From assembly GCA_034520885.1 (NCBI GenBank), contig JAXHNE010000002.1, positions 4,787 through 68,786 on the forward strand: 64,000 nt of DNA. The letters run 5' to 3'. Within the stretch, counting starts at the first letter, position 1; every line of letters starts with the position of its first letter. Positions 1 through 64,000 of the stretch are shown here, piece by piece. The translations under genes were made by a program, and so were the position numbers. The notes below the pieces were generated by a model. That model ran no database searches. It saw only the letters and a program-made list of their open reading frames with translations, and was not told the origin of the DNA. Origin of the DNA: Candidatus Saccharimonadota bacterium (GTDB lineage Bacteria; Patescibacteriota; Saccharimonadia; Saccharimonadales; JAXHNE01).

Positions 1-525
1 GCGTTTGTCGATAAACCACCAGGTCGCCACCATGGCCACGCGGTTTTGCCACAAGCCGGGATGATCCGCCAAATCATACAAAATCGATCGATCGGACTTA
101 TCCGCCAAATACCGCCCGACGATTTTATGCGCCGAACTGTCCACGATATCCCAGTTGTCTATGCCTTTTCGCCGATCTTCAACGCGAAAGTCCGGAGCCA
201 CTTGCCGTGTCGTCCCATATAACGCGGTGTCCATGTAAAAATCGTAAACGACTTTGGCCGTTTTTTGGTTGTATTGATAGGTCAAAATCATGGCCGCTGT
301 CAGGCGGTGTTCGTGAACCGGCGAGTTCAATAATTTTTTGACTTCATTGAGCGCCAAATCCCTAAACGATTTGGCTACCGCGCGCTGATCCGGGGCACGC
401 ACGCCAATGAACTCATCACCTTCGCTATAATGCCCGGGGCCACTTTTAAAAAACCATTCGTTCTTAGCTTTCCGTCCCGGCTCAACGCGGGAATCAAGAG
501 CGCTTTTTACTGCCGCCGCGGTCAT
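1..525 (-). CDS. DNA alkylation repair protein (AlkD/AlkC-like HEAT-repeat family), C-terminus cut by window edge
   Basis: Not in the ORF track because it runs off the edge. Manual minus-strand translation from ATG at 525 gives MTAAAVKSALDSRVEPGRKAKNEWFFKSGPGHYSEGDEFIGVRAPDQRAVAKSF...VHEHRLTAAMIL...IDNWDIVDSSAHKIVGRYL...LWQNRVAMVATWWF. This is the typical FFKTGxGxYxxGDxFxGVRxP / NWDxVD pattern of the family. Confidence 0.75.
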   Translation of the reverse strand, partial: MTAAAVKSALDSRVEPGRKAKNEWFFKSGPGHYSEGDEFIGVRAPDQRAVAKSFRDLALNEVKKLLNSPVHEHRLTAAMILTYQYNQKTAKVVYDFYMDTALYGTTRQVAPDFRVEDRRKGIDNWDIVDSSAHKIVGRYLADKSDRSILYDLADHPGLWQNRVAMVATWWFIDKR

Positions 526-1177
526 TTTTGTTATGAGAATTCTTGTTGCGCCCGTTTTTAGCGTGCTGTTTTTTGTTGCTTGGGCGGTGTTTTCCGCGGG
601 ATCTTTTATCGTGATACTCCAGTTGGGATTTATTGGCCGTTAAATCCACTATGCGGTCTTTGAACTTATTGAAAAGCGCGGAGTAATGTTCGCTGGGAAC
701 CAAAATTTTACCCAACTTCCCTTGTTCTTCCAGATAGTCCAATAACGAACGGAAATCGCCGTCGCCGGACACCAACACCGCCTTTTTGTAGTTCGCGAAC
801 TCGCGCATGGCCCACAAGACCAGGTCGGCATCCACGTTGCCCTTGATGTGCATTTCTTCTTCCGCGGCCTTTTTTTCCTTTTCGGTGGCACCTTCGCGCA
901 TGACGATTTGCGGGCGCGAAAGGTCAAAGGTTTGTTTGAGCACGATCCTGAAGCCGGCTTCGTGCAATTGTTCGTACATCGGCTCGAAATCCGGCACGTA
1001 GCCTATGAACATAAAGGCTTCGTCCACGCCGTGTTTGTCGCGCAAATATTGGCGGAACTTCTTCCAGTCCACCTTCCAGCCCACTTTTTGCACCGACACG
1101 TTCAAGTTTTGGCTATCAATGAAGGCGTAGGTTTTACTCGGTTGCTTTGGTTTTCGCGTAAAAAATCTTTTTGCCAT
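494..1177 (-). CDS. NYN-domain (LabA/DUF88-like) putative ribonuclease with basic C-terminal tail
   Basis: The 227-aa ORF begins YAFIDSQNL and contains GNVDADLVLWAM...AVLVSGDGDF, the NYN/LabA signature. Its 3' end overlaps the start of the AlkD-like gene by 32 nt. Confidence 0.75.
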   Translation of the reverse strand: MAKRFFTRKPKQPSKTYAFIDSQNLNVSVQKVGWKVDWKKFRQYLRDKHGVDEAFMFIGYVPDFEPMYEQLHEAGFRIVLKQTFDLSRPQIVMREGATEKEKKAAEEEMHIKGNVDADLVLWAMREFANYKKAVLVSGDGDFRSLLDYLEEQGKLGKILVPSEHYSALFNKFKDRIVDLTANKSQLEYHDKRSRGKHRPSNKKQHAKNGRNKNSHNKNDRGGSKKRS

Positions 1178-1192
1178 GTTAATGCCATCATA

Positions 1193-1924
1193 TCACTTTT
1201 CGGTTTGTACGCGTATTTCGTCTTGGAGGCGCAGCGCTTCGTCAATGAAAGCCCGCCTTATTTCCGAAGTGAAGCGATTCCCCGACTGTATCGTATAAAA
1301 AAGTTCGTCACTATGGTGCTCCTCCAGCTCGGCAAGGTGTAGCAACCGGCGGAATGACGGAGTACTAAGCTTTTGTTCATGGAGCTTGTTATCCTTAAGA
1401 ATACGGGCAATGAAGAACGCCAGCCCTTGCACGACCGCTATTTCCCTGTCGTGCTCCTCCGCGGACATGCGTGTAATCTTTAGCTTGAATTGCACCGCCA
1501 GCGACTCAATTTCCTTCATGGCTTTCTTGTCGGACACTTCGGGGCAGACCACGAGAACCTCTCCCGCCAAAGAATCCGCCGTTTGCGGACCGAAAAGCGG
1601 ATGAGTCGCCGCTAGTAACTGCTTTGGCAATAGCTTTCTGATGACCTCAATCGGCTTCTGCTTTACCGAACAAACATCCACCAGTATCGTGGACGGCGGA
1701 ATATTCGGCCGCAAATCAGTAAGTACGCTTTCGTACGATTCCAGTGGTACGGCCAAGATCACGTAATCCGAGCATGCGACATCTTCCAAGCTCGCCTTCC
1801 AGCCGTTCGGCTTACCGGAATAGCTAAAAACACGCACTTCGGCGTGCCGATCAAGCTGCTCGGCCAAGAACTTACCAAAACTCCCGAAACCAATAATCCC
1901 GACTGTTTTCATAAAATTAGACAT
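1193..1924 (-). CDS. tyrA: prephenate dehydrogenase
   Basis: N-terminal Rossmann motif VGIIGFGSFGKF, followed by THPLFGP and SAEEHDREIAVVQGLAFF, which are characteristic of the TyrA family. Confidence 0.8.
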   Translation of the reverse strand: MSNFMKTVGIIGFGSFGKFLAEQLDRHAEVRVFSYSGKPNGWKASLEDVACSDYVILAVPLESYESVLTDLRPNIPPSTILVDVCSVKQKPIEVIRKLLPKQLLAATHPLFGPQTADSLAGEVLVVCPEVSDKKAMKEIESLAVQFKLKITRMSAEEHDREIAVVQGLAFFIARILKDNKLHEQKLSTPSFRRLLHLAELEEHHSDELFYTIQSGNRFTSEIRRAFIDEALRLQDEIRVQTEK

Positions 1925-1974
1925 ATAATACCACCTCTGGTTGCAATCTTGCCTATTACGCGCACAATATTAGT

Positions 1975-2511
1975 ATGCATAATCGATACTTCATTGGCCT
2001 GACTTTGCCGGATGAGCTCAGCGAACGGATTCACGAACTGCAAAATGAGTTTCACGAACCGGGCAAAACCATGCAACCGCTGGTGCCGCACATTACGCTG
2101 TTGCCACCGAATTTACTGATGAGCGTTTCACCGATGTATTTACTCCCGAAATTGCGCCCGTTGGGAAAAGCGTTTTTGCCGCTTAACATTCACTTGGCCG
2201 CCACCGATATGTTCGGCGCGCGCGTGCTTTTCCTCACCGTAGAAAACGACCGGTTAAAAAAATTACGCCGCGAAATGCTTGATCTTTTACCCGAAAAAGT
2301 ACAAAAATCGTACTCGACGGAATATTCGTTCACCCCGCATGTCACTTTGCTGCAAGCCAAACCCAAGCAAGCACTACCCGATGAAACTATCAAGGCCTTT
2401 ACGCACCGGCTAGAACCGCTCCTTCCTCGCGAGTACACGGCCAACCGGTTGCACGTTTTTACCCGGACGAAACCGCGAACTTACACGGTCCGCCCCGTAA
2501 ATAAACGTTAG
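1975..2511 (+). CDS. 2'-5' RNA ligase / 2H phosphoesterase family protein
   Basis: Two HxT motifs (PHITLL and PHVTLL) at the spacing typical of LigT/ThpR. Confidence 0.75.
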   Translation: MHNRYFIGLTLPDELSERIHELQNEFHEPGKTMQPLVPHITLLPPNLLMSVSPMYLLPKLRPLGKAFLPLNIHLAATDMFGARVLFLTVENDRLKKLRREMLDLLPEKVQKSYSTEYSFTPHVTLLQAKPKQALPDETIKAFTHRLEPLLPREYTANRLHVFTRTKPRTYTVRPVNKR

Positions 2512-2577
2512 TAGTTTTGTCACCGCTTGAAAAATTTGCTACAATGTAGATATCATGAATTAACATGGAGGAAATAC

Positions 2578-3276
2578 ATGAACGAGGTAAGAAGCCTTAC
2601 TGAACAGTTCTCCGACTCGGCAAACGAGTTTTGGACGGCTATCGGGGATTATTTGCCAAAATTGTTCGGTGCTTTGCTGCTTATTATTGCGGCACTCATC
2701 GTGGCAAAAATCGCGCAATCAATTATTGAGCGCACACTAAAACTACTGCGGGTCGACAAGCTCGCCAAAAACAAGCAAGTGAAAAAAACATTAAAGTCAG
2801 CGGAGCTGAACATTGATTTCGTAGGTGTTGCCGGACGGGCTACCTTCTGGGTCGTCATCATCATTTTCGCGCTGACCATCGCCGACGTACTTGGCCTTAC
2901 CGCCATGAGCGATGTGATCCGTGAACTACTTAACTACTTACCAAGTGTGATTGCTGGTGCAATCGTGCTGACGGTAACGTTCGCTGGTGCACGTTTAGTG
3001 CGTGACGCGGTTGTCGCCACTCTAAAGCACATGCGGGTAGACTTTGCCAGCACCGTAGGTTCAGTCGTATTTTACGTACTGGTTATCTTCGGTAGCATTA
3101 TGGCGCTTGACCAACTTGGGTTCGACACCACAATCTTAGCTGCCAACATCACTGTGATCGTTGCGGGTATTGTGTTTGCTCTGGCCCTGGCCTTTGGACT
3201 CGGCGGCCGAGACACCGCCAAAAAGGTGGTAGACGAAAGTTACGACAACTACAAAAAAGCAATCCACAAAAAATAA
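2578..3276 (+). CDS. membrane protein with conserved TM-helix repeats (MscS-N-terminal-like)
   Basis: Several hydrophobic helices with repeated organisation. I prefer the ATG at 2578, preceded by GGAGGAAATAC, over the TTG at 2527 given in the ORF track. Confidence 0.6.
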   Translation: MNEVRSLTEQFSDSANEFWTAIGDYLPKLFGALLLIIAALIVAKIAQSIIERTLKLLRVDKLAKNKQVKKTLKSAELNIDFVGVAGRATFWVVIIIFALTIADVLGLTAMSDVIRELLNYLPSVIAGAIVLTVTFAGARLVRDAVVATLKHMRVDFASTVGSVVFYVLVIFGSIMALDQLGFDTTILAANITVIVAGIVFALALAFGLGGRDTAKKVVDESYDNYKKAIHKK

Positions 3277-3295
3277 CCAGTAAACAAAAAACGCG

Positions 3296-3328
3296 AAAAG
3301 AGCTGCTATAGCAATGAGCAGCTCTTTT
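3296..3328. terminator. bidirectional intrinsic terminator hairpin between convergent genes
   Basis: AAAAGAGCTGCT (3296-3307) pairs with AGCAGCTCTTTT (3317-3328) around a 9-nt loop. An A-run lies upstream and a T-run downstream. Confidence 0.7.
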
Positions 3329-4545
3329 TAATTATTAACGAGCTTCTGTACTCCTTGCACAAGATCAAGATGTTGAATTACGCCTGTTCGCCCTAAACCC
3401 TGAGCTGCTTGACGAAGTAACACATAAAACATGTCGGCATAGTTTTCACGTTTAACTACTATCCCTTCACCGGTTTCATTTTCATCACCATTCCTGAAGA
3501 GCAAGCCGTCCTCATGGTGCAATATCTGAAAATTCGTGGAAGACTGCGGGAGGTACGGTGAATTAGTCAGCGCACCTCTACCTTTAACTTCGTCCTTTAG
3601 TACTTCTTCAATCCAATCCACTATAAAATCAACTTCACCGGTACCGTAGTCGGCAAAAGGCGCTCGAGAATACGGATCACTGATATGCGTAACTTCGTCA
3701 TGGCTCAATAATTGCACGAGTTTTTCCTGAAACTCACTCAACACTTTCTTCAGTTCGTCTTTACCACCTATACCGATGCAATCCTCAAGCATTGCAGCAG
3801 TAATATCCGGTTCAACTGAATGGTATCCCGCCACCGTGATACCTGCTTCGGGAGAAAACTCTACTTCGCTGCCAACTGGAGAAATGACTACTCCTACCGG
3901 GGACTTCAGTTGCGTCATTCTAAAATCACCGTGCAAGTCTCCACTAACATAAACATCTCGTTTTAGGCCATCATAGACGTACGAGAACTTCGGCTGTTCT
4001 TTTCTGACCTTCGATGTATAGCTTTCTTCCTCCTGAACGACATTTACTGCATAAGCCCCAATGATCGCAGCTGCTTCCTGTCTAGTAGACACACATTCAA
4101 AACGCTCGTGTCCTCTACGCGATAAAGCACCCCGCACCGCATGCCTGCGAGAAAAGTTAAGGCCAATGACGCCTGAAAGAACGTATTGGTCAACCTCCTG
4201 TGCAGGTAAAAACGGTTGAACTTCGGGCACTGAAAGCAACCTGCCCTCACTTTGCATTTGCCCAGTTTTATACGTCCATTGCTGCTGCTTTTGATAAGCC
4301 GAGAAGGCACGTACAAATATTATCGAATCGTCCAAATTTGGCTGGAGCTTTTTCCATGCTTCTTCCGTGGCTTCTTGTTTTATTTCATCAACCGTGTCGT
4401 CAAAAATTCTGAAATTGAAGTCATCCACAAATGCCGACAACAGAGGCTGGAACAAATCATCTTCTAAGAGTCGCTCTTTTAGCTTTTCTGCGCCAAGATC
4501 ATGCGCAATCTCCAACCCTTTTTCGGTAAAGTTATATTTACTCAT
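3328..4545 (-). CDS. hypothetical protein (about 405 aa, lower GC than flanks)
   Basis: Long uninterrupted ORF with no motif I recognise. I prefer the ATG at 4545 to the TTG at 4557. Confidence 0.6.
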   Translation of the reverse strand: MSKYNFTEKGLEIAHDLGAEKLKERLLEDDLFQPLLSAFVDDFNFRIFDDTVDEIKQEATEEAWKKLQPNLDDSIIFVRAFSAYQKQQQWTYKTGQMQSEGRLLSVPEVQPFLPAQEVDQYVLSGVIGLNFSRRHAVRGALSRRGHERFECVSTRQEAAAIIGAYAVNVVQEEESYTSKVRKEQPKFSYVYDGLKRDVYVSGDLHGDFRMTQLKSPVGVVISPVGSEVEFSPEAGITVAGYHSVEPDITAAMLEDCIGIGGKDELKKVLSEFQEKLVQLLSHDEVTHISDPYSRAPFADYGTGEVDFIVDWIEEVLKDEVKGRGALTNSPYLPQSSTNFQILHHEDGLLFRNGDENETGEGIVVKRENYADMFYVLLRQAAQGLGRTGVIQHLDLVQGVQKLVNN

Positions 4546-4610
4546 TACGTTTAGCAATAATACTGCTTACTGTTCGAATAACGCAACGATAAGAGGAATG
4601 CTCATTCTTC

Positions 4611-5165
4611 TCATTTACGTTCTTGCTTTTTAGCCTTCATGTATTCTTTGTATGTTTTATAGGTTTTAGTGTCTTTTACGCGGTCTACAAACAATACGCC
4701 GTTTAAGTGATCGACTTCATGTTGCACAACCTGAGCAACGAGCCCATTGAACGATTCCACCTGTGAAGCACCGTTTTTATCTAAAAATCTTACGCTCACT
4801 TCCTTATAGCGCGGTACTTTAGCAAATAAATCTGCTTTGCCATTGCTGCCCGCACTAATGCAGCCTTCCCACACCTGCTTACGATTGCCTTTTGTTTTAA
4901 TAATCTCTGGGTTGATCATAACAGCCTCAAACGGCTCAACTTCTGGACGATGTTTTGTCGGCTGAATTATAATTATGGTTAATGCTACGTTTCGACCAAC
5001 CTGTGGTGCTGCTAATCCAATACCGAGCTTTTTTTCAACAAGTGTGTGCCTCATGTCGGTTATGAGCTGCTTAATTTCTGCGGACTTGATGTTTTGCACG
5101 CTTAAGCTTTTACATTTTTGACGCAAAACCGGGTTGCCAAATTGGGTAATCGTTAAACGATTCAT
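4611..5165 (-). CDS. def: peptide deformylase
   Basis: All three PDF motifs are present: GIGLAAPQVG, EGCIS and QHEVDHLNG. Confidence 0.95.
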   Translation of the reverse strand: MNRLTITQFGNPVLRQKCKSLSVQNIKSAEIKQLITDMRHTLVEKKLGIGLAAPQVGRNVALTIIIIQPTKHRPEVEPFEAVMINPEIIKTKGNRKQVWEGCISAGSNGKADLFAKVPRYKEVSVRFLDKNGASQVESFNGLVAQVVQHEVDHLNGVLFVDRVKDTKTYKTYKEYMKAKKQERK

Positions 5166-5225
5166 ATTGATTCAATCATAGCAGAAAACCAGATATGCGC
5201 TTGCTTTAGCTTTCTATCACTACCC

Positions 5226-5495
5226 TTATTGCCCGACTTCAAGTGGGCAGTCTTGCGTGCAGTCAAGATAAAACTCATCAACGGAATATACTGCTTGCTC
5301 AGTATTCGGTAAAGCTTCAAAGCACCGGGTAACCGCGCAGGTGCCCATCCCCATTACTGAGCTGCAAAACGATTTCGTCTCCATCTCGTGCTCAGCTATT
5401 TCCCACCGAGCCTCCGTAAGTTCTTGGGGAGATGGCTGCTGAGGCCTCTTCGTCAAAACGAATACTCTGTCTTGTTTTAGCATTCTCTCGATCAT
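5226..5495 (-). CDS. hypothetical small Cys-containing protein
   Basis: The only evidence is the 89-aa ORF; no recognisable motif. Confidence 0.4.
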   Translation of the reverse strand: MIERMLKQDRVFVLTKRPQQPSPQELTEARWEIAEHEMETKSFCSSVMGMGTCAVTRCFEALPNTEQAVYSVDEFYLDCTQDCPLEVGQ

Positions 5496-5613
5496 TACAC
5501 TTATAATACAACTTAATAGTTAGTTTGCAAGCGGATACTGCCCATAGACTTCCATGGTTTAGTACTACTTGCTCACGAGTACAAGGCCTCCTCTTCTTTG
5601 TTATACTTTACGC

Positions 5614-6054
5614 ATGCGAAGGATTGCGGTGCGTGGCATAGCGGTACGCGACAATAAACTTTTGTGTGTGCGTCACAAGATGTACACCGGAAACATTGTC
5701 GGTAAGGATTTTTGGTGCTTGCCCGGCGGAACGGTGGACGAAGGCGAAAACCTTACCGCCGCAATTACGCGTGAAATGATCGAAGAAACCGCGATTACGC
5801 CACTGATCGGCAAACTACTCTACATCAATCATTTTCAAGCCAACAACATGGAGCATTTGGAGTTTTTCTTTCATGTAAAAAACCCGGAAGATTACCGGGA
5901 AGTTGACCTTTCCAAAGCCTCGCACGCCGAGGAAGAAATTGCCGAAATCGACTTTATCGACACCACCAAAAACAATGTGTTGCCCGAGTTCCTCACCACC
6001 AAACCAGCAAACGACTTACTGACGGCCAATGCGGAAATTATCAGCTCTTTGTAG
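5614..6054 (+). CDS. NUDIX hydrolase
   Basis: Nudix box GGTVDEGENLTAAITREMIEETAI. ATG at 5614 lies 6 nt after TGtTATACT (5599-5607). Confidence 0.85.
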   Translation: MRRIAVRGIAVRDNKLLCVRHKMYTGNIVGKDFWCLPGGTVDEGENLTAAITREMIEETAITPLIGKLLYINHFQANNMEHLEFFFHVKNPEDYREVDLSKASHAEEEIAEIDFIDTTKNNVLPEFLTTKPANDLLTANAEIISSL

Positions 6055-6570
6055 CTGCTTTAAATAATTTTGTGCTTGCCTGCTAGAGGTAAAATGCATT
6101 ATTTTTTGTGATTTGTTTTTGTCGTTCATTGATTTTTCTATCTTTTGAACCGTGGTGGAGCGTTTTTTATGATTCCACACATGTTTCAGGAATGCCCAAT
6201 CCAGCTTTTCCCGCCAATCATCGGGCATGTCTTGGCGTTTCTTTTGCCCGCCAAATTCAACGCGTCTTTTTAAGACGCGGTACATAGTAAGCCACCTTGG
6301 TAGGTCAAAATAAATAATGATATCCGCCCGAGCGAGTCGTTCCGGAATCGTGGTACTGTAGTTGCCGTCCATGATCCATTCGTCACGTGCGATTATTTTT
6401 TTGACCCGAGCAAACCATGCTTCTTTGTTTTCGTAATAGTTTTTATCCGTTTGATGATAATAAAAGTCCAGATGGATCAGCGGTAAACCGGTTTTCTCCG
6501 CCAATTCGCGGGCGAAAGTAGACTTCCCCGATCCGGGCGCCCCAATAATAGCAACACGCTTCATATACAT
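6016..6570 (-). CDS. P-loop kinase (adenylate-kinase-like / topology-modulation FlaR-like)
   Basis: Walker A motif VAIIGAPGSGKST at the N-terminus and a small size. It overlaps the NUDIX gene convergently by 39 nt. Confidence 0.7.
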   Translation of the reverse strand: MYMKRVAIIGAPGSGKSTFARELAEKTGLPLIHLDFYYHQTDKNYYENKEAWFARVKKIIARDEWIMDGNYSTTIPERLARADIIIYFDLPRWLTMYRVLKRRVEFGGQKKRQDMPDDWREKLDWAFLKHVWNHKKRSTTVQKIEKSMNDKNKSQKIMHFTSSRQAQNYLKQLQRADNFRIGRQ

Positions 6571-6638
6571 TATTCTACACCCTGCCCTTCCGGCTTACTC
6601 CCAAAGAACCAACAAATTAATAGTAGCTGGGCCCAAAG

Positions 6639-7076
6639 CTACGTTAGAGAGAGTTCTTTTTGTTTAGCAAGCAAGCCACCGAATTGCTCATCAAAGTAGT
6701 CTTTAAAGTAAGTCTCAGAAGCTTGATAATACTCGCCATTATTGCCATCTTTGATTCGCAAATTCGTAATTTGGGCAATAAACCCGCCGCTCATGTTTTC
6801 AGACAATTGTTTCGTAGCAGGAGTCAGGTCTTCATCGTTAACCAGGCAAAATCTTACTTCATAAATCCCGGACTTGTTGATGACTGAACTGACTCGAGCA
6901 GCATGCTTAGCTGCCGTTCGTTGATTGCCAGCCAGAGATATTGCTGCCATGCATAGCATATCTGGCTGAATATCATGTTCGATCAACCGCGCTTCTTGTC
7001 CTTTAATATATTCCTGGATCGTACACAGTCCGGACTCTTCAAAAAATGGCATAGATATTAGTTTTATACATCTCAT
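6639..7076 (-). CDS. hypothetical protein
   Basis: The ORF-track version (to 7220) overlaps the next gene. The internal ATG at 7076 (MRCIKLISMPFFEE...) removes that overlap. Confidence 0.5.
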   Translation of the reverse strand: MRCIKLISMPFFEESGLCTIQEYIKGQEARLIEHDIQPDMLCMAAISLAGNQRTAAKHAARVSSVINKSGIYEVRFCLVNDEDLTPATKQLSENMSGGFIAQITNLRIKDGNNGEYYQASETYFKDYFDEQFGGLLAKQKELSLT

Positions 7077-7098
7077 TTCCCTTTGCAAGCATTTGCGC

Positions 7099-7548
7099 TT
7101 ACAACTCCATCTCTTGGCGGGCTTTTTCGGGCGGGTTGTTTTTTTCGTCAAACAGCACAATTTTGCTTGGCGTGAATTTATACAATTGATGTTCGTTATC
7201 CCCCGCTTTGAATCTTTCAATAAAATCTTTGCCAGCGCCGTACTTCTTTACGTATTTTGGAAGAATTTCCTCCACGATCTTTCCATCACGAACGACCTCC
7301 GCCCTGCCCTCCGCCTGAATACCAATTACCGGCTGATCGTGTTTGACGGCAATCGCGATGGCGACTTTATCGTTTTTAGCGATTTCCCGGCTGTGCCGGC
7401 GCTCCGGCCAACTGAGCCAATACAAACTAAAATCATCATCCGCCACAAAATAAACCGTACAGACCCACGGCTGCAATTCAGCAGAAGTAGCAACCTGCAT
7501 GAGTGAGGCAACTTTAAAAGCGTCCGAGATGTTATGCCGGGTGGCCAT
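7099..7548 (-). CDS. pyridoxamine 5'-phosphate oxidase-like FMN-binding split-barrel protein
   Basis: Size and pattern (LATSxxxxQPWVxTVYF...AIAIAV...IQAEGRAEVV) resemble the PNPOx / general-stress-protein-26 family. Confidence 0.6.
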   Translation of the reverse strand: MATRHNISDAFKVASLMQVATSAELQPWVCTVYFVADDDFSLYWLSWPERRHSREIAKNDKVAIAIAVKHDQPVIGIQAEGRAEVVRDGKIVEEILPKYVKKYGAGKDFIERFKAGDNEHQLYKFTPSKIVLFDEKNNPPEKARQEMEL

Positions 7549-7550
7549 AA

Positions 7551-7817
7551 TTAGCTCTCCCCTTGTTCGCGCCTCATCTTGAGTTCTATAATGAGTTCAG
7601 GAGCTTGACCTGGACAATTACCGTTAGTACAAGCTTCAACCAAATTTCCGAGAGCTTCGCGAATTTTGCTTGCTGCCAAACGCTTACGAATACTCATATC
7701 CTCGTATTCAGCAATGGCGAAAAACTCATCATCTTCGAACATCTTACACACGACCGGACACGTTTCGACCTCGTTACTGCACTCTGAAAAATAATCTTTT
7801 TTAAGCGGCAAGTTCAT
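7551..7817 (-). CDS. hypothetical small Cys-rich protein
   Basis: 88-aa ORF with Cys clusters (CxxxxxxCxxxC ... CxxxxC). It is tightly packed, overlapping the glyQS stop by 17 nt. Confidence 0.45.
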   Translation of the reverse strand: MNLPLKKDYFSECSNEVETCPVVCKMFEDDEFFAIAEYEDMSIRKRLAASKIREALGNLVEACTNGNCPGQAPELIIELKMRREQGES

Positions 7818-9147
7818 CTATTTTAACTCGTTTTTGTTTGGTGGTGTCACGATCTCTTACGGTTACCGTGTTATCTTCTAATGTATCGAAGTCTATGACG
7901 ATGCATTCTGGGGTGCCGATTTCGTCTTGGCGGCGGTATCGTTTACCGATGTTACCGTTGTCGTCCCACATAACTCGTCCGCTGTACAGCGGATTCTTCT
8001 TCAACAAATCGTAAACTTCACGCGCCTTTTTGACCAGTTCTTCCTTGTTTTTCAAAAGCGGCGACACCGCTACGCGGTACGGAGCAAGCTCGGGTTTCAG
8101 TTTAAGCACGGTCCGTTCTTCTCCGTTGATTTCCTCTTTGTGGTAAGCATCAACTAATACGGCCAAGAATAGCCTGCCGAGCCCCATGGAGGATTCGATT
8201 ACGTATGGAATAAATTTATCGCCGGAAACTTGGTCATGATATTGCATATCCTTGCCGCTCACCTTTTGGTGGTTGTCAAGATCATAATCCGTGCGGTCAT
8301 GCGTTCCCATCAACTCCTTAAAGCCGAACGGAAACTTAAAGTAAATGTCGTGTGCCGCTGCCGCATAGTGTGCGCGCTCGTTTTCGTCATGCTCATGCCA
8401 CTGGACGTTTTCTTCGCCGATTCCCATGCGATTGGTAACAAAATCCCAGGCAAACTCACGCCAATGCTCGTAAGAAGGCTTTTCGTCGACGGGGTTGATG
8501 AAATATTGCATTTCCATCTGTTCCAGCTCCCGAACACGGAAGATGAAATCACGCGGGGATATTTCGTTGCGAAACGCCTTGCCGATTTGCGCGATGCCGA
8601 ATGGCAGTTTGGCGCGCATGGTTTCTTGGACGTTTTTAAAGTTCGTAAAAATAGAACCCGCGGTTTCCGGACGAAGGTAAGCAATGGAATCTTCATCCTC
8701 GATCGGGCCGATGTAGGTTTTCATCATCATGTTGTAGGTACGCGGCTTAGTAAGATCAGTTTTGCCGCAGTTGGGGCATTTTTTGCCCTCCAACAGACCT
8801 TTTAGCTCATCCAGATCGGTCGAATCCGTACCCGCTAAATGATCGGCGCGGTGGCGAGCACCGCAGTTTTTGCAATCCACCAGCGGGTCGGTAAATCCCG
8901 CAACGTGTCCACTCGCTTCCCAAAGTTTGGGATTTTGAATAATCGCGCCGTCAACGCCGAAAACATTGTCGTTTTCGGTAACCATGGCGCTCCACCACTC
9001 GGCCTTTATTTTGTTTAACAGTTCCGTTCCGAGCGGTCCATAATCATAAAATCCGGCCAAGCCGCCATAAATATCGCTGGCAGGAAACACGAACCCACGA
9101 CGTTTACATAGGCTAACGATATCTTCTAGCTTTGTGTCCTCATTCAT
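7801..9147 (-). CDS. glyQS: glycine--tRNA ligase (dimeric class II type)
   Basis: N-terminus ...CKRRGFVFPASDIYGGLAGFYDYGPLG, full length of 448 aa, and a C-terminal anticodon-binding region. Confidence 0.95.
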   Translation of the reverse strand: MNEDTKLEDIVSLCKRRGFVFPASDIYGGLAGFYDYGPLGTELLNKIKAEWWSAMVTENDNVFGVDGAIIQNPKLWEASGHVAGFTDPLVDCKNCGARHRADHLAGTDSTDLDELKGLLEGKKCPNCGKTDLTKPRTYNMMMKTYIGPIEDEDSIAYLRPETAGSIFTNFKNVQETMRAKLPFGIAQIGKAFRNEISPRDFIFRVRELEQMEMQYFINPVDEKPSYEHWREFAWDFVTNRMGIGEENVQWHEHDENERAHYAAAAHDIYFKFPFGFKELMGTHDRTDYDLDNHQKVSGKDMQYHDQVSGDKFIPYVIESSMGLGRLFLAVLVDAYHKEEINGEERTVLKLKPELAPYRVAVSPLLKNKEELVKKAREVYDLLKKNPLYSGRVMWDDNGNIGKRYRRQDEIGTPECIVIDFDTLEDNTVTVRDRDTTKQKRVKIDELAA

Positions 9148-9292
9148 CCCGTATGAAACAGATCGCGATCTGCCCTCCTTGCTAAAGTTATCTTGAATGA
9201 ACCCCCAGAAACTGAAATTAACAGACTAGGCGTTAACGAATATTTGCGATCGCGGTTTCTGACGGAACTCATCTTAAGACTATTCTATCAGA

Positions 9293-9754
9293 TTAGCTTT
9301 GATATTCTTGTTCTTTCGCGGAGGAGGCGGTGGTTCCCCCTGCTATAAACACAAAGCCGAGGAAAGCACCGAATCCCGCAAGATAGGTAGAGGATTCTTG
9401 GCGTTCGGCTTGTTGAGCTTGCTCGTATTCTTCGGGATCAACCCTGTTATCAGCTAAAAATTGTTCACCACTGGGGGTTTCATAATATAGCGTGCCACTA
9501 GTGCTCACCGTGCCGTCCGATCGTTCGGTAATCTCGCGCCCTACGAAGTCAAACGCATAGTCGAACTGTTCACAGGCCACTGGCAAAACTTCCCTGCTAA
9601 GCGGTACCTCGCCCAGCGCACGAGCACAATCTTCAACGTCTTCGTTGACTTCTTCGGCCGTATCACTAAGCCACTCGTCAAATTCATGGGCACCTAAGTA
9701 AAAAGTGCTTCCAAACATTAACGCACCAACAATTCCGTATTTCAACCTTTCCAT
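9293..9754 (-). CDS. hypothetical protein with N- and C-terminal TM helices
   Basis: 153-aa ORF with hydrophobic ends and an acidic middle. Confidence 0.5.
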   Translation of the reverse strand: MERLKYGIVGALMFGSTFYLGAHEFDEWLSDTAEEVNEDVEDCARALGEVPLSREVLPVACEQFDYAFDFVGREITERSDGTVSTSGTLYYETPSGEQFLADNRVDPEEYEQAQQAERQESSTYLAGFGAFLGFVFIAGGTTASSAKEQEYQS

Positions 9755-9922
9755 ATGCTTAATATATTCGTTTTACGGATAAAAACGCAAGCACGAGCAC
9801 TTACATACGACCCCTGAAGCACCTCACAAAAATTTTCAAAATTGTAACGATCGTTCAAAATTTGAGATTTTTATTTCGTGCGTGGTTAGAACGATAAGAG
9901 CTGTGGTGGTGGTAGCGTTTTT

Positions 9923-10618
9923 TTACAAAAGGTTGTGTTCGATCATTTTGCGACAGAGTCCGGAACAGTTCAACGTAATTGTTGGTTCCACATAAATATT
10001 GGATAACTTTTTTATGTCTTTGCGCGTTAACGCAACGCGCAATAACTTAATGTGCGGAGCCGTAAACGTACCGTTTTCCGCCGGCGCGAACTGCATATCC
10101 GCCACGTTAAAATCATAGGTTTTGGATTCGTCCAGTGAATTCCCCGCCGTATCCCGCCGAAGATCGGGCACCGCGCCGAAAATATCCAGTACGTGCAAAT
10201 AAAACCAGACGTCCACCAAGTGATGATCCAGCTTGAGATCGTTCAACCCTTCCAGCCCGCCAGTCAACACACCAAAATACTCGCTGGCCTGGTCATGATT
10301 TTCATCGGCAATTTTATCGATAAGCTTTAGGTAGTCGTAGGCCTTCATGGTGCGGTCGATATCCTTGACGATATCGCCGAACTGCGTGTGCACGCGCGAG
10401 GACGTGAGGGTACGTAAATCACTCCTCCCCGTTAAAAGCGTTAGGTCATTCACCGCGAACAGCTCAATGCCTCCCGCCAGTTTGGACTTACTTTTGCGCA
10501 CGCCTTTGGCCATAACGCTTAATTTGCCCTGGTCTTTCGTGAGAACGGTGAGAATCCGATCCGCCTCCTGATAATTAGTGCGGCGCAACACGATGGCGCG
10601 AGTGGTAAGGTGGCTCAT
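9923..10618 (-). CDS. recO: DNA repair protein RecO
   Basis: The N-terminal OB-fold pattern TRAIVLRRTNYQEADRILTVLTKDQGKLSVMAKGVRKSKSKL is typical of RecO. Confidence 0.85.
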   Translation of the reverse strand: MSHLTTRAIVLRRTNYQEADRILTVLTKDQGKLSVMAKGVRKSKSKLAGGIELFAVNDLTLLTGRSDLRTLTSSRVHTQFGDIVKDIDRTMKAYDYLKLIDKIADENHDQASEYFGVLTGGLEGLNDLKLDHHLVDVWFYLHVLDIFGAVPDLRRDTAGNSLDESKTYDFNVADMQFAPAENGTFTAPHIKLLRVALTRKDIKKLSNIYVEPTITLNCSGLCRKMIEHNLL

Positions 10619-11031
10619 GACCGTACCGGGTTCGTCACTGATCGCACGGTTGAAACCAGTTGGGCGAGAGAGGCCTCCGGCTTGCGTAGATATGCCGCGA
10701 TACCCAGTTCGCTTAACACGGCTTCGTCGGAGGTAAATTGACCCGGGTCAACGTACGTGTGGAGCACCACGGGAATGTCTTGCAGATCACCGTAGGAGCG
10801 TAATTCGTGCAGAAACTCCACCCCGTTATGAGCGCCGAGCAAAAGTTCCAAGACGATGACGTCCGGCGAGGTTTCGTCCACGGCGGAAATCGCGGACTGC
10901 GCATCGCCGGCCACGTGGCACGTTCCGAGCGAACCGAGCGACTGGCAATACTGTTCGGCGAGCAACTTATCGGGTTCGATTACTAAAATCCGCATACCTC
11001 TAGAATACCGTTTCGTTGATTTGAATTCCAT
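10615..11031 (-). CDS. stand-alone receiver-domain protein, atypical (Glu at the phospho-acceptor position)
   Basis: MRILVIEPD...PDVIVLELLLGAHNGVEF...PVVLHT follows the receiver fold pattern, with LELL where LDL is expected. The stop overlaps the recO start by 4 nt. The start could instead be ATG 10995. Confidence 0.7.
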   Translation of the reverse strand: MEFKSTKRYSRGMRILVIEPDKLLAEQYCQSLGSLGTCHVAGDAQSAISAVDETSPDVIVLELLLGAHNGVEFLHELRSYGDLQDIPVVLHTYVDPGQFTSDEAVLSELGIAAYLRKPEASLAQLVSTVRSVTNPVRS

Positions 11032-11106
11032 TATTTTTTGTGGCTTGGCGAGCGTCTTTAAAGGGCAACAATCCCACGGAGTCCACTCCGTGCAAACCCC
11101 ACGCTG

Positions 11107-11826
11107 CTAAAGAAGCGAAAGCTGCGGACTGGGTGCCAGCGTAACCGCCAGCCCGTGCATTCCTTTGTGGCGCGATGGTCGCAAACTTACGTTGAGTTGG
11201 TTGAATAAGGCATCGGCAATAGCCACGCCGCTCATTGGCGAATGCGAGGTAGCCGGAAGCAGTTGGCGCGACGTACCGGCCAGGTCTTTTTGACGCTTGA
11301 AGGCTTTGGGGCGTACCGGCACGTCCGGTGAATACACGCCCGCCGTGAGCCCCCACCGAGTTCTATGTACGCCGAAAATAACTTCCGAGTCTTCGGTGTG
11401 TTCCGCGGCCTCAATGAACGCTAACCCCAAGGCACTAAGTCCGGAAGAAAGCAGCTTGGTATCGGTGTTTATGGGAGCGTGACGGCCTTGCGGTTGCAGC
11501 TTTAAAGAAGTTTGCTGTTGGCGGGCAATGCCGCTTAATTGTTCTGTCACCCGGTGCATCACGGCCGACAAGCCGATTTGAACGTTCAAAACCGGTTCGC
11601 CCCGTTCCTGGGCGTAACGCCGCCACGTAAGGTAGTGTTCTACCAAAAGTAAGCCGGCATCGGCCGATGTTTTAAGCGCGCTCACATCAAGCGCCGTAGT
11701 ATCCCGCTCGGCCAGTTCCGCGGCTTGGCGGGCGTACAAAAGCGGCCGCTTTACGTGCTCGGCAATCGCCGCCAAAAGCCGCTCGTCTTTTGCCTTAAAA
11801 CCGTCCACCGACATTCGTTGCGCCAT
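11107..11826 (-). CDS. soluble histidine-kinase-like protein with an H-box but a degenerate ATPase domain
   Basis: IAEHVKRPLLYARQAAEL resembles a HisKA H-box. I saw no clear N/G1/G2 boxes downstream and no TM segment. Confidence 0.5.
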   Translation of the reverse strand: MAQRMSVDGFKAKDERLLAAIAEHVKRPLLYARQAAELAERDTTALDVSALKTSADAGLLLVEHYLTWRRYAQERGEPVLNVQIGLSAVMHRVTEQLSGIARQQQTSLKLQPQGRHAPINTDTKLLSSGLSALGLAFIEAAEHTEDSEVIFGVHRTRWGLTAGVYSPDVPVRPKAFKRQKDLAGTSRQLLPATSHSPMSGVAIADALFNQLNVSLRPSRHKGMHGLAVTLAPSPQLSLL

Positions 11827-11907
11827 AAACGCTCGTTACCCTCTTGATTTACCGTGTAGTATAGCACCTCACGCGGCCTTCGTACCAACCGGCCCGTTAA
11901 CGGATGT

Positions 11908-12594
11908 TTACGGAACGAAGCTCATGTTTTTAAGAATAGCGTTGTTGAAATCTTTAATGAACGTATCGGTCAATACGCTGACCTTTATGGTTTTATCGCG
12001 CAGCGGGAAGAGCACCACACTCCCCTGTTTATCCCGTTCTACTTCGCCATCAATTCGCGAGCCGGAAACGTCGGGAACTTTATCCAGCGTTATGGGCGAC
12101 ACTTCTACTTCGCCGTCTTCCGCGGCGTTTGAGAAATCGTCCAACTCTTTGTCGTACGAACTTTCCAGAACTTCCAGTCTTAACGCAAAGGAAGTACCGG
12201 AATCCACGCCCGGTACGTAACTGGGGTGGAAGTAGCCGTTAATCGGCGTGCTGCCACTTTTTTTCTCGTTAACGTAAGCCGACCACGTTTTCGGGTAGTT
12301 GATGGAAACGGTGCCGAACTCACTCGGACCGGTGTAGTTTACTAGCGGCTCTTTCTCGCGTTCCTGGAAATCGGCTTCCAGTTCGGCTTTTTGCTCCTCT
12401 TTGGCGGTATTTACGGCTTCGTCGATTTTTGCCTGCGTGTTATCACGGTAGTCATTGCGGCTTTGCATCATCATGAAACCCCATACCAAAGCACCGATCA
12501 ACGCGAGTGACAGCACGGTAACCGCGATAATCCAGGCCCATGGTCTTTGCCCTTTTATCTGTGATGCGGACCGGGGTTGTTGTGGCGGCTGCAC
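11908..12594 (-). CDS. membrane-anchored hypothetical protein (Pro/Gln N-terminus, one TM, extracytoplasmic domain)
   Basis: 228-aa ORF starting at GTG. The TM is WAWIIAVTVLSLALIGALVWGFMMM. It has the same architecture as the gene at 31783-33003. Confidence 0.6.
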   Translation of the reverse strand: MQPPQQPRSASQIKGQRPWAWIIAVTVLSLALIGALVWGFMMMQSRNDYRDNTQAKIDEAVNTAKEEQKAELEADFQEREKEPLVNYTGPSEFGTVSINYPKTWSAYVNEKKSGSTPINGYFHPSYVPGVDSGTSFALRLEVLESSYDKELDDFSNAAEDGEVEVSPITLDKVPDVSGSRIDGEVERDKQGSVVLFPLRDKTIKVSVLTDTFIKDFNNAILKNMSFVP

Positions 12595-12746
12595 CTGCCC
12601 GGAAGACGGTTGCGACGGGCCTTGTGGCGCGCTGGGTTGGAATAAATCAGGCCGTTGGTTTTGGTTCGTTTTCCGGTGCTCCCACGGTTATGTTCTACAT
12701 GATACCAGGATCCAGTACTTCCGTACAAGAAGAGCCCGGCGCTGCA

Positions 12747-13202
12747 TTACTTCTTTATCACCCTACCGGGAACTTTAAAGGCAAAGCTCACTAGTTTGAT
12801 TGATTTACCAGAATATTCTTGGGTAATTTTATTATCCAGTTTTTTCATGTATCGCTGTAATAAAAATACGAAGATCGCATCGGCTTCCGGCATTTTTTTA
12901 CGCCAAAAATTACCCCACACTATCTTTACCTGACCCCTGTACTTACGCGTGCGAACCCAAGAAAACAACGCTAGTACCGGATTCAGTTCATAGCCGACCA
13001 CTTTGTAGCCGCGTTTTGCCGCTGCTGCGACCACCCGGCCGTCTCCGCAGCCAAGCTCCAGCAATGTCTCCCCTTCTTTAAGATCCGCTAAATTCAGCGC
13101 CCTATCAATCTGCGGCGAAAGCGTCGGCAAATACGGCGCCCCGAAAAACACCACGAAAGCGAAGCCCAAAAAAACTCCGACAATGGCAAAAACAATCAAC
13201 AT
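12747..13202 (-). CDS. class I SAM-dependent methyltransferase (small, N-terminal TM)
   Basis: Motif I: LLELGCGDGRVVAAAAKRG. Confidence 0.75.
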   Translation of the reverse strand: MLIVFAIVGVFLGFAFVVFFGAPYLPTLSPQIDRALNLADLKEGETLLELGCGDGRVVAAAAKRGYKVVGYELNPVLALFSWVRTRKYRGQVKIVWGNFWRKKMPEADAIFVFLLQRYMKKLDNKITQEYSGKSIKLVSFAFKVPGRVIKK

Positions 13203-13236
13203 ACTCCAGCCATTGTAGCGTACGCCCGAGTTTTAG

Positions 13237-14286
13237 CTACGTTTTGGTGACATTGGCATTGGCGTCAATAATTCCACCGAGTTCACAGGTATCCGAACCG
13301 TGTTTTGCCACGGCATTCACATCCGTCACGACGCCGAGCATATACGGCGCACTCAAATTATTCGCTTTATTGGGAGCGAATACCGGCGAGCCTTCGGCGA
13401 TGTCGGCACTACATGAGGACGAGGCTTCCTCCTCGTCAGCTTTAAAAGCCAGCAGGCCGCTTCTCCCCGGCAAAAAATCTATAGTACGCGTATCGAGTTG
13501 CCCGTTGTTAGCAATTGGCAGTTCTCCGACGCCTCTTTCCGCTTCACTGGCAACTACCAGCCCGCGGCCGTCATGCAAGGAAGCCGCTTTGGCGGGAGTA
13601 ATCAGTCCTTGTTCCTCGGCGTCGCGCAACAGTTGGGCGTCCGCGAGGGGAACGAACGCCACGGAAGTAGAAAGATTACTTGGGGCGCCATAGAAATCTT
13701 CCGGAAGTAAATTAATTGGAAGACTCCCCCGCTCTCCGTCTACCGAACGGAGAGGAACCTCGATACGCACGGCGCAATCGTCTTTTCGCCGTTCTTTGGT
13801 GACCAAGCCCGTAGAGGTTACGATTGCCAACCCGTTTTTGGTATCTAATAGCCCGGCTTTACCGCTTTGGCGGACTTCCCAATCCTCCGCACCGACTTCG
13901 CTGCTACACACCGTCGACAGCGCGAGATCACCGGCGTTTATTATGGCCAGTTTTTCCTGCTTGATTAATGTCGGCTCGGTATCCAGTTCGTCTTCCAGTT
14001 CCTCGATAACGTTTGGTGAGTCCATAGGAACGGCGGGTGCGGGCGTATCAGGAACGGTGATTTCCCGTTCCGCGTTGTACGCTCCATACAAAAGGCCGTA
14101 AACGATAACGGCACCGAGTGCCGGGAACAAAAACTTCGAGTCCCGAACTCGCTCAATTAAACCGCGCCGCGAGGCATCGTTTTGCGCAGTATCTTGATGA
14201 GCAAACTCATCCCAGGCCGCGGGATCATTAACGATCGGGTTCTTGACGCGCTCCAACTGCTCCGGGCTAAAATAAAAATCTGACAT
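13237..14286 (-). CDS. membrane-anchored hypothetical protein
   Basis: 349-aa ORF with one TM (FLFPALGAVIVYGLLYGAY). No motif I recognise. Confidence 0.55.
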   Translation of the reverse strand: MSDFYFSPEQLERVKNPIVNDPAAWDEFAHQDTAQNDASRRGLIERVRDSKFLFPALGAVIVYGLLYGAYNAEREITVPDTPAPAVPMDSPNVIEELEDELDTEPTLIKQEKLAIINAGDLALSTVCSSEVGAEDWEVRQSGKAGLLDTKNGLAIVTSTGLVTKERRKDDCAVRIEVPLRSVDGERGSLPINLLPEDFYGAPSNLSTSVAFVPLADAQLLRDAEEQGLITPAKAASLHDGRGLVVASEAERGVGELPIANNGQLDTRTIDFLPGRSGLLAFKADEEEASSSCSADIAEGSPVFAPNKANNLSAPYMLGVVTDVNAVAKHGSDTCELGGIIDANANVTKT

Positions 14287-14331
14287 ACGAAAATGTATTA
14301 TATAACTAATTACATAACTTTCAAGTTTTTG

Positions 14332-14520
14332 TTATTGCTCGATCTTCTTTATCTTGTTCTCGGCCGCCTTGAGCTTGGCTTCCAGCTGCTTAATCAATTC
14401 GGCGCCGCGTTCGTACTTTTTAAAAGCTTCGTCGATATCGATATCTTCCGACTCCAGCTCCGCAAACACCTCGTCCAGTTCTTCGCGTAGTTGCTGATAA
14501 GTTTTATCTGTCATGACCAT
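14332..14520 (-). CDS. xseB: exodeoxyribonuclease VII small subunit
   Basis: 62-aa helical protein; ...LREELDEVFAELESEDIDIDEAFKKYERGAELIKQL is the typical XseB pattern. Confidence 0.85.
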   Translation of the reverse strand: MVMTDKTYQQLREELDEVFAELESEDIDIDEAFKKYERGAELIKQLEAKLKAAENKIKKIEQ

Positions 14521-14935
14521 TAGTTTATAGGTTTTAGTGGTTAGATGCTAGAGATTAGGGGTTAGAGGTTAGTAGGTGGAAGGCGGTAAGCGACTTCGTC
14601 GCAATAGACGATAGATGAGAATTAATAGGTGATAGATGAGGGGTGATGGGTCGTATAGTTGGTAGGTGGCAGTTCTATAGTTCTGAGTAGTGAGTGGTGA
14701 GCTTCAGATAATACTAGAATTAATATCTAGTATTAATTCTAGTATTATTGAAACTTACCAGGCACGAACTGGAAGATAGCAGTTGGCAAGCGGGAAGCTT
14801 TTAGACCCGGAACCGCCGCCACCTCGTTTATCACCTATTAATTCTCATCTATCGTCCTATTGCCTACCGAAGTCGCCTACCTCTTATCTATCACCTATCG
14901 ACTATTATCTATTAACTCTCACCTATGCGGCTTTG
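14521..14935. mobile_element. foldback (MITE/IVS-like) element with heptamer-word arms, a long inverted repeat and a 42-bp AT palindrome
   Basis: The left half is C-poor and the right half is its G-poor complement. 14590-14634 is the inverted repeat of 14829-14876. The near-perfect palindrome is at 14708-14749. There is no ORF, and the element separates xseB from xseA. Confidence 0.7.
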
Positions 14936-16057
14936 CCGCACCTCCCCTTTGCGTGCCGTAAATCTACCCTTGCTTAGTTGAATATCCAGCTCTGCCCCAC
15001 CGGGGATTTTACTTGCGTCACGGGCGGCTTTTCCGTTATGCCGCACCACGGCGAAACCGCGTTTTAACACGTGCTGTGGACTATAAGCTTGTAATAATTT
15101 TTTGCGCTGCTCTAGCGCCTCACGCTGGACGACAAGTTTATCCCGTAACACGTCAAATAGCTGCCGTTTTTGCCGATCCAGCTCGGTTTTGCCCGCGTGC
15201 AACAGTGAACGCAGCAGCCTCGCCAACTCCTGCTGAGAACTTAAAAGTTGCCGGCGTTGATCGCGCTTATCCGGCACCAGCAATTCCGCCGCGTTGCTGG
15301 GCGTGCTGGCGCGCTGATCGGCGGCCTGCTCCGCCAAACTGGTGTCTACCTCGTGCCCGATGGCCACCAAAGTCGGGATCCGGCTGGCGGCAACGGCGCG
15401 CGTCACGTGCTCGTCACTAAAAGCAGCTAGGTCGTCGGCGCTGCCGCCACCTCTGGTAATCACCAGCACGTCAACCGCGTAGTCGGAGTGCGTGTTAAAT
15501 AATTCGATGGCACCGGCGATTTGCCTGGGCGCCACCTCGCCCTGGACTTGGACGTCTTTGTGCAAAATCTCAATCCCCTGCCAACGCGCATTCAACACCT
15601 TTATAAAATCCTTGTAGGCGGCCGATTCGCCGGAGGTGATCAATCCGATTCGTTCCGGCGGATACGGCAAGGTTCGCTTACGCGCGGGATCGAACAGCCC
15701 TTCTTTCGTCAGCTTGGCTTCCAAAAGCGCGGCGGCTTTTTTAATGCTGCCCTCCCCGCTAGGGCGCACACTCCGCAAGTTAATACTGAACCCGAAACGC
15801 GGGTGCAAACGTGGCGTACCGTTAATTTTTACCAGCATACCGTCTTCCAGCGGCCCCGGGAGCTGATACACGCTGCCAAAACACTTTACGCTGGCTTCGT
15901 CATCTTTGACATCGAAATACACCCACTTGTTTTTGCTAATCCGAAAGTTGGCAATCTCACCCTCTACGACCACGTGCGAAAGCGCGAACTCTAGCGTTTG
16001 ATTCACCGTGGCCACGAATTCGACCGGCCGCATCACCAATTCTTCTTGCTCATGCAT
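14912..16057 (-). CDS. xseA: exodeoxyribonuclease VII large subunit
   Basis: OB-fold N-terminus, GLITSGESAAYKDF, VLVITRGGGSADDLAAF, and a coiled-coil C-terminus. The last roughly 8 codons and the stop lie inside the foldback element. Confidence 0.9.
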   Translation of the reverse strand: MHEQEELVMRPVEFVATVNQTLEFALSHVVVEGEIANFRISKNKWVYFDVKDDEASVKCFGSVYQLPGPLEDGMLVKINGTPRLHPRFGFSINLRSVRPSGEGSIKKAAALLEAKLTKEGLFDPARKRTLPYPPERIGLITSGESAAYKDFIKVLNARWQGIEILHKDVQVQGEVAPRQIAGAIELFNTHSDYAVDVLVITRGGGSADDLAAFSDEHVTRAVAASRIPTLVAIGHEVDTSLAEQAADQRASTPSNAAELLVPDKRDQRRQLLSSQQELARLLRSLLHAGKTELDRQKRQLFDVLRDKLVVQREALEQRKKLLQAYSPQHVLKRGFAVVRHNGKAARDASKIPGGAELDIQLSKGRFTARKGEVRQSRIGES

Positions 16058-16098
16058 GATTTTATTATTCCATCTTTTCGAGCAACAACCAAAAAAGC

Positions 16099-17154
16099 TT
16101 ATGTTGTAGTGTTGTTTGCTTGCTCTTGGAGGTTCTTTTGGTAGAAGAAGTAGCCAACGGGAAGCTGGATGCCCATGCTGACCACCCGGAACGCCAAGAC
16201 AACGGGCAAACTCAGGGCGGCCGGAACGCCCGACGCCGCGAACACACCGGTCATCAAGGCCTCGTAAATGCCCACGCCGCCCGGGAGAACCGAAATAATT
16301 CCCGCAAAGTTAGCCACCGCGTACGCAATAATCACTGCCCCCGGATTTATAAAGCTCCCGAATGCCATAAAGACGCTCATAATCGCGCTAACTTCCGCCA
16401 AATTGGCCAAAAGCGCGAACAGCAGCGGTTTTTTTAGCTGCGTAAAATCTTTTCTGATCTTCATGTAGTTTTCGTGCAGCTCGGTGAACATACCTTTTAC
16501 GCGGTCAACATTTATGGTTTCGGGGTGTTTGGGCCGAACGAAATGAATCGCCCGATTCAAAAACTTGGTCAGCGCCGTAAAAAAGCCGTTGATGCGTTTT
16601 TTGCTGCCGATAATATAAGCCACCACCGCGGTGCCAACCAGCAATAGCGTGGCCAGCGAACCGGACACCAAAATCACGAAGTCGTTGGCATCGCCCCCTA
16701 AAGCAAGCAGTAAAAGCCCGATTCCTAGCAAAACTTGAAAGGCTATGAATAATAGTACGAAGCGCATCAGCTGCACCAAGGTGGTTTTCCCACTGGTAAC
16801 CCGCTCGCTCTTCATGCGCAGGCCAAGATACGAAAAGCCGCTTACTCCCCCGCTGGGGAACACGTTGTTGACGAAATTAAGCTCCAGACTGAGTCGAAAC
16901 ATCGCTTTGATACGAAAACGTTCGCCGAAAATCCGAAACACTGATTGGTACATGCGCCCCTGTGAATAGTGATTCGTAATGGCCAGTGGCACCAAAGCAC
17001 CGATCCACAGTAAGTTGGCATTACGCAAGTTGGTGATGGTTTCCGATATTTGCTCACGCAGGGCATAGACCGCCAACGCCAAGGCAATGAAAGTGATGAC
17101 CGTCAGAACGATCCTCCAGTTTAACCGTCTTTTTACTTCACGCATCCCGTCCAT
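16099..17154 (-). CDS. flippase-like / lysylphosphatidylglycerol-synthase TM-region family membrane protein (UPF0104)
   Basis: 351 aa with about 8 TM helices and a general UPF0104-like layout. Confidence 0.6.
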   Translation of the reverse strand: MDGMREVKRRLNWRIVLTVITFIALALAVYALREQISETITNLRNANLLWIGALVPLAITNHYSQGRMYQSVFRIFGERFRIKAMFRLSLELNFVNNVFPSGGVSGFSYLGLRMKSERVTSGKTTLVQLMRFVLLFIAFQVLLGIGLLLLALGGDANDFVILVSGSLATLLLVGTAVVAYIIGSKKRINGFFTALTKFLNRAIHFVRPKHPETINVDRVKGMFTELHENYMKIRKDFTQLKKPLLFALLANLAEVSAIMSVFMAFGSFINPGAVIIAYAVANFAGIISVLPGGVGIYEALMTGVFAASGVPAALSLPVVLAFRVVSMGIQLPVGYFFYQKNLQEQANNTTT

Positions 17155-17211
17155 TGTAGCGCAAGGGGTCGCTTCGTGCGAGTAATAACAAGATAACGTA
17201 TACTTGGTGTC

Positions 17212-18513
17212 ATGAAGTCACTGGCAATTTTAGGACGGCAACCGGCAATTGGCCTTGCGGAGCTGGAGTCGCTGTATGGCGCCGAAGCCGTACGACCCGT
17301 CGGCGAAAACGCCGTTACCGTTAACATCGCCCCCGATCAAATTGAGTTCAGGCGGCTGGGGGGCACGGTAAAGCTCGCCAAATTATTGACAGTTTTAGAT
17401 TTTACGAACTGGGATAAAATTGAAGATTTTCTGGCCGAGGAACTCCCCAAGCACACCTGTTGCATTACGGAAGGCAAACTGACGCTGGGGCTGAGCGCCT
17501 ACGGGTTCAAAATGAGTCCCAAAAAATTAAACGCCACTGCCCTGTCGCTGAAAAAGACCATCAAAGCCACCGACCGGCCGGTAAGAATTGTACCCAATAA
17601 GTCACTGGAGCTTTCCAGTGCACAGGTACTGCATAACAAATTATTTACCTCGCACAATTGGGAGCTCATTTTGCTGCGTGACGGCAACGAAACCTACCTG
17701 GCACAAACTACCAACGTGCAAGATATCGACGCTTACGCCGCCCGCGACCAAGCCCGGCCGGCCCGGGACGCAAAGGTCGGCATGCTCCCACCGAAATTAG
17801 CCCAAACGATAATTAATTTGGCTGTAGGCCAAATTAAAAAGATTGAAGATCGAGGACAGGAGAACGAAGAAAAAAACCCTCAATCCTCAATCCCCCATCC
17901 TCTATCAGTTTTTGATCCGTTTTGCGGAACGGGCGTGATACTACAAGAAGCGCTACTAATGGGATATCAAGTGACTGGAACGGATCTCGATGCACGTATG
18001 GTCGAATACGCCCGGCGCAACATGGACTGGCTCCAGCAAAAATGGAAGGTGGAAGGTGGAAGATGGAAGGTGGCAGGTGGCAAATGGAAGGTGGAAAATG
18101 GCGATGCAACGGATTACTCCTGGCCTGCGCTCTCAGCTTCCGGCTCTCGGCTCTCGGCTACCATCGCTTGCGAAACGTACTTGGGACGACCGTTTTCTTC
18201 CGCGCCGGATCACGCTACGCTGCAAAAAGTCATGCGTGACGTGGACACCATCCACGAAAAGTTTTTAAAAAACGTGGCCTCGCAGACGGAGTCGGGTTTT
18301 CGAATGTGCCTCGCCGTGCCGGCATGGGCACGCCACAGACAACAGACAACAGACAACAGACAACAGACTTTTAGGCATTTACCGGTGCTTGAAAAATTGA
18401 ACGAACTGGGGTATACTCGATTAAGTTTTGCTCACGCAAGAAACGAGGAGTTGATCTATCACCGAGAAGGTCAAATCGTCGGCCGTGAGCTCGTCGTTCT
18501 AAAAAGAACGTAA
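17212..18513 (+). CDS. RNA (guanine-N2-type, Trm11/UPF0020-like) methyltransferase carrying three in-frame low-complexity inserts
   Basis: N-terminal THUMP-like region and SAM motif I VFDPFCGTGVILQEALLMG. The inserts are at 17841-17906, 18038-18165 and 18335-18368. Confidence 0.7.
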   Translation: MKSLAILGRQPAIGLAELESLYGAEAVRPVGENAVTVNIAPDQIEFRRLGGTVKLAKLLTVLDFTNWDKIEDFLAEELPKHTCCITEGKLTLGLSAYGFKMSPKKLNATALSLKKTIKATDRPVRIVPNKSLELSSAQVLHNKLFTSHNWELILLRDGNETYLAQTTNVQDIDAYAARDQARPARDAKVGMLPPKLAQTIINLAVGQIKKIEDRGQENEEKNPQSSIPHPLSVFDPFCGTGVILQEALLMGYQVTGTDLDARMVEYARRNMDWLQQKWKVEGGRWKVAGGKWKVENGDATDYSWPALSASGSRLSATIACETYLGRPFSSAPDHATLQKVMRDVDTIHEKFLKNVASQTESGFRMCLAVPAWARHRQQTTDNRQQTFRHLPVLEKLNELGYTRLSFAHARNEELIYHREGQIVGRELVVLKRT

Positions 18514-18720
18514 AGCAAGAAGTTAATTAACAAACTGATGCCGAGAAATTCAGGGTTTTCCCTGCGCCGATGAATGGCGGTTTGACAGCGAAGCACGGAC
18601 CGAGCCGTACTACAAGTACGGTGAAGGGGGTACTGGAGCTGGCAAACCGGCAGTCGCGGCGAGCTCATGCGGAGTCAGATGCTCTGCATCTGAGCAGGCA
18701 TTAGCGACAGGAGAAGCCTG

Positions 18721-18993
18721 ATGAGTCATGTGAAGGCTGGCGGTACCGCCAAAAATGTTCACGATAGCGCCGGCAAACGCCTCGGCGTAAAACTATACGG
18801 TGGCCAAAAGGTCAAAATTGGCCAAGTTATTATTCGCCAAACCGGCGCTACCAAGCGTGCCGGCGATGGCACATTCATGAGCAAAAACTACACCATCCAC
18901 GCCGCGCGTGATGGCGTAGTTCGCTTTCAAAAACGCAACTTCAAGCGTTTCACCGGAGCATCAGCTCCCCGCACCGAAGTTACCGTTGAGTAA
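18721..18993 (+). CDS. rpmA: 50S ribosomal protein L27
   Basis: MSHVKAGGTAKNVHDSAGKRLGVKLYGGQ... is the canonical L27 sequence. SD AGGAGA lies upstream. Confidence 0.95.
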   Translation: MSHVKAGGTAKNVHDSAGKRLGVKLYGGQKVKIGQVIIRQTGATKRAGDGTFMSKNYTIHAARDGVVRFQKRNFKRFTGASAPRTEVTVE

Positions 18994-19022
18994 GTAACCC
19001 GCTTTTATGCGTACTTTTTAAG

Positions 19023-19463
19023 ATGCATTCTATAGAGTTGCCGCCAAAACTTCACCTGCCCGATAGCTTTGTTTCGGTAGACTCGTTTCGTGATTTTTTA
19101 AATAAAGAGTTCTCGCGCGAAACCCCACAACACTGGGTGCTCCCCGCTGAAACCTTTGATAACTCCCATACCTATTTTGAAAATCAAAAGGTCGCCCGTT
19201 TCATGATGAACGAGGCGAATTTCGCGTGCCGTGGCAGTTTCCGGGCAATCGAATACATGCTTGCGGGAGCGGAACGAATCGAGAAAAGCACACTCGCCAA
19301 GACTTTGCGTGAAAGCCGGGCACCCCTTGACGACTACGTGGAGTGGCTGGAACATGAACCAACCAGCCAGCGATTCCTTACGTTTCAAGAAGTCACGAGC
19401 GACAAACGCGACACCGTCCAGCTCGTAGACGTGAGCAAAACGTTGCAAAGCTTTGGCCGCTAA
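19023..19463 (+). CDS. hypothetical protein
   Basis: 146-aa ORF with lower GC and no motif I recognise. Confidence 0.45.
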   Translation: MHSIELPPKLHLPDSFVSVDSFRDFLNKEFSRETPQHWVLPAETFDNSHTYFENQKVARFMMNEANFACRGSFRAIEYMLAGAERIEKSTLAKTLRESRAPLDDYVEWLEHEPTSQRFLTFQEVTSDKRDTVQLVDVSKTLQSFGR

Positions 19464-19490
19464 AGCACGCCTCGTATCCAGAAATTTAGT

Positions 19491-21011
19491 TTAGAGCTTT
19501 GCCTTTCTTTTATTATTTTCTTGTCGCTCTACACCTCTCGACGCTCTAAATGATTTAATCGGAGCAAACTGATCTAAGAATTTGGAAATATCTACGTACT
19601 CGCCACTTGCCTTCGTAGAGGTGAATCTTGTTGGTATAGCGGTTGTCTGCTTATTATACTCAAGCGGTTTGGTGGTTAATATTCCTGAATACATCATCGT
19701 CTCGTCGGTACCATATGCCGTTGCCCTGCTATCCGCGGAGCGAATCCGATCGATCCATACGCGCCCTTCTTTGTCATACGCCATGTGCCAATGCACGCGT
19801 GCGCCATTTATGGAAGCCTCGTAAACCTCTTTTGTAATCTGCCCAAGATGAGGGTGGCTGTCCATATACGTCTCTACCGGTGAGTCGAACGTGGGCACTC
19901 CTTCCTCTTTTGATAGTTCACTATTTATTTTTTCAACGTAGTCACTGAGCGCATCACCGGCTTCTCCTGCCCCGACACCGAGTTGTTCGGCAACGTCTTG
20001 CTCTCCAAGAGTTCCGGTTCGTACTTGCTGTAAAAGCCCATTTAATTCGCGATTACCGAACCCAAGAACTCCAACTTTCTCATAAAATTCATTCATACTG
20101 ACCACGGCTTCGTGATGCGCCATAAAAAGTTCTCGAGGGTCGGTGTACGGAGCATGATCTCCATAAAACTCACTGGCTTCCTCTACGATTTTCCTAAACT
20201 CCGGGTGCAGTTGGGTATCTTGCGTGTATTGTGCGAGTGAACCGGTTTCGGGTCCTTTTACGAAACGCTGACTTTGGCTTTCAATACCTTGCGAAACCCG
20301 CAAACTTCCTTCCGAATTTGAGCGGTAAACAAAAAAAGTGTGCGAATTGCCTTCCTTGTCCGTGGATTCGAACACAAGCGATCTTTCCCGTTCGTTTACG
20401 GCGAACGCCCCTCTTAGCTCGTAGGATACGTCATCAATTTTACGTTCAAAATTGCCTTCTTTTTCTTGACTTTCAGGGGTTTCAAGTGGATTCGTAATTA
20501 CTGATGTGCCGTTAGTTGATTCTAGATCGGTAATGTTTACGCGGCCGTTCTCGTAAGACACCGAAAAATGGTTCCTGGAGACATGATCGTCCTCAAGACC
20601 GAGACGTTTCGCGTGGTGGGCTCTCCCGTACACCTTTTCACCGCTATTCTCGCGAACCGGCATAACAGCGTCCGAAGCCGGCCGCGCCTCATCTTCATCG
20701 GCTTTAGTATCCGGGTCGTACTCTTGGGAGCCAAGAAACAAAAAACCGTTCGGGTTGATCCTGCCACTCTCGGCGGGTGCCCACAATTTAACCCCTCTGC
20801 CCGCAACATCCATTACCGCTACGAGAGCCGAGGTTTCACGCATCTCTAGTGGCTCAACTGTGCTCAGATCAATGGAAAGAGCACCTTCGCCCAAGTTATG
20901 CAATTCTAGCTGTTGGTGTCGCGCTTCCGTTTCCTGGTCTATATCAGTTACGAACGGCTTTACTTGCTCAACGGCGTCAGAAGAGAGTGGGTCTTGTTCA
21001 AAGCTTTTCAT
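19491..21011 (-). CDS. FHA-domain protein with a large uncharacterised C-terminal region
   Basis: The central segment VYGRAHHAKRLGLEDDHVSRNHFSVSYENGRVNITDLESTNGTSV matches the FHA pattern (GR...S..H....N...D..S.NGT). Confidence 0.7.
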   Translation of the reverse strand: MKSFEQDPLSSDAVEQVKPFVTDIDQETEARHQQLELHNLGEGALSIDLSTVEPLEMRETSALVAVMDVAGRGVKLWAPAESGRINPNGFLFLGSQEYDPDTKADEDEARPASDAVMPVRENSGEKVYGRAHHAKRLGLEDDHVSRNHFSVSYENGRVNITDLESTNGTSVITNPLETPESQEKEGNFERKIDDVSYELRGAFAVNERERSLVFESTDKEGNSHTFFVYRSNSEGSLRVSQGIESQSQRFVKGPETGSLAQYTQDTQLHPEFRKIVEEASEFYGDHAPYTDPRELFMAHHEAVVSMNEFYEKVGVLGFGNRELNGLLQQVRTGTLGEQDVAEQLGVGAGEAGDALSDYVEKINSELSKEEGVPTFDSPVETYMDSHPHLGQITKEVYEASINGARVHWHMAYDKEGRVWIDRIRSADSRATAYGTDETMMYSGILTTKPLEYNKQTTAIPTRFTSTKASGEYVDISKFLDQFAPIKSFRASRGVERQENNKRKAKL

Positions 21012-21052
21012 TGTTTTATAGTTGTTTAACTATAAAAACACTAGCATTATTT

Positions 21053-21061
21053 TGCTATAAT
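21053..21061 (+). promoter_or_regulatory. extended -10 promoter (TGcTATAAT) facing the 191-bp tandem array
   Basis: TG at 21053-21054 and TATAAT at 21056-21061. On the opposite strand, TTGACA (21066-21061) could serve the FHA gene. Confidence 0.5.
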
Positions 21062-21100
21062 GTCAACTTGCGTTCAGAACAAAGCAGGCTCGACGGTATG

Positions 21101-21600
21101 AGTACTAAACCTGGCGTCCTGACTTTGTGCCAGATTGAAATTTTATCCGCGAAGCGCCAAGGAAGCGTACTGAACGTACGGTGACTGCGACTCGTAAGGA
21201 TAAAATACTCAAGCTGGCCAAGAAACATGAATCGCGCGCCTAGTGCTCACACTTGAGTACAGTTTGGTCGTTCTTTTCGAGGAGCGGACCGAGTACTAAA
21301 CCTGGCGTCCTGACTTTGTGCCAGATTGAAATTTTATCCGCGAAGCGCCAAGGAAGCGTACTGAACGTACGGTGACTGCGACTCGTAAGGATAAAATATT
21401 CAAGCTGGCCAAGAAACATGAATCGCGCGCTTAGTGCTCACACTTGAGTACAGTTTGGTCGTTCTTTTCGAGGAGCGGACCGAGTACTAAACCTGGCGTA
21501 CTGACTTTGTGCCAGATTGAAATTTTATCCGCGAAGCGCCAAGGAGGCGTATTAATATACGGTGACTGCGACTCGTAAGGATAAAATATTCAAGCTGGCC
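21101..21600 (+). repeat. tandem repeat, 191-bp unit x about 2.6 (candidate multi-unit ncRNA)
   Basis: Units start at 21101, 21292 and 21483 and are nearly identical by eye. Each has several hairpins, including GCGTAC-TGAAC-GTACGGTGACTGCGA. Confidence 0.85.
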
Positions 21601-21605
21601 AAAGA

Positions 21606-21656
21606 CAAACATCCAGTGGTATTTCTGGTTTTACCAGAAAACAGACTGGATGTTTG
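21606..21656. terminator. long bidirectional hairpin terminator
   Basis: CAAACATCCAGT (21606-21617) pairs with ACTGGATGTTTG (21645-21656), with an inner stem CTGGT/ACCAG. It lies directly after the receiver-gene stop and at the end of the tandem array. Confidence 0.65.
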
Positions 21657-21658
21657 GG

Positions 21659-22117
21659 TCAGGACGCCAGGTGGGCTTTAACGCGTTCTACCACGTCCGC
21701 AATAACCACCTGCGACTTCACCAAATAATCATCAACGCCCAAATCCTGGGCGCGTTGTTTGTCGCTGTCCTGGCTAAGCGCGGTTAACATTACCACCTTT
21801 ACGTTGGAGGTTTCCGGCGTATTACGCAAAATGTCCAGCACGTCGAACCCGCTGACCTTGGGCATCATCACGTCCAGCAAAATGATATCCGGCTTGTATT
21901 CCATGGCCGAGGAAAGCGCGTCTTCCCCGTTGGGAACCCGTTTGGTATCAAACCCTTCGGCCTGGAAACGCGTGGTGTAGACACTTGCCAGCGCGTCGTC
22001 ATCTTCAACCAGCAGTATTTTCTTGGCCTTTGGCTGCGGATCATTGGACGGATTGGCTTGCGTTTGCTGATTTTCTTGCGGCGCTTGGCCTTGATTTTCT
22101 TGGTTTTCGTCGTTCAT
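21659..22117 (-). CDS. stand-alone response-regulator receiver protein (canonical Asp) with Gln/Asn-rich N-terminus
   Basis: KILLVEDDDALA...PDIILLDVMMPKVSGFDVL...VVMLTALS...DYLVKS. ATG at 22117 is preceded by AAGGAA. Confidence 0.85.
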   Translation of the reverse strand: MNDENQENQGQAPQENQQTQANPSNDPQPKAKKILLVEDDDALASVYTTRFQAEGFDTKRVPNGEDALSSAMEYKPDIILLDVMMPKVSGFDVLDILRNTPETSNVKVVMLTALSQDSDKQRAQDLGVDDYLVKSQVVIADVVERVKAHLAS

Positions 22118-22215
22118 TGAAAGTTCCTTGTTACTACTAGTGTTTATGATGACGCATTCTAATAATTTAAGCAAGCCCCGTGGCGGACTCTTTCACGATA
22201 TTTCGGCAAGTGGCG

Positions 22216-23832
22216 CTATCTGCGAGAGTTCACCTTAAAACAGGCTTCGATAAACCCGTTGAACATGGGGTGTGGCCGATTGGGGCGAGATTTGAACTCC
22301 GGGTGAAACTGGCTGGCCAAAAAGAACGGATGATCCACGCCTTCAATGACCTCCACCAGTTTTTCGTCCGGGCTGGTGCCGCTGGCCGCGATTCCCCACT
22401 GCTCGTATTTATCGCGGTACTCGTTGCTGCACTCGTAACGGTGGCGGTGCCGTTCGGTAATCGCGCCGGTTCCGTATACTTTACGTGCCACGCTACCCTT
22501 GGTGAGTTCGCACGGATAGTCGCCGAGCCGCATGGTGCCGCCAGTGTTTTCCAAGCCTTTTTGCCCGGCCATGGTGCTAATTACTACGTGCTCGCTTTCG
22601 GGATCAATTTCCTGGCTGCTGGCATCTTTGACCCCCGCATTGCGGGCGGCGGCCACTACCGCCATTTGTAAGCCCAAACATAATCCCAAGTACGGAAGTT
22701 TGTGCTTGAGCGCGTACTGAGCGGCAATGATTTTACCCTCCAGCGCCCGGGTACCGAAACCGCCTGGCACCACGATGCCGTCCACGTTTTCCACGAAATG
22801 TGACAACGAACCCTCGGCCTCCACTTTTTCGGCATCAATCCATTTTATATGTAACTTGACATCTTGCCACCAAGCCGCGGCGTAGAGCGCCTCGAACACC
22901 GACATGTAGGTGTCTTCGTTATCCATATATTTGGCCACCACACCCACGGTGAGCTTCTTTTTATGATTGCCCTTGGCCTTTTTGACCATCTTCTCCCAGT
23001 CCTTGAGTTTCGGCCGACCGGCTTTTATTCCCAAACGTTTGATAATTACCTCGCTAATACCGGCTTTTTCCAGCGTCAGCGGTACTTGGTAGATTGACGG
23101 CGCGTTCGGAAGCAAAGCAATCGCTTCCGGCGGTACGCCGCTAAACATACTCAGCTTATTAATCACGGCCTTGGGAGCGGAAGATTCGCTGCGAGCGACC
23201 AGTACGTCGGGAACGATTCCCAAACCGCGCAAATCCTTTACGGCGTTTTGCGCCGGCTTGGTTTTGATTTCCTTACTGGCGCCCAGATACGGCAGATACA
23301 CCACGTGCACGAACGCGTAGTTTTCGCGCCCCACGCTTTGGGCCAGTTCACGAATGGCCTCCAAAAAGCTCAAGCCTTCATAATCACCCACCGTGCCGCC
23401 AATTTCCACGATGTGCACGTCATAGCCTTCGCCGGCTTTCATGATCTCTTTTTGAATGGCTTTGGTAACGTGCGGGATAAATTGCACGGTTTTGCCGCCG
23501 TATTTTCCGTTGCGTTCGTCCTGGAGCACTTTTTCTAGGACGCGGCCGCTCATTAAGCTGCTGCTTTGGGTCAGCTCCTGATCCATAAAACGCTCGTAAT
23601 GACCAAGATCCAGATCGGTTTCCGCGCCGTCTTTGGTCACGAAGCACTCACCGTGTTCCGCCGGGTTCAATAAGCCGGCGTCACGGTTTAAGTACGGATC
23701 GCATTTTTGAACGTTGACGCTCAAGCCGCGGGATTTTAGGAGACGGGCGATGGAGGCGGCGGTGATACCTTTGCCGAGTCCCGACAAAACGCCACCGGTA
23801 ACAAACATAAACTTCGTCGGCTTTCGCATCAC
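22216..23832 (-). CDS. pyrG: CTP synthase
   Basis: FVTGGVLSGLGKGITAAS at the N-terminus and the glutamine amidotransferase motif GLCLGLQ. 538 aa. Confidence 0.95.
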   Translation of the reverse strand: MMRKPTKFMFVTGGVLSGLGKGITAASIARLLKSRGLSVNVQKCDPYLNRDAGLLNPAEHGECFVTKDGAETDLDLGHYERFMDQELTQSSSLMSGRVLEKVLQDERNGKYGGKTVQFIPHVTKAIQKEIMKAGEGYDVHIVEIGGTVGDYEGLSFLEAIRELAQSVGRENYAFVHVVYLPYLGASKEIKTKPAQNAVKDLRGLGIVPDVLVARSESSAPKAVINKLSMFSGVPPEAIALLPNAPSIYQVPLTLEKAGISEVIIKRLGIKAGRPKLKDWEKMVKKAKGNHKKKLTVGVVAKYMDNEDTYMSVFEALYAAAWWQDVKLHIKWIDAEKVEAEGSLSHFVENVDGIVVPGGFGTRALEGKIIAAQYALKHKLPYLGLCLGLQMAVVAAARNAGVKDASSQEIDPESEHVVISTMAGQKGLENTGGTMRLGDYPCELTKGSVARKVYGTGAITERHRHRYECSNEYRDKYEQWGIAASGTSPDEKLVEVIEGVDHPFFLASQFHPEFKSRPNRPHPMFNGFIEACFKVNSRR

Positions 23833-24078
23833 GTTGCCCTGCTTCCTGACAAAGTCAGAAACCTTGTCAACGTTTGTGGCGCGATACTGCGTTGACAGCT
23901 CCGTTGCTCATTCACCGTACCGTTAGTACGCCTCAGTCCGCTACTCACTGTCGCCTTGTCTCGCATCCACATGCAAAATCCTCCGGTCGGCTTCTTTGCC
24001 ACGCTCGCTACTCCCTCTAAACTATTCTTTAAATACTAACCCAGACAGAAGAAATCATCAAGAAAGCATTCCAATTAG

Positions 24079-24807
24079 TTAGCTTTGTTCTGCAAGGGCT
24101 ATATTGCCGATTTTTGGTGCAGACACGCCGAGTGATTCAAGCGCACTTGCACCACGTTTGATAAGCTCTAACACGGCTGCATGCTCACCAAGCTCGCGGT
24201 GGATTGTAGGTAATTGGATCCTTTCAAACTCCAATAATTTTGCCTGATACATTAAACGCTTTTCGATATCGGTACTTACTGGTTTTCTGTCAATGAATTG
24301 GAGCAAACCATTTACTTTTTCAAATGTCTTGTGCGTAAGTATTTTTGGAGGTTTTGGGTGAGTATCGTCGTTAGCTGGCCGCTCAATAACCTGCCAACCA
24401 AGCACTTTTACTTCTTTGACATAGTCTTTTTCACGAGTATTGTATTCCCTTTTCATGTAAGGTTGCACTAATATACTTGGATTTATTCTGCTTCGTTCGT
24501 CAACTACTGGCACTGGCTGTCCGTATACTTTATGATATTCAAGATACGACGCAGAACTCATCTCGCTATGTCTTCGTAGTCGCACAACAGCTGAATCGCG
24601 ATCGTGATTAAAATGCGCCCAAGGGTTATCCTCAATATAACCTAGATACGTGTTGAAGAGTCTTTCGTGTTCAGCCCGCAACGGCTCAATATCACCTAGA
24701 ATTCTCTCTCGAATAGCGTCAGTTTCGTAAAAAACAGGGCGGCTTGCGACTTCATACTGCCTTTCCCACGAAGATACAAGTCTTTCCGATATTGGTTGCG
24801 TTGACAT
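24079..24807 (-). CDS. hypothetical protein (lower GC)
   Basis: 242-aa ORF with SD AGGAG upstream and no motif I recognise. Confidence 0.5.
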   Translation of the reverse strand: MSTQPISERLVSSWERQYEVASRPVFYETDAIRERILGDIEPLRAEHERLFNTYLGYIEDNPWAHFNHDRDSAVVRLRRHSEMSSASYLEYHKVYGQPVPVVDERSRINPSILVQPYMKREYNTREKDYVKEVKVLGWQVIERPANDDTHPKPPKILTHKTFEKVNGLLQFIDRKPVSTDIEKRLMYQAKLLEFERIQLPTIHRELGEHAAVLELIKRGASALESLGVSAPKIGNIALAEQS

Positions 24808-24898
24808 AAAGAGCTCCTATTACTTCCCATCATTATGCACGCAAAAAGCAACGATGCGCAAGCATCAGCGTTTTCTAGTCTCTTGTTTACTTATGGGC

Positions 24899-25102
24899 GA
24901 TTCCAGGCTCTGAAGCAACCTGGACGAGCGTTGTGAGAATCAGGCGCCCTTGGGTGCGAGGACTGTTTGAGTAAAAATGGTGCCTGTCGGCACTATTTCT
25001 GTGAGTTCCAAGATCGTGGCTTTTCTAAAATGTTCACTATAGCTTCTTCACTGAAAACTGACAACGAACAACCGACAACTGTTATATAACTAGTTATATA
25101 AC
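24899..25102. repeat. solo copy of the 'unit-2' structured module, followed by GACAAC words and a 22-bp AT palindrome
   Basis: 24901-25008 is about 88% identical by eye to 60826-60932. GTTATATAACTAGTTATATAAC at 25081-25102 is a perfect palindrome. Confidence 0.7.
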
Positions 25103-25121
25103 ACTCAAACGATAAACTGGG

Positions 25122-26366
25122 TCAGTTCTTGAGTTCTTTCAAAGCGGCGTCGAGTTGGGGGTCGCGGTCGGCTTCGAAATCTTCTATGGTGCGCTCTACT
25201 TTTTGATCGGGTTCTATGCCCTCTTCGTCGATATTACGGCCGTTCGGGGTAAACCAGCGAGCCACGGTGACTTTTAGTTCCGACCCGTCGCCAAACTCGA
25301 TCAGGCGTTGCACGCTGCCTTTGCCGTAGGTCTTTTCGCCGATAAGCGTGGCTTTGCCGTGATCATGCAGGGCGCCGGCTAAAATCTCACTGGCACTGGC
25401 ACTGCCCTCGTTGATGAGTACTACCGTTGGAATATCGCCAAAAACCGAGTTACCGGAGACCCGCTCGGTTTCCACGCTTTCGTCGGATCGGCGCTGGTCA
25501 ACGATTACTTCGCCGCTATCCACCCACAAACTGGCCACGGCTACGGAGGCGTCCATTAACCCGCCGGGGTTACCGCGAACGTCCACGATTATGCTTTCTA
25601 CGTCTTGGTTCATTAATTCCGTGGCCGCGTCGTTCACGAGACCGGTCGTATCCGTGCCGAACCGAGAGATTTTTATATACCCGATGTTGTCCTCGCGCAC
25701 TTCATATTCCACGCTGGGAATGGTGATTTCATCCCGCGTGATTTCTACCTCAATGCGTTCGGTTTCGCCGCGAATAATGGTGAGTTCTACCGTGGTACCC
25801 TTTTCGCCGCGAATTTTATCCACGGCTTCGGATATGGAAATGTCGTAGGCGTTTTCGCCGTTAATTTCGGCAATCACGTCACGGGGTTGCAGCCCGGCTT
25901 TTTCCGCCGGGAAACCGCTCAGTGGCGCCACGATAACAATGGATTGTTCGTCCTTGCCCAGTTCCGCCCCGATACCGGTAAAGCTGCCGCTTAGCCCCTC
26001 CTCGAACGAGGTCGCTTCTTCTTCGTCAAGATATTCGGTGTATGGATCGCCGCTGGCTTTAACCAGTCCATTTTTTAGGCCTTCAAGGAGCTCGTCTTCG
26101 CTTAGCTCGCCGTCAAAGTTGGTACGCAAGCTGTCGTAGACGGTTTCTACTTCATCGTAAGACAGATCCTCCGGTAGCTCATCACGCTCTACGCTGCCTT
26201 GTTGGATGCTGCGCCGTAGCTCCTCCCGCCCCACAAAGCCGGCACCGATGCCCAGTACGAAAATGAGCAACCCGGCAACACCGAAAAGCGCTACTTTTTT
26301 TAAGCCTTTGGACTTTTGCCCGGACTCACTACCGACCCGTTTTTGAGTGTTCATTTCCTCATTCAT
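25122..26366 (-). CDS. ctp: S41 carboxyl-terminal processing protease with PDZ domain
   Basis: N-terminal TM, a PDZ region, and NEGSASASEILAGAL ... KGSVQ catalytic-region motifs. Confidence 0.9.
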   Translation of the reverse strand: MNEEMNTQKRVGSESGQKSKGLKKVALFGVAGLLIFVLGIGAGFVGREELRRSIQQGSVERDELPEDLSYDEVETVYDSLRTNFDGELSEDELLEGLKNGLVKASGDPYTEYLDEEEATSFEEGLSGSFTGIGAELGKDEQSIVIVAPLSGFPAEKAGLQPRDVIAEINGENAYDISISEAVDKIRGEKGTTVELTIIRGETERIEVEITRDEITIPSVEYEVREDNIGYIKISRFGTDTTGLVNDAATELMNQDVESIIVDVRGNPGGLMDASVAVASLWVDSGEVIVDQRRSDESVETERVSGNSVFGDIPTVVLINEGSASASEILAGALHDHGKATLIGEKTYGKGSVQRLIEFGDGSELKVTVARWFTPNGRNIDEEGIEPDQKVERTIEDFEADRDPQLDAALKELKN

Positions 26367-26434
26367 GCCGCACCATTATGCCACAAAACCGCTCACGGTT
26401 CACACATGTTTTTTTACAAATCTTACTATGTCTT

Positions 26435-27568
26435 CTAAGGGGCTACATTATAGTCACAAGCACTTGGTCCACCGGACATATGTCCGTAGACACTAATATG
26501 ACCACCCGGGTGTTCAACAATTGCTACGTATCCATAAGCGTTGTTTCTCGTATCCAATAAATCATTCGAGCAACCACGGTACATATACCCGCTATCGATA
26601 GCCCGCACTGCGCCGTCTCCACCAGCATAATCTATACCCGAGTGATAGCCGCTTGCGTACCACGTATTTGGCCAATTATAACCCTGTGAAACATAAGATC
26701 CGCGCACAGGAATGTGCTTTATGTACGGTGCAGGATTCCTGGTTGAGTTGTTTAGTCGCACCTCTAGGTGCAGGTGAGCTCCCGATGAAAATCCGGTATT
26801 CCCCACGTTGCCGATTATTTCACCACCAGAAACCGGGCCAACGGGTGCTGATTTATAAGTACCGTTTCTTACTGCAGCAGCTAAAGCAGCTTGTGCAGCA
26901 TAAAGTTCTTCGAGACGTTCGTTATTTTCCTGGATTTCTTGGTTTACCTCGGCTCGCTCTGCTCGGTTCAAATTAAGCAATCGGTTCTTTTCCTCTTTTT
27001 GCTCGGCAATTTCGGAACGCAGTTGTTCGTCTTCCTTAATGAGTCGCTGCACTTCTTCACGTTGCCCCTGTAACTTCAGGCGAAGTTCGGTAATTTTATC
27101 GACTTTGTCTTTAATTTTGTCTTTCACGACATCACGGTACTGCTGCTTATCCACGAACTGGCTCAGGTCTTTACTGGTGGCCAGCATTTCCAGGGTACTA
27201 ATGTCACCCTCTATGTACATGGCTTTGATGTTTTGGCCGAGCACATCTTTTTGGTATTCAAGCTCTTTTTCGGCTTTCTTTATATCCTTTTTAAGCTGTG
27301 CACTTTTAGCTTTATTGTCCTGTATTCGCGCCTGCAATTTGTCAATATGGTCTTGTAGGCCATCTATCTTTTCCTGGATGTTTTCGGCTTTAATAAGTAG
27401 TTCGTGAGTATGCTCCTCGGCCTGGGCATTTTCTTCTTGTAGCTCTTCAATCTCATTGGAGTAGCGATCGGCGTGCACGAACGGCACCATGGCCACGGAA
27501 AAAACGAATAGGCCAATAACCAGCAGTAGCCTTTTACGCGCGAACAGATGTTTTACGTTGTTTTTCAT
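26435..27568 (-). CDS. coiled-coil M23 metallopeptidase (EnvC/PcsB-like) with unusual motif order
   Basis: Signal/TM, a long coiled coil, then GNTGFSSGAHLHLEVR (HxH) followed by YHSGIDYAGG...VYGHMS (HxxxD). I prefer the ATG at 27568. Confidence 0.8.
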   Translation of the reverse strand: MKNNVKHLFARKRLLLVIGLFVFSVAMVPFVHADRYSNEIEELQEENAQAEEHTHELLIKAENIQEKIDGLQDHIDKLQARIQDNKAKSAQLKKDIKKAEKELEYQKDVLGQNIKAMYIEGDISTLEMLATSKDLSQFVDKQQYRDVVKDKIKDKVDKITELRLKLQGQREEVQRLIKEDEQLRSEIAEQKEEKNRLLNLNRAERAEVNQEIQENNERLEELYAAQAALAAAVRNGTYKSAPVGPVSGGEIIGNVGNTGFSSGAHLHLEVRLNNSTRNPAPYIKHIPVRGSYVSQGYNWPNTWYASGYHSGIDYAGGDGAVRAIDSGYMYRGCSNDLLDTRNNAYGYVAIVEHPGGHISVYGHMSGGPSACDYNVAP

Positions 27569-27706
27569 TTTGGAATTTTGTTTTGTTTTTTCGTTTTTAA
27601 ATCTAAGCAGTAGCATAATACCACACCCTCCTTGTTATGACAAGCGATATTTGTTTGTTTATACTACTGTTTGTTGTGGACTTGAATGAGTCGTATTTAG
27701 CTTAAC

Positions 27707-28675
27707 TTACTTTGAAGATTTGAACTTCAAGTAGCGCCGCGTGGCAATGTAGGACGATACGGCTCCAATGAGTATACCGATAGCCAATTGCGAAGTCAAA
27801 ATAAGCACAAAGTTTTCGTTAAAGTAGGAATAAGCGTAGCTTATGTCCAAAAGTCCCAAACTATTGGCGGCGAAGGCGTTGGAAGCAATGGAAAACAGCG
27901 AAGCCCCGATGGAAACGGAAACGATAGCGGACACAATTCCGTAAATAATCGTCTCCACGATGAATGGCCCACGAATATAACTGGTATTAGCACCGAGCAG
28001 TCGCATAATGCGGAGTTCTTCGCGGCGGTTAAATATGGCCATTTGAATGGTGTTAAAGATAATTAACATGGATATCACGGTGAAAATCACCACGGCGGCA
28101 ACCCCCACCTGCCGTAAAAAGCTGGTCGCGCTGGTAATGCTGTCAATCGCCTCTTTTCGATCGGCGGAATAAGAGGTTTCGTCGGATTGCAGTTGCTTGA
28201 TATCCGGCTGCTCCACGAAACTTCTGATCTCCTCTATGCGGTTAACGTCCTTGGGTTTAATGCGCAAGCTCGCCGGGAGCGGATTGTCGGTTTGGGAAAT
28301 CGCCAACAGTAAATCGATATTGTTTTCGTTGGCAGCGCGGTATTCCTCCAGGGCTTGTTCCTTGGACACGAACTCCACGGATTCCACGTTGTCCAGCCCG
28401 CGCACCTGCTGTAATAGTCCGGAGCGCGTTTCTTCATCGACTTCATCTTTTAAATACACCGAGATATCAATTTTGTCGGTGATTTGCGTAATGGTGTTGT
28501 TAAACGTGGCGCTGGCCACTACGGAAAACAAAATAATCCCCAGCGTAATGACCATCACCGCCATGGCGGCAATGCTTAACCAGGCGTTGCGCACGAAGTT
28601 TTGCAAACCGGTTTTTAAAATACGCAAAAACGTAATGAGCCGGTGGCTGTTTGGCGGTTTGACCGGGCGGCTCAT
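27707..28675 (-). CDS. ftsX: cell division permease-like protein FtsX
   Basis: Four TM helices plus a large extracytoplasmic loop, with a 4-nt overlap with ftsE. Confidence 0.9.
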   Translation of the reverse strand: MSRPVKPPNSHRLITFLRILKTGLQNFVRNAWLSIAAMAVMVITLGIILFSVVASATFNNTITQITDKIDISVYLKDEVDEETRSGLLQQVRGLDNVESVEFVSKEQALEEYRAANENNIDLLLAISQTDNPLPASLRIKPKDVNRIEEIRSFVEQPDIKQLQSDETSYSADRKEAIDSITSATSFLRQVGVAAVVIFTVISMLIIFNTIQMAIFNRREELRIMRLLGANTSYIRGPFIVETIIYGIVSAIVSVSIGASLFSIASNAFAANSLGLLDISYAYSYFNENFVLILTSQLAIGILIGAVSSYIATRRYLKFKSSK

Positions 28676-29361
28676 ATCTTACCCTCTTTGTATTTTCCAC
28701 CGGCGCGGTCACTGATAATTTTACCGTCTTCCAACACCACGACCCGCCGCTTGAGCTTATTAACGATGTCTTGGTTGTGCGTAGTCAAAAGCACGGTGGT
28801 GCCGTAGTGGTTGATTTTTTCCAATACTTTAATGACTTCCCAGGCGTGCTTGGGGTCAAGATTACCGGTAGGCTCGTCGGCTATTAAAATCTTTGGCTGG
28901 CGAACCACGGATCTGGCAATGGCCACCCGCTGTATCTCGCCGCCGGAAAGTTCATGCGGATAACGCTTGTCTTTGCCCCGTAGGCCGACGATTTCCAAAA
29001 CTTTGGGAACGGTGTGCTGGATTTCCTTGTTGCCGTAGCCGACAATCTCCAGCGCGAAAGCCACGTTTTCGTGCACCGTTTTATTGGGCAGCAGTTTAAA
29101 ATCCTGGAAGACCACGCCGATTTTGCGACGCAGCAGCGGAATGTCCCTGTCTTTCAGTTTGTCGTAGTCGATACCGCCGACCACGATCTTCCCGGAAGTT
29201 GGCCGTTCCTCTTTGGTGAGCAGCTTTAGAACGGTTGATTTGCCCGCCCCGCTGGCGCCGACCAATACCACGAATTCACGCGGTTCTACGTGTAGACTTA
29301 CGCGTTCCAGGGCGCCGTGGCTGCGGCCGTATACTTTGGTGACCCGATCCAGTAGAATCAT
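28672..29361 (-). CDS. ftsE: cell division ATP-binding protein FtsE
   Basis: Walker A GASGAGKST, the signature LSGGEIQRVAIAR, and Walker B ILIADEPTGNLD. The true start is MILLDRVTKVY at 29361, not 29412. Confidence 0.95.
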   Translation of the reverse strand: MILLDRVTKVYGRSHGALERVSLHVEPREFVVLVGASGAGKSTVLKLLTKEERPTSGKIVVGGIDYDKLKDRDIPLLRRKIGVVFQDFKLLPNKTVHENVAFALEIVGYGNKEIQHTVPKVLEIVGLRGKDKRYPHELSGGEIQRVAIARSVVRQPKILIADEPTGNLDPKHAWEVIKVLEKINHYGTTVLLTTHNQDIVNKLKRRVVVLEDGKIISDRAGGKYKEGKI

Positions 29362-29368
29362 TAGCGTT

Positions 29369-29397
29369 ATTATACACTCGTGACACATGCACCACAA
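29369..29397 (-). promoter_or_regulatory. sigma70-type promoter of ftsE giving a leaderless or near-leaderless mRNA
   Basis: Minus-strand TTGTGG (29397-29392), a 17-nt spacer, then TATAAT (29374-29369) preceded by TG. Seven nucleotides later comes the ATG. Confidence 0.6.
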
Positions 29398-29460
29398 CGG
29401 GCAAAAAGGCAAACAAAGTTCGCTTTATTGCCGTTGCTCTTGGCTCAATAAGTAATTTTC
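29378..29460. repeat. 83-bp direct repeat, copy 1 (overlaps the ftsE promoter)
   Basis: Identical by eye to 29673-29755. Confidence 0.85.
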
Positions 29461-29672
29461 CTTTGTGAGTACTCCCTCACCGTATCTCGATACGCCTCAG
29501 TCCGTTCCTCAAGGAGAAATTACTTCTTGAGCTCAAGTGCATGCCTCACGAAACCCGTATATCCATATCCAATTTTCTTCTGCGGTTCTCCTTCACCGTA
29601 CGGACAAGTACGGCTCAGTCTGCGTCCTCAAAGATAAATTGAATCTGGGATCACAAATGTGAGAGTGGTTTA

Positions 29673-29755
29673 TCGTGACACATGCACCACAACGGGCAAA
29701 AAGGCAAACAAAGTTCGCTTTATTGCCGTTGCTCTTGGCTCAATAAGTAATTTTC
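29673..29755. repeat. 83-bp direct repeat, copy 2
   Basis: Identical by eye to 29378-29460, with a period of 295 bp. Confidence 0.85.
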
Positions 29756-29956
29756 GTTTGCGGTGTTCACTCACCGTACCGAAAGTACGCCTCGCTGAAA
29801 CTCCTCACGAGAAATACCAAATGAGCCTCAAGTGTGTGGCTCTGATTGCAAATCGATTATTTAAGGAGAAATTGCTTCTTGAGCTCAAGTGCAAGTCTTA
29901 GGTTACACGAATTTTTATAGCAATTATAACGGTTTTGGAAGAGCCGGATTTTTAAT

Positions 29957-30592
29957 TTATTTTCGGGGTGCCCCTTCCGCGGTGCGGGCTTGAAAAATCG
30001 GATCGATTATTTCCGATTCAATTTCCGAAAGTACGGCAACTTTATGAGAGTCAACGCGTTCGTCGCCTTTTGGATGTGTGGGTATAAAATTCATATAGAA
30101 TGGCTCCAGCCCCAACTCCGGATGAACGCGTACCGAACGCGGATCGTAGGTGCGTTCGTTGGGCGTCTCGGATTTATCATGGTAATCGAGTGAAAGCAAA
30201 GGCTGCGGCTCTAGTGACGCGCTGTTGTCATCGTAGCTAAAACGAGTCACGATTCTGTCCTGGAAACGACGCCCGCCAGCCCCTGGAGGGGATAGCAGCA
30301 TGCGCTCAACTCTTGCTTTTAAAACCACATGTGGCCTCGTATCGGCTAGCGTTCGCAATGTCACCCAGCCCTCCTCGTCTTTAGTAGACCCGTCTGAATC
30401 TGTGGTATTTACCGCCACGCCGCTATAAAGCATCTTGTCCGTAAAGCTCCTTACTCTTTTAAGTAGCTCTTTGTTTTCGGCAACGCTTTGTTCTTCGGCA
30501 TTTTGGCGCTCGCGGGCTTCACGCCTTTGGCGTAAGGCCTCGTTATCTTCCGGTGACATGCGCAACTTTAAAAACTCCGGTGATTTTCTCAT
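29957..30592 (-). CDS. hypothetical protein
   Basis: 211-aa ORF with no motif I recognise. Confidence 0.5.
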   Translation of the reverse strand: MRKSPEFLKLRMSPEDNEALRQRREARERQNAEEQSVAENKELLKRVRSFTDKMLYSGVAVNTTDSDGSTKDEEGWVTLRTLADTRPHVVLKARVERMLLSPPGAGGRRFQDRIVTRFSYDDNSASLEPQPLLSLDYHDKSETPNERTYDPRSVRVHPELGLEPFYMNFIPTHPKGDERVDSHKVAVLSEIESEIIDPIFQARTAEGAPRK

Positions 30593-30661
30593 AAAATAAC
30601 TCCCCGTTATTAACGGGTATTATTATCTATGAACCACTTCTAAACCGCAAGCGTGAGCGGT

Positions 30662-31750
30662 TTAGTCTTTGCCAAGGGTGGCTTCTAAATATGCTTGGAT
30701 GAATTCGTCTATTTGTCCGTCCAGGACTTTGTCGGGATCGGACGACTCGTGCTTGGTGCGCACGTCTTTGACCTGCTTGTACGGGTGCAGTACGTAATTA
30801 CGGATTTGGTTCCCCCACTCCGCGGCTTCGTTCGGCCCTTTCAATTCACTGATTTTTTCGGCGTGTTGCTGAATTTGCAGTTGTGCGAGCCGGGAACGCA
30901 AGATATTCATGGCCGTTTCCTTATTTTGCAGTTGGCTGCGTTCGTTTTGAATGGCCACCACGATACCAGTAGGTTCGTGCGTGACGCGCACCGCGGAATC
31001 AGTGGTGTTAACGCTTTGTCCGCCTTTACCACCGCTGCGGTAGACATCGATTTTCAGGTCTTTTTCGTCTACCTCGACTTCCTCGGGCTCATCGATAACC
31101 GGCATGACTTCCACTTTGGCGAAGCTGGTTTGGCGCAAGTTATCGGAATTGAACGGGCTCAAGCGTACCAACCGGTGCACGCCGTGTTCACTCTTTAATT
31201 TTCCGTAAATATTGGCTCCGGAAACTTCCAACAGCGCGCTTTTGATTCCCGCTTCGTCCCCCGCGGATTGTTCTAATAAATGAACGTCCAGGTTTTGTGA
31301 TTCCGCCCAGCGGGTATACATCCGCAGCAACATTTCCGCCCAGTCCTGCGCGTCCGTCCCGCCCGCGCCGGCATAAATACTCAGGTAAGCGTCGTGGTCA
31401 TCGTACGGCCCGCTTAAAAGTAGCTCGCCCTTTAATGATTCGTAGGTTTTTTGGTTAACGGCCAGTTGGGCTTGGATGTCATCTTGCAGCGCCGGATCGT
31501 CCAGTTCGGCAAGTTCTAACAAATCCGCGGTGTTTTTTCGTAGCTGCGCCCACGGTGTCACCCGTTTTTCCAGCTTGGCGATTTTTTTCATGGCCGCTTG
31601 GGCCGCCAAGTTATCCTGCCAAAAATCCGGCGCTTGGGACTCCACGCGCAACTTCTCCAGCTCTTGGCTTGACCGCTCAATTCGTAGTTGTTCGCAGGCG
31701 TCGTTTACGACCGAATACAAAGCCCGCACTTCATCTAAAACTGTCGACAT
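30662..31750 (-). CDS. prfB: peptide chain release factor 2 (single intact frame)
   Basis: SPF motif (RLSPFNS), GGQ motif (GGKGGQSVNTTDSAVR), and 362 aa from the ATG. Confidence 0.95.
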   Translation of the reverse strand: MSTVLDEVRALYSVVNDACEQLRIERSSQELEKLRVESQAPDFWQDNLAAQAAMKKIAKLEKRVTPWAQLRKNTADLLELAELDDPALQDDIQAQLAVNQKTYESLKGELLLSGPYDDHDAYLSIYAGAGGTDAQDWAEMLLRMYTRWAESQNLDVHLLEQSAGDEAGIKSALLEVSGANIYGKLKSEHGVHRLVRLSPFNSDNLRQTSFAKVEVMPVIDEPEEVEVDEKDLKIDVYRSGGKGGQSVNTTDSAVRVTHEPTGIVVAIQNERSQLQNKETAMNILRSRLAQLQIQQHAEKISELKGPNEAAEWGNQIRNYVLHPYKQVKDVRTKHESSDPDKVLDGQIDEFIQAYLEATLGKD

Positions 31751-31782
31751 GCCTTACATTATACGCAAGATGAACCCGCGAA

Positions 31783-33003
31783 CTAATTTTTGATTTGAAA
31801 GGAGTCAATAATCTTTTGGGCGTTGGCGGAAATTTCGGGATCGTCAACATGACCGGCCACCGCTAACATAATAAAATCGTTATCGGTTAAGCGGGATATA
31901 AGCACGAAATCTCCCAGTTTACTCCCGTCGCGGAACAGATCGCCTTTGATTCGCTCCGCTGGCTCACCGATCAATTCGGTATCCGACTCATCGACGTTTC
32001 TCAGTTCGCCTTCGTTATCACTGGCAACGGTGTCTTTGAACGTTTGACTCAAGTTCTCGTAACTACTCCTAAAAAGGTCACGTTGCTCCTGGGGAAGATT
32101 TTGCGGAATATCATAATAGTAAACGATTACTTGTGATTGGGTGTCCTCGTCCTGGCCTTCTTCCAGTGGTTCGCTGAATACCACGGACTGGTCATCTTCT
32201 TCTTGTTCGTACCCCTCCGGATAACTTATGCTGAACTTTTCGCCTTCGTAGTCCGCCAAAGTCAGGCTATTGCCGAAGACCTGCAGTCCCAGAAATACGC
32301 CGGCCGCGGTAAGCGCCACTAATACGGGTATGGCAATGAAAAGCAGTAGTTTCTTTTTACTTTTGGATTTTTGCGGCGCGGCTTGTTGTGGCGGTTGTGT
32401 ACCACCCATACCGGAGGTTTGCGGTTGCGCGGTTGGTTGTTGGCCTCCACTCGGCGGCGTTGGTGATTGTTGCGGTGGGGTTGGTTGTTGTGGCGGTTGT
32501 GGCGGAGTTGGCTGTTGTGGTGGTTGTGGTGGCGTGGGTTGTTTGCCGGACGTCGTGTCGCCGGTCGGTGGTGTCCCCACAGGGGCGGCCGGCGAAGCTG
32601 CGGGCGCTTGGCTTGGTTGCTGTGGAGCGGTTTGCTGTTGGCCGGGAGACACGGGAGCCGGCTCACCGGCCGCGCCACCGGCTTGTTCCGGTTGCGGAGA
32701 TTGCGGCTGCCCGGCCGAAGCCGGCGCGGGCTCGCTTTGGGTTTCATTATTTTGGGGCGTAGCGTTAGACGGCGGTGTCTCCGAGGGCTTCGGTTCGCCG
32801 GATTGTGGCGCGTTTTTCGGCTGTTCTTCGGGCGGTGGTGACTGCGGCGTTATGACTTGTGGCCGCGGAGAAGCCGGTGGCTGGGACTCCGGCGCGGGGG
32901 GTTCATTATTCTTTTGTGCATCCGGCTGAGGTTGGGGTTGCTGCGGCTGCGGGGTTTGTTGGGGCGCGGCATTATTGGCCTGGTCTTCTTGTTTGGGATC
33001 CAT
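31783..33003 (-). CDS. membrane-anchored protein with a roughly 215-aa Pro/Gln-rich disordered N-terminus
   Basis: PQ-rich low complexity with QPTPPQPPQ repeats, one TM (LLLFIAIPVLVALTAAGVFLGL), and a roughly 165-aa C-terminal domain. Confidence 0.65.
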   Translation of the reverse strand: MDPKQEDQANNAAPQQTPQPQQPQPQPDAQKNNEPPAPESQPPASPRPQVITPQSPPPEEQPKNAPQSGEPKPSETPPSNATPQNNETQSEPAPASAGQPQSPQPEQAGGAAGEPAPVSPGQQQTAPQQPSQAPAASPAAPVGTPPTGDTTSGKQPTPPQPPQQPTPPQPPQQPTPPQQSPTPPSGGQQPTAQPQTSGMGGTQPPQQAAPQKSKSKKKLLLFIAIPVLVALTAAGVFLGLQVFGNSLTLADYEGEKFSISYPEGYEQEEDDQSVVFSEPLEEGQDEDTQSQVIVYYYDIPQNLPQEQRDLFRSSYENLSQTFKDTVASDNEGELRNVDESDTELIGEPAERIKGDLFRDGSKLGDFVLISRLTDNDFIMLAVAGHVDDPEISANAQKIIDSFQIKN

Positions 33004-33071
33004 ATATTTCCTTTATGCTAACTGACCGCCAGTATAAAGCCGTTTCCGGTTAAGCTCAAGCGTTTTGGGAA

Positions 33072-34355
33072 CTAAAAGAGTTTGCCGACTTTTTTATGCA
33101 GATCGGCGGCGGTTCGTTCACTGGCATTGCCCAGTAAACCCATACCCCAGACATTATCGGCGAACATGGCTTCGGTAATGGCCACGATGCGGTTTTTGGA
33201 CACCGCCCGGATACGATCCGGCACGCTATAAAAATCCTCGATCTCGCCGTCGAAAAAGTAACGGCCGCTGTAGCTACCGGCTATACCGGCCACCGTTTGC
33301 CCGCTGCGCTGGTATCTTCCAAGAGCGTACTGTTTGGCCGCGGTAACGTCGTCATCGTGCAGATCGCCCCTGAAAACTTTTCTCAGTTCCCGGGCAATGA
33401 TGTCGTACAGCGCTTCGGCATTTTGCGGCATAATCTGCGCGCCGATCCACCAGTTGCTACTATCACGGGTTTGGCCGTAACCGGAACTCACGTGGTAGGC
33501 CAGGCCGCGTTCCCGCGCGTTACCCAAAATTCGCGAATACAGGGTTTCGGTGAACATCATATTAATAAGACTCAGCGCGTCTTGCTCCGGATCGCGCATC
33601 CGGCGATTCATGAAAGTATCGATGTAAAAATACAGATTTTCCACGGTTTTGTTTTTAATCACCAGTGGCTTAGTGAGCGTACGGGGCACTTCATGGGGTA
33701 GCTCCAAGCGGGTGTCGCCGGGGGCAAGTTCCAGATTTTCAAGATACTGCTTAATGAACTTGCGCCGTTTCGGGGTGATTTTTCCGGCAATCACGAAACG
33801 CAAATTTTGCAGCGTATGCGTGGATTTGTAGTGGGCTTTTATGTCGGGCAAATTGACGTTTTCAATTAGTCTGAGCCGCTCATGATCGGTCATGGCGTAA
33901 AACCCGAAGGCCTCGCGCAGCGCCAGGCTCAAATGCCGGAAATGCCCGTTGCTGCGGGCCATAAGTTCCTCGCGGACGTTGCCGTACTCGGCTTTGAATT
34001 CCTCCTCCAAAAATAGCGGCCGGCTCATGGCGGTACCGATTAAGTCCAGAATGCGATCCCACTCAAAGTCGGCGCACTCCGCTTCGTAGGTAATGTCGTA
34101 CGCGCCGGTGCTAGCGTTACAATAGGCGCCGTTTTTTTCGAACTCCTCCTGAAACGTGCGGGCTTTGCGGTGCGACTCGTTGGCGCCCATCATCAGGTGC
34201 TCCATTAAATGCGGGGTTTCCCATTTGTCGCGATCCACTAAATACTCCCCCGCCCGAAAATTGAATTCAAAATTCATCACGCTGGCATCGGGAACATGAA
34301 TCAATAACCCGGCCGCGCCGCTGGGGAGGGTTACTTCGCTGACTTTGTGCTTCAC
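33072..34355 (-). CDS. M16 (pitrilysin/insulinase) family zinc peptidase
   Basis: Inverted zincin motif HLMEH near the N-terminus, 427 aa. Confidence 0.85.
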   Translation of the reverse strand: MKHKVSEVTLPSGAAGLLIHVPDASVMNFEFNFRAGEYLVDRDKWETPHLMEHLMMGANESHRKARTFQEEFEKNGAYCNASTGAYDITYEAECADFEWDRILDLIGTAMSRPLFLEEEFKAEYGNVREELMARSNGHFRHLSLALREAFGFYAMTDHERLRLIENVNLPDIKAHYKSTHTLQNLRFVIAGKITPKRRKFIKQYLENLELAPGDTRLELPHEVPRTLTKPLVIKNKTVENLYFYIDTFMNRRMRDPEQDALSLINMMFTETLYSRILGNARERGLAYHVSSGYGQTRDSSNWWIGAQIMPQNAEALYDIIARELRKVFRGDLHDDDVTAAKQYALGRYQRSGQTVAGIAGSYSGRYFFDGEIEDFYSVPDRIRAVSKNRIVAITEAMFADNVWGMGLLGNASERTAADLHKKVGKLF

Positions 34356-34508
34356 TGCGTCAACTCCTTTCGGAGTTGAAGTATGAAGTATTTCGTATGA
34401 AGTATAAAGGTTAATGAACTCCCGGCTTGGTCCTCACTTGAGATAAAATGCATATGTCTTACTTCTTAATCCGTGCTTCTTTTTACGTATTACTTTTTGC
34501 TTTACTCG

Positions 34509-37106
<2,598 letters not shown>

Positions 37107-37199
37107 ATTTTCGTACTAACCCCTCTCCACGGTCTGTCATATGTCGATTACGTCAGCGTACATTCTACCTTAAATTATGGACAGATGTAAGAGTGTTTA

Positions 37200-37420
37200 T
37201 GCGTTCGAGTAGTGAGTTATGAGTGCTGAGTAGTGAGTTCTGTGTAAATGATAATAAAGACTTTTTGTGTTCCTTCGCGGAATTATCGCCTTCCTCTCTT
37301 TTTAAAACCGTGAATTACTAAAAACCAAAACTACACCCCTAAAAATTTAATTTAAATTTAATTTAAATTAAATTTCCTACCTCTGTTTTAACGCCTATTC
37401 TTTGCACATAATTATGCAAA
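37200..37420. repeat. foldback-family fragment with GAGTAGTGA words and a 33-bp AT-only near-palindrome
   Basis: GAGTAGTGAGTTATGAGTGCTGAGTAGTGAGTT at 37207-37243 (compare CTGAGTAGTGAGTGGTGAGC at 14684-14703). AAATTTAATTTAAATTTAATTTAAATTAAATTT at 37343-37375. A TTTGCA/TGCAAA hairpin at 37401-37420. Confidence 0.6.
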
Positions 37421-37473
37421 AACTTAAACTTTACCCCTGTTTAGCACACTAATCGGTGTTGTTGCGGTTTTGA

Positions 37474-37842
37474 CTAGACGCTGGATCGGTTATTCCGCTT
37501 CATGCGGGCGAGCACTTTGTGGTGAAACTTTTTGTGAGTGTGCTTGTCTTTGTACTTTCGCATTTGGTTTTTTAGTTTTGCCTCCACGATATCCACCGCG
37601 GCAAAAGGATTCACGGTAGTTTCCTTAGCGGTAAGCGTTTCTTGTTTAAGCTTTAAAACGACTTCGGCAGTGTGCTGCGGTTTGCCCTTGTTTTTGGATT
37701 CTTTAATAAACACTTCCCCGTGCGCCGATTCGCGGGCGTGCTTGGGTAAAAAGCGATCCAGTTTACCAATCTTTTTATTAATGTACTTTTTTAGATCGTC
37801 CGAAACTTGCGTGTGTACACCGGTTAGCTCCAGCTTGATCAT
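37474..37842 (-). CDS. hpf: ribosome hibernation promoting factor (HPF/RaiA family)
   Basis: MIKLELTGVHTQVSDDLKKYINKKIGKLDRF... is the typical sigma54-modulation/HPF fold pattern. Confidence 0.85.
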   Translation of the reverse strand: MIKLELTGVHTQVSDDLKKYINKKIGKLDRFLPKHARESAHGEVFIKESKNKGKPQHTAEVVLKLKQETLTAKETTVNPFAAVDIVEAKLKNQMRKYKDKHTHKKFHHKVLARMKRNNRSSV

Positions 37843-37862
37843 GTTTGCCCTCCTAAACTTTT

Positions 37863-39164
37863 TTAGATTATTTCCGCACCGTTCATGTACGGGCGCAGCA
37901 CCTCCGGCACCACGAGCTTCCCGTCATCGGTTTGGTTATTCTCAATAATCGCCACCATAATTCTCCCCAGCGCAAATGCGGTGGCGTCGTTGGTATGCGC
38001 GAATTCTAGTTCGCCGTCTTCGCGTTTAAAGCGCGTTTTTAATCTTCGAGCCTGGTAGTCCGTCATGTAATCCGCGGTGTGTGTTTCGCGGTATTTGCCC
38101 TGACCTGGCATCCACGTATCAATGTCAACACCACGTGCGTTGGGTTTACCGATATCCGCAGTACATTTTTGAACAAGTTGATACGGCAGCCCTAATCGTT
38201 GCACTAAATATTCCTGTATGGCTATGAAGAATTTGTGCTCATTCAAGCCATGAGCCGCGAGCGTAAAGCTTTCCATTTCCAATTTATCAAACTGGTGCAT
38301 GCGAATAATGCCTTCGGTGTCTTTTCCGTAGGTTCCAGCTTCTTTGCGAAAGCTGGTCGCAAACCCAAGGTAACGACGCACCGGGCCGTCTTCTTCGCGT
38401 AGAATTTCATCCGCGAACATAGAACCGATAGTGTGCTCGGCACTCCCTTGTAACCACAGTTCCTCGCCTTCAATTTTGTAGCGATCATCACGCGGCTCCA
38501 AGCGATCCATCGCGTCATACATATCGGTATTAATCAGGTACGGCGGTAAAATCGGGGTGAAAGGCGTTGGTTGAACGGCAAGTTCGTTATCGGCAATGAT
38601 CTTTTCCAGTACTTCTTTATCCGTCAATTGCGATAACACGAACTGAATGATCGCGAATTCCAGTAAAACGAGATCACCGGCCAAGTAAGCAAAGCGGGAA
38701 CCGGCTACCTTGGCAGCCCGCTCTTTATCGATCCAACCCCTTTGCTCTCCAAGCTCCCAATGCGACTTTGGTTGAAAATCAAATTCCGGTTTATCGCCCC
38801 ATGTTTTCACTACTTGGTTTTGTTCTTCGCTCTCCCCCACTGGGACGTCGTCCAGTGGCATGTTGGGGACTTGTTTGAGCAGCTCGTGATATTCTTTGTC
38901 GATGCTGGCGAGCTTGTGCTCCAAATCAGCGGACTTTTCTTTGAGCGTTTTGCCGGCGGCGATTTGCTCGTCACTGGGCTTTTGCCCTTTGGTGTTTTCC
39001 GCCAGTTCGTTACGTTGGCGGCGGACTTCCTCTACCTCTTGAATCAAATCCCGGCGCTTTTCGTCGAACCCCAGAAGCTGCTTGACGTCGACCGGATAGC
39101 CCTTTTGCGCGGACTTTTCTTGGACGAGATCAGGATTCTCCCGAATAAACTGTACGTCGATCAT
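37863..39164 (-). CDS. serS: serine--tRNA ligase
   Basis: MIDVQFIRENPD at the N-terminus, a coiled-coil arm, and class II motifs. 433 aa. Confidence 0.95.
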   Translation of the reverse strand: MIDVQFIRENPDLVQEKSAQKGYPVDVKQLLGFDEKRRDLIQEVEEVRRQRNELAENTKGQKPSDEQIAAGKTLKEKSADLEHKLASIDKEYHELLKQVPNMPLDDVPVGESEEQNQVVKTWGDKPEFDFQPKSHWELGEQRGWIDKERAAKVAGSRFAYLAGDLVLLEFAIIQFVLSQLTDKEVLEKIIADNELAVQPTPFTPILPPYLINTDMYDAMDRLEPRDDRYKIEGEELWLQGSAEHTIGSMFADEILREEDGPVRRYLGFATSFRKEAGTYGKDTEGIIRMHQFDKLEMESFTLAAHGLNEHKFFIAIQEYLVQRLGLPYQLVQKCTADIGKPNARGVDIDTWMPGQGKYRETHTADYMTDYQARRLKTRFKREDGELEFAHTNDATAFALGRIMVAIIENNQTDDGKLVVPEVLRPYMNGAEII

Positions 39165-39364
39165 ATGCCCCAGTATAACGCATTTGAGGATTGAAATTGA
39201 GTCTTACTTTTTGGATTTAATAGCGTCGATGGCCAACTGCGTGCAGACCCAAGCTTTTTTTGAAAGCTACCAAAAAAGCAATACTTGCAAGTGTTTGCAA
39301 GGAGCCTCCTTGCAAACAAAGAAAATGTGGTGTGGTAGGTTTTACGGCTTTCGTTGTTTCATCC

Positions 39365-40150
39365 TTACCGAGATTTAATGGCGTCGATGGCCAGTTTGGT
39401 GCGAGTTTTGGCGTATTCGCAGTGTTCGCAGGGGCCGCCCATGGCCGCGGTACCGACCTCCGGCATGTCGCCGTCCATGGCTTCTTTCATTTTCACTAAT
39501 GTATCATCCACCCAGTCGGAGCTTCCGTGGTGCGGGAACACGTGCGTTTCGAACTCTACCCGGTCGTTAAACCCGTCGCGGTCCTGCATGCCGGTGGCGT
39601 ACACGAAATACCCGGTGTCGCTTACTTGGAACCCGTTTTGCTTGAGCAGCCACTGATAAATTTCCATTTGCCTACGGTACATATCATGCCACGTGCCTTC
39701 CGGACGCAGGGCTTTGACCGGCTCGGCTTTGGACGTCGCCTTATAATCCACCACGATTAGCTCGCCGGCGGGATTGATCCATACATCGTCAACCGCGCCG
39801 AAGATATGCAAGTTGGTCGGCTCGTGCCGGGTTGCCACGCCGGTAAAATTGGCGCGCCAGGTGTCCATGTCCTTGTGTTTGTACGGAATGGCGTCCACTT
39901 CGAACTTTTTCATGAGCGGGTGCGGCGTACCGGCTTCGCGGTGAATGTCGAACTCTTTTTTGAATAACTCGTCGATTGCTTTATTGATATTAAACGGCGG
40001 ACTGCTGGGGCGTCTGATTTTTAGCCGTACGTCCAACCAAAAACAGCGCGGGCACTGCATGAACAGCTCGATCTTGCTGCGCGATACTTTGAACGGCTCT
40101 TTTTGCCCGGGCTGATACGGCTGATTGCGTTGCTTCCAATAATTCCCCAT
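39365..40150 (-). CDS. PD-(D/E)XK nuclease family protein (Cas4/RecB-like with Cys cluster)
   Basis: QCPRCFW ... GAVDDVW...VVDYKAT ... CEHCEY, i.e. a nuclease core plus four-Cys ligands. Confidence 0.75.
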   Translation of the reverse strand: MGNYWKQRNQPYQPGQKEPFKVSRSKIELFMQCPRCFWLDVRLKIRRPSSPPFNINKAIDELFKKEFDIHREAGTPHPLMKKFEVDAIPYKHKDMDTWRANFTGVATRHEPTNLHIFGAVDDVWINPAGELIVVDYKATSKAEPVKALRPEGTWHDMYRRQMEIYQWLLKQNGFQVSDTGYFVYATGMQDRDGFNDRVEFETHVFPHHGSSDWVDDTLVKMKEAMDGDMPEVGTAAMGGPCEHCEYAKTRTKLAIDAIKSR

Positions 40151-40156
40151 AGATAA

Positions 40157-40843
40157 CTATTGTACCAGTTTTGCGCTAGCGGTGATGGCCGCGGTTTCTC
40201 CGCGGAGCGTGAAGTCTCCCAAGTGCAAATAAGCCAAGCCGTAATCTTGGAACGACTGTTTTTCCGCGTCCGACCAGCCGCCTTCCGGGCCGATGAGCGC
40301 TCCGGCCGGCGAGCTCATGATATCTTGATTGTCTTCGCCCTGATTGCACACCAACAGCCGGACTTTGTCTTTATAATCCTCCACCGCGGTTTTTAAAAGC
40401 ATCGGCTCGCGGATCGAAGGAATGTCACTGCGCCCGCACTGCTCCGCGGCTTCAATGACGATTCTTTGTGCCCGCTCCATGTTGAATCCCTTCTTTTCGG
40501 AGCGATCCGCTAAAATCGGCACGAAATGGCCGATGCCCAGCTCGGTGCATTTTTGCAAAATCAGTTCGTTGTTGTCCTTTTTTAATAACGAGAAAAACAT
40601 GTACGCGTCCCGCATTGGCACGTGGCGCTGAAAGTCGGTTACCCGCTCCAAATGAGCGGCCGACTTTTCCATTTTGGTAATTTTATATAAGCGCTCGTGC
40701 GCCACGCCATCAAACAACACCACTTCGTTGCCTTCACTTAGCCGTAAAACCTTTTGCCACTGATGCAACAAGGCGGCGTCACGCATCCAGAAACTTTCGC
40801 TGAGCTCTAATTGATCACCAACGTAAAATCTGTGCAGCCGCAC
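40157..40843 (-). CDS. rsmE: 16S rRNA (uracil1498-N3)-methyltransferase
   Basis: MRLHRFYV at the N-terminus and a C-terminal GPEGGWS motif. Confidence 0.9.
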   Translation of the reverse strand: MRLHRFYVGDQLELSESFWMRDAALLHQWQKVLRLSEGNEVVLFDGVAHERLYKITKMEKSAAHLERVTDFQRHVPMRDAYMFFSLLKKDNNELILQKCTELGIGHFVPILADRSEKKGFNMERAQRIVIEAAEQCGRSDIPSIREPMLLKTAVEDYKDKVRLLVCNQGEDNQDIMSSPAGALIGPEGGWSDAEKQSFQDYGLAYLHLGDFTLRGETAAITASAKLVQ

Positions 40844-40877
40844 TTTTTCAAATCCTCCCTACCTATCCAAGACTTAA

Positions 40878-41471
40878 CTAGTTGCCATATTGATAGACGC
40901 CGTCTTCACATTTATCTTCGTAGAGATCATGATATTCATATGACTCGTCGCAAACTTGGTTTATGTTCGACTGGTTCGACCGCGTAGAATTATATCGTGA
41001 GCTTGAGGATCCGTAGTAGATATTCGGTTCCACTTCGTAGCACTTCTCCCCTTGGCTCCAGCTATATTCTGATACGTAAAGACTGCTCGGTGTGTAGTTT
41101 GATTGATAATCACCGTATCCGTATTGGCTTGCGAAACTCCCCGTAAAGCCTCGTAGAACAATGTCCCCGGCACTTAAATTCGGACCGGAAGCGCTGGAGT
41201 AGTTTACGCAAAATCTATATTGGCTGGAAGACTGTCTTTCGAAACTTATTTCTTCGGGTATATCACCGCTGTACGCCTCGGATAATTCGGAAGGAATTGT
41301 CCGTTGCTGACGAACATATTCGTTCAGATCATCCGCAATTTCAACCGCGGTTTCATTGACTTCTTTGTCCCGCTTATATTCAGCCCCCTTAGTGGCAACG
41401 TATGCGAATAAAACCAGTGTCAAGATAGCAACTAAGCCGAGCCCGACGTAGTATTTTTTGATACCGCCCAT
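40878..41471 (-). CDS. membrane-anchored Tyr/Ser-rich hypothetical protein
   Basis: 197-aa ORF with an N-terminal TM. Confidence 0.5.
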   Translation of the reverse strand: MGGIKKYYVGLGLVAILTLVLFAYVATKGAEYKRDKEVNETAVEIADDLNEYVRQQRTIPSELSEAYSGDIPEEISFERQSSSQYRFCVNYSSASGPNLSAGDIVLRGFTGSFASQYGYGDYQSNYTPSSLYVSEYSWSQGEKCYEVEPNIYYGSSSSRYNSTRSNQSNINQVCDESYEYHDLYEDKCEDGVYQYGN

Positions 41472-41472
41472 A

Positions 41473-42069
41473 TTATCGACTCATCCGGTGTTCATCAAAC
41501 CAATAATAAGTGAACATGCCACCCCACACGAGGACAAACATGAATGCGCTGGCAATGGTTTTGCCTAAGTCATCGCTTTCACCGCCAATTGCCGCGAGTA
41601 AGCTGGCGACGATTCCCAACAACGCGAAGAAAATAACCGCGAACGAAATGATTTGGGTGATTTGCGTAAAACGCCGCTTGGATGATTCCGCCCGTAGTGA
41701 CGGATCCGCTAATTCCGCCTTTTTTAATCTTATAAAAAACAAAGCGAACACGGGAAGACTTACTATCAAAAGTGCCAACGGAGCGGATAGTGCTACAAAA
41801 CCGGTAGAACCGTTTACCAAAGCGACTAACACCCAGTTCACCGCAACGGCGATGGCCCAAAGCATAAAGGTCATAATAGCGTATTCGACACCGCGAATAC
41901 TCCACACCTTCACGACCGGAACCGATTCTTTATTATTACTATTGGCCGATTTGCTGAGTTCACTCCTCATACTACCCTGCATCGGAGCACTCACTGATTG
42001 AGGCCGTACGGATGGCGCCGCTGCCACCTGCCCATCATTGCTGGGTGGGACTTGATTTTGATCATGCAT
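41473..42069 (-). CDS. hypothetical multi-pass membrane protein
   Basis: I prefer the ATG at 42069 (MHDQNQ...), preceded by AAAGGAAAG. About 4 TM helices. Confidence 0.5.
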   Translation of the reverse strand: MHDQNQVPPSNDGQVAAAPSVRPQSVSAPMQGSMRSELSKSANSNNKESVPVVKVWSIRGVEYAIMTFMLWAIAVAVNWVLVALVNGSTGFVALSAPLALLIVSLPVFALFFIRLKKAELADPSLRAESSKRRFTQITQIISFAVIFFALLGIVASLLAAIGGESDDLGKTIASAFMFVLVWGGMFTYYWFDEHRMSR

Positions 42070-42171
42070 CTGCTTTCCTTTCATAAGTAAAGCTATTATT
42101 ATGCCGGAGATTATAGACAAAGGATAAGCATGAAGCAACTGCTAACGGGTATGCCAGGTTCCGCTCGTCCT

Positions 42172-44313
42172 CTAGCCGGCTTTGTGTGGTTGTGGAAACG
42201 TTGCGTGCGTCGCCTTCCCTTGCCGGCTAAGTTTGTACCTTTGATGATGTCCGTGGTGGCGGACCATTAATACGACACCCGCGCCCAAGCCGATCAGCGC
42301 CGCGCCGCCCCCGATATATGCCAAAAGCGGCGTATCGCCGGCATCGCGCCCTTCGGCAATGGCTTGTTCGGCGTTAGCGATATAGGTGTCCGCCAGGCGG
42401 TGCGCCGGGAAGGCTTCATCCACCTTTTTGAACTCTACCAGCGCGTCGGAAAATTGGTTTTGGGCGTATAAATCCAACCCCTTTTCCCAGTCAATTTGCA
42501 CCGATCCGTCATGGGTGAAATTAACGTCGTTGTCCGACGCTACGGCCCGGAGATCCTCGATGGCGCGAATGTAGCTTTTGGCCGCGTCCTGGCGGGTTTC
42601 ACTTTTAAACCGATAAGTCAGCAACCCGAAAGCCTGCCCGTCCGGCGTAAGTGCCGGCCCGCCGCTATTGCCGCTGGAGGCGTCGGCATCGGACTGATAC
42701 AGCGTGTAGCGCCCACCCGCGGATTGGCGGATCGCACTAATGGAACCGTTGGTGACGGTGGTGTTGAGCGCCGTATTGTCGGTCAATAAATTGTCGGCGT
42801 CCCCCGGAAAGCCAAGCAGCGCCACGGCCATATTTTGCGTGACCGTGCCGTTGAACAATTCTATGAACGGCGTGTCGCTGACCGGCGCTTTTAGGAGCGC
42901 CACGTCGCTGGAGCTGAATCCGGCTTCGTCCCCGGAACTCACCACGTACAAATCCTTGCTGGAATAATCGGAACCTATCATTTGCGCTTTCACCAGACTG
43001 TCGCTATTGAGGCGGTTTTGCAGCCGTGAAATTTCCGCGCGGCCATTGATTTCCAGCGGCTCATCGCCAAGGGCAACGAAGTAGGTATGGGATTCGTTTT
43101 GCAGCTGTATGGCGTTTTTGGGCAGCTCGTAAATCTCCGCGATGAGCGAAGCCAAAAGCGTAGGCCGGTCCCGCAAAGAACTCACCTGTTGTTCGCTCAT
43201 GCCCACGACTTGCGTCAAAAAACTACTCAGGGTTTGCGGATTACTCAGCAAGACGCTCACGAAGGCGTCCTCCGCGGAATATTCCACCACGTGTCCATTG
43301 GTGGCAACGTGCCCGCGGGAAGACACCAAAAACCCGCTCCCGGTATTAAAGTTACAGTTTTGCCCACCGACTTTCTGATCAAAAGCCACCAGCGTGCCGC
43401 AGGTCGCATGGTAGATTTTCACGACCGCGGGCGAGACGCGCTCAATTCCGTACTGATCGGTGGTTTGCGCCGCGGCTTTATTGTTCCAGAGTCCGCTTGC
43501 CACGGTATCCACGCCCAGAACGCTTCCCTGGACGTTCGCCGAGCCAATACGGAGCGTGTTGAATACGTCGTCGAACGCCGCGGGAACGGTGGCACTCCCT
43601 ATCAGCCCGCGCAAATGCACGTTAAAAGCCCGGTCACCCTGAACACCGATCCACTGCACGGAGTAAGTGGGCGCTAATCGGCTTTGGTTCACTGGAACGT
43701 AGCGATACGTCCGTTTTATAACTTCCGCTCCGCCCAGTGTGGTTTCGGATTCGTCGGTAAGCTCGGTTTGAAAGCCCTCTTCTTCGGCCAGTGGATACAA
43801 CTGCACGGCGACCCGCGAATCGGACACGCTATCCGGTGCGGCTTGGCGAGCCGACGTAAACTCCTTCTGGTCTTCGTTAACGTCCACGGAAAGCCGGGCG
43901 GCGCCGTCACGCAAAAAGCTTCCCTTAAAATGCGGCCGTAGGGTAATCGAACTGATCGGCTCAACGCCTTCCGTTTCGGATGCGTGATCCTCCACGGTTT
44001 CCCGGTAAACCTCTAGTAATTCTTTATCGTAGGCGAACGAAAACCCGTAAGACGAGCGCACGGCGGCGACTCGTGACTCCGCTTTGTCGGTACCGTGCGC
44101 ACCGGTCGTCGATGAACTACGTGGCTGCGTTTTACCAAAATACACCCCCAACTGAAACATCGACAGAGCCCCAAAAAATATTGCCAGCAGCAATAAACCG
44201 ACGTGCCGCACCCGGAACGGTTTGTGGTGTTTCTTGCGCTGGGCATAGTCGCGCCGATGCCGTGCGTGCCGGGGCTTTTGTTCGTGATGATAACTTTTTT
44301 TGCTTTTTCTCAC
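42172..44313 (-). CDS. membrane-anchored trypsin-like (S1C) serine protease with C-terminal helical-repeat region and a second TM
   Basis: GSGFLVSSRGHVATNGHVV (His region) and DADASSGNSGGPAL (Ser region), with TM helices near both ends. Confidence 0.75.
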   Translation of the reverse strand: MRKSKKSYHHEQKPRHARHRRDYAQRKKHHKPFRVRHVGLLLLAIFFGALSMFQLGVYFGKTQPRSSSTTGAHGTDKAESRVAAVRSSYGFSFAYDKELLEVYRETVEDHASETEGVEPISSITLRPHFKGSFLRDGAARLSVDVNEDQKEFTSARQAAPDSVSDSRVAVQLYPLAEEEGFQTELTDESETTLGGAEVIKRTYRYVPVNQSRLAPTYSVQWIGVQGDRAFNVHLRGLIGSATVPAAFDDVFNTLRIGSANVQGSVLGVDTVASGLWNNKAAAQTTDQYGIERVSPAVVKIYHATCGTLVAFDQKVGGQNCNFNTGSGFLVSSRGHVATNGHVVEYSAEDAFVSVLLSNPQTLSSFLTQVVGMSEQQVSSLRDRPTLLASLIAEIYELPKNAIQLQNESHTYFVALGDEPLEINGRAEISRLQNRLNSDSLVKAQMIGSDYSSKDLYVVSSGDEAGFSSSDVALLKAPVSDTPFIELFNGTVTQNMAVALLGFPGDADNLLTDNTALNTTVTNGSISAIRQSAGGRYTLYQSDADASSGNSGGPALTPDGQAFGLLTYRFKSETRQDAAKSYIRAIEDLRAVASDNDVNFTHDGSVQIDWEKGLDLYAQNQFSDALVEFKKVDEAFPAHRLADTYIANAEQAIAEGRDAGDTPLLAYIGGGAALIGLGAGVVLMVRHHGHHQRYKLSRQGKATHATFPQPHKAG

Positions 44314-44406
44314 ATCCGGGAGTCCGCTTTATCAGTTGCTACTCCTTAAATAATAGCAACCCGCGCTTATGCTTGCAAAAACGCTTTTCGCGTACCGATT
44401 ATCGAG

Positions 44407-45348
44407 TCAGACGAAAAAGATGAGCGACAAGACGACCAGCAACGTCGCCTGCAAGACAACGATCACCTTTTCAGCGGCTATAAAGTCCTTACCCAGCGAG
44501 CCGGATTTAGTAATTTGCTGCCGATGCACTTGCCCGAGCGCCAGGTAAGCCAAAAATCCGGCGGCCAACAAGGCATAGACGGAGGCGCTCAAAGTAACGA
44601 ACCCGTACAGGTAAGTGTGTAAAATGCTGATACCGATGATAACCCATGGCAAAAGCAGTGCTTCGATGGCGATTTTTTGTTTCAGCCTCGTACTGCGACC
44701 GATCAAGTTATAACGATCGGTCAAATACCCCAAGACGGCGGTAAATGCCGGAATGCTCGCCAAAAGAAGCAGCGTCATAACGTCGCGCACGCCGACCGCC
44801 GCGGCGATCACCGCGATAACCAACGGGCCGAAAACCGCGTGTTCTACCCAGTTCAAACTGGTAAATTTATTCTTTACTTGCGCGCTATAACGAGCGAATA
44901 ACCTTGTCGATAAAGCGGCGTGCCATAAAGCTCCGGCAATCAACACGCCCGCTGCCACGTACAACAGGTTAACCGCGAACAATTCGGTGGCCGCCGGCAA
45001 AAGCGATCCGGTTTCGGTCAAAGTATTCTCCGCCAGGTAGCTGGAGTTAATTCCCACCACCGCGTCATTGCCGTAGCTAAATAAGAATCCGGCCAACACG
45101 GCCATTAATAATCCTAAGAACACGTGCAGTTTTTTAAGCTGCATGAACGCGTCTTTTACGGGCGCGGTTTTTTTGCCCTTGGCCGTAGCCGCTGATTTTT
45201 TAGCGGTCGTTTTGGCCGTAGTTTTCTTGGCCGCCGTTTTCTTGGCGGGTTTTTTAGTGGATTTACGAGCCGTGCTCGCCCTGGAAGTCTTGGTCTTCGT
45301 TTTGGTCGTTGTTTTCGCTTTACTCGGTTGTTTCTTACTTGTAGCCAT
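44407..45348 (-). CDS. heliorhodopsin-like 7-TM protein with Lys/Ala/Thr-rich N-terminal tail
   Basis: Seven predicted TM helices. RYSAQVKNKFTSLNWVEHAV and LPWVIIG resemble heliorhodopsin segments as I remember them. The start is ATG 45348; the ORF-track extension to 45591 is spurious. Confidence 0.55.
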   Translation of the reverse strand: MATSKKQPSKAKTTTKTKTKTSRASTARKSTKKPAKKTAAKKTTAKTTAKKSAATAKGKKTAPVKDAFMQLKKLHVFLGLLMAVLAGFLFSYGNDAVVGINSSYLAENTLTETGSLLPAATELFAVNLLYVAAGVLIAGALWHAALSTRLFARYSAQVKNKFTSLNWVEHAVFGPLVIAVIAAAVGVRDVMTLLLLASIPAFTAVLGYLTDRYNLIGRSTRLKQKIAIEALLLPWVIIGISILHTYLYGFVTLSASVYALLAAGFLAYLALGQVHRQQITKSGSLGKDFIAAEKVIVVLQATLLVVLSLIFFV

Positions 45349-45578
45349 AATGAATGAACTATAGCATATTCCAGCTGATATAATAATAGTATGGTGCAAA
45401 GAGCTGAATGGAGGGATGCCGTGAACTACGCACGTGAGCATAGTTTGGCAGTTCTTCGCGAGCATCGTAAAAGAGGCGTACTTAACGGTACGGTGACTGC
45501 GAAGCGCAGAGAAAACTGGCAAAATATGCCACGAACAGCAACAGCACCACATGCTTGGCATGTGGGCAGGATGCTGTG

Positions 45579-46112
45579 ATGCGTAGTTCACAGGTCGCTA
45601 CTTTGGCCGGTGGTTGTTTTTGGTGCTTGGACGCGATTTTCCGCCAAACCAAAGGGGTAAAATCCGTTCAAAGCGGTTTTAGCGGCGGCCATGTTGAAAA
45701 CCCTAGCTACATGCAAACGCATGATGAAGACACCGGCCACGCCGAAGCCGTACAAATCGAGTTTAACCCTGACGTCATTAGCTACGAAACGATCTTACGA
45801 ATATTTTGGACGAGCCATAACCCCACCACGCTCAACCGTGATGGCGCCAACGTCGGGCCGGAGTACCGAAGCGAGGTGTTCTATCACGACGAAACCCAGC
45901 GCAAAACCGCGGAGAACGTACTACGTGACTACGCCGAAAAACTGTGGGACGATCCCATCGTCACCAAAATTACCAAGTACAAAAACTTCTACCCCGCCGA
46001 AGAACATCACCAGGATTATTTTAATAAAAACCCACAGGCCGGCTACTGCCAAGTCATCATCAACCCCAAAATCACTAAGTTCAAGGAAAAATTCAAGGAC
46101 TATTTAATCTAG
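45579..46112 (+). CDS. msrA: peptide methionine (S)-S-oxide reductase
   Basis: Active-site GGCFWC motif and the size of the MsrA family. Confidence 0.9.
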   Translation: MRSSQVATLAGGCFWCLDAIFRQTKGVKSVQSGFSGGHVENPSYMQTHDEDTGHAEAVQIEFNPDVISYETILRIFWTSHNPTTLNRDGANVGPEYRSEVFYHDETQRKTAENVLRDYAEKLWDDPIVTKITKYKNFYPAEEHHQDYFNKNPQAGYCQVIINPKITKFKEKFKDYLI

Positions 46113-47621
46113 CTTCACTTCGGGATAGATTGATTTGGTGACTTCGTCGGTTTCGCGGCGTAAGTTAGGAAATGGCACGCCTTCGCGGGCGCTGACGCCT
46201 TCGAACTGCCAAAACACCCGTTCCGAAAACCCAAGACCACAGGATGGCGGCATACCGTATTCCAGCATTTCCACGTAGTCAATATCTAACATTTGCGCTT
46301 CGTCATCACCGGCATCGCGCATAGTTTGCTGTTCTTGAAAGCGCTGCAATTGATCAATTGGGTCGTTTAATTCGCTCCACCCGTTACATAATTCACTTCC
46401 CATAATCACCGCTTGAAAACGCTGTACATAATCCGTACTTTCGTCGCTCATTTTGCTCAGCGGTGAAATAAACGTCGGCGTATTGATCAACCACACCGGG
46501 CCGACCACGTCTTTGCGGATATTCTTCCAGAGCTTGTCTATTCCACGGGGAATGTTGTCGGTTTTTTCGACTTCTAGTTTATTTTCTTTTAATTTGGCGG
46601 CAACTTGCTCAATCGTACAATTAAACACGTCGATGCCGTACTCTTTTTTAATCACTTCCGCGTAGTCCCACTGCTCCCATTTTTGAGACATGTCAACAGT
46701 CTGTCCTTTAAACTCAAAAGTCAGCCTGCCAAAAGCGGCCTGCAATACGTCCTTGAACATACGTTCCATCATGCCCATGCCGTCTTCCCAGTCAGCGTAA
46801 GCCCAATACCACTCCATAGCGATGTGTTCTGGGAGGTGTTCTTCGCTGTAGTTTTCGTTCCGAAACCGCGGACCGATGTCATATACTTTTTCGTACCCCG
46901 CGCCGATTAAACGTTTGAGCGGTAATTCGTGGGAAATTCGCAAATAGAAATCCTCGCCCAAAGCGTCCATGTGCGTCACGAACGGGGTGGCATCGGCGCC
47001 GCCAGTAGTGTGTTCCAGCACCGGCGTGTTGATTTCGATAAAACCATCGTTGTTTAAGAAGTCACGCGTAGCTTGCCAAAATTTGCTGCGACGGATGAAC
47101 CGTTCGCGCACTTCGTCGTTGACGTTCATGTCCACGTAACGGCGGCGCAAGCGTTGTTCTTTATCGGTAAATCCGTCCTGCTCGGTAGGGAGTGGCCGCA
47201 AACTTTTGGCCAAAAGCCGCAATTTTTTGCAATTTACGGATATTTCCCCGGTTTGGGTTTTAATGATTTCCCCACTGCACTGCACGAAATCACCACTATC
47301 TAGCAGCGTAATTTCATCCGGCATTATTAGTTCGGAGTTACTCCGGTCGGCTTCAGTAGAGGGTTCGCCTTTACGAATGAATAACTGCAACTCGCCTTGG
47401 TCGTCCTTAATAACAATGAAAGCCAGTTTGCCGAACTTACGAATGGATTTAATACGGCCGACCACCGTCGCGGACTGCCCTTCCAGCTCACTAAAGTTAT
47501 CCGTGATTTCTCGTAGCTTATGCGTGCGTGTGGAACCGGCCGGATACGGATTAACACCCAAATTCCGAATATCTTCCAGTTTGCGCAGTCGTTCGTCTCT
47601 AAGTTCTTTTAGTGTCGCCAT
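46104..47621 (-). CDS. lysS: lysine--tRNA ligase (class II)
   Basis: 505 aa with an OB anticodon-binding domain followed by class II core motifs (FLRISHELPLKRL, GLGFSER). Confidence 0.95.
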   Translation of the reverse strand: MATLKELRDERLRKLEDIRNLGVNPYPAGSTRTHKLREITDNFSELEGQSATVVGRIKSIRKFGKLAFIVIKDDQGELQLFIRKGEPSTEADRSNSELIMPDEITLLDSGDFVQCSGEIIKTQTGEISVNCKKLRLLAKSLRPLPTEQDGFTDKEQRLRRRYVDMNVNDEVRERFIRRSKFWQATRDFLNNDGFIEINTPVLEHTTGGADATPFVTHMDALGEDFYLRISHELPLKRLIGAGYEKVYDIGPRFRNENYSEEHLPEHIAMEWYWAYADWEDGMGMMERMFKDVLQAAFGRLTFEFKGQTVDMSQKWEQWDYAEVIKKEYGIDVFNCTIEQVAAKLKENKLEVEKTDNIPRGIDKLWKNIRKDVVGPVWLINTPTFISPLSKMSDESTDYVQRFQAVIMGSELCNGWSELNDPIDQLQRFQEQQTMRDAGDDEAQMLDIDYVEMLEYGMPPSCGLGFSERVFWQFEGVSAREGVPFPNLRRETDEVTKSIYPEVKLD

Positions 47622-47650
47622 ACCTGCAAGTGTACCCCAAGAACGTCTTC

Positions 47651-48112
47651 TTAGCTAATATCGTCGATTTTGTAGGTAACCGTTTCAGCGGGCGTTTTAA
47701 TCTCTACGTCATCACCCAGTTTTTTGCCCATAAGCGCTTGCCCGATTGGCGATTCGTCGGAAATCCGGCCGTTCATGGGGTCGGCTTCCACCGTGCCCAC
47801 GACTTCGAACTCTTTGGTCTTGCCATTGGATTTAAGTTTTACCTTGGAGCCAAGCTGTACTTTTTTGGCGCCGTCCTTGGGCTTTTCGATCACTTCCATA
47901 TTTTGTAGGATTTGCTCGATTTCTGCGATGCGCGCTTCGTTCTTACCCTGTTCTTCGCGAGCGGCGGCGTACTCGGCATTTTCGCTTAAATCCCCGAATT
48001 CACGGGCGGTTTTAATGCGATCGGCAATTTCGCCGCGCTTCGCGGTAAGTTCGTCCAATTCTTTTTTGAGCTCTTCCACACCTTCTGCGGTCAGATGAAA
48101 CTGTTTATTCAT
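47651..48112 (-). CDS. greA: transcription elongation factor GreA
   Basis: LTAEGVEELKKELDEL..., REFGDLSENAEYAAAREEQ, and C-terminal ISDESPIGQALMGKKLGD. Confidence 0.95.
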   Translation of the reverse strand: MNKQFHLTAEGVEELKKELDELTAKRGEIADRIKTAREFGDLSENAEYAAAREEQGKNEARIAEIEQILQNMEVIEKPKDGAKKVQLGSKVKLKSNGKTKEFEVVGTVEADPMNGRISDESPIGQALMGKKLGDDVEIKTPAETVTYKIDDIS

Positions 48113-48192
48113 CGGTCATCTCCTTCGCCTTGGTTGGTTATGTGTTTTACTTACACGCCCCCATTGTATCAAAAAATGTTCGCACGGACGGG

Positions 48193-49455
48193 TTAGGCAA
48201 GCTTTTGGTTCAGTCCGTCGCCGTTTATGAACTCGGCGTCTTTTGAAGTTCGATATTTATACTCTATATGAGATTTTTCCAAAGTTTTTTGGCTGATTAC
48301 TACGCGATGCGGGATGCCCATTAAGTCGGCATCGGCAAACTTTTGCCCGGGCCGTACGTCGCGGTCGTCATACAGTACCGAAATTCCTTGGTTTTGCAAA
48401 GTTTCGTATAACTCGTTTGCCGCTTTTACTACGTTTTCGTCGGTCCCCAGCGACGCGAGATACACGCGAAACGGCGCGATATTGTCGGGCCATACCAACC
48501 CGTTATCGTCGGAGAACTTTTCGGCAATGACTCCCATAACCCGGGTCACACCGATTCCGTAAGACCCCAAGTGAACGAACTGTTTTTCACCACTCGGATT
48601 CGTAAAGGCGAAGTCCATTTGCTCGCTCTTTTGCGTCCCGAAGTTGAAGATATTCCCCACTTCCGCGGCGGTCACTTCTTCCAGCTCATCCCGCGTGACA
48701 CCCAGTTTTTGCATGGTTTCGTCATTTAACACCTCTTCGTTGATGGCGATGTTTTTCTTGCGGTTTACGTAAATAGTGTCTTCCCCCGCATCGCACAACG
48801 TCTGGAATTCGTGGCTGAACTGAGTAAAGGCGCCGCCGCTGGCGAACGTCACGTAGGTATCCTCGCCTATTCCTAAGCGTTCGTACACTTTGTTATAGGC
48901 CTCGATAGTCGCTTGGTAAAACTTCTCGTGTTCATCTTCGTCCGTACTGCAAGAATACATGTCTTTCATGACGAATTCCCGGCCGCGCATAATACCGCTT
49001 TTGGCGCGCAGTTCATTGCGTAATTTAGTTTGGAACTGATACACGTTGGCGGGGACGTCTTTATAGCTGGCGATGTGATGTTTCATCATCTCCACGATAG
49101 GTTCCTCGTGACTCCAGCCGAACCCGACTTCGCTTTCGTCCTGCAGCTTGGATTTGAACCAGACGTCGACCTTTTCATCATCCCAGCGATCCGTCGACTC
49201 CCACACTTCCTTGGGTTGCAGCGAGGTCATGAGCAGCTCCTGCCCGCCCACGGCGTTCATTTCTTCGCGTACGATTTGCTTGATATTTTCCACCACGCGC
49301 AGACCCAGCGGCAAAAAAGCGTACACGCCGGCCATTTCCTTGTTGATATACCCGGCCTGAATCAGCAGCTGAGCGTTCCGCGCGGTTTCGTCCGCGGGAT
49401 GATCCTTACGGGTTTTGGTAAATAATTGTGTTCGTCTTATGGATTGCATTGTCAT
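48193..49455 (-). CDS. proS: proline--tRNA ligase (short form without editing insertion)
   Basis: 420 aa with N-terminal QLLIQAGYINKEMAGVYAFLPLGLRV and class II motifs. Confidence 0.9.
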   Translation of the reverse strand: MTMQSIRRTQLFTKTRKDHPADETARNAQLLIQAGYINKEMAGVYAFLPLGLRVVENIKQIVREEMNAVGGQELLMTSLQPKEVWESTDRWDDEKVDVWFKSKLQDESEVGFGWSHEEPIVEMMKHHIASYKDVPANVYQFQTKLRNELRAKSGIMRGREFVMKDMYSCSTDEDEHEKFYQATIEAYNKVYERLGIGEDTYVTFASGGAFTQFSHEFQTLCDAGEDTIYVNRKKNIAINEEVLNDETMQKLGVTRDELEEVTAAEVGNIFNFGTQKSEQMDFAFTNPSGEKQFVHLGSYGIGVTRVMGVIAEKFSDDNGLVWPDNIAPFRVYLASLGTDENVVKAANELYETLQNQGISVLYDDRDVRPGQKFADADLMGIPHRVVISQKTLEKSHIEYKYRTSKDAEFINGDGLNQKLA

Positions 49456-49580
49456 CTCTTTCTTGTGCGAGTAAATTTTATAAAAAAACGGTTAAAGAAT
49501 ATTTAAACTGCACCGCTACGCGGCATGAGTCCTCGCACGACTTTGTTGACCCGACCGTAATTCATACCCGTATTTTAAAC

Positions 49581-50399
49581 TCAGGCCACTTTGAATACAA
49601 ATACCAAAGTAAAGGCCACCAAGTTTTTAATGCCGTGTAAGAAAATGGCCGGCCATAAGCTTTTGCTTTGTTCACGCAAATACACCAACACGCCGGAGAG
49701 CGCGAAGGTATCTATGGCCGCCGCCCAATTCAAAGGATTCTCCCCGCCCCACTCCAGGTGCGCCGCCGCAAACACTAACGACACGATCAACATGGTCATG
49801 GGGAGTTTCAACTTTTTACGAAGCCCGGTAAACAGGACGCCGCGCATCAGCACTTCTTCGTAAAAGGCCGGTAAAATGACCAGACAGAACCCGATAATCC
49901 ATAGTGAAGCGCCGGTGGCCATGCGGTCGAACCCCAACTGCTGTGGCTGATCCAAGTCCACCTGGGGAACGAACAATCCCACGATAAAAGTCACCGACAA
50001 AAACAATAAAAAGTACCAACCGTACCCAATGAGCGCCTGCCCGAAATAACCCGGCCGCGGTTTGTTCAGCCCGATTTGCCGCCAGGACGTAGCGGTAATT
50101 TTCAACAACCCCCACACCATCAGGAACACCAAAGCGACGATCAGGGTAATCAAAACGCTTTGGGCGAGCAAACTGTCCTGAAAAGCTTCGAATGCTTGGC
50201 GGGAGCTACTGCCACCCACGACTTTCGCGGCAATGTAAATATTAATGGCCACTACCTGAGCGGCAAAATAAATGAATAGTACGCTGAGCACGGAAGTAAT
50301 CGGCGTTAATCCGAATACGGGAGTGCGCGGTTTTTTTGCCGGATTTTTTTCCGGCTTTTTTATGTCCCGTTCGTTTCCGGTGTTTTTTAGTTCACTCAT
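49581..50399 (-). CDS. CPBP family intramembrane glutamic endopeptidase
   Basis: EEVLMRGVLF, AAAHLEW and FLHGIKN motifs in a multi-TM protein. Confidence 0.8.
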   Translation of the reverse strand: MSELKNTGNERDIKKPEKNPAKKPRTPVFGLTPITSVLSVLFIYFAAQVVAINIYIAAKVVGGSSSRQAFEAFQDSLLAQSVLITLIVALVFLMVWGLLKITATSWRQIGLNKPRPGYFGQALIGYGWYFLLFLSVTFIVGLFVPQVDLDQPQQLGFDRMATGASLWIIGFCLVILPAFYEEVLMRGVLFTGLRKKLKLPMTMLIVSLVFAAAHLEWGGENPLNWAAAIDTFALSGVLVYLREQSKSLWPAIFLHGIKNLVAFTLVFVFKVA

Positions 50400-50411
50400 T
50401 GCGATTCGCCC

Positions 50412-51521
50412 CTAAAAGAATCGGCGCACATCAACGATAGTAATTAACACGATCACGCCCATCAAAAACAGAAAGCCGGTGCCATGAATCAGCTCTTCGG
50501 TTTTTTGCGTCAGCGGCTTTTTCACGGCGCGGAATGCGAGCGTCACGAACGCGCGGCCACCGTCCAATGCCGGAATGGGCAAAATATTAACCACCGCCAA
50601 ACTGACGGATATCAGGCCGATGATGTGAAAAACCCGTATTAAGCCCATGGAGGAAGAATCACTCAATATTTTAAACACCGCCACCGGACCGCCAACGTTA
50701 TCGGTCGCTCGGTCGGTTTGCCCCGCGAACAAGCTTTGCACCACGTAGCCCAGACCACGCAAAGTCACGTCGGCGAACTGGAAGGTCGTTCCGGCTCCTA
50801 CGACCGGTGCCGACCACCCATAACGCAGAATCGTAGAATTTACCGGCGCCACGCCCAAATACGCCTGGTCTTCTTGGCGCTCTTGGTTTAACTCGGCGCG
50901 GACGACACCGCTTTCTCCGCTGCGCTCGTAAGCCACGTCAATCGTTTGGCCGCTATATTTTTCGGTAAGATTCGGCAGCTGCTCCGCGTCGGAGACATTG
51001 TCGGTGCCGATCCGGGTAATTTCATCGCCCGACTGAAGCCCCGCCTCGGCGGCGGGCGACCCGTCGACTACCGAAACCAATACGTTATTCGCTACCTGCG
51101 TTTCATCGGATGCCACGGTGAATTGTTCTTGCTCGTAAAATGGCAGAGCTTCCAGGTTGGCCCGGGGCATACCGAATAACGCGACAATAGTGAACAGCAC
51201 CCAAGCCGCCAGCAAGTTCATCACCACGCCGGCCACCATAATTTTCATTTTGGTCTTTAGGCCGGCCGCGCCGTAGCTGCCGGGGCGCGTGTCGCTATCG
51301 TGTTCGCCCTTTAGTTTGACGAACCCGCCGAGCGGCAACCAATTCAAGGTGTATTCCGTGCCATTTTTGCGCGTAAGGGTTTTGGCTTTTGGCGGGAACC
51401 CGATACCGAACTCCTCGACCTCCACGCCGTTACGGCGCGCGGCGATAAAGTGGCCGAACTCGTGCACTACCACCAAACCGATGAATAAAATCAGGCCGAT
51501 AATCAAAAAAGGTATTGCCAT
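50412..51521 (-). CDS. rseP: RIP metalloprotease RseP (M50 site-2 protease with PDZ)
   Basis: HEFGHFIAAR, a PDZ segment, and NILPIPALDGG. Confidence 0.92.
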   Translation of the reverse strand: MAIPFLIIGLILFIGLVVVHEFGHFIAARRNGVEVEEFGIGFPPKAKTLTRKNGTEYTLNWLPLGGFVKLKGEHDSDTRPGSYGAAGLKTKMKIMVAGVVMNLLAAWVLFTIVALFGMPRANLEALPFYEQEQFTVASDETQVANNVLVSVVDGSPAAEAGLQSGDEITRIGTDNVSDAEQLPNLTEKYSGQTIDVAYERSGESGVVRAELNQERQEDQAYLGVAPVNSTILRYGWSAPVVGAGTTFQFADVTLRGLGYVVQSLFAGQTDRATDNVGGPVAVFKILSDSSSMGLIRVFHIIGLISVSLAVVNILPIPALDGGRAFVTLAFRAVKKPLTQKTEELIHGTGFLFLMGVIVLITIVDVRRFF

Positions 51522-51542
51522 TTATAAATCTCCACCCATTAT

Positions 51543-52268
51543 TTAAGTTCCGAAACGTCTCTTTCTCGTACCGTACCAGTCTAGCGCATCCTGGAAATCT
51601 TGTAACGTAAAATCCGGCCATAGTTTTTGCGCGAAATACAGTTCGCTATACGCCGCGCGTAAAAGCATGAACCCGCTGGTGCGTTGTTCCCCGGAGGTGC
51701 GAATCACTAAATCCACCGGTGGAATCATGTCGCCTTCATACAAAAGCGAGTGCAAAACGTCCTTGCTCATGTCCTCCGGAGCGATTCTCTTTTCCAAGGC
51801 TTTTTTGTAAACGTCAATCAACTCGTCTTCCCCGCCGTAGTTAAAACACAGCGCCAACGTGCCTTTGGTATTATCTTTGGTTTTTTCTTCCGTTCGGGCA
51901 ATGGCCCGGGCCACGTTTTTGGGGATGTCGGTTTTACGCCCCAAAATTACGATTTTGATTCCCGCTTTATGAAAAGTGTCCAGGTAGTTTTCCACCGCTT
52001 TGGTGACCAACTTCATTAAATACCCGACTTCTTCTTCGGTGCGTGACCAGTTTTCGCTGGAAAACACGAACGCCGAAAGGTACTTTACGCCGCGATCAAA
52101 CGCCCCGAGCGCAATCTCCTTAAAAACTTCCGCGCCTTCCCGGTGCCCTTCCATTGTCGGCAAGCCCTTGGCTTTCGCCCACCGCCGATTACCGTCTAGA
52201 ATTATTCCAACGTGAGTGGGCACGGATTGGGGATTGAGGATTGGGGATTGAGGAGATTCAGTTGGCAT
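51543..52268 (-). CDS. uppS: isoprenyl transferase (undecaprenyl diphosphate synthase)
   Basis: HVGIILDGNRRWAKAKG and RTSGEQRTSGFMLL. The start is either ATG 52268 or GTG 52223; the 15 codons between them are encoded by heptamer-word repeat. Confidence 0.9.
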   Translation of the reverse strand: MPTESPQSPILNPQSVPTHVGIILDGNRRWAKAKGLPTMEGHREGAEVFKEIALGAFDRGVKYLSAFVFSSENWSRTEEEVGYLMKLVTKAVENYLDTFHKAGIKIVILGRKTDIPKNVARAIARTEEKTKDNTKGTLALCFNYGGEDELIDVYKKALEKRIAPEDMSKDVLHSLLYEGDMIPPVDLVIRTSGEQRTSGFMLLRAAYSELYFAQKLWPDFTLQDFQDALDWYGTRKRRFGT

Positions 52269-52626
52269 TTTTACTCCGTAAAGAACCGTTGAGTGCATGA
52301 AGCATACGGGATATTATCGCACATTCTTTCAGTATTTCATCGGCCGGTAGTCGGTATACTTTTTGTGCAGTGATCACCTGTGTTTCGAGTTCGGCCAGCG
52401 AACCAAGAGCAATATCATTAAATCGGATCGTGTCTTTGTTCCCGAACCTTTTTTGACCTTCAGCGATATTTGACGCTACCGAGACTGCCGCCCTTTTCAT
52501 CTGATCGGCAAGAGCAAATTGTTCCGTCTTTGGTAGCTGTGTAATGAGTTCATAGTTTGTCACCGCGAGCTCGACCGCTCGCTGCCACACTTCCAGCTTT
52601 TGATATTCATGAGCACCCATACTCAA
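52258..52626 (-). CDS. four-helix-bundle protein (23S rRNA intervening-sequence protein / Avd-like family)
   Basis: YQKLEVWQRAVELAV...QMKRAAVSVASNIAEGQKRFGNKD...LGSLAELETQ is the family signature. The gene is flanked by inverted heptamer-word repeats. Confidence 0.85.
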   Translation of the reverse strand: MSMGAHEYQKLEVWQRAVELAVTNYELITQLPKTEQFALADQMKRAAVSVASNIAEGQKRFGNKDTIRFNDIALGSLAELETQVITAQKVYRLPADEILKECAIISRMLHALNGSLRSKNAN

Positions 52627-52673
52627 CCTTCCTCAATCTTCAGTCTTCCATCCCCTATCCGAAATAATGACGT

Positions 52674-53237
52674 CTAAACGGTCATTATTTCTGACTCTTT
52701 AACCTTGGCCGTCTCTTCGATTTCTTTTTTGACCTCGTTCATGGCTTGATCAACTTGGTCGCTTAAGCGCTTGGCGTCATCTTCGCTGACGTCGCCGTCT
52801 TTTTTGGCTTTGTTGATAGTGTCCATGGCGTCATGACGCGCGTTACGCAAGCTGATCATGGCATCTTCGGTTTTACCGCCCACGATTTTTACGTATTCGC
52901 GGCGGCGTTCCTCGGTCAGCGGCGGCACCGGAATACGCACTACTTTGCCGTCATCCATGGGGTTCATACCCAGGCCTTGGTCTTCGCGGATGGCTTTGCT
53001 GATAGCTTCCAGGTTGTTGGGGTCGTACGGCGTGATTTGCAAAAGCTGTGGTTCGGGCGCACTTACGCCACCGACCTGAATCAGCGGCATGGGCTGCCCG
53101 TAAGCTTCCACCGTAATGTTGTCCAGCATACTGGGATGCGCTCGCCCCGTACGCACCTTTTTGAGCTCTTCCATGAAGTGCTCCTGCGCCTGCTTAAATC
53201 CTTTTTTCGCGTCGTTAACCACTTGTTCCGGCGTCAT
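52674..53237 (-). CDS. frr: ribosome recycling factor
   Basis: 187 aa; the ...MLDNITVEAYGQPMPLIQVGGVSAPEPQLLQITPYD... pattern is typical of Frr. Confidence 0.95.
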   Translation of the reverse strand: MTPEQVVNDAKKGFKQAQEHFMEELKKVRTGRAHPSMLDNITVEAYGQPMPLIQVGGVSAPEPQLLQITPYDPNNLEAISKAIREDQGLGMNPMDDGKVVRIPVPPLTEERRREYVKIVGGKTEDAMISLRNARHDAMDTINKAKKDGDVSEDDAKRLSDQVDQAMNEVKKEIEETAKVKESEIMTV

Positions 53238-53280
53238 TTATCCTCCAATAATTTACTGGTATCAGTATACAGGATGTAGA

Positions 53281-54100
53281 GTTTGGACGGTAGAGGCGAG
53301 GAGTTGGTAGGTAGTAGATAGGAGATCGGGGATTGAGGATTGAGGATTGAGGAAAGAGTTCTGGGTTCATAGTTCATGGATAGGGTTTAGGGGCTAGGAG
53401 TTGGAAGATGGAAGTTGGAATTTGGTAGATAGAAGATGGTAGTTGGGAGTTAGTATTTCGTAGACAGTTGTCAGTTGTCCGTCTTCAGTAGTTGCGTTGT
53501 TCCAGGCTCTGGCTGAACTGATTGGACGATACGGGCAAAACCAGCAAACAAGCCTCAAGCTTGTTTTTTATGTAGTTACAACTGCCCTCGGCAGTTGTTC
53601 ACTTGGGCTCCAGGCTTCGAAAGCCTCCCCGGTAGTAGAACCAGTTCACTACGGGGCACGCCTGAGGAGCGAGTGTCAAAAGCACAATTTCTGCCGAGGA
53701 CTTGTTTGAGGGGTTGCCGGCTGAAGTATTTTGGCATACCCCGAGTTGTCCGAGCATTGTGCTTTTTGATAATGAGATCATAAAGAGGTTTTCGCGCCTG
53801 TGGCCTTTTTGGGGCACTTTTTGGCTACGCAAAAAGTGTCTGGGGGTGAAGCTGACCAGTCAGCTTCAATAATGACAGAACAAGATAGTGGGTCGGGAAA
53901 GCAAAAGCGAAGCTTTGCGCCGAAAAAACATACTTTGGGGCACTTTTTGGCCATGCAAAAAGTGCCTGACGGGAAGCTGACCAGACAGCTTCATATAATT
54001 CGTTACTGCCTACGATATTGATCGTATAGTTACAGTTGTCTAGCCCCTGTTGCAGAGCAATAATACTAGAATTAATACTAGTATTAATTCTAGTATTATT
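53281..54100. mobile_element. one-armed member of the foldback family: heptamer-word arm, roughly 590-bp structured non-coding core, perfect 42-bp AT palindrome
   Basis: Word arm at 53281-53470, hairpin modules at 53497-53995, palindrome at 54059-54100. The only ORFs here are short and inconsistent. Confidence 0.7.
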
Positions 54101-54120
54101 GAAGTTCCCCGCGAATGTTC

Positions 54121-54357
54121 TTACGCCCGGTCTCTCCCCCTGTCGCTAATGGCGGCACCGACCAAAAGCCCGAACCCGCCGGCTACCTCACCGTTGATAC
54201 TCTGTCCCGCGGCTTCGAAAAGTTCGGTTGAAACGCCGAAGACTCGCTCCGCAACAACCGCTACGCCCAACAACCCCAATCCGACCGCACCAGCCCATCT
54301 ACCAATGCGCTCCATCCTATTTACCGACCGGGGCGATTCAAAGTCTTCGAATTCCAT
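54121..54357 (-). CDS. small Gly/Ala-rich membrane protein
   Basis: 78-aa ORF with hydrophobic Gly-zipper-like segments, located 3 nt downstream of a similar small ORF. Confidence 0.45.
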   Translation of the reverse strand: MEFEDFESPRSVNRMERIGRWAGAVGLGLLGVAVVAERVFGVSTELFEAAGQSINGEVAGGFGLLVGAAISDRGRDRA

Positions 54358-54360
54358 TAC

Positions 54361-54540
54361 CTATGAGTCCAGTACTGATTTAACCGCGCCCACCGTGGCG
54401 ACCAGCGCGCCCGCAAGTGCCGCCGGGACCGAGTCAATATAAACGCCACCCATCAGTAAAGCGGCGCCTCCAAAAGCCATAAAGCGATCCATGGCCAGTT
54501 TTCGTTCTTGTGACTCCGCGTCTCGTTCCAAGTGATTCAT
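54361..54540 (-). CDS. small Gly/Ala-rich membrane protein (59 aa, below the ORF-track cutoff)
   Basis: Manual translation gives MNHLERDAESQERKLAMDRFMAFGGAALLMGGVYIDSVPAALAGALVATVGAVKSVLDS. Its layout matches the 78-aa neighbour. Confidence 0.4.
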   Translation of the reverse strand: MNHLERDAESQERKLAMDRFMAFGGAALLMGGVYIDSVPAALAGALVATVGAVKSVLDS

Positions 54541-54569
54541 CGGTTCGTTCCTTGCTTTAAATAAAAAGT

Positions 54570-55184
54570 CTATTCGCCAGTTTCGCCCAGCTCAAAGCGT
54601 GAAAAACGCCGTACCACGATGTTTTCACCCAAGCGGGCAATGTGTTCTTTGACGAACTTACCGACCGTTTTGTCCGGATCCTTGACGAACGATTGCTCCA
54701 TCAGGCAGCGCTCGGCAAAGTGCTTTTTTAACATTCCGTCGGTAATTTTATCAATCATGTCCTCCGTCCGCTGGCCAGTGGATGCCTCGCTCTTGGCTTT
54801 TTCGGCGAATTCTTGTTTTTTCTCTTCTTTTACGTCTTCGGGAATGGCTTCCATGTCCAGAAATTCCGGAGCGCTGGCGGCGATATGCATACACAAATCT
54901 TTCACCAAATCGGTAAAAATTTCGTTGCGGGCCACGAAGTCGGTTTCGCAGTTGACTTCCACGAGCACCCCGATACGACCGTCGTGGTCATAGGTGCTAA
55001 TCAGGCCGCTGCGGGCTTCGCGTTCACCGCGTTTTTCGGCTTTGGTCATACCTTTTTTGCGCATGGCTTCCAGCGCTTGGTCGTAGTCGCCACCCGCGTC
55101 TTCCAGCGCGGCTTTGGCGTCGGTTAATCCTACGCCGGTCAAGGCTTTCAATCGTTTTACGTCCTCAATATTTACTGCCATCAT
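54570..55184 (-). CDS. tsf: translation elongation factor Ts (short form)
   Basis: VKRLKALTGVGLTDAKAALEDAGGDYDQALEAMRKKG (UBA-like N-terminus) and VEVNCETDFVARN. Confidence 0.93.
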   Translation of the reverse strand: MMAVNIEDVKRLKALTGVGLTDAKAALEDAGGDYDQALEAMRKKGMTKAEKRGEREARSGLISTYDHDGRIGVLVEVNCETDFVARNEIFTDLVKDLCMHIAASAPEFLDMEAIPEDVKEEKKQEFAEKAKSEASTGQRTEDMIDKITDGMLKKHFAERCLMEQSFVKDPDKTVGKFVKEHIARLGENIVVRRFSRFELGETGE

Positions 55185-55411
55185 TCTTCTCCTTCATTGC
55201 TTGTTAGTTTGATGATCATCTTCGTTAATTCAGCTGCCGTTTGCGACAACTCTTCATCGCTCATTTTATCTTCTTCACCGAGAATTGAGCTCGCAAGGTT
55301 ATCGTGCCTAACCGTAATGTCCGCTAACTCATCCGGAGAGATAGTAGTTCCCTCTTCCTGGGCAAAGCGACTCAAATCCAGACCTTTACTTACTAACCGT
55401 TCGCTTAACAT
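55181..55411 (-). CDS. small acidic hypothetical protein between rpsB and tsf
   Basis: 76 aa from ATG 55411, preceded by GAAGGA. Its stop overlaps the tsf start (ATGA). The longer ORF-track form overlaps rpsB and is rejected. Confidence 0.5.
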   Translation of the reverse strand: MLSERLVSKGLDLSRFAQEEGTTISPDELADITVRHDNLASSILGEEDKMSDEELSQTAAELTKMIIKLTSNEGEE

Positions 55412-55430
55412 GATTATTCCTTCGTGTTGA

Positions 55431-56384
55431 TTAATCGGTTTTGGCTTGCGCGGGCTTCTTGGCCGCTGATGCGCTCGCCCCGTTTGATCCGCCGGTTGGC
55501 GGATTCTTTCCGGCGTCCTCTTTTTTGGCGGGCGCTGCTTTGGCTTTGGCCTTCCCTTTTTCAATCGCCGCCACCATGTAATCGGTTACCAGCTTAATGG
55601 CTTTAATGGCGTCATCGTTGCACGGAATCGGGTGATCAATGTCAGTCGGATCGGTGTTGGTGTCCACCAAGGCGACCACTGGAATATTCAGCCGGCGAGC
55701 TTCGCGTACGGCGTTGGCATCTTCGTTGATATCAATCACGAACATTGCGCCCGGCTTAGCGGTCATGTCTTTGATACCGCCGTAATTGTGGTTCATTTCG
55801 TCAATGTCTTCCTGGAACCGCTGCACCTCCAGCTTGTTGTACTTGGCCTCCAGCTGGCCGTTTTCCATGCGCTTTTCCAAATCTTTCAAGTGTTTGATGC
55901 GCGCGCCGATGGTGCTTTTATTGGTCAGCATGCCGCCGATCCAACGCTCTACCACGTAGGGCATGGCGGTTTGCTTGGCCGCGTCCTTAATAACGTCATA
56001 AGCTTGGCGCTTGGTGCCGACCATCAGTACCTGCTTGCCGTGAGCCGCGGTATTTTCCATGAACTTCATGGCGTCCTCAATCGCTTCCACCGTTTCGGTC
56101 AAGTCAATAATGTGCGTACCGCCACGTTTGCTGTGGATGTAGGGCGCCATTTTGGGGTGCCAGCGGCTGGTTTTATGGCCGAAATGCGCACCGGACTCCA
56201 TTAATTTTTTAATATCTACCCCGTCAGAAACGTTATTTGTCGGGGCTGATTTTTTGTTTTTAGTAGAAACGCTTTCACTGCGTGCGTTTCCTTCGGGGTC
56301 CACCCCGTCAGAAACGGTTGGTTTCTTCTGGGTAGCTTTTTTAGTTGCCCCGTTTTCTACGGGGTCGACGTCTGTCGTCGCCAT
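55431..56384 (-). CDS. rpsB: 30S ribosomal protein S2 with N- and C-terminal extensions
   Basis: LMESGAHFGHKTSRWHPKMAPYI, VLMVGTKRQA and IPVVALVDTNTDP. I prefer the start MATTDVDP at 56384. Confidence 0.93.
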   Translation of the reverse strand: MATTDVDPVENGATKKATQKKPTVSDGVDPEGNARSESVSTKNKKSAPTNNVSDGVDIKKLMESGAHFGHKTSRWHPKMAPYIHSKRGGTHIIDLTETVEAIEDAMKFMENTAAHGKQVLMVGTKRQAYDVIKDAAKQTAMPYVVERWIGGMLTNKSTIGARIKHLKDLEKRMENGQLEAKYNKLEVQRFQEDIDEMNHNYGGIKDMTAKPGAMFVIDINEDANAVREARRLNIPVVALVDTNTDPTDIDHPIPCNDDAIKAIKLVTDYMVAAIEKGKAKAKAAPAKKEDAGKNPPTGGSNGASASAAKKPAQAKTD

Positions 56385-56617
56385 GATGTATATCCTTTCA
56401 ACTTCGTCTTGGCGTTTGCCATAAAAGTTCCAAGCGGAAATCAATTATGGAGGATGTGCGTCCGGTGGTGATTTTTGTGCTTTTTATATCTTTGTTATGC
56501 AAAGACCACGAAAATCTACTACCGGGCCAAAACTGCTTAATTTATGACCACCGAATAGTAACAGGTTTGTTCACTTCGAGCAAGTAGTGGTATACTGCTG
56601 CTTTAAGAGGAGTAGCT

Positions 56618-56803
56618 ATGCGTAAAGGCAGAGAGGATATGGGTGGAGTAAGTTCTAACGAGGACTACACGCCTCCAGTTGGTCCAGACTCAAGCTCTCT
56701 ACCTCCCGCAGGGAATTTTCGAGATATAGACCCAGGGCTCGTGCCGCGAGTTACAGAGGATAGAGCACGTGACGTTGGAAGAATCGCCAACAAAAAGGAC
56801 TAA
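56618..56803 (+). CDS. possible small hypothetical protein
   Basis: 61-aa ORF with GAGGAG upstream and no other support. Confidence 0.3.
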   Translation: MRKGREDMGGVSSNEDYTPPVGPDSSSLPPAGNFRDIDPGLVPRVTEDRARDVGRIANKKD

Positions 56804-56925
56804 CGCGGTCTTGAATATTCCTTAACAGAGGTGTATACTTGCCCGAGTTACAAAAAACGTACGCTGACTGCAGCCAGGCTCACTGCTAACCAGCGCCAAT
56901 CATTAACGAGCTAGGATTTTGTTTT

Positions 56926-57276
56926 ATGAAAAAGGATATTCATCCCCAGAACTACCGCCCCGTGGTGTTTCAGGACTTAAACAACGACTGGGCAATTTTG
57001 ACCCGCTCCACCGCCGCGAGCGAGGAAACCATTAAGTGGGAGGACGGCAACGAATACCCGCTGGTAAAAGTACACATCTCCAGCAGTTCGCACCCCTTCT
57101 TCACCGGCCAGGAAAAACTGGTCGACATTGAAGGCCGAGTTGATAAGTTCAAGGCACGCCAAGATGCCGCCAAGTCCAAAGCCGACGCCATGAAAAAAGC
57201 CGCCGGCAAACAGCGCAAAAAACAACCCAAAGCCGACGAAACCCAGAAGATGGGTACGCTCAAGCGCAATAAGTAG
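56926..57276 (+). CDS. rpmE: 50S ribosomal protein L31 (type B, no Cys motif) with Lys-rich C-terminal extension
   Basis: [17 protein letters not shown]...[20 protein letters not shown]. Confidence 0.9.
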
Positions 57277-57312
57277 TTGACAGTAATCAGTTGACAGTAG
57301 ACAGTTGTTGAT

Positions 57313-57651
57313 ATGAGTTCGTACCGTGACCTAAAAGTCTGGAAAGATTCATTTGAGCTAACAAAATTAGTTTATAAAGCTACTGTCAAGTTACCTTCAA
57401 ATGAAAAGTTCGGTCTCGCTTCACAAATACAGCGTTGCGCAGTCTCGATTCCGTCAAATATTGCAGAAGGCCAACAACGAAAAGGTGCAAACGAATTTAA
57501 ACAGTTTCTTGGGATAGCCCGCGGTTCTGCGGCCGAACTTTCAACGCAACTTCTGCTTGCCCAGGACATCTATTCTATCGAACTGGAAATACTTGTAGAA
57601 AAAACTGAAGAAATTCAAAAAATGCTCTATAGCTTGCAGCAAAAACTGTAA
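57313..57651 (+). CDS. four-helix-bundle protein (23S rRNA intervening-sequence protein / Avd-like family)
   Basis: YRDLKVWKDSFELTKLVY...QIQRCAVSIPSNIAEGQQRKGANEF...GSAAELSTQ. The gene is flanked by GTTGACAGT / CTGTAACCT word repeats. Confidence 0.85.
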   Translation: MSSYRDLKVWKDSFELTKLVYKATVKLPSNEKFGLASQIQRCAVSIPSNIAEGQQRKGANEFKQFLGIARGSAAELSTQLLLAQDIYSIELEILVEKTEEIQKMLYSLQQKL

Positions 57652-57702
57652 ACTGTAACCTGTAACCTGTAAACTAACCATTGTTACCTGTAAACTAGCC
57701 AT

Positions 57703-58753
57703 ATGGATAAAAAGGAACAAGACCTACGCGACGAGCTCGCCGACATTATGAAACAGCTGGAAGATCCGGCTATTTTCAGCACGCCCGAGTATCCCAAAAT
57801 GCCGCCAAAAAAAGATAGAAGACATACTCGCGCTTTACGATGAACTGGCAAAGAGCAAAGAGCAAAGAGCAAAGAGCAAAGAGCTTCTGGACTCTGACGA
57901 TGAAGAATTGGCCGAACTCGCCAAAAGCGAGATAGAAGATCTGGATTTGAAAATTGAAACCCTCGAACTTAAACTAACGGAGGCTTTGACTCCAAAGGAT
58001 CCCAACGACGAAAAAGATGCCATTATAGAAATTCGCGCCGCGGCCGGTGGCGATGAAGCCGCCCTGTTCGCCGGCGAGCTATACCGCATGTACGCCCGTT
58101 GGTGCGAAACGCACGGCTACAAAATAGAACTTATCAACGAAAGTCCCGCGGAAGTCGGCGGGTTCAAAGAAATCAGCTTTTTGGTGCGCGGCGAAGACAC
58201 CTATAAATTCTTTAAGTTCGAAGGCGGCGTACACCGCGTTCAGCGCGTGCCGGAAACCGAAAGCCAAGGCCGCGTGCACACCAGCACCGTGACCGTGGCG
58301 GTCATGCCCGAAGCCGAAGAAACCGACATTGAAATCGACCAAAACGACCTTCGCGTAGATGTCTACCGAGCCGGCGGCCACGGCGGGCAATCCGTAAATA
58401 CTACGGACTCCGCCGTACGCATCACCCACGTGCCAACGGGGGTCGTTGTTACCAACCAGGACGAAAAATCGCAAATCAAAAACAAGCTCAAAGCCATGAA
58501 CGTATTACGTTCCCGCCTGCTCCAGCACAAAATTGACGAAGAAAACGCCAAGCTATCAGCTGAACGCAAAAAGCTGGTCGGCAGCGGCGACCGCAGCGAG
58601 AAAATCCGCACCTACAACTTCCCGCAGGACCGCATTACCGATCACCGTATTGGCTACTCCCGCAGCAACATCCCCGGAGCTTTGGACGGCCAAATAGACG
58701 ACCTCATAGAAGAACTCCACAAAGCCGAACACGAACTAATGAGTAACGAGTAA
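57703..58753 (+). CDS. prfA: peptide chain release factor 1, reading frame broken by one extra base at an A7 run (57807-57813)
   Basis: Frame 1 (57703-57813) encodes MDKKEQDLRDELADIMKQLEDPAIFSTPEYPKMPPKK. Frame 2 continues IEDILALYDEL...PKDPND...GGHGGQSVNTTDSAVRITH... to 58753. Frame 1 stops at 57841. Confidence 0.85.
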
Positions 58754-58820
58754 ACTAGCTAAGGCGTAAGTTTATAGCCAATTTTATCGGCCACACCATG
58801 CACCCATTTGTCCAGACGCT

Positions 58821-59003
58821 CTAGTTGACGCCCCTCACCAGTCGCTCGTCGTCATCGAGCTCTAACTTCTTTTCGATGCTATCCAAACGATTTAATATCT
58901 TGCCTATGTCGTCTTTTGTCGCCATATTTTCCGTTTGCGCGTCGAGTTTTTCTTCCACGCGCGTCATGTATTTAAACAACTTAGTGAATTCATCTTGGCT
59001 CAT
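58821..59003 (-). CDS. small coiled-coil hypothetical protein
   Basis: 60-aa ORF in a low-GC insert between prfA and prmC. Confidence 0.4.
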   Translation of the reverse strand: MSQDEFTKLFKYMTRVEEKLDAQTENMATKDDIGKILNRLDSIEKKLELDDDERLVRGVN

Positions 59004-59120
59004 GGCTATAGTGTAGCATGAGCTATGTTCGCCTTAGGCGCAGTCAAATAACGATTTAATTAAGAACCCCACGAAGCCGAACACCAATTAATGTCAGACG
59101 ATAAACAAGTTCTTTAACTT

Positions 59121-59558
59121 CTACTGGATAGGCTGAACTTCAATCTCACCCATACTAGAAAGCTCACCCATTAACGAAGCCAGATTCTGCAGACTATCAC
59201 TATCTTCAAATGAATCTTCAGCATCTTGCTGGTTAGGCCCTCCTGGAAGCGGATAAGGATCTTCACCTTCTGAACCGACCCATAAGCCACGCTTCAATAA
59301 CGCGTTTAGCTCTTCGTTCTGATCATCAGTATCGACATGCCCTAAAATGCAAAAATTACCATGGATATCATTATTTATCTTAATAAATGATTGATTCTCA
59401 GGGTCTAGAAACTTAACGTGCGTAGAGAGTCCTTCGCTTTTTCTGTCCTGGACTAGAGAAGTTCCAGCGGCTGTCGAATGCATATCCTCCGCTAGGCCGT
59501 GAACCTCTCGAAGGTTTGTTTTGAGCTGTTCTGATCTACCCATAAACATTCCTTTCAC
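59121..59558 (-). CDS. acidic hypothetical protein
   Basis: 145-aa ORF in the same low-GC insert. Confidence 0.45.
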   Translation of the reverse strand: MKGMFMGRSEQLKTNLREVHGLAEDMHSTAAGTSLVQDRKSEGLSTHVKFLDPENQSFIKINNDIHGNFCILGHVDTDDQNEELNALLKRGLWVGSEGEDPYPLPGGPNQQDAEDSFEDSDSLQNLASLMGELSSMGEIEVQPIQ

Positions 59559-59637
59559 ATTTAATACTATGTTAATTTAGTATATTTGTACATAATTGTC
59601 AAGCATTTTTATGGGTTTTGTGGTATACTCACCTCTG

Positions 59638-60513
59638 ATGATTACCATTTCTAGGTGGATGGCTAAAAAAACTAAAGCGCTAGAGAGCGCCGGGATTTCC
59701 ACCGCTCGACTGGATTGTTTGGTGCTTTTAGAGGACGCGACCGGTAAAGATCGTTCATGGTTGCTGGCGCATCCGGAGCACGAGTTAGAAAGTTCAAAAG
59801 TTAAAAAGCTGAAAGAGCAAGTTCAGCGGCGGGCTAAGCATGAGCCGCTGGCCTATATTCGTGGGCGGAGTGCTTTTTATGGCCGGGAGTTTTTGGTGAA
59901 CGAACATACTTTGCAGCCCCGGCCGGAAACGGAAACGATGATCGACCACTTAAAATCACTGTACAAGGTTGAACCTTGTACAGAAGCTAAAAGCTCTGAG
60001 CGAAAAGCTCTGAGCATAGTAGATGTAGGGACTGGATCTGGTTGTATTGGGATTACCGCCAAGCTGGAGCTGCCGGATGCGGAAGTGTATGCCACGGACA
60101 TTTCCGAAGAATGCTTAAAAATAGCCCGAAAAAACGCCCGAAAACTAAAAGCCAATGTGGAGTTCCACAAAGCTAATCTCCTCCTCTCCCAAAAAAATAA
60201 TTCTCACTTTTTGAACGATCGTTCAAAAAGTGAGAATATTGTTTTGCTGGCTAATTTACCTTATGTTCCGGAAGGTTTCACTATAAACCAAGCCGCGATG
60301 TTCGAGCCGGACGTTGCCATATTCGGCGGTAAGGACGGATTGGATTACTACCGCGAGTTATTCGCCCAGATTGAAACGCTAAAAACTAAACCACATTTCA
60401 TTTTTACCGAAAGCCTACCAACGCAGCACAAAGACCTGACTGCAATCGCAGAAAAACACGGGTTTCGGCTTCATGAATGCCAGGATTTTATTCAAGTATT
60501 TATTAGGCGTTAG
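59638..60513 (+). CDS. prmC: release-factor glutamine methyltransferase PrmC/HemK
   Basis: EPLAYIRGRSAFYGREF, VDVGTGSGCIGI, and NLPYV in place of NPPY. ATG at 59638. The stop TAG (60511-60513) lies within the terminal motif of the downstream foldback element. Confidence 0.85.
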   Translation: MITISRWMAKKTKALESAGISTARLDCLVLLEDATGKDRSWLLAHPEHELESSKVKKLKEQVQRRAKHEPLAYIRGRSAFYGREFLVNEHTLQPRPETETMIDHLKSLYKVEPCTEAKSSERKALSIVDVGTGSGCIGITAKLELPDAEVYATDISEECLKIARKNARKLKANVEFHKANLLLSQKNNSHFLNDRSKSENIVLLANLPYVPEGFTINQAAMFEPDVAIFGGKDGLDYYRELFAQIETLKTKPHFIFTESLPTQHKDLTAIAEKHGFRLHECQDFIQVFIRR

Positions 60514-61393
60514 ATGCTAGACGTTAGAGGGTAGAGGGTAGAAGTTGGAAGTTGGAATTTGGAAGGTGGAAGATGGTAGGCGACTTCTTCGCAAAAGGTG
60601 AGAGTTAATAGATAAGGGTTAATAGATGATAGATGAAGGGTGGTAGATGGAAGATGGAAGATAGAAGATGGAAGATGGGGAAAATAATAAGTAAAACATA
60701 AATAGTAAGTTTCCGGGCTCTGCCTGAAACGATTGGACGGCGCCTCGGGTAAAAACCGACAAACAAGCTTCAAGCTTGTTTTTTATGTAGTTACAACTGC
60801 TCCGGAGCAGTTGTTCACTTGGCCTCCAGGCTCTGGAACAACCTGGACGGACGTTGTGGGAATCAGGCGCCCTTGGGTACGAGGACTGTCTGAGCAGAAA
60901 TGGTGCCTGGCGGCACCATTTCTGTGAGTTTCACAGTAAGCCTGATTGTGACAACGGCCGTAGCTGTTGTTTCAGCCGCCTGTCGGCTTTTGTTGCAATC
61001 TTTTGCCGACTCAAAAGATTGCTGACGGGGAGCTGGTCAGTCAGCTTCGCTATTGGCGGAACAAGATAGTGGGTCGGGAAAGCAAAAGCGAAGCTTTGCG
61101 CCGAAAAAACATACTTTGGGGCACTTTTTGGCCATGCAAAAAGTGCCTGGTGGTGAAGCTGACCAGACAGCTTCTATTAGTAGTTACCTACTACTTTGAT
61201 TGTATAGTTATGGCCGTATCGCCCTTGTTAAAACGTAATAATACTAGTATTAACTCTAGTATTAATACTAGTATTATTTTTACTAACTATGAGGTGCTAT
61301 CTTCCATATCCTAAATTCCATCTTCCAAGCACTATCTTCTAGCCCCTGTCTTCAATCTTCAATCCCCAATCTTCATTCCGTAACAACTATGAA
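60509..61393. mobile_element. complete foldback-family element: two inverted heptamer-word arms, structured core, 42-bp AT palindrome
   Basis: Left arm 60509-60700 (C-poor), core 60712-61176, palindrome 61237-61278, right arm 61285-61393 (G-poor, the reverse complement of arm-type sequence also seen at 53300-53440). It fills the whole prmC-htrA convergent spacer. Confidence 0.75.
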
Positions 61394-62566
61394 CTAACTA
61401 CTGGGTGCAGCTTCCAAAGTGGCGGTCAGATCGATTTCCTCGCCGCCGCGAATTACTTTCATAGTGATTTCGTCGCCTACTTGATTGCGTCCGACCAACG
61501 TTACCAATGAGTTTTCTTCGTTCACCGGCTCCCCGTTGACTTCCACGATAATGTCTTCTTCTTGTAGTCCCGCCTGCTCGGCCGGGCTGTCCGCGGCAAT
61601 GCCCGGTTGGCCGGTGGAGCCGGTAGTGATATACGCCCCGGACTCTTGTTCTATATCAAGCTCCCGGGCGATTTCCGCGTTCAGTTGAATATAGCGAACG
61701 CCGAGATATGCCCGCTGAAACTCGCCCGTTTCCAGCACACTGTTTATTAATCCTTTTATGTCGTCGATCGGGATGGCAAAGCCGATGTTTTCCGCCCCGC
61801 CACTGGCCACCGCGGTGTTCACGCCGATGACCTTGCCTTCGCCGTTAACAAGCGGGCCGCCGGAATTTCCCTGATTAATCGCCGCGTCCGTTTGAAACAG
61901 GTTTTGCAGCGTGTCCGACCCCGATTGGTCGCGCGCGGTAATACTGCGGCCGAAGCCGGAAATAATCCCGCTGGTCACGGTGTTTTGGAATTGCCCGAGC
62001 GCGTTGCCGATAGCTATCACGCGCTCCCCGACCTTCGTATCACTGGAATTTCCCAGAGTAACCGGGGTGAGATCATTTCCTTCGTCATCATTGATCTTCA
62101 AAAAGGCAATGTCCAAAGGATCACTGCTGGCCGTCCGCCCTAAGACTTCCACGTTCTCCAGTTCCGTACCGTCGGAGAGCGTGACGCTCACTTCACTCGC
62201 CCCTTCGGGCACCACGTGCCGGTTGGTCAGCACGATACCGTCCCGGCTCAAGATAAAGCCGGTGCCCGCACTCTCCTGGGTGAACGGCTCTGACGGTCCG
62301 AAAAAGGAACGCGCGCTGGCTTCACTTTCCACGTTCACCGACACCACCGAAGCGCCGACGTCTTCGGCGATTCCGATGATGAGTTCGCTTTGCGCATCAA
62401 TAGTTCGCTGCTGAGCTATATTGATATCCTCCTGGTGTTGTTGGCTCTGCGCACCGAACCAACCCCCCAGAAAACCGGCCGATATGCTGGCCAACGCGCA
62501 CAGCACCACGAGCGCCAGCTTGCTTCGTTTCGGTGAATTATTGGATTTGGCCGTCTGCTTGGCCAT
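61394..62566 (-). CDS. htrA: HtrA/DegP-family serine protease with PDZ domain
   Basis: GTGFILSRDGIVLTNRHVV and GNSGGPLVN, followed by a PDZ domain; N-terminal TM. Confidence 0.92.
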   Translation of the reverse strand: MAKQTAKSNNSPKRSKLALVVLCALASISAGFLGGWFGAQSQQHQEDINIAQQRTIDAQSELIIGIAEDVGASVVSVNVESEASARSFFGPSEPFTQESAGTGFILSRDGIVLTNRHVVPEGASEVSVTLSDGTELENVEVLGRTASSDPLDIAFLKINDDEGNDLTPVTLGNSSDTKVGERVIAIGNALGQFQNTVTSGIISGFGRSITARDQSGSDTLQNLFQTDAAINQGNSGGPLVNGEGKVIGVNTAVASGGAENIGFAIPIDDIKGLINSVLETGEFQRAYLGVRYIQLNAEIARELDIEQESGAYITTGSTGQPGIAADSPAEQAGLQEEDIIVEVNGEPVNEENSLVTLVGRNQVGDEITMKVIRGGEEIDLTATLEAAPSS

Positions 62567-62588
62567 GCATGCCCCCTTTTTTTGCGCG

Positions 62589-63350
62589 CTAAATTGCTTG
62601 GTCTCCCCAATCGGAAAACACGATCACCACCACGGTAACTGCGATCATCAAAAACAGAATTTGCCGTTGAATGAGCGTGGAAAGTTTGTCTTTACGCTCC
62701 AGATAATACAGCGCGGCCAAGGAAAACCCTATACAAGTTAACAGTACCGCGATTTGGGCCACGACTTCCACGTAATACAGCGTCCAATGCCCGAGTACCC
62801 AGGTAAGGGCCGCGCAAAAATAGCCCCAGGAGTGCGCGTACAACGGTGCGTGGGCTTCGTCAAAGTTGGCCAAAAAATGCCGGGCGGAAAGATAGCCGAT
62901 GGCGCCGGCGGCCAGCACCAAAAGCGCGAGTGGAATCCCGTCGCCCAACAGAAACAGCACGATAAGCGAACTCGTCTGCGCCAGCAAAGCTTGCAGTGAC
63001 ACGTAAATCGGCGTGGAACGCGGCTTGAGGAGCAACAACCACAGGCCGTAAAGCACCGCGAGCAAAGCCTGCATACCCCCACTGGAAGTCTCCACCATGG
63101 CGCCGAGCGTCGACAGTCCCACCATCATGTCCACCGCGTTGGCCCGCAAATACGGCCACCAGTGGCGCGGGCGCACGGCAAAAACCCGCCACTTACCGAG
63201 CAACACGATCAGCAAGGCCACGGGAATTAAATCTATGCGCACCGTGATATACATCATCGTGGGCACGAAGGCCACGAAAAACAGGTGGACAAAGTAGGAA
63301 AACCCGCTTTTGGGCTTAATTTTGAAGGCGACGTTCTTCATTGGTACCAA
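62589..63350 (-). CDS. hypothetical multi-pass membrane protein
   Basis: 253-aa ORF with about 7 hydrophobic helices. Confidence 0.5.
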   Translation of the reverse strand: MVPMKNVAFKIKPKSGFSYFVHLFFVAFVPTMMYITVRIDLIPVALLIVLLGKWRVFAVRPRHWWPYLRANAVDMMVGLSTLGAMVETSSGGMQALLAVLYGLWLLLLKPRSTPIYVSLQALLAQTSSLIVLFLLGDGIPLALLVLAAGAIGYLSARHFLANFDEAHAPLYAHSWGYFCAALTWVLGHWTLYYVEVVAQIAVLLTCIGFSLAALYYLERKDKLSTLIQRQILFLMIAVTVVVIVFSDWGDQAI

Positions 63351-64000
63351 GTATTATAACAAAGTCGGCGTTGCCGGGATCGATGTCGTTACCGGGCAAA
63401 TTATTCACCGCACTCACCCCGAAACGATTTTCCAGGTACTTTTTGGTGTATTCTTTTTTGCCGCCCGTCATATCGACCACGATAGTGTTTTGCATGCCTT
63501 TGGTCGGGGCGTCGGCCACGGTACCGACGTTATAGCCGAAGGACTTAAGATGTTCGGCGGTTCTGCCGGCCAAACCGGTAACCAACGTTCCATTATAGAC
63601 GTCCACGCTGGCGTTTTCTTTTTCCAGGAAGCCATCACGCAGCGTGTTGCGTACGAAGTACCTAATGTCATCGAACTGAAGATTGCCGGCGGTCGGTATC
63701 ACTACCGATTCACCGCCAAAGTTTGCCGTGGTAACGAGCCGCTGTGGTTCGTCCGCCAACCCCACGGAGGCAATTTGGTCGCTGGGGACTTCCTGCATGA
63801 TTTCATACACCCGCATAATTTCCTCGGTCGTAAAATTAGTGGTTACGCTGTTGCCGAGATCACCCAACAATTCGTTGACTTTTACCGGATTACCGTACGT
63901 TCCCAAGCTAAAAACCCTGTCCTTAAGAGCAATCATCATAAGCCGCTGGCGCTTGGACCGTTCAAAATCAGAACCAATCGCACGGGTACGCGAATACATG
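63316..64000 (-). CDS. LytR-CpsA-Psr (LCP) family protein, N-terminus beyond the window edge
   Basis: The C-terminal part of an LCP domain (RTRAIGSDFERSKRQR) plus a LytR_C-like domain (VDVYNGTLVTGLAGRTAEHLKSFGYNV). The reading frame is open to position 64000. Confidence 0.75.
   Translation of the reverse strand, partial: MYSRTRAIGSDFERSKRQRLMMIALKDRVFSLGTYGNPVKVNELLGDLGNSVTTNFTTEEIMRVYEIMQEVPSDQIASVGLADEPQRLVTTANFGGESVVIPTAGNLQFDDIRYFVRNTLRDGFLEKENASVDVYNGTLVTGLAGRTAEHLKSFGYNVGTVADAPTKGMQNTIVVDMTGGKKEYTKKYLENRFGVSAVNNLPGNDIDPGNADFVIILGTNEERRLQN

Follow-up and report, generated by a model that had tools for sequence, protein, structure and literature searches.

The spacer between tsf and frr in the source genome contained an insertion of ~840 nt, which we regard, with a probability of about one in two, as a one-armed IVS/MITE-like element carrying a new structured RNA. 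Its core looks like an undescribed folded RNA preserved by selection. We infer the transcription, strand and processing of the element from sequence. Further members of the same repeat family were present in the window, the whole 64-kb stretch of DNA analysed here. Such an amount of conserved non-coding sequence within the rpsB-tsf-frr-uppS-rseP string was unexpected because Saccharibacteria genomes are small and tightly packed.

Insertion site and integrity of the block

The gene order tsf, small ORF(s) and frr was common to five relatives (L004, L006, L009, L013 and L016). Their spacers from the small membrane ORF to frr measured 38-80 nt, or a second small ORF was located there, compared with ~845 nt in the source genome (53276-54120). 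No ORF of the block matched Pfam. The initial annotation had described a non-coding insertion in an otherwise tight operon and proposed a comparison of tsf-frr spacers among relatives. The insertion-free sites in these five relatives bear out this description, and 53276-54120 is a genuine insertion. Most relatives were without the element, and copy A, as the block is called here, has no right arm. The element is therefore clearly dispensable. Two further relatives, L007 and L011, carried different inserts at the same frr site.

The left boundary of the insertion was marked by a conserved frr upstream box (TGTATACT...GGAGG...ATG) at 53235-53273 on the minus strand, outside the element. The arrangement TGTATACT..ATCTGTAAA..GGAG was invariant in L004, L006, L009, L012, L016 and L017, either 5' of frr or of its preceding small ORF. 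frr of the source genome retained its own invariant box (TGTATACT...GGAG), directly adjoining the insertion, and is probably expressed from it.

The initial annotation had named an assembly chimera and an overlooked conserved gene as possible errors. No conserved gene was found, and the block was not chimeric at its edges. The frr/left-arm junction was reproduced by the independent Logan contig L001, and the junction of small ORF and palindrome, without a right arm, by the independent Logan contig L018 (both run SRR26473340). Both short-read contigs ended inside the repeat. ORFs of at least 50 aa inside the block had no Pfam match, and the translated internal ORF of 73 aa, which served as a query for mis-called genes, had no match among 5.8 billion proteins. 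That the block is a product of misassembly or a protein-coding gene that went unrecognised is highly improbable and essentially refuted already. Short-read assemblies did break within the element, and an interior stretch of 91 nt was identical to a second copy, but both junctions were present in independent contigs, the flanking synteny agreed with relatives, a homologous piece occupied the same site in L012 (a related metagenomic Saccharibacteria contig), and neither Pfam matches nor protein homologues were detected. Misassembly was also rejected as an explanation for the lack of a right arm. The required crossovers conflict with the conserved flanking synteny, and the independent contigs show the same junctions.

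Structure of copy A

The left arm (arm A, 53276-53480) consisted of G-rich heptamer words in arrays with periods of 7, 14 and 21 and showed a GC skew of +0.73 to +0.82. The previously noted (GATTGAG)x3 was present at 53331-53351, in a TRF array at 53330-53353 with period 7, 3.4 copies and 100% match. GGAAGATGGAAGTTGGAATTTGG was located at 53403-53425 in the same arm.

The core had been called hairpin-rich, and it was far more structured than dinucleotide shuffles (z = -8.2 on the plus and -8.6 on the minus strand). The cores of copy A and of the second full copy, copy B, together gave z-scores of -8 to -11 by this measure. The modules are described here on the plus strand. Positions 53500-53571 comprised module alpha1 (TTCCAGGCTCTGG..TGGACG) and, 3' of it, the terminator-like hairpin AAACAAGC-loop-GCTTGTTT with a T-run; this stretch was kept in copy B at 60711-60786. 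The hairpin ACAACTGCC-CTC-GGCAGTTGT at 53578-53598 had an identical stem in copy B, where differing loop-proximal bases lengthened the pairing (ACAACTGCTCC/GGAGCAGTTGT). The central domain (53605-53815), with a T-run at its end, was homologous to positions 2276-2460 of L012 (nhmmer, E = 4e-19). Its closing helix was GGGCTCCAGGC/GCCTGTGGCC, and helix H1 was formed by 53675-53688 with 53756-53770. A conserved tandem-GA internal loop, TGTYTGA-stem-GAGTT, was located at 53703-53747. In a regex search, this motif with its stem was found only in copies A, B and C and in L012. All four had 5'-UGA beside a helix opposite 5'-GAG. In a canonical kink-turn, a stem and a 3-nt bulge are followed by tandem sheared G-A pairs and another stem; the loop of the four copies measured 5-6 nt compared with these 3 nt.

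Beta unit 1 (53811-53867) comprised the hairpins GGGGCACTTTTTG-GCTACG-CAAAAAGTGTCTGGGG and GAAGCTGAC-CA-GTCAGCTTC and was a direct repeat of beta unit 2. Its first hairpin showed four compensatory changes in copy B (GCAATCTTTTG/CAAAAGATTGC) and was kept in L012. Block 5 and the first hairpin of beta unit 2 (53878-53968) made up the 91 nt that were 100% identical to copy B (61059-61149). The second hairpin of beta unit 2 (53973-53992) and the hairpin CCTACGATATTGATCGTATAGT (54009-54030), spanning 53973-54030, were partly kept in copy B.

An AT-rich palindrome was located at 54058-54101. It was perfect, as first noted, but measured 44 bp and not 42 bp, with arms of 22 + 22 nt (54058-54079 and 54080-54101) that were 100% complementary without a spacer. 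It contained ~3.2 copies of the self-complementary 12-mer TAATACTAGTAT, and a pattern derived from it had 0 matches in 100 shuffles. Homologues were present at 61237-61278 and 14706-14750. By sequence match, the palindrome reads as TTAATA-16-TATTAT, promoter-like both ways.

Repeat family in the window

Within the 64-kb window, the core was complete in two copies and fragmentary in a third, and a mini copy was also present. Copies A and B shared a homologous core of ~560 nt (core A vs core B, nhmmer E = 1.7e-78). Copy B, a complete element at 60503-61392 on the plus strand between prmC and an HtrA-like protease gene, comprised a left arm (60503-60700), a core (60710-61236), a palindrome (61237-61278) and a C-rich right arm (61280-61392). 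In the predicted fold, its arms close the element. Copy C (24885-25011, plus strand) was a fragment of the central domain of the B type, with 89% identity over 109 nt (nhmmer E = 3.6e-23 vs copy B) and a different 12-mer palindrome on its 3' side (25077-25102). The mini copy (14520-14932, plus strand), between xseA, identified by Pfam, and a small downstream ORF, had two complementary heptamer arms and a palindrome without a core. It folded as a single long hairpin (z = -12.9), and the cofold gain of its arms was -88 vs -41 +/- 5 for shuffles. The left arms of copy B and the mini copy were related (nhmmer E = 8e-11). The family is mosaic, as copy B combined a mini-type outer left arm with an inner left arm and a right arm of the A type. 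The initial annotation mentioned neither the second full copy nor the fragment nor the homologous piece at the same site in L012.

The best partner of arm A was found in copy B, whose right arm gave an nhmmer E of 2e-5 (vs 61283-61406 reversed) and a cofold gain of -82 vs -42.5 +/- 5.7 for shuffles. No partner was found in its own right flank, where the cofold gain was -44.6 vs -39.4 +/- 5.8 for shuffled partners. With two complementary arms in the full and mini copies and arm A unpartnered in its flank, the earlier proposal of a one-armed copy was supported. Its second suggestion, that two Gly-rich small ORFs had replaced the right arm, failed. Insertion-free relatives carried one or two small ORFs at the same position, and these are therefore conserved syntenic genes. 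An 8-kb composite element marked by the pairing of arm A with the right arm of copy B was rejected; the enclosed genes were syntenic in relatives without the elements.

Two further heptamer-armed elements carried a gene for the four-helix-bundle protein 23S_rRNA_IVP (PF05635). The first was located at 52205-52672 on the minus strand between frr and uppS (Pfam E = 3e-31). Its arms paired with a cofold gain of -42 vs -19 +/- 4 for shuffles, and the frr-uppS position measured 40-93 nt in relatives. The second, at 57270-57705 on the plus strand between rpmE and prfA, had counterparts at the orthologous sites of L007 and L009/L010. A closing terminal stem was present in copy B, the mini copy and both IVP elements and absent in copy A. 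Descriptions of heptamer-armed IVP elements outside rRNA were not found in the literature.

Mobility of the family was inferred from copy number only, because none of the ~50 ORFs of the window encoded a transposase, integrase or reverse transcriptase and a comparison of boundaries with empty sites showed no target-site duplication, the exact boundaries being blurred by the low-complexity arm ends.

The element might instead act at the DNA level. Its hairpins and palindromes would then either be recognised in single-stranded form by a transposase or recombinase acting in trans (IS200/IS605-derived PATE or REP/RAYT-like) or form arrays of protein-binding sites. All four core/palindrome copies had one chromosomal orientation irrespective of local gene direction, the perfect 44-bp palindrome was built from a 12-bp self-complementary unit, and the beta hairpins were almost perfect palindromes. 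A beta-type hairpin with a tandem G-rich 5' arm was also detected in an unrelated AT-rich metagenome contig. Several conserved pairs, however, were G-U (G-T) wobbles, and the unpaired internal-loop segments TGTYTGA and GAGTT were conserved, as expected of an RNA tertiary or protein-binding motif. Moreover, the window contained no Y1 transposase, TnpB, RAYT or recombinase, and neither a conserved short target sequence nor a target-site duplication was seen. Action at the DNA level is quite unlikely.

Conservation in a related genome

In nhmmer searches of cores and arms against 18 loci, L012 alone was matched. At the corresponding site and with matching orientation, it carried the central ~190 nt and one beta hairpin. 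The arm and the palindrome were missing there, as was the second beta unit. The Frr of L012 was 79% identical. Identity between copy A and L012 was 70% overall and 82% per aligned column, compared with 40% at third codon positions of frr. On the plus strand, their comparison gave 48 pairs with 8 compensatory changes, 7 one-sided changes via G-U and 0 broken pairs. This pattern was matched by 1 of 500 shuffles, and slid controls paired 33-48% of cells. The consensus of copies A and B on the plus strand had 124 pairs, of which 12 were compensatory. Since only four copies from two organisms were available, these covariation statistics come from alignments of two sequences each, from which the tested structure had itself been derived.

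These comparisons suggest that the functional part of the core is RNA and that the ~190-nt central domain and the adjacent 11-bp hairpin are under purifying selection. A decaying, functionless copy of a selfish repeat, with historical hairpins and nothing used by the cell, is an improbable alternative. It would fit the single arm, the absence of the element from most relatives, the mosaic family, the truncated fragment at 24885-25011 and an insertion hot spot at the frr site. Yet the central domain and beta hairpin were 70-82% identical to L012 against the 40% of frr third codon positions, the 8 compensatory and 7 wobble-preserving changes came with no broken pair, and exactly these two parts were retained in L012. 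Orthology need not explain the site shared with L012. A hot spot could account for it instead and, if real, would weaken the argument for selection.

Strand and terminator-like sites

The RNA may be read, with moderate support, from the plus strand, antisense to tsf-frr, and end at the sites of hairpin and U-run. Terminator-like hairpins with U-runs, earlier assigned to the plus strand, were present there at two sites, 53546-53571 and 53803-53815, each of which has a counterpart in copy B; both are consensus matches only. The hairpin at 53546-53566 was followed by TTTATGTAGT on the plus strand, where it had the better T-tail; its counterpart was 60761-60781. The second plus-strand site (53803-53815; counterpart 60974-60988) was weaker. 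Free read-through on the minus strand, which had seemed possible along with these sites, was not evident, as the 53546-53566 hairpin also scored as terminator-like on that strand. The consensus of copy A and L012 reached -40.4 kcal/mol on the plus strand vs -27.0 kcal/mol on the minus strand. The consensus energy of copies A and B together was -123.8 on the plus and -111.6 on the minus strand, and the MFE of both cores was ~20 kcal/mol lower on the plus strand. The z-scores were alike on both strands, and G-U asymmetry is a weak discriminator.

Action on the sense (minus) strand appears unlikely. In that case, one transcript would cover tsf, the small ORFs, the element and frr, and the hairpins would serve as a REP/BIME-like intercistronic processing or stabilising element or as a regulatory leader of the downstream gene. 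The minus strand was co-oriented with the flanking genes in three of four copies (A, C and L012), with which a sense-strand element would fit too, and it ran parallel to both flanking genes in these three and in the mini copy. The beta hairpin of L012 began 8 nt past the stop codon of the upstream ORF. The minus strand was strongly structured as well (z = -8.6 and -10.5), and the palindrome was promoter-like towards it too. Against this, the minus-strand consensus was weaker, with 39 vs 48 pairs for L012 and 106 vs 124 for copies A and B, and all seven one-sided changes would become A-C mismatches on that strand. In addition, the minus strand of copy B enters the antisense of prmC instead of leading towards a gene, and the downstream genes differed from copy to copy.

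Database searches

Rfam 15 gave 0 matches for the whole window at the gathering threshold, hence no rRNA was found, and at E <= 10 copies A and B matched miRNA and sRNA noise only. No tRNA or tmRNA was present in the window. A blastn search of the core against phage and plasmid collections gave no match, and exact-pattern scans of viral contigs gave 0 matches. Scanning genome contigs with TTATGTAGTTACN{15,30}GTTCACTTGG gave one chance match (L003, coding) and one ambiguous match (L002, Maribellus), which was located 3' of a terminator hairpin and had a hairpin between both boxes. The evidence was too slight to infer homology. A metagenome scan with the beta hairpin gave two matches in unrelated organisms (L014 and L015), which may be due to chance or convergence.

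Proposed model and implications

Heptamer-armed hairpin elements appear to form a multi-copy family in intercistronic spacers of housekeeping operons. Complete members would combine a long G-rich 5' arm with a shorter complementary C-rich 3' arm, giving a duplex of ~100 bp, comparable to the terminal stem of an intervening sequence (IVS) of 23S rRNA, around one of three kinds of cargo: the gene for the four-helix-bundle protein 23S_rRNA_IVP, the AT-rich 12-mer palindrome alone, or the ~560-nt modular non-coding core with palindrome. By analogy, RNase III would cleave the arm duplex of two-armed copies, which would free the cargo and leave the operon transcript in unligated segments. Copy A would have lost its 3' arm, and RNase III-type processing would consequently no longer be possible for it. 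A broader proposal, which is tentative and on the whole doubtful, is that the heptamer-armed elements constitute an undescribed IVS-like class in mRNA operons, that the ~190-560-nt core is a new, maintained structured RNA and a mobile ncRNA gene, and that the RNase III cut frees this RNA and uncouples neighbouring essential genes.

To our knowledge, almost no non-coding RNAs have been characterised in the phylum Saccharibacteria. If the core is a functional RNA, it would represent a new class of large structured RNA for these bacteria and a test system for IVS-type stems outside rRNA. If RNase III does cut the arm duplexes, the elements would provide a means of dividing or insulating operons after transcription. 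The association of heptamer arms with the 23S_rRNA_IVP gene bears on the long-standing puzzle of the role of that protein family. Even if merely selfish DNA, the block would account for the breaks of short-read assemblies at these loci.

Comparison with known systems

Like ROOL, GOLLD, HEARO, OLE and raiA, the core is a multi-hairpin non-coding sequence of several hundred nt in mobile or repeated DNA, and its helices show compensatory changes. In contrast to these, no Rfam 15 model fits it, and with four copies it is not yet an established RNA class.

In cyanobacterial STRR sequences, words of 7 nt are repeated in tandem in non-coding DNA, and a single genome contains many variants of them. 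The arms of the elements likewise consist of tandem 7-nt words with many variants in one genome. However, they occur in another phylum, complementary G-rich and C-rich heptamer pairs flank a cargo, and heptamer arrays are also found in frame inside genes.

With REP/BIME, the elements share hairpin-forming repeats between co-transcribed genes and a potential effect on mRNA processing or stability. They differ in their length of ~840 nt vs 35-150 nt, their modular build, the conserved internal-loop motif and the lack of a RAYT gene in the window.

MITEs are similarly non-coding, multi-copy, intergenic and a few hundred bp long, with a core-less mini version beside longer ones. Inverted-repeat ends were present in copy B and the mini copy and absent in copy A. 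Unlike in MITEs, target-site duplications were not seen, the window contained no related transposase, and the arms were of low complexity, unequal in length and variable between copies. Some members occupied orthologous sites across species, suggesting vertical persistence over frequent jumping.

IVSs of Coxiella and Leptospira contain an S23p ORF, and their complementary termini form a stem that is cleaved by RNase III (PMC4990558). In contrast to IVSs of 23S rRNA, the elements described here were located between protein-coding genes and not in 23S rRNA helices 9, 25 or 45, and their arms were 100-200 nt of degenerate heptamer words compared with an IVS stem of ~28 bp. Copy A differed further by its single arm and its non-coding cargo, with no PF05635 ORF in 53276-54120. 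The likeness to these IVSs lies in the complementary termini of complete members, which form a long stem around a cargo, in the PF05635 gene of the two elements at 52205-52672 and 57270-57705, and in the tolerance of the elements inside transcription units.

Insertion in the frr operon

The block under study, copy A (about 53276-54120), lay between frr (52674..53237, - strand) and a 78-aa ORF (54121..54357, - strand). The Frr protein was 100% identical to that of a MAG named Candidatus Saccharibacteria bacterium, and the comparison set consisted of frr loci from relatives whose Frr was 74-82% identical. In loci L004, L006, L009/L010 and L013, the gene order was rpsB, tsf, a small two-helix membrane ORF (82-89 aa), frr, uppS and rseP, with merely 38-80 nt ahead of frr. 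L016 had two small ORFs before frr and no spacer. Against these tsf-frr spacers, the block stood out as the insertion that the initial annotation had seen in it. The two small Gly-rich ORFs, suggested there as one alternative to have replaced a right arm, were instead counterparts of conserved syntenic small ORFs in relatives.

A box, TGTATACT..ATCTGTAAA..GGAG, was invariant in L004, L006, L009, L012, L016 and L017, just 5' of frr or of an frr-overlapping small ORF; in the window it occupied 53235-53273. Its fuller form was TGTATACT(G/T)(G/A)TATCTGTAAA..GGAG, and the overlapping small ORF was acidic. The box might act as a translational operator of frr or as a promoter of the extended -10-like type. 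Because of its position and the short spacers of relatives, the insertion was delimited to about 53276-54120, adjoining the box.

An assembly chimera at the block edges was contradicted by independent evidence from run SRR26473340, in which two Logan contigs reproduced the junctions. L001 stopped 94 nt upstream of frr, within the left arm. L018 ran from tsf through both small ORFs to the palindrome, where it stopped; its 20-nt junction was identical to that of the window and a right arm was absent. The edges are no assembly artefact.

The spacer between tsf or the small ORF and frr was an insertion hot spot in the clade (L007, L011, L012, L016). In L007 (4459-4818) the insert was an unrelated ORF, Cys-rich, 119 aa long and encoded on the opposite strand; L011 (594-1265) had a hairpin-rich 370-nt spacer plus a 100-aa membrane ORF before frr. 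In L012 (2580-2741) and L016, an additional acidic ORF of 53-67 aa preceded frr.

Sequence features of the block

All sequence features listed in the initial annotation were found. The left arm, arm A (53276-53480), was a G-rich run of heptamer words some 200 nt long at the frr end, including (GATTGAG)x3 at 53331-53351 and GGAAGATGGAAGTTGGAATTTGG at 53403-53425. TRF detected arrays of period 7/14/21, and GC skew reached +0.8. The core was rich in hairpins, with folding z-scores of -8.2 (+ strand) and -8.6 (- strand) relative to dinucleotide shuffles. The palindrome was perfect as described, and its extent was corrected from 42 bp (54059-54100) to 22+22 nt at 54058-54101; in the TRF output it was a self-complementary 12-mer, TAATACTAGTAT, repeated about 3.2 times.

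Coding or known-RNA signals were absent from the block. No ORF of at least 50 aa had a Pfam match, in line with the earlier non-coding call, and a translated internal ORF had no relative among 5.8 billion proteins. Rfam searches gave nothing in the whole window at the gathering threshold and noise alone on copies A and B at E <= 10; the core matched no Rfam family.

Several other features of the window were recorded. A 191-bp unit, repeated 2.6 times with 97-100% identity at 21100-21602, lay within the 650 nt that separate an FHA-domain gene from a response-regulator gene; Rfam gave no match for it at the gathering threshold. Upstream of ftsE, a long non-coding spacer contained an 88-nt repeat with 99% identity (29378-29465 and 29673-29760) and a second repeat with 79% (29511-29567 and 29863-29919), a pattern that suggests that a segment of about 300-350 nt was duplicated in tandem. 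The ORF at 44407-45591 matched the heliorhodopsin family (PF18761, E = 8e-20).

A repeat family with paired arms

Copy A belonged to a multi-copy family whose complete members had paired arms. Copy B (60503-61392) was complete: between a G-rich arm on the left and a C-rich arm on the right lay a core homologous to that of copy A and, at 61237-61278, the same palindrome as in copy A. The two cores aligned with nhmmer E = 1.7e-78, a mean column identity of 77% and an identical stretch of 91 nt. Fragment C (24885-25011) was 89% identical to the central domain of copy B and was followed by a different 12-mer palindrome. A mini copy (14520-14932), with two arms and the palindrome of copies A and B and no core, folded as a single long hairpin (z = -12.9); it lay between xseA and a small downstream ORF, which appears from its translation to be xseB. 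Heptamer arms also flanked two PF05635 (23S_rRNA_IVP) genes, at 52205-52672 in the frr/uppS spacer (IVP element 1) and at 57270-57705 in the rpmE/prfA spacer. The latter element recurred, with related arms of the ACAGGTT type, in L007 and L009/L010 at the orthologous position, and was missing from L006. No transposase, integrase or reverse transcriptase was found in a Pfam scan of about 50 window ORFs.

In cofolding, arm pairs bound far better than with shuffled partners, and whole-element folds were closed by the arms. The gain was -88 for the mini arms (shuffled -41 +/- 5) and -42 for the arms of IVP element 1 (-19 +/- 4). Arm A found no partner in its own right flank (-44.6 versus -39.4 +/- 5.8), as expected of the one-armed copy proposed initially. 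Its best partner was the right arm of copy B (nhmmer E = 2e-5; gain -82 versus -42.5 +/- 5.7), and the outer left arm of copy B was of the mini type (nhmmer E = 8e-11). Families of arms can therefore be told apart, and the elements are mosaic. Copy A is a genuine derivative with one arm, and confidence in its being a one-armed member of the repeat family is high.

Heptamer words also occurred in genes. A 433-aa methyltransferase-like ORF (17212-18513; weak UPF0020 and Methyltransf matches) carried four in-frame arrays (17878-17906, 18039-18101, 18129-18159, 18335-18368), so such words are tolerated in coding sequence as 7-aa-periodic inserts. The array at 17875-17906 was 88% complementary to arm A (53317-48). 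In the window, prfA (RF1; region 57703-57910) was broken across two frames at the A7 run gccgccaaaaaaagatag (about 57806-57816), either by a homopolymer sequencing error or by a real frameshift. Its N-terminal part was normal when continued in the downstream frame, which also crossed the in-frame array (GCAAAGA)x5.3 at 57848-57884, encoding AKSKEQRAKSKE.

Core structure and signs of selection

On the + strand, the core began with module alpha1 and a terminator-like hairpin with T-run (53500-53571), followed by a conserved hairpin (53578-53598) and the central domain (53605-53815), closed by GGGCTCCAGGC/GCCTGTGGCC with a T-run after it. Two double-hairpin beta units (53811-53867 and 53937-53992) were direct repeats separated by a block identical to copy B; a small hairpin and the palindrome ended the core. 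In an internal loop, TGTYTGA-stem-GAGTT, two 5'-GA faced each other beside a variable helix. Together with its stem it was present in 4/4 copies (A, B, fragment C and L012) and absent elsewhere in the 64 kb and the 18 loci. It resembled a kink-turn or tandem-GA motif, yet was not canonical. Two related long palindromes centred on GAACGATCGTTC (AAAATTGTAACGATCGTTCAAAATTT and CACTTTTTGAACGATCGTTCAAAAAGTG) lay at 9829-9876 and 60193-60240, the latter inside the prmC coding region and sharing its CACTTTTTG/CAAAAAGTG arms with the beta hairpin.

In L012 (Logan SRR28403175; Frr 79% identical), the first beta hairpin and some 190 nt of the central domain were present (nhmmer E = 4e-19); their site and their orientation to the operon matched those of copy A. 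L012 retained a short arm remnant and lacked the palindrome and second beta unit. Between window and L012, identity was 72% for frr DNA and only 40% for its third codon positions, as against 70% for the whole non-coding domain and 82% when counted per aligned column. The hairpins were conserved and compensated. All 48 pairs of the RNAalifold structure could form in both sequences; in eight of them both partners had changed, among these an apical stem exchanged as a whole, and in seven one partner had changed via G-U. These values, matched by 1/500 shuffles, come from two sequences and a structure derived from the same two; with partners slid, pairing fell to 33-48%. Copies A and B shared 124 consensus pairs, 12 of them compensatory, four of which fell in the first beta hairpin (CACTTTTTG/CAAAAAGTG versus CAATCTTTTG/CAAAAGATTG). 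All statistics represent two to four sequences, from two organisms. Confidence is moderate that the core of copy A is a structured RNA under selection.

A sense role of the element would agree with the - strand of copy A, fragment C and L012 running with the neighbouring genes. The consensus energy was lower on the + strand (-40.4 versus -27.0 for window/L012; -123.8 versus -111.6 for A versus B), as was the MFE of both cores, by about 20 kcal/mol, and all one-sided changes were wobble-compatible on the + strand only. The plus-strand terminator-like hairpins of the initial annotation were recovered as two hairpin and T-run sites in copies A and B, with the qualification that the first also scored on the - strand. 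With moderate confidence, these predictions point to a core RNA from the + strand, antisense to the tsf-frr operon.

Proposed mechanism and comparison with known systems

The core would be a functional RNA, read from the + strand and ending at the terminator-like sites. In complete members, the arm duplex might be processed by RNase III. The analogy is with 23S rRNA intervening sequences (IVSs): their ends are complementary and pair into a stem that RNase III cleaves, and an S23p ORF can be present within them (PMC4990558). Copy A, with its single arm, would escape such processing, and frr itself probably depends on the conserved box upstream of it. Confidence in this processing scheme is low to moderate.

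Exact-pattern scans of one genome and one metagenome collection returned ambiguous matches only. In L014 (4380-4500; fermentation metagenome contig UOOK01000532), from an unrelated AT-rich organism, a hairpin tip equalled the beta sequence GCACTTTTTGCCCATGCAAAAAGTGC; tandem G-rich GGTTGGG-type repeats preceded it on the 5' side, each pairable with a short C-rich 3' side. The Saccharibacteria elements likewise combine a long G-rich 5' arm, made of repeats, with a short 3' one, a likeness that may be chance or a wider phenomenon. In L002 (7765-7830; Maribellus sp. CM-23, Bacteroidota), the core pattern TTATGTAGTTAC-hairpin-GTTCACTTGG, for which about one chance match was expected, directly followed a terminator hairpin, as in copies A and B.

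We found no description in the literature of heptamer-armed IVP elements in operon spacers, nor of the core RNA; the element is real, non-trivial and currently undescribed. In a CPR study, 23S_rRNA_IVP ORFs lay within rRNA insertions, and rRNA genes of Saccharibacteria mostly had short insertions only. The family is like a MITE in copy number and, in its two-armed members, in inverted arms, but no target-site duplication was seen at its boundaries, which the low-complexity arm ends blur, and no parent transposon was visible in the window. The heptamer words resemble cyanobacterial STRRs. The heptamer-armed elements share the architecture of IVSs, but sit outside rRNA, the defining location of IVSs.

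Follow-up and report, generated by a model that had tools for sequence, protein, structure and literature searches.

Foldback units in a translation-gene region

The DNA analysed here, a stretch of 64 kb that we call the window, comes from an uncultured member of Candidatus Saccharibacteria. Around the elements described below it is a housekeeping region, with frr, tsf, rpsB, rpmE, prfA, prmC, htrA, uppS and rseP as flanking genes. Two intergenic cores within this region are tandem, same-orientation sets of non-coding foldback units, which belong to a lineage-restricted family not described before. The units measure roughly 110-260 bases, and the family has so far been seen in three uncultured Saccharibacteria genomes, namely that of the window and two relatives, L044 and L049. 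Element 1 is composed of U1a, unit X with hairpin c1, and module d with hairpin c2. Element 2 consists of U1b, U2a+Y with hairpin c3, and d with hairpin c4. The features of the window are as follows.

24902-25012, plus strand: solo copy U2b, the 5' half of a U2-type unit only, without the 3' closing motif and without a c hairpin; the apical stem has unpaired positions.
53499-53606, plus strand: short unit U1a; 5' motif TCCAGGCTCTG at 53501, hairpin 53546-53566 followed by T6, perfect 9-bp hairpin 53578-53598.
53609-53806, plus strand: unit X, a full-length foldback; 5' TCCAGGCT (53609-53616) pairs with 3' GCCTGTGG (53796-53803); the interior is a long stem including GTCAAAAGCACAAT/ATTGTGCTTTTTGA, with an apical hairpin at 53710-53742; a homolog exists in L044.
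53813-53867, plus strand: c1 hairpin (53813-53840, 11 bp, one G-T) and tail hairpin GAAGCTGACCAGTCAGCTTC (53848-53867).
53869-53992, plus strand: unit d+c2; d 53869-53933 (a 91-nt identical run starts at 53878), c2 53939-53966, tail 53973-53992.
60200-60237, unstranded: perfect 38-nt palindrome ATTCTCACTTTTTGA-acgatcgt-TCAAAAAGTGAGAAT with a 15-bp stem, in frame inside prmC.
60711-60822, plus strand: U1b, 82% identical to U1a; 5' motif TCCGGGCTCTG at 60712, hairpin 60761-60781 followed by T6, 22-nt perfect palindrome 60793-60814.
60825-60990, plus strand: U2a+Y, a full-length foldback; 5' TCCAGGCTCTGGAACAAC pairs with GTTGTTTCAGCC-GCCTGTCGG (to 60986); apical hairpin 60895-60924.
60995-61048, plus strand: c3 hairpin (60995-61022, four stem positions two-sidedly changed relative to c2/c4) and variant tail GGAGCTGGTCAGTCAGCTTC (61029-61048).
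61050-61174, plus strand: unit d+c4, with c4 hairpin 61120-61147 and tail 61155-61174; 92% identical to d+c2, with 91 nt identical.

Inspection and a self-BLAST of the cores against the window recovered all the shared modules and hairpins that a preliminary description had placed at 53497-53995, 60712-61176 and 24899-25012 (E 1e-17 to 1e-53). One match joins 53857-53992 to 61038-61174 (94% over 137 nt, E 1e-53). It contains the run reported as identical between 53878-53968 and 61059-61149, which is exactly 91 nt long and cannot be extended further. Another match, of 60825-60930 with 24902-25007 (89.6% over 106 nt, E 2e-30), bears out the second shared unit proposed for 60826-60932 and 24901-25008, while 53545-53616 matches 60760-60832 at 92% (E 4e-20). 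Module c had been described as occurring twice per element, with a sequence that differs yet stays paired. It is present in four copies (53808-53868, 53934-53993, about 60990-61050 and 61115-61174), which match one another with E values of 1e-10 to 4e-17, and its two-sided stem changes are now seen between species as well. The second hairpin of the first unit is real and keeps its pairing, although it starts at 53578 instead of 53577. Its counterpart in the second copy has a 9-bp stem and a 4-nt loop, making up the 22-nt perfect palindrome, rather than 10 bp around 2 nt. As a whole, these modules are better understood as segments of larger foldback units, which conserved 5' and 3' motifs close by pairing with each other. 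The second shared unit, a true repeat, is the 5' half of a full foldback unit.

Besides the full-length units, short (U1), 5'-less (d+c) and truncated (U2b) derivatives occur. U1a is without a partner motif for its 5' end. The solo copy U2b, half of a U2, is truncated and decaying: its stem has two unpaired positions (G-T and A-C), and it folds no better than shuffled sequence (z -0.3). U2a and U2b differ mostly by transitions, which go both ways. In the relatives, L044 and L049 each carry one unit, without the tail. When the whole 64-kb window was scanned for perfect inverted repeats (stems of 9 bp or more, loops of 3-8 nt), about 19 distinct hairpins emerged, 10 of which fall inside the two cores (1.5% of the window).

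Closed architecture, covariation and strand

The anatomy of a full-length unit follows from alignment and folding of four such units: X+c1 and U2a+Y+c3 of the window, and the units of L044 and L049. A full unit spans about 200-260 nt, and its conserved 5' end, TCCAGGCTCTGGAA, pairs with a conserved 3' segment, TTTCAGCGCCTGTGG (TTTCAGC-GCCTGTGG). This pairing closes a long, irregular stem of variable sequence with a hairpin on top, the apical hairpin being bordered by GAGGAYTKGTYTGAG and GAGTT. The closing helix is followed by a CTTTTTG tract and then by the 11-bp c hairpin. A second small palindrome, the tail GAAGCTGACCAGNCAGCTTC, follows the c hairpin in the copies of the window genome only. 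The terminal pairing is formed by helices P0 and P1 (5' TCCAGGC(T)CTGGAA with 3' TTTCAG(C)GCCTG(T)GG) and is found in all four full-length units, with duplex energies of -17.7 to -24.0 kcal/mol; the MFE folds adopt the same closed form. The helix is imperfect, with 15-20 paired positions counting G-U pairs and bulges. Random windows pair as well with the same 5' segment at fractions of 0.005, 0.007, 0.058 and 0.013 for the four units. In unit X, P1 is replaced on both sides, so that CGAAAGCCTC pairs with GAGGTTTTCG.

Pairing is kept while the sequence changes, also across species; the sequences are few and fall below the size needed for an R-scape-type test. Among six copies of the c hairpin from three genomes, 98.5% of cells are paired, and 5 of the 11 pairs are changed on both sides. 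This covariation score was reached by none of 500 shuffles, and slid controls fall to 33-62% pairing. One position of the c stem varies as G-C, G-U, A-U and C-G among the copies. For unit X, an RNAalifold comparison of the window with L044 predicts 47 pairs, of which seven are changed on both sides and none is broken. The 5-bp apical stem of unit X is replaced entirely between the two species (GGGGU/ACCCC versus AAACC/GGUUU). Perfect DNA palindromes kept for reasons other than RNA function would give the same covariation counts.

Both strands of the cores fold far beyond dinucleotide shuffles, with z scores on the plus and minus strands of -4.99 and -5.92 for core 1 and of -7.93 and -7.39 for core 2, so folding reveals no strand preference. 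A consensus structure for unit X also forms from the reverse strand (-29.2 versus -38.2 kcal/mol). The unit-sense strand favours the closing helix by 0.7-3 kcal/mol in all four full units, and several one-sided changes in unit X remain paired only as G-U on that strand. Within a curated strong set of short perfect hairpins, four G-T positions stand against two A-C positions, a difference that is not significant. All units of the window lie on the plus strand, against the local gene orientation and GC skew, and the 3' end of every unit faces the 3' end of a convergent gene.

The U1 hairpins at 53546-53566 and 60761-60781, each followed by T6, are putative intrinsic terminators that match the consensus on both strands. 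They had been noted as terminator-like on the plus strand; the hairpin and T6 are present in both copies, and the restriction to one strand does not hold. A hairpin with a T-run occurs only in U1, and no U-tail follows the c hairpin on either strand. A common -10 box of the genome, nGTATACT, lies 8-90 nt upstream of several genes. A -10-like box, TGTTTACT, is positioned 10 nt upstream of the solo copy U2b, with no plus-strand gene downstream; before the other units no promoter-like box was found. Of the proposal that the elements carry non-coding RNA cargo, their structured, covarying and inserted nature stands. It is weakened by the lack of a preferred strand (z -5.0/-5.9 and -7.9/-7.4), by the restriction of hairpin plus T-run to the first unit and by a -10-like box before the solo copy only.

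Insertion sites and homologs in related genomes

We reached homologous loci through protein-anchored look-ups of neighbouring genes. The frr site is empty in four relatives (L030, L032, L046 and L051), where about 30-57 nt separate the small post-tsf ORF from frr or from a short ORF overlapping frr. In the window, the spacer upstream of frr is about 880 nt, and the additional DNA lies exactly between the upstream stop codon and the promoter/leader TGTATACTnnTATCTGTAAATTGGAG, which is conserved just upstream of frr in relatives. The gap between ctpA and pyrG is 74-84 nt in L048 and L050; the window accommodates the solo unit there, along with a further gene of 242 aa. Where relatives have a Wzy_C gene between prmC and htrA, the window has element 2. 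Judged by this sequence comparison, the cores are insertions relative to related genomes, six of which have empty, tightly packed sites. A decayed neighbour gene as the source of the cores (for example Wzy_C between htrA and prmC) was rejected, tblastn and blastx giving no signal. Comparison of filled with empty sites yielded no recognisable target-site duplication. Pfam annotation of about 65 ORFs in the 64-kb window gave no transposase, RAYT, Y1 transposase, IS, integrase, reverse transcriptase or Cas protein.

Homologous units occupy differing loci, upstream of frr in the window and in L044, and behind ctpA in L049. At its frr site, L044 (Logan SRR28403175; RRF 79% identical) has a spacer of 468 nt, in which a homolog of window positions 53609-53846 lies in the same orientation (80% identical over 97 nt and 78% over 49 nt). 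For the genes nearby, nucleotide identity of the window to L044 amounts to 72% (frr), 69% (tsf), 67% (uppS), 63% (rseP) and 51% (the small ORF). Unit X, at 80% over 97 nt, is thus more conserved than its flanking genes (51-72%), which points either to constraint or to more recent common ancestry. In L049 (NCBI GCA_038316995.1; ctpA 70% identical), the unit starts with TCCAGGCTCTGG, runs antisense to ctpA and ends, 5 nt past the stop codon of ctpA, in the c hairpin known from the window.

Upstream of frr, the window agrees exactly with L029, a contig that Logan assembled independently from SRR26473340 and that ends within the heptamer repeats flanking element 1. This indicates that the repeat context is real and that it disrupts short-read assemblies. 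On either side of each element the genes follow the order seen in relatives, so no mis-join has arisen from the 91-nt repeat.

The perfect palindrome inside prmC shares the 9-nt arms CACTTTTTG/CAAAAAGTG with the c hairpins, and it adds seven amino acids, FLNDRSK, relative to the prmC of L032. By analogy, such an in-frame palindrome would be expected of a DNA-level palindromic repeat and not of an RNA gene.

Other repeats accompany the units. They lie between tandem heptamer arrays (GGAAGAT, GGATTGA and similar), which are also found within ORFs of the genome, and 12-mer AT palindromes occur as further repeats. Genes for PF05635 four-helix-bundle (bAvd-like) proteins are inserted twice in the window, likewise flanked by heptamers.

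Nature of the units and comparison with known systems

The units match no known RNA family. Rfam 15, searched over the whole window at gathering thresholds, returned no match, including to 6S, RNase P, SRP, tmRNA, ribozymes, HEARO and group I/II introns. Its E-value mode gave only miRNA and snoRNA noise (12-21 bits against cut-offs of 36-200), and L044 and L049 had no Rfam match with E<=1. ARAGORN detected no tRNA or tmRNA in the window. The earlier statement that the modules belong to no known RNA family is thereby upheld by every Rfam and tRNA/tmRNA search, and 6S, tmRNA and RNase P are ruled out. By blastn, neither core matched PLSDB plasmids or INPHARED phages. The scans of the genome collection and of metagenomes each used one exact pattern. 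The window-specific tail GAAGCTGACCAGNCAGCTTC gave 28 matches in 185,579 species genomes, all single, mostly in unrelated coding contexts and taken as chance; an AT-rich palindrome from the flank, not a core motif, gave three unrelated AT-rich coding matches in JGI metagenomes. Viral contigs, scanned with two exact patterns (the tail and the U2 core), gave chance matches or none. A DGR template/variable repeat pair was rejected, as the differences between U2a and U2b are not adenine-specific and the window has no reverse transcriptase. A retron msr/msd was set aside as well: frr, a small membrane ORF, prmC, htrA and ctpA flank the units, with no RT downstream. The ORFs beside the units (242 aa in the window, 114 aa in L049 and 53 aa in L044) are mutually unrelated and have no Pfam match, which argues against a common accessory protein.

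We favour, at what we would call an even chance, the reading that the units are a structured, modular, non-coding repeat family of the REP/BIME/BOX/MITE kind, duplicating or moving at the DNA level. It draws on the insertions relative to empty sites, the loci that differ between genomes, the prmC palindrome, the absence of a strand preference, the enrichment of hairpins and the lack of a match to a known RNA. It further draws on the terminal complementarity of all four full units and on mosaicism, as discrete modules recur in differing combinations in intergenic DNA, in the manner of BOX and BIME. Degenerate copies (the truncated solo U2b, and U1a with its unpartnered 5' motif) speak for it as well. 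Several observations pull the other way. The syntenic unit X is conserved above its flanking genes and its stems are kept by two-sided changes, a pattern expected of purifying selection on a functional RNA. The units are asymmetric, with the c hairpin outside the foldback, unlike classical MITEs. The 64-kb window also encodes no transposase, RAYT, integrase or reverse transcriptase, and its filled sites show no definable target-site duplication. Moreover, the one-sided changes that pair only as G-U and the more stable closing helix in all four full units both single out the unit-sense strand. Genuine ncRNA genes on that (plus) strand, either a multi-copy family of sibling sRNAs or cis-antisense RNAs, are the main rival, a possible reading if on balance a doubtful one. 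The 5' and 3' motifs would then close an RNA of roughly 200 nt with the c hairpin as its 3' end, and U1 would give rise to an sRNA of about 70 nt, with the U1 hairpin and U6 as its end. To the conservation and strand signals just named, this reading adds stem covariation within and between genomes (5 of 11 pairs in the c hairpin, 7 of 47 in unit X), long-range imperfect helices with G-U pairs and the canonical U1 hairpin with T6 in both copies. The box before the solo copy, which resembles the genome's -10 sequence, and the convergence of all units with the gene on their 3' side agree with it, too. However, the other units are without such a box, the c hairpin is without a U-tail on either strand, and the whole-core z scores are strand-neutral, as are the G-T and A-C counts, which do not differ significantly. 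One copy is truncated and decaying, c-type arms occur inside the coding gene prmC, and relatives with empty sites manage without any unit. A more far-reaching proposal, which we advance tentatively and consider rather unlikely, is a new structured RNA class specific to a Saccharibacteria (CPR) lineage. Such RNAs would form a closed rod of roughly 200 nt with a 3' hairpin, be selected at frr across species diverged to about 70% nucleotide identity, be transcribed antisense to the 3' end of the neighbouring gene and perhaps work with PF05635 (bAvd-like) proteins.

The stems might also be by-products of palindrome biology without structural selection, if correction of quasi-palindromes to perfect ones by intrastrand template switching, together with repeated insertion of different small palindromes at the same hotspots, mimicked compensatory change. 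Most stems are indeed bulge-free, perfect Watson-Crick palindromes of 9-13 bp, stems are exchanged as a whole and not step by step (GGGGTTGCC/GGCATACCCC versus AAACCTTCT/AGAAGGTTT), and the genome is rich in other repeats (heptamer arrays, 12-mer AT palindromes, the prmC palindrome). We nevertheless regard this account as improbable, since P0 and P1 join segments about 150-200 nt apart, with G-U pairs and bulges, and are kept in four units of three genomes, which local template switching explains poorly; in addition, one position of the c1 stem runs through a G-C, G-T, A-T series across copies. That the cores encode small proteins is the least credible alternative and strikes us as extremely unlikely. 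The longest ORFs do use different frames across the identical stretch, as had been pointed out, but one frame, reading EQDSGSGKQKRSFAPKKHTLGHFLAMQKVP, is open there in both elements (53800-54021 and 61053-61199). This shared frame is broken by an indel just after the 91-nt identical run, it begins with ATG in one copy and with TTG in the other, and it lacks an evident Shine-Dalgarno sequence. A concatenated six-frame query of all cores found no similar called protein among 5.8 billion sequences, the homologous units of L044 and L049 have no conserved ORF, and there is no similarity to the neighbour genes of relatives. The view of the preliminary description that the modules are non-coding and highly structured, with conservation at the nucleotide or structure level, is supported.

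For the favoured family of DNA-level repeats, we infer mobility of the units, a mechanism for that mobility and a possible terminator role. We postulate that the nested palindromic modules duplicate or move as DNA, and that the units settle within the few bases that separate a stop codon from the next promoter or gene end. The stems would be kept because the fold, in single-stranded DNA or in RNA, is required for propagation of the unit; alternatively, palindrome-templated repair may regenerate the fold. Once inserted, the hairpins of the units probably act as terminators or 3'-end stabilisers of flanking transcripts, a role that would be exemplified by the hairpin and T-run of U1, placed between prmC and htrA, two convergent genes.

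The genomes of CPR/Patescibacteria are small and tightly packed, and here an insertion of ~880 nt sits in a core translation-gene cluster whose spacers are otherwise 30-60 nt. The literature searched turned up neither an interspersed repeat family nor a lineage-specific structured RNA for this group. If mobile, the units would give insight into the way repeats enter a streamlined episymbiont genome and stay there, in-frame insertion into prmC included. If RNAs, they would form a new family in a phylum in which hardly any regulatory RNA has been characterised. Either way, they disrupt short-read assemblies at conserved loci, as seen where the L029 contig stops in the flanking heptamers.

Among known systems, tandem sRNA arrays and rod-like RNAs (NsiR1, 6S RNA) are comparable in that related structured units are arranged head to tail and a closed rod of roughly 200 nt is formed by terminal pairing. 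In contrast to these, the units here have no Rfam match, no large central bubble and no promoter for each unit, and a terminator is found only in U1. In cyanobacteria, small dispersed repeats accompany STRR heptamer arrays, and very small palindromes are nested in larger repeats, likewise here. STRR heptamer arrays and TAACTGA-type heptamer repeats (PMC4679880) resemble the present setting, where units lie between tandem heptamers and heptamers also occur in ORFs. The phylum is different (Saccharibacteria), and both the heptamers and the foldback units are without a counterpart in the searched collections. The RPEs of Rickettsia (cited in PMC10969869) are palindromic repeats that can lie in frame within essential genes of a reduced genome, which recalls the 38-nt prmC palindrome. 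RPEs are 100-150 bp long; here only a small c-like palindrome is found within a gene, and just once, every full unit being intergenic.

BOX elements of Streptococcus pneumoniae and Correia/MITE elements of Neisseria are likewise modular (in boxA-boxB-boxC style), variable in order and number through recombination, and situated between genes; they fold strongly and may bear signals for promoters or terminators (reviewed in PMC10969869). The units share no sequence similarity with them; their terminal inverted repeats are short and imperfect, and neither a target-site duplication nor a parent IS was found in the window. The REP/REPIN/BIME elements of Proteobacteria offer a further parallel, as short extragenic palindromes that combine into larger hairpin doublets and form mosaic clusters just past stop codons in compact genomes, with stems kept (PMC3116915, PMC3337134). 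REP-type elements can serve as terminators or mRNA stabilisers, and REPINs are mobilised by RAYT transposases (PMC3116915, PMC3337134). In the window, by comparison, neither a GTAG-type REP head nor a RAYT gene is present, and the host, a CPR bacterium, has a reduced genome. Unlike in a REPIN, the 5' and 3' motifs, which pair in all four full units, are not two copies of one REP. The units of this family are also longer than REP and REPIN elements, and they combine a conserved 5'/3' closing helix with an external 3' hairpin.

Heptamer-flanked elements and PF05635 genes

Three elements flanked by heptamers were identified in the window.

14520-14930: first element
53262-53460 plus 54056-54100: second element
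60503-60690 plus 61234-61380: third element

Common to all three is an array of an AT-rich 12-mer palindrome (TAATACTAGTAT x3). This array scored as a predicted bidirectional promoter, and in each element a GTATAGT box precedes it by 35-60 nt (14653, 54024 and 61202). The element at 14.5 kb is devoid of foldback units, the hairpin-rich non-coding repeats. Tandem heptamers also border two genes annotated as '23S rRNA intervening sequence protein' (PF05635) and recur within a methyltransferase-like ORF.

52258-52626, minus strand: PF05635 gene between frr and uppS; heptamers at 52224-52254
57313-57651, plus strand: PF05635 gene between rpmE and prfA; heptamers at 57275-57307, 57643-57702 and 57848-57884
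17212-18513: methyltransferase-like ORF, 433 aa; heptamer arrays at 17841-17906, 18031-18122, 18129-18159 and 18335-18368

Both PF05635 products belong to a four-helix-bundle type and show a weak match to bAvd-like proteins. Neither gene is present in the relatives L030, L032 and L044; the two are insertions at frr/uppS and rpmE/prfA. The arrays of the 433-aa ORF, composed of TGGAAGG, GCTCTCG, ACAGACA and other heptamers, apparently encode repetitive peptide insertions.

The frr leader and further repeats

Directly 5' of frr lies a promoter/leader, TGTATACTnnTATCTGTAAATTGGAG, that is strongly conserved between the window (53238-53275) and relatives L030 (2440-2480), L032 (9965-10000), L044 (2549-2580), L046 (3232-3264) and L051 (1090-1120). 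In L044 and L051, it precedes an ORF of 53-67 aa overlapping the frr start. The usual -10 box in the window's genome appears to be nGTATACT. Further repeats and one insertion in a relative are as follows.

21100-21602: tandem repeat, 191-nt period, 2.6 copies, 97% identity
29378-29465 and 29673-29760: direct repeat pair, 88 nt, 99%
29511-29567 and 29863-29919: direct repeat pair, 57 nt, 79%
L045 595-962: 369-nt insertion between tsf and a small ORF (RRF 82% identical)

The tandem repeat occupies the gap between an FHA-domain gene and a response-regulator gene, which spans 647 nt in the window versus only 83-139 nt in relatives L048 and L049. The direct repeats (29378-29919) surround the 5' end of an ftsE-like gene and the intergenic gap that comes next. 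The L045 insertion, from a different relative and unrelated, carries a long hairpin (CCATGTGAGAATGTGAGAGG...CCTCTCACATGG). Insertions seem to land repeatedly in spacers of the tsf-frr cluster.

Palindromes of the foldback units and prmC

53973-53988 and 61155-61170: GAAGCTGACCAGACAG, in the tail palindrome
59596-60513, plus strand: prmC
60200-60237: perfect 38-nt palindrome, centre AACGATCGTT, in frame within prmC

GAAGCTGACCAGACAG is the same as the 5'-terminal 16 nt of E. coli RNase P RNA. Because the Rfam RNase P models gave no match at either site and the sequence folds locally into a simple hairpin, the 16-nt agreement is treated as coincidence.

The prmC palindrome shares 9-nt arms with the 11-bp hairpins 3' of the foldback-unit closing stem, and corresponds to 7 additional amino acids relative to the L032 protein. 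An imperfect, related copy occurs at 9829-9876. The prmC palindrome looks like an in-frame RPE-like insertion, the likeness to RPEs residing in the insertion of a palindrome, in frame, into a protein gene.

Follow-up and report, generated by a model that had tools for sequence, protein, structure and literature searches.

Genomic Context of the Palindromic Repeats

Three copies of an A/T-rich palindrome were identified in the 64-kb stretch of DNA analysed here (the window), which belongs to a Candidatus Saccharibacteria MAG. All three copies are located within long non-coding spacers of about 390 to 880 nt, designated elements A, B and C. The features at these sites are as follows.

14332–14520, minus strand: xseB, exonuclease VII small subunit, downstream of element A
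14521–14911: element A, 391-nt non-coding spacer between xseA and xseB
14708–14749: palindrome copy A, perfect arms of 18 nt around a 5-nt loop, the centre holding one extra base
14912–16057, minus strand: xseA, exonuclease VII large subunit, its frame entering element A by about 9 codons
52674–53237, minus strand: frr, ribosome recycling factor
53238–54120: element B, 883-nt spacer between frr and a small membrane ORF
53795–54100, plus strand: module shared by elements B and C, 306 nt, its right end coinciding exactly with the right edge of the palindrome
54059–54100: palindrome copy B, a perfect palindrome
60514–61393: element C, 880-nt spacer between prmC (plus strand) and htrA (minus strand)
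61237–61278: palindrome copy C, perfect 17-nt arms and an 8-nt loop, in the convergent prmC/htrA spacer

Element A begins on the left with heptamer word arms; the palindrome follows, with a central region on either side of it, and complementary word arms close the element on the right. The best-matching arms (14607–14641 and 14822–14856) are 94% complementary, and the RNA fold of the element reaches -160 kcal/mol (z = -12.8). The arm midpoint is at 14731.5 and the palindrome centre at about 14728, about 3 nt off. Element B contains word repeats (53269–53477), a terminator-like hairpin (53546–53566), tandem hairpin pairs and, at its right end, the palindrome; a right arm is absent. Its segment 53661–53839 is conserved with a related genome, and a conserved extended -10 of frr, TGTATACT, is located at its left edge. 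Element C consists of GA-type words, a terminator-like hairpin, repeated modules, a 302-nt counterpart of the shared module (60977–61278), the palindrome and CT-type words. The two module copies, 53795–54100 and 60977–61278, are 82% identical over 308 aligned positions. The arms of element C (60648–60676 and 61299–61327) are 86% complementary, with a midpoint at about 60988. The initial annotation had placed the palindrome at the centre of the elements and named the apical loop region of a long RNA stem as one of its possible roles. The central position holds for copy A but not for copy C, which is 20 nt inside the right arm, or for copy B, which has no right arm; likewise, copy A alone fits the apex, as a side hairpin in a 180-nt central loop.

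In L079, L080 and L081, the xseA and xseB orthologues are 5–9 nt apart or overlapping, and the spacer orthologous to element B is about 50–57 nt in L044, L045 and L046. Since the orthologous spacers at sites A and B measure merely 0–57 nt, these elements are insertions. No target-site duplication was found when the insertion of element A was compared with the empty sites. At the site of element C, the spacer of the related genome L042 is 660 nt long and contains homologous modules together with a degenerate ATTAAT array of 12-nt period, which lacks CTAG and is positioned differently than in the window.

Another word-arm element in the window surrounds a PF05635 gene (52223–52661). The genome of the window is rich in slippage-type heptamer repeats. 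A cyanobacterial origin, prompted by the heptamer words, was rejected: HIP1 (GCGATCGC) was not enriched, and frr and xseA were 100% identical to Candidatus Saccharibacteria MAG proteins. No tRNA or tmRNA gene was found in the window. A search of the whole window against Rfam 15 gave no match at the gathering score; at E ≤ 5 there were chance-level matches elsewhere and nothing at the palindromes or the surrounding modules.

Structure of the Palindrome Copies

Copy B, which reads AATAATACTAGAATTAATACTAGTATTAATTCTAGTATTATT, had been described as a perfect palindrome, and this was confirmed. The symmetry even extends to 44 nt (54058–54101) when C54058 and G54101 are included, giving two loop-free arms of 22 nt each. 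It consists of three 12-nt units, AATACTAGAATT, AATACTAGTATT and AATTCTAGTATT, plus AAT and ATT ends. The palindrome is a tandem 12-nt repeat of about 3.2 copies with the unit form AATnCTAGnATT, in which CTAG recurs every 12 nt, and the single unit AATACTAGTATT is a palindrome by itself. The ends of the palindrome are (C)AATAAT and ATTATT(G), and the conserved tetranucleotide is the internal CTAG, present three times. Copy B lies 20 nt 3' of the stop codon of a minus-strand ORF (54121–54357).

Copies A and C were both found where they had been annotated. Copy A carries the reported extra base, and its first two CTAGs are spaced 13 nt apart. In copy C, position 12 is T and position 31 is A; the corresponding bases of copy B are A and T, so the described swap does keep the symmetry. 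Positions 18–19, however, are altered without compensation (AACT, not AATA), which leaves a 17-bp stem and an 8-nt loop. Wherever the three copies differ, the change is compensated or adjoins the loop (the extra base of copy A, positions 18–19 of copy C), as a constraint on a hairpin predicts.

A match to the palindrome was obtained in 0 of 100 dinucleotide shuffles. With 0.8 occurrences expected, the motif AATACTAG was counted 12 times, always inside one of the three copies. The ACTAG/CTAGT core had been considered notable, but ACTAGT was not enriched in the window (8 versus 6.6 expected).

Two further AT-only palindromes had been listed as related. The first is a 24-nt perfect AT-rich palindrome with one central CTAG at 25080–25103 (TGTTATATAACTAGTTATATAACA), located 18 nt past the stop codon of a minus-strand ORF (25122–26366) and about 70 nt downstream, on the plus strand, of a repeated module (24902–25010). 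It would fold into a weak hairpin of -7 to -10 kcal/mol, and it may be related to the array family. The second, at 37343–37375, is an AT simple repeat of period 5/11 without CTAG and is probably unrelated to the palindrome.

Hairpin Potential and Covariation

The three copies were predicted to form RNA hairpins on both strands, with energies of -16.6 to -23.5 kcal/mol (z = -5 to -8.4), and single-stranded DNA hairpins of -11.8 to -15.8 kcal/mol. The hairpin of copy B reached -21 to -22 kcal/mol as RNA on either strand and -15.8 kcal/mol as DNA. The stem is A/U-rich, with G-C in just 4 of 20 pairs.

Covariation was determined for 22 distinct arrays, taken from the window as well as from further genomes, and compared with 500 shuffles. 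Both sides had changed in 13 of 22 mirror pairs (7.8 ± 1.3 in shuffles), and the covariation score was 0.203 (0.087 in shuffles); neither value was reached by any of the 500 shuffles. Paired cells made up 81.6%, compared with 74.2 ± 1.1 in shuffles, and registers slid by 1–3 columns gave covariation scores of 0.05–0.08. All four Watson-Crick combinations were found at the variable positions in an N-tolerant pattern scan (ACTAGT, TCTAGA, GCTAGC and CCTAGG), and the outer units also differ in complementary fashion (A..T and G..C). The mirror positions covary beyond shuffles, which indicates that the dyad symmetry is maintained. Five copies in the MAG SRP144015_co1_122 carry 1–2 uncompensated mismatches each. 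As a test for selection at the RNA level, these mismatches gave no excess of G-U wobbles, since about one third of them are of the G-T or A-C type, as by chance. The suggestion of selection on a hairpin or a dimeric binding site is thus borne out as regards symmetry beyond chance, but covariation across genomes alone cannot separate the two.

Distribution of the Array in CPR Genomes

The array was also found without word arms in other Saccharibacteria, in Parcubacteria/Paceibacterota and in Falkowbacteria. Palindromes had been tied to word-repeat arms in the initial annotation; the arm-less palindromes in related genomes show that this link is not general and count in part against it. The 64-kb window contains 3 copies, and in two further CPR MAGs a strict pattern detected at least 5 loci each. 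Several metagenome matches are located near contig ends, and assemblies break near the array. Family members contain 2 to 4 units at a fixed spacing of 12 bp. Variation is concentrated at two "n" positions per unit, while CTAG is invariant and ATTAAT nearly so, an invariance partly imposed by the search patterns used to collect the arrays.

Most CPR copies examined at other loci are also intergenic. As judged from approximate ORF calls, the spacers that carry the array are tandem in about 10 cases, convergent in about 6 and divergent in about 5, and the array commonly lies 6–70 nt past a stop codon. The neighbouring genes are unrelated housekeeping genes, such as dus, rplU, rmuC, mreC, efp, tpiA, ftsH, polX, ppdK, class I (Trp/Tyr) tRNA synthetase, pgk and others, and Pfam assignments of about 30 flanking genes at 17 loci revealed no common function. 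Many members have A-runs 5' and T-runs 3' of the stem (A7/T7 in L010, T8 in L027, A5/T5 in L068, A7/T5 in L039). The feet of the window copies are AAUAAU...AUUAUU(G), a poor U-tract.

At orthologous sites in related genomes, the array is present in some and absent in others. In SRP144015_co1_122, imperfect sub-variants share flanking sequence, and flanks common to sub-variants within a genome point to copying. No target-site duplication was seen beside the palindrome copies, and no transposase or other spreading machinery was found. No RAYT gene was found among about 20 window ORFs, about 30 flanking ORFs and the Pfam labels of related contigs. The 20 small window ORFs scanned gave no match to a helix-turn-helix or ribbon-helix-helix DNA-binding domain. 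A search of the literature on the sequence and on palindromic repeats in CPR/Saccharibacteria returned nothing relevant.

Three further candidates were rejected. A phage origin was discarded because the viral-contig matches were coding Ser/Ile/Asn/Thr repeats or lay in an unrelated phage-like contig, possibly within an ORF. CTAG avoidance or a restriction-site decoy was discarded because the observed/expected ratio of CTAG, 0.78, is unremarkable. By inspection, TAG and TAA occur in only one frame per strand, which does not fit a three-frame stop signal.

Possible Function of the Palindromic Array

We tentatively favour, at somewhat less than even probability, the reading of the array as a dispersed, REP-like palindromic repeat in which selection acts on a hairpin of about 20 bp, A/U-rich and independent of orientation, probably a transcript-end or processing hairpin. 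A member consists of 2–4 tandem 12-nt units of the form (ATTAAT-n-CTAG-n'), and what is kept is the dyad symmetry. Either strand, as RNA or single-stranded DNA, is predicted to give the same hairpin of about 17–20 bp with a CUAG loop and A-rich and U-rich feet. Since the array is its own reverse complement, it would act alike in both orientations. We infer an action at the RNA level, most likely as a weak bidirectional terminator, a barrier at RNA 3' ends or a duplex of RNase III size. The array would spread or persist as a small repeat, and in the genome of the window it has become a fixed part of larger insertion elements made from heptamer word arms.

Several observations count against the hairpin reading. 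The array is about as frequent in divergent spacers (about 5) as in convergent ones (about 6), whereas divergent spacers are avoided by true terminators and by the REPs of E. coli. The A/U-rich stem and the poor U-tract of the window copies also speak against it. A classical GC-rich terminator is already present near L023, L037 and elements B and C. The xseA and xseB genes are tightly coupled in relatives, so an efficient terminator in copy A would cut xseB off. The five SRP144015_co1_122 copies are mismatched with no G-U excess. Finally, CTAG and much of ATTAAT are constant over phylum-level distances, which a pure constraint on structure does not explain, although the search patterns are partly responsible.

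The array may instead be a DNA-level site for a conserved CPR protein, a candidate reading that we regard as rather unlikely. Dimers would bind the 12-bp units or CTAG-N8-CTAG, and the binder could be a nucleoid-associated or chromosome-organising protein, or the array could be the site of a recombinase or resolvase. The invariant CTAG and nearly invariant ATTAAT, the clustering of changes at the two "n" positions of each unit, the fixed 12-bp spacing over 2–4 units, the occurrence in every intergenic type irrespective of the direction of transcription and the range across CPR phyla are consistent with such a site, and the L042 array without CTAG retains ATTAAT every 12 nt. The layout resembles the E. 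coli TrpR operator, which is based on CTAG (ACTAGT), and the LexA box, a 4-N8-4 palindrome (CTGT-N8-ACAG). A co-evolving protein specificity can also yield symmetric covariation between genomes. However, no candidate DNA-binding gene was found near any copy, the small window ORFs lack such domains, and the neighbours are functionally unrelated and include convergent spacers. The four Watson-Crick combinations at "n" also argue against a protein site, and the complementary differences between outer units point to pairing over the whole array rather than recognition per unit. The one-base shift to a 13-nt spacing in copy A would de-phase a 12-bp protein array, and the invariance of CTAG and ATTAAT is in part a product of the search patterns. 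An operator role in particular, which had been among the original proposals, is unlikely: the sites lie in convergent, tandem and divergent spacers beside unrelated housekeeping genes, with no coherent gene set.

It is unlikely that the palindrome is a selfish or neutral by-product, a 12-nt unit amplified by slippage and copied in a small mobile or recombination-prone repeat, with symmetry regenerated mechanically, e.g., by hairpin-templated repair or strand switching. The tandem 12-mer with its variable unit number, in a genome full of slippage-type heptamers, would agree with this origin, as would the presence that differs among relatives, the location shifted between the window and L042, the imperfect sub-variants copied with their flanks in SRP144015_co1_122 and the assembly breaks. 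The earlier idea of a slippage- or recombination-prone site fits the unit number of 2–4 and the homology of elements B and C, which terminates exactly at the palindrome. However, its recurrence in distant CPR lineages, whose genomes are small and streamlined, is difficult to square with neutrality. Neither a target-site duplication nor a transposase was seen, and the copies are still perfect or nearly so although they are A/T-rich and slippage-prone.

Still less probable is a combined reading, in which (ATTAAT-n-CTAG-n')2–4 is a CPR-wide cis-element read as a hairpin or duplex by a dedicated protein and seeds or anchors word-arm insertion elements in some Saccharibacteria. A transposase or recombinase specific to hairpins would qualify as this protein, as would a nucleoid or segregation factor, and the word-arm elements would then be a new non-autonomous class with cargo such as PF05635 genes and ncRNA-like modules.

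Overlapping outward sigma-70-type promoters (TTAATA-16/17-TATTAT on each strand), restoring transcription beside an insertion, are very unlikely. In their favour, a promoter scan gave TTAATA-16-TATTAT with 9/12 matches on both strands, in copy B and copy C alike, copy A has a version with a 17-nt spacer (by eye), xseB, split from xseA by the insertion, needs a source of transcription, and the middle unit of L012 has become a perfect TTGACA, with TATTGT following after 16 nt and a gene 47 nt downstream. Against them, a 9/12 match is common by chance (14 versus 9.7 expected in 10 kb), the TCTAGA, GCTAGC and CCTAGG variants (L060, L062 and L063) lack a -10-like hexamer while keeping symmetry, copies in convergent spacers would make antisense RNA only, and the sole promoter inferred from conservation, the extended -10 TGTATACT upstream of frr, is unlike the palindrome.

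To our knowledge, few regulatory or mobile elements have been recognised in the tiny, streamlined genomes of CPR/Patescibacteria, and their non-coding DNA is almost unexplored. An array kept symmetric across Saccharibacteria, Parcubacteria/Paceibacterota and Falkowbacteria would rank among the first cis-elements described radiation-wide. It would provide a handle for mapping transcript ends in Saccharibacteria, for seeking a protein that binds or mobilises it, and on why some Saccharibacteria tolerate insertions of about 400–900 nt inside operons. There is a practical side as well, since metagenome assemblies break at the repeat. Should it turn out to be no more than a REP-like selfish repeat, it would be a modest addition to a known class.

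Comparison with Known Systems

The array differs from MITEs, which have terminal inverted repeats and a target-site duplication: here the whole unit is an inverted repeat and no flanking duplication is present. The word-arm elements resemble the intervening sequences of 23S rRNA, which are long stem-loops cleaved by RNase III that can carry a PF05635 gene, in having long complementary arms around a cargo loop, one of them with a PF05635 gene. Their arms of tandem heptamers resemble STRR, the heptamer repeats of cyanobacteria. However, the word-arm elements are located in mRNA spacers, even within ORFs, and not in rRNA, and the host belongs to the Saccharibacteria and is not a cyanobacterium.

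Tandem operators containing CTAG are known from E. coli TrpR (ACTAGT...ACTAGT) and from the met-box arrays of MetJ. The array likewise repeats a short palindromic unit in tandem around CTAG, an arrangement in which dimers could bind cooperatively. It differs in its period of 12 bp instead of 8 bp, in variable positions that covary and are not fixed, and in showing no link to a regulon or promoter; the promoters of functionally coherent genes are not its sites, and no cognate repressor gene was found in the 64 kb covered.

Like a bidirectional intrinsic terminator, the array has a perfect dyad; its feet, which are runs of A 5' and T 3' in many members but give a poor U-tract in the window copies, would let both strands form a hairpin followed by U, and it is often located a few tens of nt past stop codons and between convergent genes. 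Instead of the G+C-rich stem of 5–14 bp of intrinsic terminators, it has a long, mostly A-U stem, and its sequence is conserved between sites and genomes. Terminators are depleted between divergent genes, whereas the array also occurs there, inside the xseA-xseB operon and beside classical terminators. A terminator scan of the window picked other hairpins (e.g., 53546–53566 and 60761–60781) and not the palindrome.

REP/REPIN elements are mobilised by RAYT transposases (Bertels & Rainey 2011, PMC3116915; PMC3337134). The RAYT gene, for a transposase of the Y1/HUH type, is single-copy and in most cases has REPs on its flanks. The array differs from them in being A/T-rich and built of tandem 12-mers, whereas REPs are G/C-rich, and in lacking the 5' GT(A/G)G tetranucleotide. 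Scans of window and flanking ORFs and the Pfam labels of related contigs turned up no RAYT gene. The array spans phylum-level CPR lineages whereas REPs are lineage-specific, and the density seen here is low, at 3 per 64 kb. REPs number tens to hundreds per genome; for the array, the strict pattern gave at least 5 loci in either of the two CPR MAGs. Like REP/REPIN elements, the array is short (20–45 nt), hairpin-forming, extragenic, multi-copy and without coding capacity; the window copies are palindromes of 42–44 nt, and all three are intergenic. It also shares with them sub-families with common flanks, a frequent location near the 3' ends of genes, and presence or absence at orthologous sites.

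Structure of the palindrome

The AT-rich palindrome at 54059–54100 (copy B) is a real and non-random feature. Its sequence was as quoted in the initial annotation, and its symmetry ran one pair further (C54058/G54101). Copy B was matched in none of 100 dinucleotide-preserving shuffles, and the window contained 12 occurrences of the octamer AATACTAG where 0.8 were expected, all of them confined to three places. Tandem Repeats Finder resolved the palindrome into about 3.2 tandem copies of a 12-nt unit. The consensus unit AATACTAGTATT is a palindrome on its own, so CTAG recurs every 12 nt with ATTAAT in between.

Copy A (14708–14748) did carry the reported extra base, located at the exact centre and leaving 18-nt perfect arms around a 5-nt loop. 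Copy C (61237–61278) showed the symmetric A..T to T..A exchange at positions 12 and 31, but two further central changes were uncompensated, so its stem is 17 bp and its loop 8 nt. Two related AT palindromes had also been proposed. The one at 25080–25103 (24 nt, single central CTAG) may be a relative of copies A–C, while that at 37343–37375, an A/T simple repeat without CTAG, probably is not. A different 38-nt perfect palindrome, ATTCTCACTTTTTGAACGATCGTTCAAAAAGTGAGAAT, was found inside the prmC ORF (60200–60237), in a loop 4–7 residues longer than that of orthologues, and has an intergenic relative at 9828–9876.

Genomic location of the three copies

The window belongs to a Candidatus Saccharibacteria MAG: the products of frr and xseA were 100% identical to NCBI proteins assigned to that group. 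Gene order in the window agreed with other Saccharibacteria contigs. The three copies all lie in unusually long, non-coding spacers, named elements A, B and C.

Spacers holding the palindrome copies
14521–14911: element A, 391 nt, between xseA and xseB, holds copy A
53238–54120: element B, 883 nt, between a small membrane ORF and frr, holds copy B
60514–61393: element C, 880 nt, between convergent prmC and htrA, holds copy C

At the orthologous sites of compared contigs, xseA and xseB were 5–9 nt apart or overlapped (L079, L080 and L081), and the spacer upstream of frr was about 50–57 nt (L044, L045 and L046). Because these spacers are short, elements A and B are lineage-specific insertions. 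The htrA–prmC spacer of a related genome (L042) was 660 nt long and contained homologous modules, together with a degenerate, 12-nt periodic ATTAAT array whose position differed from that in the window. The xseA frame runs about 9 codons into element A before a stop (14912–14940), the insertion boundary is marked by a small GC hairpin (GCGGCAAAGCCGC), and comparison with the unoccupied sites of L079 and L081 showed no target-site duplication at element A.

Elements A and C carried arms of tandem heptamer words on both sides that were mutually complementary; element B had word repeats on the left only and no right arm. The palindrome had been described as central to the elements, which was true of copy A alone, its centre being about 3 nt off the symmetry centre of the arms. 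Copy C lay inward of the right arm by 20 nt and some 270 nt away from the midpoint between the arms, and copy B was the last feature before the next gene. Elements B and C had a module of about 306 nt in common (82% identity) ending exactly at the right edge of the palindrome. As RNA, element A folded into a single long hairpin (−160 kcal/mol, z = −12.8), whose central region of 180 nt included a separate side hairpin formed by copy A.

Tandem heptamers were pervasive throughout the window, for example at 14534–14577, 18335–18368, 52224–52254, 53399–53451, 57643–57675, 57848–57884 and 60541–60678, several of them 100% perfect. They resemble the STRR heptamer repeats of cyanobacteria, though the host belongs to Saccharibacteria, and the word-arm elements recall these repeats as well. 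Heptamer words also ran in frame (17841–17906, 18039–18101 and 18335–18368) through a methyltransferase ORF (UPF0020/N6_N4-type, 17212–18513, plus strand), adding peptides such as KVEGGRWKVAGGKWK and HRQQTTDNRQQ that were missing in the L079, L080 and L081 orthologues (433 aa in the window vs 388–410 aa).

Two PF05635 genes ("23S rRNA intervening-sequence protein") were found, at 52223–52661 and 57313–57651. The first (52258–52626, minus strand) lay between 32-nt word arms (52223–52254 and 52630–52661, 81% complementary), was missing from the corresponding site in L044 and L046, and looks like cargo of a word-arm hairpin element. Word-arm elements, one of which encloses this gene, recall rRNA intervening sequences excised by RNase III. 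The second gene adjoins rpmE and has other heptamer repeats at its borders.

Distribution in CPR genomes

Scanning a public collection with one genome per species for CTAGTATTAANWCTAGTATT gave 40 loci. CPR genomes, though only a minor part of that collection, accounted for about half of them. The Saccharibacteria MAG SRP144015_co1_122, which had protein-coding homology to the window, contributed five, all of the ATAATACTAGnATTAATnCTAGTATTAATnCTAGTATTATTG form. Parcubacteria GW2011_GWA2_43_11 also had five array loci; other loci belonged to Falkowbacteria, Paceibacterota and further Saccharibacteria. A second scan, of metagenomes and with N allowed at four variable positions, gave 18 loci representing about 10 distinct arrays, of which the main ones were Parcubacteria-like or Saccharibacteria-like by tblastx.

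The arrays neighboured unrelated housekeeping genes, in about 10 tandem, 6 convergent and 5 divergent spacers by rough ORF calls. Other CPR genomes carried the array alone, in short ordinary spacers without arms, which speaks against the proposed tie to word arms; nor was the array generally placed at the apex of a long RNA stem. In several metagenome hits the contig ended no more than about 130 nt from the array, and a Logan contig with identical frr ended 94 nt upstream of frr, as expected of a multi-copy repeat. A second repeated, terminator-like palindrome (ATAGATTTGACGGCCGTCAAATCTAT) occurred at three loci of SRP144015_co1_122, adjoining the AT-rich array or 85–100 nt away (L003 about 7462–7490, L011, and L037 4269–4297).

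Conservation of symmetry

Both free mirror pairs were Watson–Crick in 7 of the roughly 10 metagenome arrays from the N-tolerant scan, and in 8 of 16 arrays after pooling with the copies from the genome scan and the one from the window. All four Watson–Crick combinations were used. Homogeneous arrays repeated ACTAGT, TCTAGA, GCTAGC or CCTAGG three times each, and mixed arrays had complementary outer units (ACTAGA...TCTAGT, ACTAGG...CCTAGT).

Twenty-two distinct arrays were aligned over the full-length hairpin and compared with 500 shuffles. Paired cells reached 81.6% vs 74.2 ± 1.1, mirror pairs changed on both sides numbered 13 vs 7.8 ± 1.3, and the covariation score was 0.203 vs 0.087 in shuffles and 0.05–0.08 in slid registers; none of the 500 shuffles attained any of the three values, in an alignment whose arrays are related to each other and whose CTAG and ATTAAT were set by the search patterns. 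The claim that symmetry is preserved was thus borne out beyond chance, with a mixed picture within genomes. In the window, each difference was compensated or loop-adjacent; in SRP144015_co1_122, each of the five copies had 1–2 uncompensated mismatches. These five copies form two sub-variants, evidently copied together with their flanks. Mismatches of G–T type were not over-represented among the array mismatches.

Possible function

Tentatively, we regard the palindrome as a REP-like hairpin repeat with a probable role at the RNA level. The hairpin itself is robust: RNA from either strand was predicted to fold at −17 to −23.5 kcal/mol, and the DNA form at −12 to −16 kcal/mol. In transcripts it would act independently of orientation, as a weak bidirectional terminator, an RNA 3′-end barrier or a duplex of RNase III size. 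Consistent with this are the perfect self-complementarity, the A-rich/T-rich feet (clearest in L010, L027, L039 and L068), the tolerance of loop-adjacent changes, and the frequent location 6–70 nt past stop codons (copy B at 20 nt, the 25080 palindrome at 18 nt). However, the stem is A/U-rich, divergent spacers are not depleted, classical terminators stand alongside (L023, L037; 53546–53566 in element B and 60761–60781 in element C), and copy A is awkwardly placed within the xseA–xseB operon.

A putative protein-binding site is a rather doubtful reading, though it would fit how strongly the sequence is conserved and how strictly the 12-bp period is kept; the covariation between genomes could equally be attributed to a co-evolving dimeric protein. 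Variable unit number, shifting position and copied sub-variants point to a neutral or selfish repeat, which we consider unlikely. A candidate promoter is quite improbable: in a promoter scan, copies B and C each showed TTAATA-16-TATTAT on both strands, and copy A has the same hexamers with a 17-nt spacer, which could account for continued xseB expression, but matches of this kind occur at close to the chance rate and the hexamer match is gone in symmetric variants. A regulon operator is unlikely because the contexts and neighbouring genes are too varied.

Other repeats in the window

A 191-nt unit was repeated 2.6 times (97% identity, 21100–21602) within a 647-nt spacer upstream of a response-regulator gene (21659–22174, minus strand). 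An 88-nt direct repeat (29378–29465 and 29673–29760, 99% identity, 295 nt apart) sits in the spacer that surrounds an 80-aa ORF of doubtful status. At 24902–25010 and 60825–60933 the window has two copies (89% identity) of a module about 110 nt long and structured in appearance, which was kept at 74–85% in the htrA–prmC spacer of L042 (2785–2975). This module had no Rfam match and may represent a small RNA not yet described. Part of element B (53661–53839, minus strand) was conserved at 80–90% at the orthologous site upstream of frr in L078 (2276–2450), a related genome with neither palindrome nor word arms, which makes it a candidate leader or small RNA. Elements B (53813–53993) and C (60995–61175) each contained twice a two-hairpin unit, GGCACTTTTTGG...CAAAAAGTGCC followed by GAAGCTGACCAGnCAGCTTC, whose L042 counterpart shows compensated stem changes.

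Comparison with known systems

The palindrome had no match in Rfam and no description in the literature searched. Tandem operators of the TrpR or MetJ type are alike in layout only. The nearest class is REP/REPIN (PMC3116915, PMC3337134), likewise short, extragenic, multi-copy hairpins. Unlike these, the palindrome lacks GTAG, is A/T-rich and is made of tandem 12-mers, none of the window and flanking ORFs scanned proved to be a RAYT gene, and the cross-phylum range of the array is not REP-like; it fails the defining features of REP/REPIN wherever these could be checked. Bidirectional intrinsic terminators are similar to it in shape but differ in stem composition and distribution.
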